Shown piece after piece: positions 1 through 31,131 of a stretch of 31,131 nt of DNA. The stretch is taken from positions 1 to 31,131 of IMG/VR virus record IMGVR_UViG_3300045988_022899; one strand, 5' to 3'. The number at the start of each line of letters is the position of its first letter. Position 1 is the stretch's first letter. The notes beneath the pieces were generated by a model, which was given only the letters and a program-made list of their open reading frames with translations, made no database searches and had not been told where the DNA came from. Origin of the DNA: a virus (lineage: Duplodnaviria; Heunggongvirae; Uroviricota; Caudoviricetes). A program made the translations under genes and the position numbers.

Positions 1-756
1 TAGAACACCATCACCGGAGAAGCGTGAAATATCTATTTTCGATGCATCAACTATATATTCCCCTGCAGGAACATGAACAATTTTAGAGTTTAACTGTGCA
101 TTTATAAAAGCATTTGTATCATCATTAATTAAGTCTGCTTTTGCCCCAAAATCCTTTACGCTATAAACGTCACGCATCTTATCCTGGAACGTTCGGTATA
201 CTGCTCCAGAACCATACTGAATAAACCATCCGAAACCACCGACAACACCAGCAATTGCAGCATCCACATACTTACGCATTGAACGATTATTTACAGCATC
301 CTGCTCAAATGATGGATCTGCAAGGTTAGAAATTTTGTTTTGCTTTGCATCGTAATATTTTGCAAGCAACGAGGGCTTCATCAATGCACGTCTGAACCAC
401 CCAAAACATCGCTGGATCAGCATCGTCAGGTAGTCAAATGCATCCTCATGAACTTCGGGGAAAAATTTTCCCTGATTGCGAAGATCAGTCTCCTGCACCA
501 CATCAAGCACACGCTCTATCGTAATTCGCCAGCCAGCAGCAAGAGGCGACGGAAGAACCACTTCACCGCCACTATAAGTGCCCGCTCCAGTTACCTTATA
601 ACCGGTATCAAGCACCAATTCTGTTATGTTCCCGTTCAGATCAGACACCTGAACAACCAGGTCGGATTTTTTGAAAATACGGAAGGTATACGGAAATGAT
701 GTCGTAACGCCGTTACCTGTGTATTCGTTGTGGTCAACTTCGGTTGAGACCGTCAT
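1..756 (-). CDS. Tail fiber/tailspike, N-terminal 252 codons (gene continues beyond window start)
   Basis: ATG at 756 with GGAG RBS; minus-strand frame open to position 1. Translation MTVSTEVDHNEYTGNGVTTSFPYTFRIF... resembles the T7 gp17-type tail-fiber N-terminal domain; the last residues in the window (VKDFGAKADL...VHVPAGEYIVD) look like the start of a beta-helix enzymatic domain. Confidence 0.75.
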   Translation of the reverse strand, partial: MTVSTEVDHNEYTGNGVTTSFPYTFRIFKKSDLVVQVSDLNGNITELVLDTGYKVTGAGTYSGGEVVLPSPLAAGWRITIERVLDVVQETDLRNQGKFFPEVHEDAFDYLTMLIQRCFGWFRRALMKPSLLAKYYDAKQNKISNLADPSFEQDAVNNRSMRKYVDAAIAGVVGGFGWFIQYGSGAVYRTFQDKMRDVYSVKDFGAKADLINDDTNAFINAQLNSKIVHVPAGEYIVDASKIDISRFSGDGVL

Positions 757-860
757 GTTAAATCTCCAGATAGTCGCAGCACCCGTTGCGCCGCATATGT
801 GGTTATTCTATTACCTGAAAAACCACATATGGATAGAAAGACTGTGAATATGAATAGATA

Positions 861-875
861 TTACCTTTCAGGTGA
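861..875. promoter_or_regulatory. Operator-like palindrome TTACCTTTCAGGTGA (one mismatch to the recurrent motif)
   Basis: Seen in sequence; lies in the divergent intergenic region between the tail fiber start and the LexA-boxed gene. Confidence 0.4.
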
Positions 876-912
876 TTTGCAAAACGTGCTGGATAGCAAA
901 CAAATTATTTGA

Positions 913-932
913 TACTGTATAAATATACAGTT
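913..932. promoter_or_regulatory. LexA (SOS) box TACTGTATAAATATACAGTT
   Basis: CTGT-N8-ACAG with an AT-rich spacer, close to the E. coli LexA consensus TACTGTATATATATACAGTA; 20 bp upstream of the ATG at 952. Confidence 0.8.
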
Positions 933-951
933 ATTGCATGGAGAAGATAAG

Positions 952-1209
952 ATGCAGCAGTATCACTATCCACTGGAAGACGGATTTACCGAAAGGATTC
1001 ACACGCCGGGAGGCGTCAGGTCACTGGTGGAGGGATCGCACTTGATGAAATTACTCCGGGATCTCGATAAGGATGGATTTAATGTCGATGGCCCACTTGC
1101 CGAACTGACTGCACTGATTAACTACGTCACCAGCTCACAGATGTCTATGCGGGATCTGCAAACACATCTCGACTATTGTGCCGAACAATTACGAAAACAA
1201 ACCCGGTAA
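952..1209 (+). CDS. Small antirepressor-like protein (paralog of the Ant C-terminal domain)
   Basis: ATG at 952 with GGAGA RBS (the track ORF starts at an upstream TTG). The 85-aa product aligns with the C-terminus of the 2355-3041 product (shared L..LL..L...G.DV.G...ELT....Y......M.RD.QTH..Y pattern). Confidence 0.7.
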   Translation: MQQYHYPLEDGFTERIHTPGGVRSLVEGSHLMKLLRDLDKDGFNVDGPLAELTALINYVTSSQMSMRDLQTHLDYCAEQLRKQTR

Positions 1210-1215
1210 ATTTAA

Positions 1216-1233
1216 AGGCCGCAAGAGCGGCCT
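1216..1233. terminator. GC-rich hairpin between convergent genes (possible bidirectional terminator)
   Basis: AGGCCGC-AAGA-GCGGCCT stem-loop sitting between the stop at 1209 and the stop at 1232. Confidence 0.45.
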
Positions 1234-1960
1234 ATCGTTTCGCTTTGTGCTCATCCCAGCACGTTTTGCACCATGCCATTAAGCCGTCCGCATTTTGATT
1301 ATTAGGGTAAAAGCTGGTTCGTTTTCTGCGGACATTACAAATTGGGCACCACTTCATATGGCGTGTATTCTTTGGGCCATCGAGACACCTTGCACACCAT
1401 TTAGTCAATCCATCTGGATTTTTTGACGATTTCCTGAATTTTTCATATGGAAGGTTTATTCTGCATCGCAAGCACTGCTTGCTACCACTTGAAACTCTGT
1501 TAGCTGATTCTTCTTTTGGCGGCGATACAGAAGGTATTCTTGCTGGCTCTGATATTGCCTGAGGTGCTTTTTTAGATGACTGAGACGATATGTCATCACC
1601 AGGGAATCTTCCATGATATGCCGGACGCGTTGACACTCCAGGTGGAATCTCAGCTGTAAACGGCTTTGGCTGAATCAGTTGCCTCTCTTTTGCTAACTCC
1701 TGCTGTTTATAATATGTCTGGATTACCGCACTATCATAAGCAGGAGGTGCGGAAATATTAGGCGCATTACCTCCAGTTTTTTGAAACTGAGTAGAGGTGT
1801 GTTCTATCACCTGTGTACGATTAATCGTTATCTCCCCATCTTCGGTCTTTATCGTTTTGTTATGATTAACGACCGTACGATCAGAGATCTTAGTCTTGTT
1901 CTGGTTGATAACGTAAATAATCACCGCAACCACACCAACAACTATCCAGAAAACTTCCAT
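1232..1960 (-). CDS. Membrane-anchored protein with C-terminal tandem Cys-rich (zinc-ribbon-like) repeats; function unknown
   Basis: ATG at 1960 with GAGGAA RBS. N-terminal hydrophobic helix (VFWIVVGVVAVIIYVI), Pro/Ser-rich linker, then two similar CxxC...DGL..WC..C units. Confidence 0.65.
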   Translation of the reverse strand: MEVFWIVVGVVAVIIYVINQNKTKISDRTVVNHNKTIKTEDGEITINRTQVIEHTSTQFQKTGGNAPNISAPPAYDSAVIQTYYKQQELAKERQLIQPKPFTAEIPPGVSTRPAYHGRFPGDDISSQSSKKAPQAISEPARIPSVSPPKEESANRVSSGSKQCLRCRINLPYEKFRKSSKNPDGLTKWCARCLDGPKNTRHMKWCPICNVRRKRTSFYPNNQNADGLMAWCKTCWDEHKAKR

Positions 1961-1980
1961 TGCTTTTCCTCACAATAACA

Positions 1981-1995
1981 TTACCTTAAAGGTAA
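1981..1995. promoter_or_regulatory. Operator palindrome TTACCTTAAAGGTAA
   Basis: Perfect 6-3-6 inverted repeat; identical copy at 3108-3122; a degenerate copy follows at about 2000-2013. Confidence 0.55.
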
Positions 1996-2073
1996 TATCT
2001 TGCTTTCAGGTGATCAAGCGTTAAACGCAATCAACCAAATACGGTTGATTTTAATGTTTCTTCGCGCTTATCA

Positions 2074-2088
2074 TTACCTTTACGGTAA
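2074..2088. promoter_or_regulatory. Operator palindrome TTACCTTTACGGTAA in the ant leader
   Basis: TTACC-N5-GGTAA motif, seen in sequence. Confidence 0.45.
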
Positions 2089-2354
2089 ATTTACATCGCA
2101 CTCCTCTTGTGCCATAGTAATCGGGCACTGGCAAAATCCAGTGCCGGGATTGGCGTCCCGGATTACTACAGAGGCACATATGCCGCATAAGCGGTTTTTT
2201 TATGTGTAAAGCGCACCTATTCTATGGTGGGCTGTGTGGGGGCACCGAAAGGTGCGCCGGGTCCTTTGTAGCCGGTTACGCCAACCCTGCACAGTTCACC
2301 ACCAACCGATTGGCGTCGGTAGTGGTGATTAACCTAACTACAAAGGTGATCACT

Positions 2355-3041
2355 ATGACTGCTAACGTAACCCCATCTGTTTTTCATTTTGAATCAGAAG
2401 CAACCATTCGAGCCATTGTTATTGATGGAAATCCTTGGTTTGTTGCCAAAGACGTTATTAAAGCTCTTCAACTGACAAACCCCACTATGTCAATAAAATC
2501 TCTTGATGATGATGAAAGGGCTAAATTTAACTTAGGCCGTCAAGGCGAAACCAATATTATCAACGAGTCAGGCCTCTACACACTGATCCTCCGCTGCCGC
2601 GATGCGGTGACACCAGGCACTATCCCCTACCGCTTTCGTAAATGGGTTACAGGTGAGGTTCTTCCTCAGATCCGCCGCACCGGAAGTTACATTAAAAACT
2701 CGCTCCCGCAGGAAGAACGCATAAAGATGGTTGCCGACCAGGTAGCCAACGCCACGGCGTCAGCAGTGATGCAGGCGATGAAGATAGAGAACAAAACCTA
2801 CAGTGCCCCACTGAAGCCCGGCTACCGCAGTCTGATTCATTCTCCGTCTGGTGTTCTCGGCCTGACGGAGAACTCACTGCTGATGAATCTGCTGAACCAG
2901 TTACAGGAAGACGGGCACGACGTATCGGGCGCGGCGGCGGAGTTGACCACCATGTTCTGCTACATCGTCGGTGTGAGCAAATGCCTGCGTGATATCCAGA
3001 CGCACGCGGAGTACATCAACGACAAGGCAGGGTTCTTCTGA
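2355..3041 (+). CDS. ant: Phage antirepressor (Bro-N domain N-terminus plus C-terminal antirepressor domain)
   Basis: ATG at 2355 with AAGGTGA RBS; the track ORF has a 51-codon upstream extension. N-terminus FHFESEATIRAIVIDGNPWFVAKDVIKAL...ESGLYTLILRCR...VLPQIRRTG matches the Bro-N/antirepressor pattern from memory. Confidence 0.8.
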   Translation: MTANVTPSVFHFESEATIRAIVIDGNPWFVAKDVIKALQLTNPTMSIKSLDDDERAKFNLGRQGETNIINESGLYTLILRCRDAVTPGTIPYRFRKWVTGEVLPQIRRTGSYIKNSLPQEERIKMVADQVANATASAVMQAMKIENKTYSAPLKPGYRSLIHSPSGVLGLTENSLLMNLLNQLQEDGHDVSGAAAELTTMFCYIVGVSKCLRDIQTHAEYINDKAGFF

Positions 3042-3107
3042 CGAGCGGCGGCACAGGGATGTGCCTTTAAAATAATCATTGGCGATGTGATGTAGATTCG
3101 CGTAATA

Positions 3108-3122
3108 TTACCTTAAAGGTAA
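3108..3122. promoter_or_regulatory. Operator palindrome TTACCTTAAAGGTAA
   Basis: Identical to the 1981-1995 site; 43 bp upstream of the ATG at 3165. Confidence 0.55.
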
Positions 3123-3164
3123 ACCTGTTTTTATTTTATACCTGTAACTTACCGGAGATTAAAG

Positions 3165-3491
3165 ATGACAAAACTTGGATTCGTGATGAGAGGTCCGGTA
3201 AGAAGCGGAACTCATGCAAAGCGTAGCAAGAGTCGTATTTTTACTGGTAAGGTTGTAGCACGTAAATCAGCTATTGGCTCGTTCAATAGTGAAAATGCGG
3301 CATTGCGCCATATTTTTATCAGCACAAAGCCAAGAGCATCCGCTGATGTGCATACAATGTCTATTCCTATCACAAAGAATATAAAGCGGATAAAAAAGCT
3401 CTCATCTGCAGAATCAAAAGAGATATCTTTCCGCCAGCTTAACTCATTAGAAACGCATATGAAGGAAGAGGAATTCGATGTTTTTGAGTGA
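3165..3491 (+). CDS. Small basic protein, first gene of a coupled pair (candidate antitoxin/partner)
   Basis: ATG at 3165 with GGAGA RBS; Lys/Arg-rich N-terminus and acidic C-terminal tail; its stop overlaps the downstream start by 14 nt. Confidence 0.55.
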   Translation: MTKLGFVMRGPVRSGTHAKRSKSRIFTGKVVARKSAIGSFNSENAALRHIFISTKPRASADVHTMSIPITKNIKRIKKLSSAESKEISFRQLNSLETHMKEEEFDVFE

Positions 3492-3990
3492 GTATAGCGG
3501 GAAGGTTATACCTACTGGTGAGTTTAAAACTGATGACTTTCTGATTTCGCTAAAAGATGCTTTTAAACAACACTGGCGTCATGGTCATCATCCTGATCTG
3601 GGAAAAGATACTCTTTTTGAAAGACCAGACGAAGTATTAGGCTTCCATCTCAGAAAGGTTCATGTCAATATTGGTGAATATGCATCATATTCATACTCAT
3701 GTACTGAACAGTGTTGGGATGAGTGGTCATATGGATTGATTGATGAACAAGGAAATTACAGGCCAAAACCAACCAGTAACGCATATCTCATATATGCAGT
3801 CAATGAAATAAGAGATGCAGCCTTACTAGCTTATTGGGACCCGCCCGCACACACCAAAGCTAACGCAAAAGTTTGGATGGATTCCGTATTGAATTTCACA
3901 AAATTATTTCATGAACGAACGAATACAGCCCCACTTAGTAGAAATGTTTATCCGTGGGATTATTCGTACAAATCCAAAAAGCCTGCATAG
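3478..3990 (+). CDS. YafO-like toxin-domain protein (putative ribosome-dependent mRNA interferase)
   Basis: ATG at 3478 with GGAAGAGG RBS. Motifs HPDLGKDTLF, LRKVHVNI and AALLAYWDPPAH resemble the YafO-family FGRD / HIHL / LLLAIL.P.H pattern as recalled; not database-verified. The locus is AT-rich. Confidence 0.45.
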   Translation: MFLSEYSGKVIPTGEFKTDDFLISLKDAFKQHWRHGHHPDLGKDTLFERPDEVLGFHLRKVHVNIGEYASYSYSCTEQCWDEWSYGLIDEQGNYRPKPTSNAYLIYAVNEIRDAALLAYWDPPAHTKANAKVWMDSVLNFTKLFHERTNTAPLSRNVYPWDYSYKSKKPA

Positions 3991-4071
3991 TAGTTTTTTA
4001 TGGACGAAACAAAAGTCAGTGCTACACTCATTGACGCCACATTGAGGTGGCTTATAGATGGAAATTTCACA

Positions 4072-4233
4072 ATGAAAAAAGCATTTGCTGCACTGTTCGT
4101 TTTGTTGTCTCTGGTAGCTTCAACTCAGGCCTTTGCCGGTCGTTGTCAGCACGACAGCGATACTGCCGCTGACGGCTCCCGCTGCGGTGGGCGTTCTGCG
4201 GATTCCCGCCCGGGTGGCGGTGGCATTCGTTAA
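4072..4233 (+). CDS. Small secreted peptide (signal peptide MKKAFAALFVLLSLVASTQAFA, ~31-aa Gly/Cys-containing mature part)
   Basis: ATG at 4072 inside the longer track ORF; typical Sec signal with an AFA-G cleavage context; followed by a hairpin. Confidence 0.4.
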   Translation: MKKAFAALFVLLSLVASTQAFAGRCQHDSDTAADGSRCGGRSADSRPGGGGIR

Positions 4234-4239
4234 AAACAA

Positions 4240-4255
4240 GGCCGCGAAAGCGGCC
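4240..4255. terminator. Hairpin GGCCGC-GAAA-GCGGCC; intrinsic terminator for the minus-strand virion operon
   Basis: On the minus strand the hairpin is followed by TTGTTTTTA; it sits between convergent genes. Confidence 0.6.
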
Positions 4256-4256
4256 T

Positions 4257-4268
4257 GTGACATGTCAC
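4257..4268. repeat. 12-bp perfect palindrome GTGACATGTCAC (copy 1 of 3)
   Basis: Seen in sequence; overlaps the TGA stop of the 4265-4561 gene. Confidence 0.6.
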
Positions 4269-4561
4269 GTTCCTTTTCTGAATGCTAGCCATTCGAAAAA
4301 TGATGACATTCCACCGCAGACAATAGCAAAGATGATCCCACCAAAGAAGAGAAGGCCAGCCTGCCACCACTCCCACCGCCATACATCCACAGCGCCAACC
4401 ATACCAACAATCGCTCCAACAAATGGAATATAGCTCACGATGAAAGCAATGGGGGCTGCAATTATCCAGTGCAATCCCCACCATGATTCAAGCCCAGCCA
4501 TAATTGCTGCCAACTGAAAAAGACCAACGACGATATAAACAATGAATCCTATAGCTTGCAT
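4265..4561 (-). CDS. Small polytopic membrane protein (~98 aa, three predicted TM helices); holin-like or superinfection-exclusion-like
   Basis: ATG at 4561 with AGGTGA RBS (the track ORF starts at an upstream TTG); strongly hydrophobic segments. Confidence 0.55.
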   Translation of the reverse strand: MQAIGFIVYIVVGLFQLAAIMAGLESWWGLHWIIAAPIAFIVSYIPFVGAIVGMVGAVDVWRWEWWQAGLLFFGGIIFAIVCGGMSSFFEWLAFRKGT

Positions 4562-4574
4562 GTAGTCACCTAAT

Positions 4575-4748
4575 TTACCCAGTAAAAATAAGAGGTCTCC
4601 CCTCAATAAGGCTTGCAACAAGAACTACTCCCTGCACAACAAAGATGAACCAGCAAATAGCTTGAGTCTGAGGGTTAAGAAAATATTTGTAGCGGTCAAT
4701 AAATAACAATCCACCAGAAATTATCACACTCAAAATAATTAAAAACAC
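4575..4748 (-). CDS. Possible 57-aa hydrophobic peptide (two TM-like segments), GTG start
   Basis: Open frame directly after the TAA of the 4758-7232 gene, with AAGGAAG overlapping that stop; absent from the ORF track; speculative. Confidence 0.25.
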   Translation of the reverse strand: MFLIILSVIISGGLLFIDRYKYFLNPQTQAICWFIFVVQGVVLVASLIEGRPLIFTG

Positions 4749-4757
4749 AACACTTCC

Positions 4758-7232
4758 TTATTGCGGAGTGACATCCTGTGGTCGCCACCAGTATGTCTGG
4801 TTAAACTCTTTCTTCGAACGTTGCTCCATTTTACGTAAATAACCTGGTGAAAAATACTCCTGCATCTGGTTAAAGATCATGTGATCGAGAGCCGCCTTCA
4901 AGTACCAGAGATTCGCACCAGGCATCAAACCTTTCCCCAGCTTCACCAGATCACCACCAGTCTGCTCACTCTTCCCTTCCACAGCATTTAACGGTATGCC
5001 CTGAGCAATCTTCACTACATCATCAACCAGACCAGCTACCGGGCCAAGCATCGACGCCAGCGCGCCGCTCCCGTACCTAGTGTGGTCAGAGAAAAGAAAA
5101 TCACCGTACAACCCAGCCCCGCCACCTTTTAAAAATGCATTTATCCAGAATTTAACCATGTGGTCACCGGTCATTTCCTTTGGATTTCTCCCATTAATAA
5201 GATCAGTAATCTGCATGGAAAGAGCACCAAGCATGGTTGTGCTTGCTAAAAACGTTGCTATATATGCTGCACGCCCACCAGCAGACGGCATACCCATAGC
5301 GCGTGACCAGTGACGCATAACAACCGAGATAGGGAACGATTTAAACAGGAAAACACTTCTCGTTAATTCACCTTTCCATGTTCCACGCTGAAGACCAGAC
5401 CCTACGAACATCTGCTCACGTGCGCCCGGTGTAATAACAGCCATATCAACTTCTTCAGTTACGGCACCGAGCAGTTTACGCATTGCCTCAAATTTCACGC
5501 GTTCAGGCTCACCAAGATGTTTAACTGCTGAATCAGGGATACGCATAATGCTTTCCGGTGTCAGCATCGTATTATTACCGTTCCCCCAGTCCTCCTGTTG
5601 CGCCAGCTTCCATACGCTCCAGTCTGTGTCAGTAATCCCTTTACTTTTCAGGATACGAAAATCAGAGTCATCGAGGCTACGAAGGTCTGGTGTCCGTGAC
5701 ACTACTTCTCCCAGGCTTCCCATCATGGTTACGCCATAGGCGCGCTTGTGCGCATCTGACCATGCTGTAAGCCCACTGGCACGCATTACCGCCGTTGCCG
5801 CCCAACGAGACACAGACGGCCCCATATTATCCATCGCCCAGCGGTTAACGCTGCCAAGTAGAGATTCCATCGCCAGGCCAGCGCGGCGCGCCCGCGCAAG
5901 CTCAGTACGGTTCGTTGGGTCCATAGCTTCAAGCTGGTTGCGAAATAACTGGTTCATTGGAAGGTTGGTAACCTTCGCAGACAGATACATGGTTCCAAGA
6001 TCAGAGAACGATGACAGCAACGCGGATCCGAGTCTGCTGGCAACCAGCCAGTTGCGGATATTGTCAGACCATCGCGCGATGTGGGGATTCGCTACAGGCT
6101 GTGTTTTTCCGGAAATAAAGTTGTACAAGTTCTCTGTTTTGTTCGCCAGACGCTCGACGCTACCGGTTTTACTCGGGTTAGCTGTTGCCGTTTCTGCCTT
6201 AACCTGATCAAGAAGGGAGCGGAAAACATGATCGGGGTTTGGACCATATGTTTCCACCAGAGCAATATCTTTACTGATACCTTCCAGGTGACCGACCATG
6301 ATTTCCCATAGAGAGCGATCGCCATAAAGTTGCTGATATTGCAGATAGGAATCTGCATCTTTGAAATGTATCTGTCGTGATGCATTACCACGGTTAGCAC
6401 GTGCGCCGGAAATTCGCATTCCGGTATCAGTAAGCTTATTCAGCCCACCAGTAGCGATCGTGTTATAAGCCTCTCCAAGAAATGCAGACAACTCGGCATC
6501 GTTCATCAGTTGTCCATCGGCTCGGGTATAATATTTGCGATCCAGCTTACCTATAACATCGCTAACCCACTTATCCTTTGATACCGCCCCAACCTTTTCC
6601 ATAGAATGATGTTGAGGGATCCCCCAGTTTTCGAGATAGCCAATGTCCCCACCAGCATCATTAAACCGGCGGCGCAGCAGCTCTGTAACTTCTCTCCACG
6701 CCTTAGCACCTTTTCTTGCTTTAGCATTGCCAGTATTTTGCCCCCGCATTTCATATACCAGGTCACGTACGCCCGCTTCATCTTCAAACAGACCAAAAAA
6801 GCGAGGATCAACTGCTTCGAATGCCTCCTGCAATTGACTCAATGCATAATCACGAGTGGCTTTTGTTCTGGACTCAACAGAGAGGAAATTCGATTTACCG
6901 TCTGCATTAAAAGCAATAGTACGGTTAAGAGCGCCAAGTTTCCCATCAGACCCTTGATAGCTATTGATAAATTTATCCAATCTCTGACGCGCGGCTATAG
7001 TGAGAGCCACACGACGTTTCTTTAATGCCGCTTCTCGCTGTAATTCTTCAGATGCCAATTGTGCTGCTCGATATAGCCGCTCTGATTCGGAAAGTTGTCG
7101 CCACGACATCGGGTCATCACGAGCAATGGAGCGCATATTTCGATAAATGCGGTCTTCAATGTTCTGTATTTCTCGCGCCGTTAAAGTGCGCTGCGCCGCC
7201 TGCTGGACCGCTTGTATACATTCCTGTCTCAT
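4758..7232 (-). CDS. Large internal virion (ejection/core) protein, 824 aa
   Basis: Last large gene of the coupled virion operon downstream of the gp14-like gene; called by position and size. Confidence 0.5.
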   Translation of the reverse strand: MRQECIQAVQQAAQRTLTAREIQNIEDRIYRNMRSIARDDPMSWRQLSESERLYRAAQLASEELQREAALKKRRVALTIAARQRLDKFINSYQGSDGKLGALNRTIAFNADGKSNFLSVESRTKATRDYALSQLQEAFEAVDPRFFGLFEDEAGVRDLVYEMRGQNTGNAKARKGAKAWREVTELLRRRFNDAGGDIGYLENWGIPQHHSMEKVGAVSKDKWVSDVIGKLDRKYYTRADGQLMNDAELSAFLGEAYNTIATGGLNKLTDTGMRISGARANRGNASRQIHFKDADSYLQYQQLYGDRSLWEIMVGHLEGISKDIALVETYGPNPDHVFRSLLDQVKAETATANPSKTGSVERLANKTENLYNFISGKTQPVANPHIARWSDNIRNWLVASRLGSALLSSFSDLGTMYLSAKVTNLPMNQLFRNQLEAMDPTNRTELARARRAGLAMESLLGSVNRWAMDNMGPSVSRWAATAVMRASGLTAWSDAHKRAYGVTMMGSLGEVVSRTPDLRSLDDSDFRILKSKGITDTDWSVWKLAQQEDWGNGNNTMLTPESIMRIPDSAVKHLGEPERVKFEAMRKLLGAVTEEVDMAVITPGAREQMFVGSGLQRGTWKGELTRSVFLFKSFPISVVMRHWSRAMGMPSAGGRAAYIATFLASTTMLGALSMQITDLINGRNPKEMTGDHMVKFWINAFLKGGGAGLYGDFLFSDHTRYGSGALASMLGPVAGLVDDVVKIAQGIPLNAVEGKSEQTGGDLVKLGKGLMPGANLWYLKAALDHMIFNQMQEYFSPGYLRKMEQRSKKEFNQTYWWRPQDVTPQ

Positions 7233-7237
7233 TTAAT

Positions 7238-9040
7238 TTAACCTCTCAAGAAACACGCCACAGCGACATCAAACAGGCTGGAATCCTGTATTGCCTGCTC
7301 ACTTTCCCTGTTCGCTTCATCCAGTACTTCACGCGCACTGCGCGATTGTGGATTACCATCATCATCCAGCACGGTGATTATCATGTCAGGTGATTCAAGC
7401 AGCGAGTCTTCAGCTATGCGCAGATCAATATCTCCTGCCTTATCTGACATCATTTTTTGTTCTGCCTGTTGCAATATTTTATCAGGCTCAAAAGGAGCTG
7501 CTTCGTCTGGCGTCCTGACCTCTGCTGTTTTATAGAATGAAACAGCCTGAGCATTAAGTTCACTTTCTGCCTGCTGTCTCCGAGCCAGTTCTGCTCGAGC
7601 TTCAAAAAGCTGACCGCCAGGCTCGTGCGGTGCCAACGCGTTACGGGAAAATTCCAGGCGTTCTTGTGCCTGCCGGATTCGTTGATCAATATCGCGAAGT
7701 CTGGCCTGTTTATCTGATCGAGCACGAGACAAAGCTTTACCGCTACCGGTTGGCTCTTCTGCAAGAATTTGTGCACGCTGTTCAGTGAGATTTTCAATAA
7801 TTCGTTGGCTATTAGCGATTTCAGACTGGTAAACCTGTCTATCTCCACGCGGCAAAAGCTGCGCGGCCTGTTCTTCAAGCAACCGATTTTCTATAGCGCG
7901 CGCCGTTACTCCATCATCTACAGATGACAGAGCCTCATTAACTGCCTGAGACAGCAGACTCTTGCGCCCAGGAATTTCACTGAAAGATGCAGACTCAACA
8001 ATGCTGGCAACGTCTACAGGTCTCCCCTGGCTAACATCAGACATAGCTTTTCGCAGAGCCTGAATGTGAGAATTGCGCGAAAGCACGTTGATCGGCACGC
8101 CGGGCGCAATATCAATTTCAGCATGATGAGCGGCATTCGCCGCCAGTGCAGCATCGATATCAACTGGTGAAAAATTTGGTGCGTTTGTAGACTCGCCGCG
8201 AGAGTTAATAAATCTGCCGACACCACCAAACGCCACCCCAAGAACAGCATCAATAGCAATTGCCTGTCGATCCAACACATCATACTGGTTAGCCATTTCG
8301 CTATAGCCACCATCACGAAGCGTTTTTGCAGTAAGCCCACGCTGTGCCATACCGAACGCAATATTTGTACCTGCGGCATAGGCAATATCTGGCGTTGCAC
8401 GTACTGCTGTTGCTGCGGCGCGTCGCACTGAACTTTCACCCGTCCGCGCAAGCTGAGCCGCCACACCTTCCGCCAGCGCACCACCAGCACGTAACCCGAG
8501 GCTCATAGGGATCAGTGTTCCGGCACCAGCAGTAATACCCTGCACTAATCCCGCTTCCTGCGCCGCCCTGAAATCAACCCCCTGTGCTGTCAGCCGTTCA
8601 AACTCAGAAAAACCCTGTAGCGAAGTTACCGCCGCTGCACCTCCGACCGGACCACCGAGCGTTGTACCGACAACAGCCTGCCCGCCCATATCGAACAACC
8701 CATAAAGAACCTGCCCGGCGGTTCCGGTTGTCGCGGCATCAGGCGTCAGCCGCTTAACCTGCTGCTCTGCTAGTTTTCTCTGCTCGGCAATGTATGAAAC
8801 TGAAGTGTCATTGAGCGAGGTGTTTTCGTTAACAAACTGAGCAATCGGGGATACGATTTTATCCATCCCTGCCCAGAGCAACTGATCTGGCTTTGCCACC
8901 AGCCCGGAGTACAAACCAGACAATGCCGCTCCTACAGCATTGTCGAAAAAACCAACATCGCTGTTAAAGCCAGCTGGATTTGATGCTGCTTCGTCAAGCT
9001 GCTGATTCTGGTTTACTGGATTAAGGCCAAAGTAACTCAT
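7238..9040 (-). CDS. Internal virion protein, 600 aa (Gly/Ala-rich N-terminal half, coiled-coil C-terminal half)
   Basis: Its start overlaps the upstream stop (ATGA-type coupling); position within the ejection-protein block. Confidence 0.5.
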   Translation of the reverse strand: MSYFGLNPVNQNQQLDEAASNPAGFNSDVGFFDNAVGAALSGLYSGLVAKPDQLLWAGMDKIVSPIAQFVNENTSLNDTSVSYIAEQRKLAEQQVKRLTPDAATTGTAGQVLYGLFDMGGQAVVGTTLGGPVGGAAAVTSLQGFSEFERLTAQGVDFRAAQEAGLVQGITAGAGTLIPMSLGLRAGGALAEGVAAQLARTGESSVRRAAATAVRATPDIAYAAGTNIAFGMAQRGLTAKTLRDGGYSEMANQYDVLDRQAIAIDAVLGVAFGGVGRFINSRGESTNAPNFSPVDIDAALAANAAHHAEIDIAPGVPINVLSRNSHIQALRKAMSDVSQGRPVDVASIVESASFSEIPGRKSLLSQAVNEALSSVDDGVTARAIENRLLEEQAAQLLPRGDRQVYQSEIANSQRIIENLTEQRAQILAEEPTGSGKALSRARSDKQARLRDIDQRIRQAQERLEFSRNALAPHEPGGQLFEARAELARRQQAESELNAQAVSFYKTAEVRTPDEAAPFEPDKILQQAEQKMMSDKAGDIDLRIAEDSLLESPDMIITVLDDDGNPQSRSAREVLDEANRESEQAIQDSSLFDVAVACFLRG

Positions 9041-11550
9041 TGCGGAATATCTCCGGAGAATCTCTGACGCTTCTGTGTCAGATTAAGAACAACGGGAGAA
9101 CCATCATCTTTCAGCAGATAACCAGTACCAAGTTTCACCAGGTACTGACTATCGCCGTAACTTTGCAAACCATACTGACCAGGCGGTGTTTTTATCCCGG
9201 AGCCGACAACTTGTTCATTCCAAGCCTGATTAACCTGCTTATCGAATTGCTCTGCAGACATTCCCCACGGCAAAAGGACATTCCCCATTCCGTTATAGTC
9301 ATGCACGCCACCTGTGGCTACGTTAACAGCCTGTTTCCAGACATCATTGTCAATTTCGCCTGATACCACGCCTTTTTTCGCCATCACACCAGCGTAATAA
9401 TCCTTTGCGATCTCGTATGCCATTGATGCCCCCTGAGCGTCACCAGCAAATGCATCCTTCACCATGTCAGAAAACTCAAGGCGAAGATCAGCATCTTTAG
9501 GCATCGGAATACCTTTCGCATCATCAGTACCTTTACGAGCCGCCGCGCCAGCAAGAATTGTCTGCGCAGCGGTTTCAGGAGACACGGAAACATCCGGATT
9601 AAACCAGTTTTTTTCTGCCAAAATACCACCAGGCTTATCCATCAGTATCCCGGCAACGGCAGCAGATGGAGCGTTGGTACTGATCTGCTGTAGTGCTGAC
9701 ATATACACCTGCCCACCACCAGTGCTCTGCCTGATGGTATCGAGATATGCTGCCTGTTGGGAAACTGGAGCATCACGAAAGAAAACACCGATCTGATTGG
9801 CCTCGTCTTTGGAAAAGAACGTCAGTGGAGTGCCATATGACTTAGCAAGGTCACTGACCTGAGCGGCACGCAAGGCAACGCTCTGTCCAAAGTTATCCTT
9901 ATTGCTCATGTCGATAGGCTTTGCCTGTCCGGAGGCAAGAGAGAACTGCACAGGATCCGACTGCCGCTGCTTTATCACCTGATTTGCAGCCGAAACAACG
10001 TTGTCATAAAGAGCTGCGCGTGCCGCATAGCCCTCCCCTGTATCACCAGTATCCGGGCGTAATTGCTCAACATATGCTGTAATGCTGCTTGTCGGCATGT
10101 TGCGGAAAGAGCCTATATACTGTCCGGCGATCTGCGTATTCTTAAACTCGGTATATCGCAGGTTTCCTTCTCTGACTCCATAAGCTGCAATAAAATCATC
10201 CTCACCAGGTGGGTTAGGAAATTCAACGCCACGCATATATGCAGCTGTCGCATCGCGAACCTGGCTGTCAATCATCGTTTTATATTCAGCCTGCTGCTGC
10301 CGACGCAGTTGATCCGCCTGTCGCATAAAACTTGCCTGCGCCTCAGGAGATGCCGCATCGAATGCTGCATTACCGGTATAGCGTTTGGTGTTGGTTGGAA
10401 TTGTTGATAAACCAAGTGCTGCACTGACACCAGCAGTTAACTGCTGATCACTGTATGGCTGGCTACCGTTCTCATGATGGATAATGGCTGCACAAAGCGC
10501 CTTCAGGGTATCAGGATTAGATGCATCGAGAGGATCATCAGCAGAAACGCCAAGTTGTTCGCACACTGCTTTGATATACGACATAGTATCATTTTTATCA
10601 GTAGGCGGTGCCCAGCGATTAATTATCTCGCTGACGGTATCAATACCCTGCCTCTGATACGACATCAGGTTTCGCCCTAATGCACGAATCCCGTGTTCAG
10701 GTGTTTCGAATTTAGCAAATCGACCATCATCACCGGTCTGGCCTACCCACGGATTAGTTTTGCTGTATTCGAGATTTCCTGGGTTATTGTTGCGTATGCC
10801 ACGGGCACGCTCGGAAGAGTCACTATCTGCTACAGCACGGCGAGCTCCAGCAGCAGTATCACTTAACTCGCCATTACTTTGGATGAATGCGGTCGCATTG
10901 TTTGCCGACCACTGGGACAATGCGGCATCAGCAACCTTCTCTTTAAACTCGATTTTCTTGGCCTGGATTTGCTCGTCACTCCAGCCATGTGCAATGCCGT
11001 AATCCTCAATTTGCTGGAAAGTTTGCTTATTAGCCAATACATATGCGGCGTTGTCGCCATACAATGCTGCGGCATTTTTACCATTGTTCAGCAGCGTAGC
11101 CTGAAACTGGCCTTCTTCGTAGGCATTTATTTGTCCTATCTCGTGCCGCCCTGCCTGCGTAGTGAACTGAATGCGCTGCTGCTGCGCCTGCTGCATGAAA
11201 GCATTACGAGCCTGTTCATCCGGCAGCGACATAGCCAGTTGTTCGGCCTGAGCATCAAACTGCTGCGTATACTCCTGACCTTTTCCAATAGCATTTTTCC
11301 CTTTCAGGTTAAGCAAACCTGTTTCAGGGTTATTCAGCAGATCGCTGCTTATCTGACTGAGGTTAAGAGATGCCTCCTGAGCCAGAGCGATATTGGCACG
11401 CTGTTTTGCCTGACCAAAAACATCAATAGCCTCTGCCCCTGCCCGAACAAACGCATCACCAATACCTGGCTGAGAAAACGTCTGCAAGCCTGCTGACTGA
11501 ACTCCACGGCTCTCAACCTGACGTCCGGATACTGTTGGTACGACTGGCAT
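9037..11550 (-). CDS. Internal virion protein with a putative peptidoglycan-hydrolase-like motif region
   Basis: Likely start is the ATG at 11550 (MPVVPTVSG), overlapping the upstream stop as TAATG; the track ORF has a 25-codon extension. Central motif GIRNNNPGNLEY...RFAKFETPEHGIRALGRNL; enzymatic assignment is tentative. Confidence 0.5.
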   Translation of the reverse strand: MPVVPTVSGRQVESRGVQSAGLQTFSQPGIGDAFVRAGAEAIDVFGQAKQRANIALAQEASLNLSQISSDLLNNPETGLLNLKGKNAIGKGQEYTQQFDAQAEQLAMSLPDEQARNAFMQQAQQQRIQFTTQAGRHEIGQINAYEEGQFQATLLNNGKNAAALYGDNAAYVLANKQTFQQIEDYGIAHGWSDEQIQAKKIEFKEKVADAALSQWSANNATAFIQSNGELSDTAAGARRAVADSDSSERARGIRNNNPGNLEYSKTNPWVGQTGDDGRFAKFETPEHGIRALGRNLMSYQRQGIDTVSEIINRWAPPTDKNDTMSYIKAVCEQLGVSADDPLDASNPDTLKALCAAIIHHENGSQPYSDQQLTAGVSAALGLSTIPTNTKRYTGNAAFDAASPEAQASFMRQADQLRRQQQAEYKTMIDSQVRDATAAYMRGVEFPNPPGEDDFIAAYGVREGNLRYTEFKNTQIAGQYIGSFRNMPTSSITAYVEQLRPDTGDTGEGYAARAALYDNVVSAANQVIKQRQSDPVQFSLASGQAKPIDMSNKDNFGQSVALRAAQVSDLAKSYGTPLTFFSKDEANQIGVFFRDAPVSQQAAYLDTIRQSTGGGQVYMSALQQISTNAPSAAVAGILMDKPGGILAEKNWFNPDVSVSPETAAQTILAGAAARKGTDDAKGIPMPKDADLRLEFSDMVKDAFAGDAQGASMAYEIAKDYYAGVMAKKGVVSGEIDNDVWKQAVNVATGGVHDYNGMGNVLLPWGMSAEQFDKQVNQAWNEQVVGSGIKTPPGQYGLQSYGDSQYLVKLGTGYLLKDDGSPVVLNLTQKRQRFSGDIPQ

Positions 11551-12095
11551 TATAATCCTCCGGGTAATCTGGTTCCTGCTGCTGCCCCGATTGGCGCAGG
11601 AGTGCTTTGAGTAAACGGACTCCACGTCCCACCAAACATCTGGTACGCACCGTATGCCTTCAGAGGCGCAGTGAGCAATGTTGTTGCTGCTCCCACATTC
11701 CCCTGTTTACGGGCTGAACTGGCTTCTGCTTTATAGTTGGCAGCCTGAACCTGATAACCGTAAGCCTCGCGTTGCGCGTTATTCACCGTCGTTAGCGAAT
11801 CAAGAGCGCCAAACTGAGCAGTGTCACCAAATATATCCAGCGCGTTACCTGTAGATAAATCAGCGCCGGTAGCCCCCATTGTCGCCGCCTGTGTACCAAG
11901 CCGCTGTCGGGTCTCTCTGCGCCGTTGCTCAGCTTCAGCGTTACCTCTGTTTATTGCATCATTTGCCTGAGCTGTGGCTATATCTGCGTTCGCTTCTGCA
12001 ACCTTCGAGGCATACTTTCCCTGTTGGTACTGGGTGTATGCCTGAATGCCACTCATGGCGAGCATTGCGCCACCAGCAATAACCGGATCGCACAT
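11550..12095 (-). CDS. T7 gp14-like internal virion protein B
   Basis: N-terminus MCDPVIAGGAMLAMSGIQAY and C-terminal ...PAPIGAAAGTRLPGG resemble T7 gp14 (MCWAAAIPIAISGAQAI... / ...KAPIVAAKGTKTG) as recalled. Confidence 0.55.
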   Translation of the reverse strand: MCDPVIAGGAMLAMSGIQAYTQYQQGKYASKVAEANADIATAQANDAINRGNAEAEQRRRETRQRLGTQAATMGATGADLSTGNALDIFGDTAQFGALDSLTTVNNAQREAYGYQVQAANYKAEASSARKQGNVGAATTLLTAPLKAYGAYQMFGGTWSPFTQSTPAPIGAAAGTRLPGGL

Positions 12096-12559
12096 TATTT
12101 TCTCTCCATGTGAAATCTGTGGAAATTAAGACCAAGAGCACCATAAGGCGCGGCTTCTTCAAGCCTGAATCCAAGCCAGTGCAGCCATGCTTTGGCAACA
12201 TGGTTTCGCTCGTCGACGTAGTTTTCCAGGCGCGGATAAACTGCCAGCATCTGCTGCAATACAGGGCGGCAGTGGCGCAGAAATGTCTTCTGATATTTTT
12301 CAATACGGCTGGTTCCTACCAGCCAGGGCGTACCATTGCCACCGATCATTGACGCCGGAGATACACCAAACATGGTTACCAGTTCTCCGTTCGCGAACCC
12401 TGACCAGGCCATAGTCGCAGTGCGAAGACCAACGCGCAGCGCATCTTCGGTAGTCATCAGCGATACCGCATACAGTTCGTCAATATCAGCCTGACGAACA
12501 TCCGGCAAAATCATCTGAAGATGCTCTTCGGTAGCGGGAATAATTTGAACATCGATCAT
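12095..12559 (-). CDS. Virion-associated protein (gp13 position), function unknown
   Basis: Translationally coupled (TGATG upstream, TAATG downstream) within the structural operon. Confidence 0.45.
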   Translation of the reverse strand: MIDVQIIPATEEHLQMILPDVRQADIDELYAVSLMTTEDALRVGLRTATMAWSGFANGELVTMFGVSPASMIGGNGTPWLVGTSRIEKYQKTFLRHCRPVLQQMLAVYPRLENYVDERNHVAKAWLHWLGFRLEEAAPYGALGLNFHRFHMERK

Positions 12560-15030
12560 CAGAATCCCCCAACAGTAAGGCGAGGAATAACGGCAAGAAC
12601 AGACAGCGGCAACGGGTCAAGCTGACGGATTTTTACACGCCCGTTTTTGCCCCAGTTACTGTCCAGTTTCACTTCTACTTTTCCGGTAGCATCATCAACA
12701 GGATCATCGTAGAACTCGAATTCACGCTGTGGATATTCGTACCATTTACCGCCGGGCGTAGTCGCCCAGATGCCGCGACTGGCATTCACAACCAGAGTAA
12801 CGGAGGGGATCACCTGTTTTTTGTCCAGCAGCGTTTCCTGTCCGTTAATGTTGATATCCAGTGTTTCGAATTCAGCAGTTATTGGCAGGCCGATGTGCAC
12901 TACAGCCCCCGGAGATTCCAGCGTGACGGCACCTCCGGAAACCACTTTCTGTGGTTCCACGTTCGCATCAGAGAGAATGTTTACGGTCTGGCCTTCAAGA
13001 TGAGACAGGCCTCCAAATGTCCGGCGCGCCATCTGCCAGTTCGTGGTGGCCACATTCCTGAGGGATGGCGGGACGTTCCTGTTAGCACGAACCACTACAG
13101 CGGTATTGCTGGTTACAGAAATAATGTCGCAACGTAATTCTTTTGACACTTCATCGCCAGTATCAGGATCAGTTCCGGTATAAGGGAACTGTAGTTGCGC
13201 ACCGACATCACTACTGGTGAAGTACGCACCACCAGAAACACTGATTGTATATTCCGCGCGGTAATCCCATTCGCCAGAACCACCAGTGATTGTCATCGTT
13301 CTGTCAGACGTATTTCTTCCATCATAGCTAAGGCCAGAATCAACAAAGAAAGCGTCTTCATCGCTGGTAAATAAACGGCTGGACAGCCGTTCGATGTATC
13401 TCACTGTTTGCCCGTTAACGGTTCGGTTAACGACGAAATACACCGCATCTTCATTGCCTTCGCTGATACTGCATGTGCTTTCATATTTTCCGGTACTGGA
13501 TTGTGGTGCCCATGCAAAAACCTGCTGATCACGCAAATAGGTCATCACCAGTAATTTACCGTCATCACGAATGCAGAAGGCACTGGAGTAAGGGACAATC
13601 GAGAAGCACCAGTCAACAATGCTGTGCTTCTGAAAAAGATGATTGGCAAGGATAGTAAGGTCGTTCCCCTGATAGCCGTCAACATCGAATGAATAGGCCA
13701 GATCACGGACAACACTGCCTTTCTCCTGGACGAACAGAGCAATATTCGCCACAGCAATTGGTGGGACGTTGCTTGAGCCATTTGATCCCTGAGAGCTGAA
13801 TGCAAATGATGATGGGGTTAACACTTTGTTCTGGTCGCCGGTGATGACGTACTCACCTCCGGAAGTCAGCGCCACCAGCGAACCAACATCAATCAGGTGG
13901 CGGATCTCATTAACCTGACGCCCGGCATAGGTGTAGATAATTCTGTCGTCATCCTGCGTAGGATTGCTTTTGCCAAAATCCTTATAATCCCCGGTACGGC
14001 TGGCCCAGATAGTCTGAGGGAACGCAGTCGATGCGGCGAAGTAAAGACGTTGTTGATAATAAACAACAGTGCCAGGATAACCATTAACACTGTTCCAGGC
14101 ATATTTAGCCCATTTATAGCTGGCATTATCCTCGCCAACGACCTGCGAAGGGATATAGGAAATCACCTCGGCAGTTGCAGTAGTGCCGTTTACAGCAGTG
14201 ATACGGGCAATGCCAAACCCACTGTGCAGATACTCCCACTCAATGCCAGTATCATCATCACCGGATCCGCCCCAGCCATCCCATGATGTGCCTTCTGTAT
14301 GCGAAGGGCGCAAAGTGCCTGTTTTGCCTGCTGTAACGGCGCGATAGTAGTTACTGTCTGCACGGCGAATATCGCCAATCGACGTACTCTTACTGGTTTC
14401 CCATACCGGCACTGAATCCACTGCAGGCTGTTCCAGATAGAACAATTTGCCTACCTGCTCCGCGCCAAAAATAGAGGCGCTTGCCGTTAACGTAATTGTC
14501 CCGGTGCTGGCGCTGGCATAAACCGTCACTGACTCGTCAATATTGATATCTTCAAATGGCCCGTTCTTCGTTACCACATCAACCAGTTGCCAGTTGTCAT
14601 GAGCATATCGGCGCAACTCTTTCGGCGGGTATGCCGGGTGAACCAGCGTAAGCACGTCGGCGCTTTGCGTGAATTTAATTCGGAACAGATCGGCTTCAGT
14701 ATATGGCGTGGCAATTTCATAAATAACATTGCTGCTGTTCAGCACCAACGCACCATCTTTGATAACGCGCATGTACAGGTGTCCGAACTCCAGAGCATAG
14801 GTCTGAACCGTCGAGAACTGGAACGGGATCAGGCGACATTTCCGATTTGGGTATTTTGCGGCACCGACAAAACGCGTACCAGGTCGATTCTCAACACCCC
14901 CATACTGCCGCACGATAAAGTTATCGCACTTGCGCAATGCCACCTGGTACTTCGCCATGTCGATACGACCGTACAACGACGGTCCAATCTCACCACCGGC
15001 AAAGCTGGGCTGGATCCAACTGATAGCCAT
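12559..15030 (-). CDS. Tail tubular protein B-like (T7 gp12-like nozzle), 823 aa
   Basis: Size, position and N-terminal pattern SFAGGEIGPSLYGR...NRPGTRF resembling the gp12 N-terminus (KGGISQQP...KRPPLVF). Confidence 0.5.
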   Translation of the reverse strand: MAISWIQPSFAGGEIGPSLYGRIDMAKYQVALRKCDNFIVRQYGGVENRPGTRFVGAAKYPNRKCRLIPFQFSTVQTYALEFGHLYMRVIKDGALVLNSSNVIYEIATPYTEADLFRIKFTQSADVLTLVHPAYPPKELRRYAHDNWQLVDVVTKNGPFEDINIDESVTVYASASTGTITLTASASIFGAEQVGKLFYLEQPAVDSVPVWETSKSTSIGDIRRADSNYYRAVTAGKTGTLRPSHTEGTSWDGWGGSGDDDTGIEWEYLHSGFGIARITAVNGTTATAEVISYIPSQVVGEDNASYKWAKYAWNSVNGYPGTVVYYQQRLYFAASTAFPQTIWASRTGDYKDFGKSNPTQDDDRIIYTYAGRQVNEIRHLIDVGSLVALTSGGEYVITGDQNKVLTPSSFAFSSQGSNGSSNVPPIAVANIALFVQEKGSVVRDLAYSFDVDGYQGNDLTILANHLFQKHSIVDWCFSIVPYSSAFCIRDDGKLLVMTYLRDQQVFAWAPQSSTGKYESTCSISEGNEDAVYFVVNRTVNGQTVRYIERLSSRLFTSDEDAFFVDSGLSYDGRNTSDRTMTITGGSGEWDYRAEYTISVSGGAYFTSSDVGAQLQFPYTGTDPDTGDEVSKELRCDIISVTSNTAVVVRANRNVPPSLRNVATTNWQMARRTFGGLSHLEGQTVNILSDANVEPQKVVSGGAVTLESPGAVVHIGLPITAEFETLDININGQETLLDKKQVIPSVTLVVNASRGIWATTPGGKWYEYPQREFEFYDDPVDDATGKVEVKLDSNWGKNGRVKIRQLDPLPLSVLAVIPRLTVGGF

Positions 15031-15635
15031 CAGGACAACCTCGCAATGGTAAACTCGTCAACCGGTGGCTGTGGTTCCTGTGATTCATTCTGGCTATGCG
15101 AGCCAGCACTAAGAATCACGCGATTGTACATATTGAGGGCAAACGTACCGAGGTCTGCATTCCCAGTCAGCGCCATGTTAATAGCTGCCGCAAGACGCCA
15201 GGCCAACGCCTCCATAAAAATGGCATCAAACATGTTCACATCTGAAACGCGAGAGACATACTTGAGCCATGCCTGCGGCTGGTCTGTGTAGATCAACTTT
15301 CCTGTTCCGTTGGTGTCTGCACCAACTTCGTACTGAACGCGCATTGCTGCTGTTGGATTGCGTACACCAGGAAGCATAATTTCAGTAATGCGCAGACAAT
15401 CGGACGGGTACTGATACGCATATTCCCAGTCAGGCGGTGGATTGCTCGTATTTGCAAGCGCCACGCGTTTGGTAGCAAAGTTCCAGTCAAAATCAGAAAG
15501 CACAGCATCACGGCAGGCCTCAAAGTGCAGCGAACATTCCCCCGCTTCCTTGCTGGCTTCCGTCAGGCTGTTAATGCTGCGGCTGTTGCCAATATTGGAC
15601 AGCGCACGATTGCAGATCTCTACTACAGAGGCCAT
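15030..15635 (-). CDS. Tail tubular protein A-like (gp11 position), 201 aa
   Basis: Immediately upstream of, and coupled to, the gp12-like gene; called by position and size only. Confidence 0.35.
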   Translation of the reverse strand: MASVVEICNRALSNIGNSRSINSLTEASKEAGECSLHFEACRDAVLSDFDWNFATKRVALANTSNPPPDWEYAYQYPSDCLRITEIMLPGVRNPTAAMRVQYEVGADTNGTGKLIYTDQPQAWLKYVSRVSDVNMFDAIFMEALAWRLAAAINMALTGNADLGTFALNMYNRVILSAGSHSQNESQEPQPPVDEFTIARLS

Positions 15636-15958
15636 TACTCACCCCCATTGCCGTACAGGGTTTCAGCCGCTGATTTTTCTACATCCCCGGAAACAGGAGC
15701 GATCGCCATATCAGTGATCTGCAGATCGGCGCTGCGATTAACACCATCGTCAGTTTCTCTGGCAGACAGGCCTCGAATAACAGCCTTTGCAGTTATCATC
15801 ACTTCTGTTCCGACGCCCTGAGGTTGCGCCTTCAGCTTATTCAATGTGTCGTTATTAAGAGTGATGCACAGCCCCCACGGGTATTCATCGCGAGTTCTGG
15901 TTTCTCCGCTCTCATCCTGGTAGCTGTCAGTGCCGGTTTTGAGGTTTACGAGTTCCAT
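15635..15958 (-). CDS. Small virion/assembly protein, unknown function
   Basis: ATG at 15958 with GGAG RBS (the track ORF starts at an upstream GTG); stop overlaps the next start as TAATG. Confidence 0.45.
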   Translation of the reverse strand: MELVNLKTGTDSYQDESGETRTRDEYPWGLCITLNNDTLNKLKAQPQGVGTEVMITAKAVIRGLSARETDDGVNRSADLQITDMAIAPVSGDVEKSAAETLYGNGGE

Positions 15959-16008
15959 ATACACTCCTGCAATAAAGGGGCCGAAGCCCCTTGTCTGATC
16001 CGCGAGGC

Positions 16009-16344
16009 TTACACGCCCAGTTCTTTACGCTTATCTGCGATCTTCTCGCGGAGCGTTTCAGCTTTGGCGTTATGGTGTGGCTTCTCGTTAAAGAGCAATT
16101 CGTACTCTTCACGGAGCTTATCCAGTTCACCATCATCTGACACATCGTTGATGATTTTGGTGCTGGTTGCTGCCATTGACACCTTTCCTGCAACTTTTGC
16201 TTTTGCCTGTCTGGCTGCATCGTTAACAGGTTCCAGTGCGCTACCAGGCTCACCTTCGTATTCGATTTCTGCCCCCTCCGGCCACAGTGTGTTATGGATA
16301 TGAGAGAGGCGCAGAACGCGGTATCTTGGTTTCTCACCTGACAT
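16009..16344 (-). CDS. Small structural-module protein, unknown function
   Basis: ATG at 16344 with AAGGTG RBS (the track ORF starts at GTG 16353). Confidence 0.4.
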   Translation of the reverse strand: MSGEKPRYRVLRLSHIHNTLWPEGAEIEYEGEPGSALEPVNDAARQAKAKVAGKVSMAATSTKIINDVSDDGELDKLREEYELLFNEKPHHNAKAETLREKIADKRKELGV

Positions 16345-16354
16345 CGATATCACC

Positions 16355-16792
16355 TTAACCAGTTACTTTTGAGCGGATCGGATACGGCGTATTGGCATCA
16401 ACATCAAGACTGATACCAGCAGTGAATTCGCCAGCCGTTAGCGGGCCAGTTGCGACGGAGTAGTTAACACGCAGATATCGCTGAACACCGGCAGGCACCT
16501 TTGCAGAAACAACTCGTTTACCTGCTGTCAGGGCGGTCTTTGCCAGTGCACCACTATCATAAATAGTGGTCCATGAGCTGTTATCCTCACTCGTCTGCAA
16601 CTGGATGTTTACAGTTGCATCACCGCTTGCTGCGGCGGCTGTGTTAACCAGCGCCCAAAACTCAAGCGGGTAACCCACGCCGATATCACGACGTTTTCCG
16701 TCAATTGGACCGAGATCGATTACGTCAGTAGAAGCCGCGGTATTCGTAACCGCCTGAGCTTCGGAGAACATCAACAGTTTGTCGGTGATCAT
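16355..16792 (-). CDS. Possible capsid decoration / minor head protein, 145 aa
   Basis: GGAG RBS; directly downstream of the major capsid gene; Ala/Thr/Gly-rich beta-type composition. Confidence 0.4.
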   Translation of the reverse strand: MITDKLLMFSEAQAVTNTAASTDVIDLGPIDGKRRDIGVGYPLEFWALVNTAAAASGDATVNIQLQTSEDNSSWTTIYDSGALAKTALTAGKRVVSAKVPAGVQRYLRVNYSVATGPLTAGEFTAGISLDVDANTPYPIRSKVTG

Positions 16793-16843
16793 CTTCTTTC
16801 TCCATTAGTGGGTCTGTTACGACCCACAGGTTAATAACAGGCG

Positions 16844-17836
16844 TTACACCACGCGGGCTTCTGTTTCCAGAAGCGCATCAGTTTCACGGATTGGTACACC
16901 ACGGAATGAAGTCCACCACTCGCCTTCTGTCTCTTTTACGCTGATCGCCAGAGATGTTTTCTCCAGAGATTGCAGATCAAGAGCCTGGCCTACAGTGCGG
17001 TTCATGTAGAACACCGGGCGACCCATTCCACGGTTTGGAATGCGATGCAGTGCTTTAACCATCAACTTCGCAATATTTGCGGCAGAGGAAGGTTCTGAAA
17101 GATTGCTGACATCGATGTTTGCAATGCGAACAACATAACGCCAGTCACGCAGAGCAAGTCCGTTGTCCCATTTGTAATGGGTGCGATAGCCTTCGTACTT
17201 GCCGCCATTAGCATCTTCCAGTGTCACCTGGCCTTTATCTTCCATCTGGATGCCAGCCTTCTGCCCTTTCGGGAAGATGCCATGCACGGTGTTTTCGCCC
17301 CACACCACTAACCAGATTGAGGTGTTATCTGTACCCGTGCCACCAGCATCAATGATGTTCTGAGCATTACCCGCAGACAGGCTGGAATAGCGGGAGGACA
17401 GTCCCATAAACTGCTGAGGGTTAACGCTGGAATCACCATAAAACAGCGTCTGCGCCATCTGCTGATTCATCGCTTCAATAAATGCGCGGTCTTCAGACAG
17501 GCGGAATTCAGCGGTATTGCCGTTCAGATCAGCCAGTGACTTATCGACTTCAGCATAGGTTTCCAGCATGCCAACGGAATCGGTTACCTGCACTGTGGTT
17601 GATTTGCTTGGCTGTACGCCATAGTTCAGCAAACGCCAGGTAGCTGAAGGTAAACCAGAACGAATGGTGGTTCGGTGTCCGGTAGGAAGGTTCCCTTCGA
17701 CAAAAGGCATATCCTGAAGGATCGGGTTAGTTTGACCGAGAAGCTCGATAATCTTATCGACTTTCCCGTTTGGATCGACGCGCTTACCCCAGTCAGCCAG
17801 CGTTAGCGCAGTTAAGCCTTTAACAGCCATTGTCAT
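16844..17836 (-). CDS. Major capsid protein, 330 aa
   Basis: Follows the scaffold gene; size and composition typical of a major head protein; start may be the second ATG at 17830. Confidence 0.7.
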   Translation of the reverse strand: MTMAVKGLTALTLADWGKRVDPNGKVDKIIELLGQTNPILQDMPFVEGNLPTGHRTTIRSGLPSATWRLLNYGVQPSKSTTVQVTDSVGMLETYAEVDKSLADLNGNTAEFRLSEDRAFIEAMNQQMAQTLFYGDSSVNPQQFMGLSSRYSSLSAGNAQNIIDAGGTGTDNTSIWLVVWGENTVHGIFPKGQKAGIQMEDKGQVTLEDANGGKYEGYRTHYKWDNGLALRDWRYVVRIANIDVSNLSEPSSAANIAKLMVKALHRIPNRGMGRPVFYMNRTVGQALDLQSLEKTSLAISVKETEGEWWTSFRGVPIRETDALLETEARVV

Positions 17837-17844
17837 TTCCTCTC

Positions 17845-18540
17845 TTATTTGCCATAGAGCACTTCGGCCGCACTACGCTGGCCTTCATTACCACCGGTGA
17901 CCATGCCATCTTCAGACATCGCCTTTCCGATTTTCACGAACGTTTTGACCAGATCAGGGTGATTACCCAGCCCGGTGGTGTTCAGATATTCTTTGAGTTC
18001 AGGTGTCCCGAACTGGTCAAGCGCACGCTGTGCGGCGCTAAGGTTAGAAATCAACTTGTCGCCACCGATTTCTTTGTCAGCTTTTACATCCGCAGCCCAC
18101 TGCTCGGTTGTTTTCTGCCAGGCTTCTGCCTGGCGCTGCTGAACACCTGCCAGAATCTTCGGATAAGCATCAACCAGCTTTTGCGCTTGCTCGTTGGTCA
18201 GGTTAAGTTCTCGCGCCACCGGCTCGAATTCCTTCAACGCTTCTGTATCCAGCTCTACGCCTTCGGCAGCCTGAAACTCGTACTTCTCAGGCGCACCCTC
18301 TGGTTTATCGCCGTCCTTTTTTTCATCCTGCTTATCGTTTTCAGGCTTTTTGTCATCAGCAGGTTTATCGCCATCAGCAACAGGTTGTGGCTTATCACCT
18401 TCCTGTTGTGATGGATCACCAACTGGAGCAGGGTTATCACCTGCAGGCGCTGACGGTTCTGACGCAGCCGGAGCTGCTCCACCATCGACTGGTTGCTCAT
18501 TGTAAAGACGGCGATACAGCAAACGCTCAAATAAATTCAT
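17845..18540 (-). CDS. Scaffolding protein (acidic, Pro/Asp/Lys-rich N-terminal region, helical C-terminus)
   Basis: ATG at 18540 with GGAG RBS; located between portal and capsid; highly charged low-complexity N-terminal half. Confidence 0.6.
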   Translation of the reverse strand: MNLFERLLYRRLYNEQPVDGGAAPAASEPSAPAGDNPAPVGDPSQQEGDKPQPVADGDKPADDKKPENDKQDEKKDGDKPEGAPEKYEFQAAEGVELDTEALKEFEPVARELNLTNEQAQKLVDAYPKILAGVQQRQAEAWQKTTEQWAADVKADKEIGGDKLISNLSAAQRALDQFGTPELKEYLNTTGLGNHPDLVKTFVKIGKAMSEDGMVTGGNEGQRSAAEVLYGK

Positions 18541-18542
18541 GA

Positions 18543-18839
18543 TCACTCCTGTTCACTGGCCTCTTTGGCCATCTTCAAATACTGTTCAGGGCAATGCGCC
18601 ATAACGCGCTGAAACAGTTCCAGCGCCAGATTGCGTTGCCCCTCATTAAATGCCATTGCCATAGCGTCCATCGGTGAGATAGCGGAAAACACACGGCCTT
18701 TCTCCAGCACAGACCAGACAACGCGACGCCCCTGTTCACTGCTCATGACAAAGCAAATGTCATCAATTTCACGCTGTGCCATGTCACGTTGCTTACGGGC
18801 GTTTTCTTCTTTCAGTTGATCGTCTTCGTAATCTGTCAT
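18543..18839 (-). CDS. Small head-assembly-region protein, unknown function
   Basis: ATGA overlap with the portal stop and TGA..ATG coupling to the scaffold gene. Confidence 0.45.
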   Translation of the reverse strand: MTDYEDDQLKEENARKQRDMAQREIDDICFVMSSEQGRRVVWSVLEKGRVFSAISPMDAMAMAFNEGQRNLALELFQRVMAHCPEQYLKMAKEASEQE

Positions 18840-20515
18840 TGTGATTGCCCACCCTGACCACTAACTGCATTCGCCATAGCTGACAACACACTCGGATCCG
18901 AAGTTTTAGCTTCGCTTAGCGTCTTGGCCCCCTGTGCCGCCGCCATCCCCATCGCCATCATTTGTTGCTGCTGTTGTTGCTGTGCCCGTTGCTGGCGAGC
19001 CTGCTCAACCTGTTCCTGCGGAACAATGACGGTTGGAGACACTCCGGACATATCAGCGAATGCATCGATCGCCTGATCAACGTTGAGTTTGTCGAGAGCT
19101 TCTGGTTTCGCTTGCGCAAGTTGACCAATGAAGTTAACCGTGGACGCCAGACTGGACAGGCCGATAGACTTCTGCGCCTGAGCCATGACGGAAATGTATT
19201 CGACCTTCAGGGGCATACCTTCCATCGCGTCAGGCGGTGGCGGCAGCATGTTTTTACGCACCATCATCGAGAAAGCGCGGTCAATGAGAGGGTTAAGACA
19301 TTCGTCGTTCAGACGCTCCAGAACCGGCCCCAACATCAGAAGCTTTTCTTCTTTCATTTCGATCACTGCTTCAACAGGCATCGAGCGGGTATTGATGTTC
19401 TGCAACATCATGAACAGATCGACAAAGTAGGCGCTGTTAATGATTTGGCGGGTGTCCTGAATGTCTGCTACCAGATCTGCTGTACTGGGGTTAACCAGAT
19501 AAGCAGGCCTGAAACCATCCTGACCAGTAATCTGATCGATATACGTGATGTCGCCAGGAAGAAGGGAGGCGCGCTGATTCTTGAGGGAAGTCGGAGCAAC
19601 CATCGGCGGATTGGTGGCTTTATCAATCAACTGCGACTTGCGCTTCTGGAGAAGCTGCAATGCCTTAACAGGTCCAAGCGCCAGCATACCCGGGCATGAT
19701 GATCCATAAACATCTTCGCCATTAACTTCCCAGCGCGGAGCCATAATTGGAAACTCATCAAATCCGGACTCACGCAACAACTTGTCGTTATCGCCACCAA
19801 CCTCGTAATAAACCGATTTGAATGGCTTGTTCTTGCTATCCAGCTTCGATGTATCGCGGTCAATGTTCGGGTAAACCGAATGCATCACGTCAATCCACTT
19901 CTCGTAGGTGCCGCTTTCCCACATGCTTTTTACGGATTCGCTGACGTTATTTAGCCCGAACTCCTGAACAAGCTGACGAACAGTCATAGAGAACTTGCGA
20001 AAACAGGTGTCCACACTGCCACGAGGTGAGTTAGCCAGGTAGTAACTGCCTATCGGGAATGGCATTGTGCGAATGATGTCCTCGTCATCCTCCAGCACCG
20101 CCATTGCACCAGTGCTGTATGTGCCGAGGCTTCCGTATAACTGCGGAAGAGACTGGTAGAGATTCGACTTATTGAACATATCGTTCATGCGGTTCTGCAC
20201 CGCCTCGAGCCACAACTTAACAGGACCATAATCCATCATTTCAGGATCTGGCGTAGCCAGGCGAAACCACGGACGCGCAGGGCTTGTGATGCCTGACATC
20301 ATGCCGCTGGCGAGAGTGCGCGCCGCCATAGTCCCGGTAGAATCAATAATGCGTGTATTGCGTCGATCGTTACGGTTGACCTCAGAAGTCAGAAAGCGGG
20401 AACCACGCGGGTTGATGTAATCACTCAACTCGCGCCAGTGCGGCTCGAACGACTGACGCTCGCTTTCAAGTTGTGCGAACTGTTTGTTCAATCGCTCTTT
20501 AGTTGTTTCCGCCAT
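18836..20515 (-). CDS. Portal (head-to-tail connector) protein, T7 gp8-like
   Basis: 559 aa; Gln/Ala/Met-rich C-terminal tail (QQRAQQQQQQQMMAMGMAAAQGA) resembling the T7 gp8 C-terminus; GGAG RBS. Confidence 0.75.
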   Translation of the reverse strand: MAETTKERLNKQFAQLESERQSFEPHWRELSDYINPRGSRFLTSEVNRNDRRNTRIIDSTGTMAARTLASGMMSGITSPARPWFRLATPDPEMMDYGPVKLWLEAVQNRMNDMFNKSNLYQSLPQLYGSLGTYSTGAMAVLEDDEDIIRTMPFPIGSYYLANSPRGSVDTCFRKFSMTVRQLVQEFGLNNVSESVKSMWESGTYEKWIDVMHSVYPNIDRDTSKLDSKNKPFKSVYYEVGGDNDKLLRESGFDEFPIMAPRWEVNGEDVYGSSCPGMLALGPVKALQLLQKRKSQLIDKATNPPMVAPTSLKNQRASLLPGDITYIDQITGQDGFRPAYLVNPSTADLVADIQDTRQIINSAYFVDLFMMLQNINTRSMPVEAVIEMKEEKLLMLGPVLERLNDECLNPLIDRAFSMMVRKNMLPPPPDAMEGMPLKVEYISVMAQAQKSIGLSSLASTVNFIGQLAQAKPEALDKLNVDQAIDAFADMSGVSPTVIVPQEQVEQARQQRAQQQQQQQMMAMGMAAAQGAKTLSEAKTSDPSVLSAMANAVSGQGGQSQ

Positions 20516-20529
20516 TTCAATGACTCCGG

Positions 20530-20736
20530 TTACTGACCAAGCAGCGTTTTACCGCTGGTATTAGCGGTTGATGTGTCGCCCTGAGAACCGGTAAGCAGCG
20601 TAGAACTACGACCAGCAGCAGCGCGACGGCGACGTGTTTCTTCGTCGCGGGCATCAACAACGGCGGCATCCTGCTCCTGTGGTGCTGCCTGAACTTCTGG
20701 TGTTGCAGGCACTGATGGTGAGCTACCCATGCACAT
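20530..20736 (-). CDS. Small protein preceding the portal gene, unknown function
   Basis: ATG at 20736 with the same GGAGTCATTGA RBS context as the portal gene; preferred over the overlapping alternative frame 20517-20756. Confidence 0.45.
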   Translation of the reverse strand: MCMGSSPSVPATPEVQAAPQEQDAAVVDARDEETRRRRAAAGRSSTLLTGSQGDTSTANTSGKTLLGQ

Positions 20737-20826
20737 ATCAATGACTCCGTACGCAATTAAATTATTACCAATTTAACCACATATGATTTATTTATCGTAG
20801 AAGGTTGACATTTAACGCGTGAATTA

Positions 20827-20841
20827 TTACCTTTCAGGTAA
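20827..20841. promoter_or_regulatory. Operator palindrome TTACCTTTCAGGTAA with upstream TTGACA (20805-20810)
   Basis: Perfect 6-3-6 palindrome over the -10/+1 region of a putative rightward promoter for the plus-strand insert. Confidence 0.5.
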
Positions 20842-21163
20842 CCAAAGAGCTCATTCTGGTTACTAACCTGACTGGCTTGTCGTTAAATTAAACAGGTGGA
20901 GTGAGCTTTTATTTTGAGCAGTACGGCGTATGGCACATGCGCCGATAGCGGTCTGGATACGTTTAAGGGGCACCCTCCCTTGCTCGGGCAAACGAACCAG
21001 GTAGCCGGAATGTGCAAGTCGAGCGGTTTTATTCCGCGCACGGGGATTCACCATCCCGGCGATTCGGTGTGACGCCTCGGAAGAGACGAGGGTACAACGA
21101 TGAGAGCATTTATGGAGCCGCGACAAAGTGTGGCGCCTTAACAGGCTAAGTGCTCTCAGCGTT

Positions 21164-21240
21164 GTGGCATTAGCTCAGTTGGACAGAGCAACCGCCTTCT
21201 AAGCGGTTTGTCGCAGGTTCGAATCCTGCATGCCACGCCA
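21164..21240 (+). tRNA. tRNA-Arg (anticodon UCU)
   Basis: Hand-folded cloverleaf: 7-bp acceptor stem GTGGCAT/ATGCCAC, anticodon stem ACCGC/GCGGT with loop CTTCTAA, T-arm GCAGG-TTCGAAT-CCTGC, 3' GCCA; resembles E. coli argU. Confidence 0.85.
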
Positions 21241-21283
21241 GAATCACGCCTAAGGACCGTGATGCCAGAAGTTCCAGGTGCTT

Positions 21284-21325
21284 GGCGGTGATGGTTTCCC
21301 TTGAAGGACTATCACCGCCCTTTTT
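21284..21325 (+). terminator. Intrinsic terminator after the tRNA
   Basis: GGCGGTGAT...ATCACCGCC stem followed by CTTTTT. Confidence 0.6.
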
Positions 21326-21403
21326 ACAGCAGGACGCCATTGCGATGACTTCATGCTGTAAACCAGTACAGCCACGGAAGGCATAACTCATTGCTTCCAG
21401 TTC

Positions 21404-21427
21404 GCCCGGTTCGCCGGGCATTTTTTT
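21404..21427 (+). terminator. Intrinsic terminator/attenuator GCCCGG-TTCG-CCGGGC plus T7, ending 11 nt before the next ATG
   Basis: Seen in sequence; tetraloop hairpin and T-run directly upstream of the AAGGTGAG RBS of the 21439 gene. Confidence 0.6.
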
Positions 21428-21438
21428 AAGGTGAGATT

Positions 21439-21801
21439 ATGAACGACCAGCAAATCGAAAAAGAAATCGTTGAGAAAGGCAAAACAGCACCTCGTGTTAC
21501 CCCGGAACGCATTGAAGCTGTTATCTCAGGCGAGTTTTACTTTACCGGCGCGGATGGGTATCGCAGCTCACCGTTGTGGCTGAAGCAGGAAGAGCCTGAA
21601 CCGGCCCCGCAATCACTCGAACTGCTGACTTTCTGCGTACTGGTGCTGAAGAATGGCTTCACCGTCACCGGAGATAGTGCCTGTGCAAGTCCGGAAAATT
21701 TTGATGCAGAAATTGGTCGGAAGATTGCCCGGCAGAATGCTGTAAACAAAATCTGGATGCTCGAAGGTTACTTGCTGAAGCAGAAGCTAAGCGAGCAATA
21801 A
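21439..21801 (+). CDS. Small phage protein, possibly Gp49/Sf6 gp66-like family
   Basis: ATG at 21439 with AAGGTGAG RBS; 120 aa; family assignment from memory of similar ~100-aa phage proteins, unverified. Confidence 0.4.
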   Translation: MNDQQIEKEIVEKGKTAPRVTPERIEAVISGEFYFTGADGYRSSPLWLKQEEPEPAPQSLELLTFCVLVLKNGFTVTGDSACASPENFDAEIGRKIARQNAVNKIWMLEGYLLKQKLSEQ

Positions 21802-21805
21802 CACC

Positions 21806-21817
21806 GTGACATGTCAC
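21806..21817. repeat. 12-bp palindrome GTGACATGTCAC (copy 2 of 3)
   Basis: Seen in sequence, 5 bp after the stop at 21801 and just before a terminator hairpin. Confidence 0.6.
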
Positions 21818-21821
21818 AAAC

Positions 21822-21848
21822 AGCCAGCCGATGAGCTGGCTTTGTTTT
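21822..21848 (+). terminator. Intrinsic terminator AGCCAGC-CGATG-GCTGGCT plus TTGTTTT
   Basis: Seen in sequence. Confidence 0.6.
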
Positions 21849-21891
21849 ATCCTCACCAGAGGATATCAACGACATTATCCCCACCAGCGGA

Positions 21892-23367
21892 TTAAGCATA
21901 GGGATCGTAATCTGTGATGGCCTTGCCTTTCTGGTTCTGCTGCCCGGGAATTCGCAGACGCTTCGACACAGGGAAAGCAAACGTCAGCAGTAGCGCATCG
22001 CCTTTACCCGGCGAACGCCCAAGCCGCTCCTTGATATCTTCCTTCGGTTCGATAACGATTTTACCGTCCACGCGAACTTTGTACTCTGCCGCCGACAGGT
22101 CGTCCGCTGTTTCCTGGTCATCCAGCATGCCGCCCAGCCTCAGCCATGTCTTGCATGAGTTGAACATCTCCCCACGCTTGTTAAGCATCTGCGGGTCAGT
22201 AGACGCGCCACCGAACGGAACAAGTTGCCATGTACGCCCCCAACCGTCACCGATTGACTTCAGACCGGTACCGTAACCGAAGTCGATGAACACCGCGTCA
22301 GCCTGGTACTGGTCTTCAAAGTCAGCGATACGCTTCGCCATAATCAGATCGTCGGTGGTCTTGTTACCAGTCCATAGCACCTTACTGTGCAGCCCCTGCC
22401 GCAGGTATATCACCGCGTCATCAACGCCTGAATATGCCGGGTCAACACCGATTATCACCGGAGCATGCGCCACCTGCGCAGCGGTTACCACCCGTTTCAT
22501 TGCCTCATCAGTAAGACCGGTAGGGATAAACTGCAATTCAGATGCATCAGGGAATATGCCGCGCACACGGATTTTAACGAAGTCGCTGTCTTCCCCGTAG
22601 TCATCAACCCATTTCTGCAACTGCTGTTTGTTAGTGCCTTCCACCGTCCGGCTGTCAATCTGCGCAGTTTTCCAGCGGTGTTTATATTTGCGGAAACATT
22701 CACGGAATCGCCCGGTATTACGCGTCGGGTTTCCGAACGCCACCCAGATAATCTCAGTGTCTTCGTCCGTTAGCGCACCTTCGGCAACTTCCCACACCAG
22801 ATCCGCAATGTTCGACGCTTCATCGAATACCACGATGATGCGTTTGCGCTCGTTGTGTAGTCCGGCGAATGCCTCAGTGTTGTGCTCAGACCAGGGGATT
22901 GCGTCAGCTCGCCACCGCTTGTCGTGCCCAGGATCATTGCTGTACATCGCGGTAGCGGTACAGGTAAACCAGTCTTTCGTGATAGCAAGGTTCGACCACT
23001 TGATAATTTCCGGCCAGGTCTTCGTTCGTAGCTGGTTGTCGGTGTTGGCGGTCACCACGACCTTACAATCCTCGCAAGTGGACATGCCCCAGTTGATCAG
23101 CATTGAGATGAATGCGGATTTACCAATACCGTGACCAGAAGCGCGTGCCAACATAAGCGGCTGATAGCGCGTCTCTGGATTCTGCAGGTGATCACGTATC
23201 TCTCGGAACGCATCAGCCTGCCACTGACGTGGGCCGGTAGCATGTGCCAGTTCAGTCCCCTCTTCCCCCCACGGGAACGCATAGAGGGCATAGCCAAGCG
23301 GATCGTGAGTGAACCCTGCAATATCCTCGATTAACTGCTCTTCAGGAGATAACGCTGTATCTGTCAC
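21892..23367 (-). CDS. Terminase large subunit, 491 aa
   Basis: Size, position after the small subunit, and nucleotide-binding/nuclease-type motifs (ARASGHGIGKSAF..., VVFDEASNI, IIGVDPAY); 4-nt overlap with the upstream gene. Confidence 0.8.
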   Translation of the reverse strand: MTDTALSPEEQLIEDIAGFTHDPLGYALYAFPWGEEGTELAHATGPRQWQADAFREIRDHLQNPETRYQPLMLARASGHGIGKSAFISMLINWGMSTCEDCKVVVTANTDNQLRTKTWPEIIKWSNLAITKDWFTCTATAMYSNDPGHDKRWRADAIPWSEHNTEAFAGLHNERKRIIVVFDEASNIADLVWEVAEGALTDEDTEIIWVAFGNPTRNTGRFRECFRKYKHRWKTAQIDSRTVEGTNKQQLQKWVDDYGEDSDFVKIRVRGIFPDASELQFIPTGLTDEAMKRVVTAAQVAHAPVIIGVDPAYSGVDDAVIYLRQGLHSKVLWTGNKTTDDLIMAKRIADFEDQYQADAVFIDFGYGTGLKSIGDGWGRTWQLVPFGGASTDPQMLNKRGEMFNSCKTWLRLGGMLDDQETADDLSAAEYKVRVDGKIVIEPKEDIKERLGRSPGKGDALLLTFAFPVSKRLRIPGQQNQKGKAITDYDPYA

Positions 23368-23957
23368 TGATTACCATCCTGACGTTCTTTGAGTCGCTTC
23401 CTGGCTGCTGCTATGCGATCAGCAATTGTCACATTCACATTAACATCCAGGCGTTCTTTGAATGCGTTGACATCAACATGCTTACCAATCAGCTCAAGGT
23501 TCTTCACCTTGTCAGGCCATTTAATTTTTTTGAGGATTGTCTCTATCGAATCCTCGTTCATGTTCATGATGGTCGATGACAGATCAAAGCCACTAAGCGT
23601 AGTGCGCCAGATTTTCGGCCACTCACGGATTGGTTTAAGGCTCCCATCGTCGTTGAGGATGTCGATCACGTCCATCTGGTCGATCTCCACCAGGCGCATG
23701 AGAACGTAATCAGCACTGACGCGCATTCGTTTGTTGCGCTCTTCCATCAGCTCGGCAATCCGTTTTTGAATGCGTTCATCGCGCATCATGACACTGGCTT
23801 TAACTGCCGCTGTATTTGGGGAGAATCCTGCGTTAATCGCTGCCTGAGTCTGGTTTTCAGGCGTTTTGATGTATGACTGGCAATAAGCCTCCTGCATTGC
23901 TGTTAGTGGCTTAAATTGCGTTGATTTGCGTTTATAGGTTTTAGGTTCAGCAGGCAT
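23364..23957 (-). CDS. Terminase small subunit
   Basis: Likely start at the second of two ATGs (23957) with GGTGG RBS; the track ORF N-terminal extension runs through a terminator hairpin. Called by position and size; basic helical N-terminal region. Confidence 0.6.
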   Translation of the reverse strand: MPAEPKTYKRKSTQFKPLTAMQEAYCQSYIKTPENQTQAAINAGFSPNTAAVKASVMMRDERIQKRIAELMEERNKRMRVSADYVLMRLVEIDQMDVIDILNDDGSLKPIREWPKIWRTTLSGFDLSSTIMNMNEDSIETILKKIKWPDKVKNLELIGKHVDVNAFKERLDVNVNVTIADRIAAARKRLKERQDGNQ

Positions 23958-24002
23958 CATAACCACCGTGGTAATAGTTACCGTTGTGGTAATAGTACCA
24001 TG

Positions 24003-24030
24003 CAAAATAAAGCCGCCATAGTTGGCGGCA
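24003..24030 (-). terminator. Hairpin GCCGCC-N6-GGCGGC plus TTTATTTT on the minus strand, immediately upstream of the terminase genes
   Basis: Seen in sequence; between the stop of the last early gene (24035) and the small-terminase start. Confidence 0.5.
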
Positions 24031-24034
24031 GTAT

Positions 24035-24247
24035 TCAAAGTCCATCAAATTCATCGTAAAAACTCTCGTCAAGATACCCTTCCCATTTACCGCGAATGAA
24101 AATTACATCCTCGCCGCAAGGGTGCTGACTGTCGATAACTATATCCCTCCTGGCGCAACCATACTTATGCATGAGAAATTTAACCTCTTTCGGAAAATTT
24201 GCTGAGTTATCTCTCATATCTTCAAGGTCGTAGCGTATTTTTGGCAT
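24035..24247 (-). CDS. Small early-region protein, unknown function (70 aa)
   Basis: ATG at 24247 with AAGGTG RBS (the track ORF starts at a GTG inside the palindrome). Confidence 0.45.
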   Translation of the reverse strand: MPKIRYDLEDMRDNSANFPKEVKFLMHKYGCARRDIVIDSQHPCGEDVIFIRGKWEGYLDESFYDEFDGL

Positions 24248-24256
24248 AACACCTTC

Positions 24257-24268
24257 GTGACATGTCAC
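24257..24268. repeat. 12-bp palindrome GTGACATGTCAC (copy 3 of 3)
   Basis: Seen in sequence; overlaps the TGA stop of the 24265-24603 gene. Confidence 0.6.
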
Positions 24269-24603
24269 ACTATTAATTTCGTTTCATGCCAGCCTTTAGT
24301 CACCCAGCATTGCGAGTCACCATTACACGGGCATGAATTAACTGGAACTCTCTCGCCGCACTTACCGCAACGTTTTCTGCTGATCGATTTTATACGCCCG
24401 CGCACGCGTGCATCATCCTGGCGGATCAGTAACGCTATATACTCACCAAATTCGTAAGGCGCACGCCCGGGGCGACGCGCGGCACAGTTACGCTCCAGCA
24501 TTTCAATTTCCTGAGCATCAAGCACAATCTCCAGCTTACGCACACCAGATGCAGCTTGTCTGGCTCTCTGAGCGGCTTTGCGCTCTGCTGCTGATTTAGC
24601 CAT
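24265..24603 (-). CDS. Small basic Cys-cluster (zinc-finger-like) protein, unknown function
   Basis: ATG at 24603 overlapping the upstream stop; CGKCG...NSCPC cysteine cluster. Confidence 0.45.
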   Translation of the reverse strand: MAKSAAERKAAQRARQAASGVRKLEIVLDAQEIEMLERNCAARRPGRAPYEFGEYIALLIRQDDARVRGRIKSISRKRCGKCGERVPVNSCPCNGDSQCWVTKGWHETKLIV

Positions 24604-24877
24604 CAATATTCACCTTTATCGCGAACACCTTTACCGGTTTATCTCCGAAGTGCGGATGTGTGATTGTCTTGATTTCATATCCGTCATACGGAACATCAAT
24701 TCTACGGCTGGAATCGTCGCGCTTCGGATATCCCTTTGTGATAATCAGGCGGTCATACTTACGGTTAACGAGGCGCTTATTCCAGTAGTCATTACACAGG
24801 CGATACTCTTCCGTTTTCTCGCCTGACTTCATCTGGTCGAAATATTCACCGTTAACTGCCAGTTGCAGGTTAGCCAC
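24596..24877 (-). CDS. Small protein, possibly ASCH/PUA-like fold
   Basis: GTG start at 24877 with strong AGGAGG RBS (the track ORF is extended upstream); fold guess from the EYFDQMKSGEKTEEYRL...YDRLIITKGYP pattern, unverified. Confidence 0.35.
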   Translation of the reverse strand: MANLQLAVNGEYFDQMKSGEKTEEYRLCNDYWNKRLVNRKYDRLIITKGYPKRDDSSRRIDVPYDGYEIKTITHPHFGDKPVKVFAIKVNIDG

Positions 24878-26102
24878 GGTTAACCTCCTGCGGCGGTTCC
24901 GGTAGCGGCATCCAGTGTGACGGTTTCCACGACGCACCAGGAATTATCCACCCATCATTAGCGTCAGGATGCCCCGGGATGTAAGTCGCCCATTTCATTC
25001 GCCAGTCACCTTTCCTGTCAAACTCCACGGCAACAAGAACGGCTGTTTTGGTATCCGGCATTCGCTCACTACAGCTTATCCAACTATCCGGAGTTACCGG
25101 AGAGTTGCCAGCCAGTCTACGCAAAACAGCCTTAACAGCCTCAATACGGTCATCATCGCAATTTTCCAGCGTATCTATGCGGTCGAGCATGATGATGGCG
25201 TTATCAATATCAGGATTGCCAGTCCACTCATTACCGCGATTGGATTCGGCAGCCTGGTTGCCAGATGCTGGCTGATTGTCGGCTTGGCTATAGCTAACAG
25301 CACGGCAGGCATCCTCTACGTTCTTCACTGCATCTGCGCAGTAGTTATAGCGATTGCATTCCACTAACTTCTGCTTGAGATTTTCAATTGCTTGCGCGAC
25401 ATCAGCCTGTATTGGCGGAACGGCTGTTTGCTCTCGAACGTCATTAGTCGCTATCGGTTCTGCTGCCAACTGACTGGCATATTTGTTAATGGTAACGATA
25501 AGCTCTTGCTCAGCCTCATCCAGACAATCACCGATACCTCGCCTGTCACCGTCAAAATCATCGAAATCGGCACGAATCCTGGCAACCTTCAGGATTGCGG
25601 ACAACACCTCACTAGGAATTGCCGGATAGTTGGTTGACGTTTCCGCGATTTCCCGAAAATTATTGGTTGACGAATTCTTGTTTTCCCGAAAGTTTCCGGA
25701 CTGAAGCATGGCGGCGCGGCAGGCGTTCCATATTTCGGCAGCAATATCGCGCTCGCTATCGGTTAATTTGTACGTTGAAACATAGCCAGAGAGCATTTCT
25801 ACGTTTTCCGGAGTTGCTTCTTCAGGCACTACCGGTGCTGGAGGGGCGGCGTAAATGCCCTCTATCACTAAATGTTTGCGCTCAAAATCATCTGGCTCTC
25901 GATGATATACGTAACTCCAATCACCAAGGTTATCATTGCGCCTGCAACGGAAACCTATCGGCTCTGCTTCCAGCGATGCCAACGCGATACGCGCCAGTTC
26001 CCTAAGATTTTCGCTATATGGTGAAGTATTATCACGGTTGATTACGTGATTAGCTGTATCTATGAGAACTTGCTTTTGTTCTTCTCTGGTCATAGTGGTC
26101 AT
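24870..26102 (-). CDS. Phage protein with a DUF551-like C-terminal domain, 410 aa
   Basis: C-terminal WISCSERMPD...GDWRMKWATYIP...WKPSHWMPLPEPP resembles the DUF551 signature as recalled; acidic N-terminal two-thirds. Confidence 0.45.
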   Translation of the reverse strand: MTTMTREEQKQVLIDTANHVINRDNTSPYSENLRELARIALASLEAEPIGFRCRRNDNLGDWSYVYHREPDDFERKHLVIEGIYAAPPAPVVPEEATPENVEMLSGYVSTYKLTDSERDIAAEIWNACRAAMLQSGNFRENKNSSTNNFREIAETSTNYPAIPSEVLSAILKVARIRADFDDFDGDRRGIGDCLDEAEQELIVTINKYASQLAAEPIATNDVREQTAVPPIQADVAQAIENLKQKLVECNRYNYCADAVKNVEDACRAVSYSQADNQPASGNQAAESNRGNEWTGNPDIDNAIIMLDRIDTLENCDDDRIEAVKAVLRRLAGNSPVTPDSWISCSERMPDTKTAVLVAVEFDRKGDWRMKWATYIPGHPDANDGWIIPGASWKPSHWMPLPEPPQEVNRG

Positions 26103-26103
26103 A

Positions 26104-26403
26104 TCACATCACCCTGAAGCCGTTGCATTTACGTAAGAAATCGCAGATATAGCCCTTCATTTTTTCATGCCAATCTCGATCATTCCCATTGCACCAACCA
26201 TCAGGTGGAGTCCAGTTTTCTATCAGAGCAGCCATTTTCTTTGCTTTCGCCGGAGTAGCTGTTGCGGTATCGCAGTAATGACGAGTGTCAACCAACGTAT
26301 CCATACCATCGATATCAAGTACGCAAAACCATGTGTGATTCGGCATTTCAACAGATGGTATTTGTTGCCCGCGTCGACGTTTATCAATAAGACATACAGT
26401 CAC
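26104..26403 (-). CDS. Hypothetical early protein, 99 aa
   Basis: Coupled to both neighbours (4-nt overlap upstream, 2-nt gap downstream). Confidence 0.4.
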   Translation of the reverse strand: MTVCLIDKRRRGQQIPSVEMPNHTWFCVLDIDGMDTLVDTRHYCDTATATPAKAKKMAALIENWTPPDGWCNGNDRDWHEKMKGYICDFLRKCNGFRVM

Positions 26404-27020
26404 TGGTTGCCTCCTTTGCGAAGCTGGGCAGCAAAGTCAACTAACCACTCAGTCATTTCAACCTTCCCTACCAGGTCTGAACCAGGGTGCATACAGCAAT
26501 CACTCTGCGCCGCTTTGAAATCCTTATACTCATATTCTTGGGCCACCAGATTTTTTGCAGCTTCTATAGCAGCATCCACCCCCTGCGCTCGTACTTCAGC
26601 CAGAAAAGCATCGGTGGCTGGGGTGTCTGATTGCATAGACTTTGCGCGATAGTCATTCCACCCTCTTGCATACATGGGATTAACTTGCACTCCATCTTTT
26701 ACACAATATGCCTGCCCTCCACGGTTGATAACCTTGATTTCGTCCATAGCGCCAGACTTCAGCCCCGCATTCTCCGCCGCCAGCACCGAAAACTTCTCGT
26801 GCGCCAACTTAACAGCCGAATCAGCCTGCTTAATTGACTCAATCGCTTTCTGCTGGTCTTCGGCCAGCGCATTAGCACGCACCAGTTGCACTTCCAGTTG
26901 CGTTGCCAAATCGCTGATCAGCTTTGCCACACTGCGCATATCAACGGCACCACATTCTGCGTTCAGTTCCGAAGCCATCTCATGCCCGGCGGCAACTAAC
27001 CCTTTGATATTACTTTCCAT
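26400..27020 (-). CDS. Hypothetical early protein, 206 aa
   Basis: ORF with ATG start in the early leftward operon; no family recognised. Confidence 0.4.
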   Translation of the reverse strand: MESNIKGLVAAGHEMASELNAECGAVDMRSVAKLISDLATQLEVQLVRANALAEDQQKAIESIKQADSAVKLAHEKFSVLAAENAGLKSGAMDEIKVINRGGQAYCVKDGVQVNPMYARGWNDYRAKSMQSDTPATDAFLAEVRAQGVDAAIEAAKNLVAQEYEYKDFKAAQSDCCMHPGSDLVGKVEMTEWLVDFAAQLRKGGNQ

Positions 27021-27081
27021 CTTTACCCTCGCTTATCCACATAACTTATTGATTACATTGATAACTAAAAAGATCGTCGAT

Positions 27082-27426
27082 TCAGAACTCTTCGATGTTC
27101 CAGCCGCCACCTGCTTTCTTTGGTTTAACCGTTACCCCGATGATTCGGAACGGATACTGATCTGCGGCGACTTTGGTTTTCACCCTGGCGTCGTCGGTCC
27201 AGAAACCTTTCACTTCGTGCAGTTCCATCTCTCCGGTGGCGAGCATCACAGCGAAATCTGGCGTATAGAACGTGTTGTCAGCTAACCGCAGCTTGATACC
27301 CTCGAATCGATACCAGGCGATTTCCCCTGCACGTTTACGCAGCTCAAGGTGCTGGCAATACGCAGATTCTGTTTTGTTCATCTGGCCTGTTTTGAGTCGA
27401 CCAAGAGCCTGTATCTGTTTTCTCAT
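27082..27426 (-). CDS. DUF1064-like PD-(D/E)xK-fold phage protein
   Basis: GAGG RBS; motif YTPDFAV...ELHEVKG consistent with a restriction-endonuclease-like fold; family assignment from memory. Confidence 0.4.
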   Translation of the reverse strand: MRKQIQALGRLKTGQMNKTESAYCQHLELRKRAGEIAWYRFEGIKLRLADNTFYTPDFAVMLATGEMELHEVKGFWTDDARVKTKVAADQYPFRIIGVTVKPKKAGGGWNIEEF

Positions 27427-27429
27427 GAT

Positions 27430-27444
27430 TTACCTCTAAGGTAA
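27430..27444. promoter_or_regulatory. Operator palindrome TTACCTCTAAGGTAA overlapping the RBS of the 27426 gene
   Basis: Seen in sequence. Confidence 0.45.
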
Positions 27445-27491
27445 TTAAAAACCACATAAGACACGAAATCAATAGATCTAAGAACATTTTG

Positions 27492-27506
27492 TTACCTATT
27501 GGGTAA
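27492..27506. promoter_or_regulatory. Operator palindrome TTACCTATTGGGTAA
   Basis: Seen in sequence, in the intergenic region downstream of the P-like gene. Confidence 0.5.
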
Positions 27507-27517
27507 CTATTGAGGCG

Positions 27518-27540
27518 TAAAAAAATGCGCTATCGCGCTG
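27518..27540 (-). terminator. Weak hairpin plus T-run after the P-like gene (tR2-like position)
   Basis: Minus strand reads GCGC-GATA-GCGC then ATTTTTTT; short stem, so low confidence. Confidence 0.3.
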
Positions 27541-27543
27541 GTA

Positions 27544-28344
27544 TTACTTGATAAATCCTGCTGCCTTTCCTCGCCTGTATTCCTCCATCAGCCACTGCGC
27601 CGGTGTTATTCCCCCCAGGGTGGCGGCGTTAGGCATGCACCCGAAACTTCGCCCTGGTGGATGGTAAACGTCTCTCCCTGTGTCCGGAGGTGTACTCATG
27701 GGTTCTGGCTTTGCCTGTATGCTGATCACCGGATCGGGTATCTGCTGTCCGGAAGCCACCTTTTTCGCCCAATCATCGAGCAACCTGCGCGCGTGTTTCT
27801 CAACCTCAATCTCGCTAAGCTGGCGCTGATACATTGCACGGCGGGTATCACATACGACCCAGTACATAACCGGATGCCGCCACGGGAATCTTTCGGGACC
27901 ACCAGGATATAAACTTTTTTCCTTGCTGTACCGGTGAAACTCCGCCATCACATCGTCAATGGTGACGCCAAGAACCATCTTGCTGTCTTTACACCACTTG
28001 ATGAATTGCCCTGGCGACGGCCAGAACGGAGACTCACTGGCGCGAGCGTGGCGCATACCAGCAGAAACCTGTTCACGGGTTCGGATCCCACCTTCGGCAA
28101 ACGCAGCAATCCACTGCTGTTTTGCAGCAACTTCCTGCTCTGGCGTCTTCAGGTTGGTTACCACTGCCGCCGGAAACAGTTGTTTCAGCTGTTTGAAAAG
28201 GGCATCAACAAGCCTCTCTGCTGACATGTTCACCACATTGTCATTGTTGACGTACTGATGCTCATAACCTGACATGCGAGAAAGGGCTTCTCCGTCACGG
28301 TTTTGTATCGCGGTAAAAACGTTGTTCACAAGAAATCCTCCCAT
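27544..28344 (-). CDS. Replication protein P-like (DnaB helicase loader)
   Basis: Recalled alignment to lambda P: FPAAVVTNL...QWIAAFAEGGIRTREQVSAGMRHARASESPFWPSPGQFIKWCKD versus lambda FPASLANRD...QWVLAFRENGITTMEQVNAGMRVARRQNRPFLPSPGQFVAWCRE; overlaps the O-like gene. Confidence 0.8.
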   Translation of the reverse strand: MGGFLVNNVFTAIQNRDGEALSRMSGYEHQYVNNDNVVNMSAERLVDALFKQLKQLFPAAVVTNLKTPEQEVAAKQQWIAAFAEGGIRTREQVSAGMRHARASESPFWPSPGQFIKWCKDSKMVLGVTIDDVMAEFHRYSKEKSLYPGGPERFPWRHPVMYWVVCDTRRAMYQRQLSEIEVEKHARRLLDDWAKKVASGQQIPDPVISIQAKPEPMSTPPDTGRDVYHPPGRSFGCMPNAATLGGITPAQWLMEEYRRGKAAGFIK

Positions 28345-29141
28345 GCTTCAGGGCTGTTCCAGTGCGGAACGTTGTTATCAGGTAATGTTGATTGCTTCTG
28401 TCTGCTAATCTGCAGCCGCCTTGCCAGCTTCTGCTCCCACTGTGCCTGATGGTATGCCTTACCCTCAGCCATCCAGTAAATTCTGAACTCTGCAAGTTCC
28501 TGTGCCGTTGGCAGACTGTCCAGGTAGATCCCCTGCAATGAGCTTTTCCGAAGAAAGTCATCTGATGGCTGCCATTGTTCATGCATGACAAATTTGCCTA
28601 ATTGCCCTGGCCCACCAGGAGGAACAAAGTTATTCATCACGGCGTTGTTTGCGCCGGGGTCATGAGGCACAGAACCTCGGGTTTTTGTCCTGCTCTCCCT
28701 CTCTTGGTTAAATGACTGGTTATATGACTGGTTCTGGATCCCGTTTTTGGGATCATTCAACATCCCGTTTTTGGGATCATTCAACATCCCGTTTTTGGGT
28801 ATATTCCCGTTTTCGGTAACATTACCGTTTTCGGGTTCATTGCCCCCCTCCCGGTTGCCTTTAATGTTCCCGTTTTTGGTTATATTAAGAGAGAAAACCC
28901 GCACTCTTTTTGTCGCTCCCTTTCTCTCTCCGGTATCTGAAATAAGCCCCATTTTCATGAGCGATATAAGCCCGGCCTGCACGGTTTTTTTATTCAGGCA
29001 AGTGTCTTTAACGAGGCGTTCTATGCTGGGGTAGCAGAGGTTATATTCATCGGCTCTGTCAGCCATCGAGAGCAGTATGAGCTTTAATGACGAGCTACCT
29101 GGATCTGTCTCCCAGGCCCAATCTGTTGCATGTCTGCTCAT
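28326..29141 (-). CDS. Replication initiator (lambda O-like role), with internal origin iterons
   Basis: GGAG RBS; lies upstream of and overlaps the P-like gene; iteron array inside the coding sequence encodes a repetitive Asn/Gly-rich linker (NGNVTENGNIPKNGMLNDPKNGMLNDPKNG). Confidence 0.65.
   Translation of the reverse strand: MSRHATDWAWETDPGSSSLKLILLSMADRADEYNLCYPSIERLVKDTCLNKKTVQAGLISLMKMGLISDTGERKGATKRVRVFSLNITKNGNIKGNREGGNEPENGNVTENGNIPKNGMLNDPKNGMLNDPKNGIQNQSYNQSFNQERESRTKTRGSVPHDPGANNAVMNNFVPPGGPGQLGKFVMHEQWQPSDDFLRKSSLQGIYLDSLPTAQELAEFRIYWMAEGKAYHQAQWEQKLARRLQISRQKQSTLPDNNVPHWNSPEAWEDFL
28738..28888. repeat. Iteron array (candidate replication origin)
   Basis: Two exact 24-bp tandem units ATCCCGTTTTTGGGATCATTCAAC followed by four degenerate CCGTTTT(T/C)GG units at 18-24 bp spacing; preceded by a direct repeat ATGACTGGTT x2 (28712-28734). 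Confidence 0.7.
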
Positions 29142-29156
29142 GATTAATCTCCGCTA

Positions 29157-29357
29157 TCAGCTTGAATGTTGTGGGGAGGAATTAATCATGATCTGCTTAA
29201 TCTCTGCCCTGATACGACGGTTTGATTCCATGGTGCACTCAACACAGTGTCCGTTGTAAACCCAGCGTTCACTGTCATGTCCGTGCTTACATGTTTTTCC
29301 GGTGTAGTAGCGTTTAAGTCCGCGCTTTGCGGCATCAATACGTGTAATGATTTCCAT
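29157..29357 (-). CDS. Small Cys/His-rich protein in the CII position, unknown function
   Basis: Start uncertain (ATG at 29357 or 29393; the track uses TTG 29420); CxxC/H-rich C-terminal part. Confidence 0.35.
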   Translation of the reverse strand: MEIITRIDAAKRGLKRYYTGKTCKHGHDSERWVYNGHCVECTMESNRRIRAEIKQIMINSSPQHSS

Positions 29358-29507
29358 GGTAAGCCCTGTTATTAGTATTGGGATTACGGTCATTTTGTGC
29401 TGACACAAAAAAAAGATCAACCATATTTGGTTTTTTATTACCTTTGAGGTACGAATAGATATGAAAAGACCGCCGGGTGGCGGTCTACAGAGGGTTGTAG
29501 CTGGATA

Positions 29508-29738
29508 TCATGAGTAGAAGAAGTATGCCAGTTCTGCTTTTGAGCGCAGCCATTGTCTTGTTTTACAGGCTTTAAAAAGCCCATTCATCAATACTTTACC
29601 TGGCATTTTGCGCTTACCTGTTAAGTGAGTCTGGATATAGTGACTCGTCGTTCCGGCTTCCTGTGCGAAGGCTTCACGCTCATCCGGAGTAAGTGCAAGC
29701 CAGTGCTTTTTGAAATCGAAATGTCCGTTATCGCTCAT
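29508..29738 (-). CDS. Cro-like small HTH regulator (YdaS-like), first gene of the leftward early operon
   Basis: 76 aa; HTH-like segment EAFAQEAGTTSHYIQTHLTG; divergent from the repressor across an operator-rich intergenic region. Confidence 0.6.
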   Translation of the reverse strand: MSDNGHFDFKKHWLALTPDEREAFAQEAGTTSHYIQTHLTGKRKMPGKVLMNGLFKACKTRQWLRSKAELAYFFYS

Positions 29739-29774
29739 AGCTATTGCCTGATATTTATTTCAGATAATAAATAT

Positions 29775-29837
29775 TCACCCATAAGGTAACAAAAATCAAG
29801 GATAGTTACCCATGAGGTGCATTTACCTGTTGGGTAA
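29775..29837. promoter_or_regulatory. Tripartite operator region with divergent promoters between the cro-like and repressor genes
   Basis: Three sites seen in sequence: TCACCCATAAGGTAA (29775-29789), TTACCCATGAGGTGC (29806-29820), TTACCTGTTGGGTAA (29823-29837). Confidence 0.6.
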
Positions 29838-29892
29838 TATTGCTTTAAATTGAATCATCTACTGATTCATATATGAGGCGATTTTCCAGAAA

Positions 29893-30477
29893 ATGAAAAG
29901 TATCCAGGACGTCCGCAGGCAAAATCTCAACGACTTGATCGACCGTGAATTCAATGGTGTTCAGACGCGGATGGCTGAAAAACTTGGAACTCAGGCAAAT
30001 CTGGTAAACCGCTGGGCTCTTGGTAAGAAGGTTATCGGCGATCAGGTTGCGCGAAAAATTGAAGCTGCCGCCAATAAACCCCGTAACTGGCTTGATATCG
30101 ATCGCTCGCTTTCTCAGGAAGGTTTTCAGCCTGTCGGCCCAAGCGACATTGGTCAGCTGGCAGCTCACAACCTGGAACGCTGGATGAGTGAAAGCCGCGA
30201 CCTTTCAACTCAGGGAAAACTTCACCGCGCATCCGGCGTCGCCCAGGTGACAATAAGCCGCCTGTTAAACAATGAGGTCAGCGTTTCCATTTCCACCCTG
30301 GAGAATGTTGCATCTGCATTCGGGCGTCACGGATATGAACTACTGATTCATCCGCATGACCCTGCAACTATCAACTATGACCGCTCGCGCTACGCATTGT
30401 TACCTGAAACAGAGAAGGCAAAGATCGAAAGTTACATTGAATTTGTCATCAACCAGAACGAAAAAAACAAACAATAA
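29893..30477 (+). CDS. Prophage repressor, tandem HTH (XRE-type) domains, no S24 peptidase domain
   Basis: 194 aa; two HTH-like segments (QTRMAEKLGTQANLVNRW and SGVAQVTISRLLNNEVSVSISTL); no Ala-Gly/Ser-Lys autocleavage module; no recognisable SD before the ATG. Confidence 0.65.
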   Translation: MKSIQDVRRQNLNDLIDREFNGVQTRMAEKLGTQANLVNRWALGKKVIGDQVARKIEAAANKPRNWLDIDRSLSQEGFQPVGPSDIGQLAAHNLERWMSESRDLSTQGKLHRASGVAQVTISRLLNNEVSVSISTLENVASAFGRHGYELLIHPHDPATINYDRSRYALLPETEKAKIESYIEFVINQNEKNKQ

Positions 30478-30498
30478 AATCATATTTTTCAGTAAGTA

Positions 30499-30522
30499 AG
30501 CCGCCTTATGGCGGCTTTTTTA
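30499..30522 (+). terminator. Intrinsic terminator AGCCGCC-TTAT-GGCGGCT plus T-run after the repressor gene
   Basis: Seen in sequence. Confidence 0.7.
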
Positions 30523-30534
30523 TTGCCTGTTCGA

Positions 30535-30611
30535 TTACCTAACGGGTAATTTTTTTAACTCATATCTATTGACATCAAACCAGATACGCATAATTATTAC
30601 CTCAACGGTAA
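30535..30611 (+). promoter_or_regulatory. PL-like rightward promoter flanked by two operators
   Basis: TTACCTAACGGGTAA (30535-30549), -35 TTGACA (30569-30574), AT-rich -10 near 30591-30597, TTACCTCAACGGTAA (30597-30611) over the predicted start site. Confidence 0.55.
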
Positions 30612-30630
30612 CATACCGAGGTAACAAGTT

Positions 30631-30783
30631 ATGCAGTGGAAAATCATCAACGGTTGGTACTGCGTTACTGCATGCGGATTCATGAGCTGGAAGTTCCGCA
30701 CCTTACAGGAAGGCATTAAGTGGGCTTTCGTCAGCAAAGAAGCTCGCGATGTAGCCAACGATAACGAGATATGGGAGGGCTGA
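30631..30783 (+). CDS. Small protein (50 aa), first gene of the rightward operon
   Basis: ATG at 30631 with GAGGT RBS; absent from the ORF track (below its length cutoff). Confidence 0.4.
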   Translation: MQWKIINGWYCVTACGFMSWKFRTLQEGIKWAFVSKEARDVANDNEIWEG

Positions 30784-30785
30784 TA

Positions 30786-31085
30786 ATGAACGTTAATCAG
30801 CAGAAAAATCTTCAAAAAATCATGCTGGCATTCGACAAGGACTACCGCCTGTCAGAACAGCTATATGACCGACAAGTTGAACTGATTGAGAGCATCCGAC
30901 TTCATCAACTGGCCTCAACTTTTGACGCTGTAACAGGCAAAGGAGTTCGCCAGGAAGTGCTGGAGGCAGCTAAAGACAGCCCTGAGTTCGAAGAACTTAT
31001 GGATGCCTACCGGCGCGAGGCAATGGCAATTATCGCCCGCTGGGATCTGGCGGATCGGATTGATGGGCAGAGGGAAGCGGCATGA
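30786..31085 (+). CDS. Hypothetical protein, 99 aa
   Basis: ATG at 30786 with GGGAGGG RBS (the track ORF has a 5-codon upstream extension). Confidence 0.45.
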   Translation: MNVNQQKNLQKIMLAFDKDYRLSEQLYDRQVELIESIRLHQLASTFDAVTGKGVRQEVLEAAKDSPEFEELMDAYRREAMAIIARWDLADRIDGQREAA

Positions 31086-31131
31086 AACCGGGAATTTATT
31101 TCGACATCAGCAACGAAGACTACCACGCCGG
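31082..31131 (+). CDS. Start of a gene (MKPGIYFDISNEDYHA...), possibly a recombination/exonuclease-type protein; truncated by window end
   Basis: ATGA overlap with the upstream stop; only 16 codons visible, so function is a guess. Confidence 0.3.
   Translation, partial: MKPGIYFDISNEDYHA

Follow-up and report, generated by a model that had tools for sequence, protein, structure and literature searches.

The gene examined here, rep, very probably encodes the main lysogeny repressor of a temperate podophage of the phiV10/epsilon15 type, a repressor that is inactivated by an antirepressor and does not cleave itself. The window, by which we mean the whole 31,131-nucleotide stretch of viral DNA that was analysed, holds most of such a phage, which belongs to the genus Uetakevirus. 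On the evidence of sequence, Rep belongs to the SPC32H Rep/Ant family and not to the S24 autocleaving family. The Rep-Ant switch of Salmonella phage SPC32H is among the closest known systems (Kim & Ryu 2013, J Virol 87:11775; Kim et al. 2016, PNAS 113:E2480; PDB codes 5D50 and 5D4Z).

Identity and architecture of Rep

The gene, its terminator and the three parts of its product are:

29893..30477, plus strand: rep, an open reading frame of 194 amino acids with an ATG start
30498..30525, plus strand: predicted intrinsic terminator after rep, annotated in phiV10
Rep residues ~1-70: N-terminal helix-turn-helix (HTH) DNA-binding domain
Rep residues ~89-152: middle HTH_3-like domain
Rep residues ~153-190: short C-terminal domain

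Rep shows 100% identity with phiV10 gp40 and ORF21 of vB_EcoP_ZX5 (Perry et al. 2009; Li et al. 2022, PMC9782041), and the region from 29400 to 30700 shares 98% DNA identity with phiV10, the O157 typing phages, vB_EcoP_ZX5 and others. The immunity module is present in 540 of 5,426 complete E. coli genomes (~10%). In the phiV10 record gp40 carries the label 'putative transcriptional repressor; two helix-turn-helix motifs (PF01381)'. The assigned start codon is supported by conservation among six related phages, which opens exactly at the ATG; ATGAAAAG is invariant there and the adjoining upstream sequence diverges.

Residues 1-190 align with residues 2-197 of the 199-residue SPC32H Rep chain (PDB code 5D50_A, phmmer E 4e-42), and a BLASTP comparison of the two repressors gives 42% identity with an E value of 2e-53. 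Residues 89-190 also match the solved C-terminal fragment, 5D4Z (E 4e-20). Domain by domain, identity to SPC32H Rep is highest at the N-terminus (54%), falls to 34% in the middle part and is 47% over the C-terminal part. The epsilon15 repressor, gp38 (GenBank AY150271.2; Kropinski et al. 2007), is likewise 42% identical to Rep. In SPC32H Rep the N-terminal domain binds DNA, the middle domain dimerises and the p53-like C-terminal domain serves both tetramerisation and Ant binding (PMC9986798); tetramers of this type bind DNA and are broken by Ant (PMC9638917). The full-length homology, the three-part layout, an Ant encoded in the same genome and a LexA box together place Rep with the SPC32H type at the level of sequence.

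The original prediction described a protein with two HTH domains. Two HTH-like regions are indeed recovered with Pfam profiles, but in the homologue of known structure the second of them is assigned to dimerisation. Scanned alone, residues ~104-148 score 27.0 bits against HTH_3 (cut-off 23), and residues ~21-67 reach 15.9 bits for HTH_3 and 20.4 bits for YdaS, both below threshold; residues 146-194 have no Pfam match. A recent internal duplication as the origin of the two regions is ruled out, since BLASTP finds no similarity between residues 1-77 and 83-194.

Is there a peptidase in Rep? That it carries no S24 or other autocleavage module had been predicted, and profile scans agree: Pfam, PHROGs and NCBIfam return HTH-type families and no S24 peptidase. 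Nor is there room for such a domain, because residues 1-190 align to the whole of the solved repressor chain and only four residues lie past the aligned part. The Ser-Lys dyad domain and linker site that characterise autocleavable repressors such as LexA and lambda CI are both absent from Rep, and its 194 residues include neither an Ala-Gly nor a Cys-Gly cleavage dipeptide, nor any cysteine. One might imagine a LexA/lambda-CI-type protein whose peptidase is cryptic or has diverged strongly; we found no point in its support, and the C-terminal half of Rep, where a peptidase fold would have been expected, is homologous to the non-peptidase fragment 5D4Z. The chance of such a protein is vanishingly small and, as far as sequence can decide, the idea is already refuted. 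The description of Rep as non-cleavable draws further support from the full-length homology to SPC32H Rep taken together with an antirepressor gene in the window that has its own LexA box.

A different function for the protein has also to be weighed, that of a HigA/VapI-type antitoxin or general XRE regulator with no role as prophage repressor. Phage BP9 labels the identical protein 'plasmid maintenance system antidote protein VapI', and there is a weak NCBIfam match to HigA (TIGR02607). The score of 18.7 bits is, however, far under the cut-off of 47.7, no toxin gene adjoins rep, whose neighbours are the cro-like gene and small early phage genes, and the epsilon15 homologue is annotated 'repressor' with reference to 5D50. 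The identical ZX5 protein abolished free phage and shut down lytic transcription on overexpression, with holin and endolysin transcripts falling by more than 99.9%, and ZX5 lysogens are mitomycin C inducible (PMC9782041). An antitoxin is therefore very improbable, and we treat Rep as the prophage repressor in what follows.

Operators and the Rep regulon

Operators were scored against the motif TTACC-N5-GGTAA, and mismatches are counted relative to it. Exact copies number ten in the window, compared with 0.04 expected from shuffled sequence. At least 15 operators are predicted in total; 14 of them have one mismatch or none and the other, O2, has two. They all lie between genes or at the start of one, close to promoters, in a window where only about 8% of the DNA is intergenic. 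The sites, with the early promoter that two of them bracket, are:

861..875: Rep operator upstream of the ant promoter, 1 mismatch
1981-1995 and 2074-2088: two operators, both perfect, in the divergent region upstream of the small RNA and Bro-N/Ant module
3108..3122: perfect operator upstream of the gene at 3165-3491
20827..20841: perfect operator between genes, before the leftward structural genes; an equivalent is annotated in epsilon15
23960-23974 (1 mismatch) and 23978-23992 (perfect): operator pair where the small terminase gene begins
27430-27444 and 27492-27506: two perfect operators at a distance of 62 bp, in the gap that separates the replication genes from the following leftward gene
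29438..29452: operator with 1 mismatch, immediately beyond the terminator of the cro-like gene
29775..29789: operator O1, TCACCCATAAGGTAA, 1 mismatch, overlying the spacer and -35 of the leftward promoter of the cro-like gene; conserved in six phages
29806..29820: operator O2, TTACCCATGAGGTGC, 2 mismatches, 31 bp from O1 and 17 bp from O3
29823..29837: operator O3, TTACCTGTTGGGTAA, perfect palindrome arms, overlapping the -35 of the candidate rep promoter
30535-30549 and 30597-30611, plus strand: operator pair, both perfect, 62 bp apart, bracketing the rightward early operon promoter
30569-30597, plus strand: predicted rightward early operon promoter, TTGACA-17-AATTAT

Three operators had been proposed between rep and the divergent cro-like gene. 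They are present, starting at 29775, 29806 and 29823, but the triplet turns out to be only one part of the larger regulon. The three-site divergent layout is kept in SPC32H, epsilon15, Klebsiella phage BUCT711 and Enterobacter phages Tyrion and BUCT554, and the spacings of 30-31 bp and 17 bp, together with an invariant AAAAATCAA block, recur in six phage lineages. The epsilon15 record annotates seven scattered ATTACC-N5-GGTAAT sites as 'repressor', among them equivalents of the rightward early pair and, at 12-27, of the pair at the small terminase gene. It leaves the triplet between the repressor gene and gp39 unannotated, though the sites are there at 33341, 33358 and 33388.

If both HTH domains were to read DNA, Rep would be a true tandem-HTH repressor, with one monomer placed on two half-sites, and the pairing of operators might reflect this. 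The operators are often paired and the middle domain is the better match to HTH_3 (27 bits as against 15.9 for the N-terminal region), yet each operator is a simple two-fold palindrome with one type of half-site, TTACC. In SPC32H it is the N-terminal domain that binds DNA and the middle domain that dimerises (PMC9986798; PMC9638917). Moreover, the NLVNRW segment of the N-terminus is retained between repressors that are 42% identical overall and have a common half-site, whereas the middle domain is only 34% identical. NLVNRW would fit as the recognition helix for that half-site. Tandem reading is thus highly unlikely, and we favour DNA binding by the N-terminal domain.

Site positions and the SPC32H homologue together suggest how repression may operate. 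The N-terminal HTH domain would read palindromes of 15-17 bp, ATTACC-N5-GGTAAT, the middle HTH_3-like domain would dimerise Rep and the short C-terminal strand-helix domain would join two dimers into a tetramer. Rep would then occupy O1 in the cro-like promoter and O3, which covers the -35 of the candidate promoter of rep itself; binding to the pair that brackets the rightward early promoter and to some nine more promoter-proximal sites would silence the lytic genes.

The spacing of the two wider pairs is conserved. Downstream of rep it is 62 bp throughout the six lineages, with 63 bp in BUCT711, and after the replication genes it is 62 bp in phiV10, Tyrion, epsilon15 and SPC32H, the lineages for which that region was compared. 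This distance corresponds to about six helical turns and would fit a single tetramer bridging two palindromes with the promoter held in a small loop. Looping at these pairs would be in line with the looping role that has been proposed for such tetramerisation domains.

Promoters and translation start of rep

Promoters were predicted by a PWM scan of six phages. Features of the divergent region, in addition to the operators, are:

29508..29738, minus strand: cro-like gene, 76 amino acids (phiV10 gp41), matching PHROG 35 'transcriptional repressor' (E 5.6e-13)
29764..29792, minus strand: predicted leftward early promoter of the cro-like gene, TTGTTA-17-TATTAT, 11.1 bits, the best match in the region
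29822..29851, plus strand: predicted candidate rep promoter, TTTACC-18-TAAATT, 8.7 bits, ending 41 nt before the ATG
29875..29878, plus strand: GAGG, the sole element resembling a Shine-Dalgarno (SD) sequence, 14 nt before the rep ATG and too distant for a normal SD

The product of the cro-like gene has no significant Pfam match and no sequence relative in the PDB; its position suggests a cro-like role.

The 12 nucleotides that precede the rep ATG are ATTTTCCAGAAA. As had been noted from the sequence, no SD lies within this distance: pairing with the anti-SD over positions -15 to -4 is estimated at +0.3 kcal/mol, a weaker value than for any other of the 25 genes compared in the window. The cro-like gene comes next at -2.5 kcal/mol, and 22 genes have values at or below -6.0 kcal/mol. 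The distant GAGG does not occur in Tyrion, epsilon15, SPC32H or BUCT711, and these four phages likewise have no SD close to the start codon.

Could the message be leaderless, as it is for lambda cI transcribed from PRM, with a transcript starting at or near the A of the ATG? This had been one of two suggestions. The lack of an SD within 12 nt holds in all six lineages, and epsilon15 and SPC32H have a -10-like TACAAT 4 nt before the ATG, with TTAGGT as a -35 (7.3 bits). This TACAAT is, however, missing from the phiV10, Tyrion and BUCT554 group, and at 4 nt it is too close to the ATG, 6-7 nt being usual. In the window itself the sole promoter-like match near the ATG overlaps the start codon, and by the predictions of the PWM scan no conserved -10 ends ~6-7 nt before the AUG in the six phages. 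The candidate rep promoter, by comparison, is the top plus-strand candidate and has the same position in five of six related phages, or in all six if -10 variants are allowed. It is the only plus-strand candidate conserved in position across the six (TTTACC-17/18-TAAATT or TTTAAT), ends 39-42 nt before the ATG and lies in a conserved block. A rep leader of ~35 nt is predicted from that position, so a leaderless mRNA is not favoured and we consider it unlikely.

The other suggestion, weak initiation, fits better. The predicted leader and start region are rich in A and have less structure than their shuffled counterparts (z = +1.62), and initiation on rep may be weak and independent of an SD, from an unstructured leader of ~35 nt. 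Rfam searches at the rep start and at the terminator gave sub-threshold, terminator-driven matches only.

Translational coupling to a 7-codon upstream open reading frame (ATG at 29873, TGA at 29894-29896, forming an ATGA overlap with the rep ATG) was considered and rejected as a general mechanism. BUCT554 has this short open reading frame too, but it is missing from Tyrion and BUCT711 and is shifted to a different frame in epsilon15 and SPC32H. Nor is it preceded by an SD.

The position of O3 suggests that Rep may regulate its own synthesis. The candidate rep promoter would be blocked by this best operator, an awkward arrangement for stable maintenance expression.

Antirepressors and comparison with known switches

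Two antirepressor genes and the elements that precede them are found near the start of the window:

913..931: LexA box, TACTGTATAAATATACAGT, directly upstream of ant
952..1209, plus strand: ant, an 85-residue antirepressor matching PDB code 5D50_E 'Anti-repressor protein' (E 1.4e-46), ~87% identical to SPC32H Ant
2125-2201, plus strand: isrK-type small RNA, Rfam score of 76.8 bits, above the gathering score
2220-2306, plus strand: C4 antisense RNA, Rfam score of 79.5 bits, above the gathering score
2355..3041, plus strand: second antirepressor, a Bro-N domain (Pfam E 5e-20) with an Ant-like C-terminal domain and PHROG matches

The core of the LexA box, CTGTATAAATATACAG at 915-930, has no mismatches and aligns with the boxes of SPC32H and epsilon15. 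Indeed the whole region upstream of ant aligns with these two phages, through the Rep operator, TTGCA, the LexA box and the SD. In PHROGs the ant product falls in phrog_450, 'unknown function'. The pairing of this Ant with Rep is assumed from homology, with the caveat that while Ant is ~87% identical to its SPC32H counterpart the Ant-binding C-terminal domain of Rep is only 47% identical.

Both RNAs lie upstream of the Bro-N/Ant gene, and residues 147-224 of its product are 41% identical to Ant (E 2e-16). A homologue, ORF4 of ZX5, was included in an overexpression test (PMC9782041). Two antirepressor routes thus coexist in the window, one under LexA and one under the C4 and isrK RNAs.

With no peptidase module, Rep could not be triggered by RecA to cut itself. 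Induction would proceed instead through the first antirepressor: on DNA damage LexA would leave the box ahead of ant, and the 85-residue Ant would bind the C-terminal domain of Rep, dismantle the tetramer and release the DNA. Tetramerisation, Ant binding and the absence of SOS cleavage are carried over, by analogy, from a homologue only 42% identical to Rep. SPC32H Rep reportedly stays uncleaved during SOS. A review places SPC32H with the prophages in which self-cleavage of LexA leads to antirepressor synthesis, and not to repressor cleavage, and describes the antirepressor route as being under LexA, citing Kim & Ryu 2013 (PMC7380047).

SPC32H is the closest system in organisation, with the same three-part Rep, LexA box at ant, operator consensus, three-site divergent region and 62-bp pairs. 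The window phage differs in that its host is E. coli and in the addition of the Bro-N/Ant-like fusion behind isrK and C4 RNAs; the annotated SPC32H record lists no such fusion protein. The same logic, in which LexA represses a small antirepressor that binds the repressor, is found in Gifsy-1 and Gifsy-3, Fels-2 and the CI-Tum system of coliphage 186 (PMC7380047; Lemire et al. 2011; Shearwin et al. 1998). Searches of Pfam, PHROG and the PDB with Rep and Ant gave no sequence match to the Gifsy, Fels-2 or 186 proteins. SPC32H Ant is said to be structurally distinct from antirepressors of the Gifsy/Fels-2/186 type.

Lambda likewise has a divergent repressor/cro arrangement, three operators over two promoters, a second operator cluster at the other early promoter and a repressor gene without an SD. 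Rep differs from lambda CI in having no S24 domain and, presumably, no RecA-stimulated cleavage, in an active form that by analogy would be a tetramer built through a p53-like strand-helix domain, in operators that extend to late and accessory promoters and in an mRNA that is probably not leaderless. The immI region of P1 and P7 (c4-icd-ant) and the isrK-orf45-anrP module of Gifsy-1 also place a C4 antisense or isrK RNA directly upstream of an antirepressor gene. P1 C1, too, has many dispersed operators. The window differs from the P1/P7 and Gifsy-1 modules in that the C-terminal domain of its antirepressor is a paralogue of the SPC32H-type Ant and in that Rep operators flank the module.

How much of this is new? 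The protein, its family, structure and antirepressor and, in epsilon15, the dispersed operators are already published or deposited, and the discovery value is slight given that Rep is identical to a phage repressor that has been annotated and handled experimentally. What may be new, in a minor way, is that two operator pairs keep their 62-bp distance among relatives, which suggests looping, that rep lacks an SD in all of them and that two antirepressor routes occur together. The accessible portions of the phiV10 and ZX5 papers (Perry et al. 2009; PMC9782041) give no account of the operators, of the absent SD or of the small Ant homologue under LexA control. The practical value lies in annotation, as records currently name Rep a 'helix-turn-helix domain-containing protein' or 'VapI antidote'.

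These features may tentatively be drawn together, in a combination that we think possible but rather less than probable. Rep would loop DNA between the 62-bp pairs, a spacing conserved at two separate promoters even though the repressors are only 42% identical. Made from a gene without an SD, it would be scarce and poised near the dimer-tetramer transition, where a modest pulse of Ant would suffice to flip the switch. Finally, because the half-site is common to all these repressors and Ant is ~87% conserved, cross-immunity and cross-induction among Uetakeviruses could occur. If true, such cross-talk would span the Uetakeviruses of E. coli, Salmonella, Klebsiella and Enterobacter despite the divergence of their repressors.

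Paired operators and the start of rep

Perfect copies of the Rep operator (TTACC-N5-GGTAA) occur as pairs 62 bp apart in the window and in two related phage sequences, L007 and L008, each numbered in its own coordinates.

Window: 27430/27492 and 30535/30597
L007: 32555/32617 and 35907/35969
L008: 33604/33666 and 35972/36034

This spacing is found at two different promoters and is kept across lineages with divergent Reps; in Klebsiella phage BUCT711 it is 63 bp instead. The recurrence of such conserved pairs suggests that a Rep tetramer loops the DNA.

A seven-codon upstream ORF (29873-29896, +; product MRRFSRK) ends in a TGA that overlaps the rep start codon as ATGA. It lacks an SD of its own, is common to the window and BUCT554, and has no counterpart of this kind in Tyrion, BUCT711, epsilon15 or SPC32H.

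Distribution and other genes

Among complete E. coli genomes, 540 of 5,426 carry the immunity module (window 29500-30630) at 95% identity or higher; RefSeq names Rep there merely 'helix-turn-helix domain-containing protein'. One phage record labels it a VapI antidote. Two further genes are noted in the window.

21164-21240, +: tRNA-Arg (anticodon TCT), inside the phage
1232-1960, -: 242-residue protein, phrog_6762, with a C-terminal match to endonuclease VII/HNH/Lar-like families

SPC32H has an annotated tRNA-Arg in the same relative place. The phrog_6762 gene is divergent from the antirepressor module, and the two share the operator-bearing intergenic region.

Two Ant-type modules

The ant promoter region carries a Rep operator (861-875) and a LexA box (913-931), an arrangement kept in SPC32H and epsilon15. 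With both types of site present, ant may therefore be controlled jointly by Rep and LexA. Three features lie further downstream.

2125-2201, +: isrK sRNA (Rfam, 76.8 bits, above the gathering score)
2220-2306, +: C4 antisense RNA (Rfam, 79.5 bits, above the gathering score)
2355-3041, +: Bro-N 'anti-repressor' gene, immediately 3' of both RNAs

Rep operators at 1981, 2074 and 3108 flank this group. With the RNAs directly ahead of the Bro-N gene, the group looks like a second antirepressor module of the P1 immI or the Gifsy-1 isrK/anrP kind. A C-terminal stretch of about 80 residues in the Bro-N protein aligns with Ant (952-1209, +) at 41% identity (E 2e-16), and both proteins match phrog_450. 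This stretch and the small Ant under LexA control are paralogues, so the phage has two Ant-type modules, each controlled differently.
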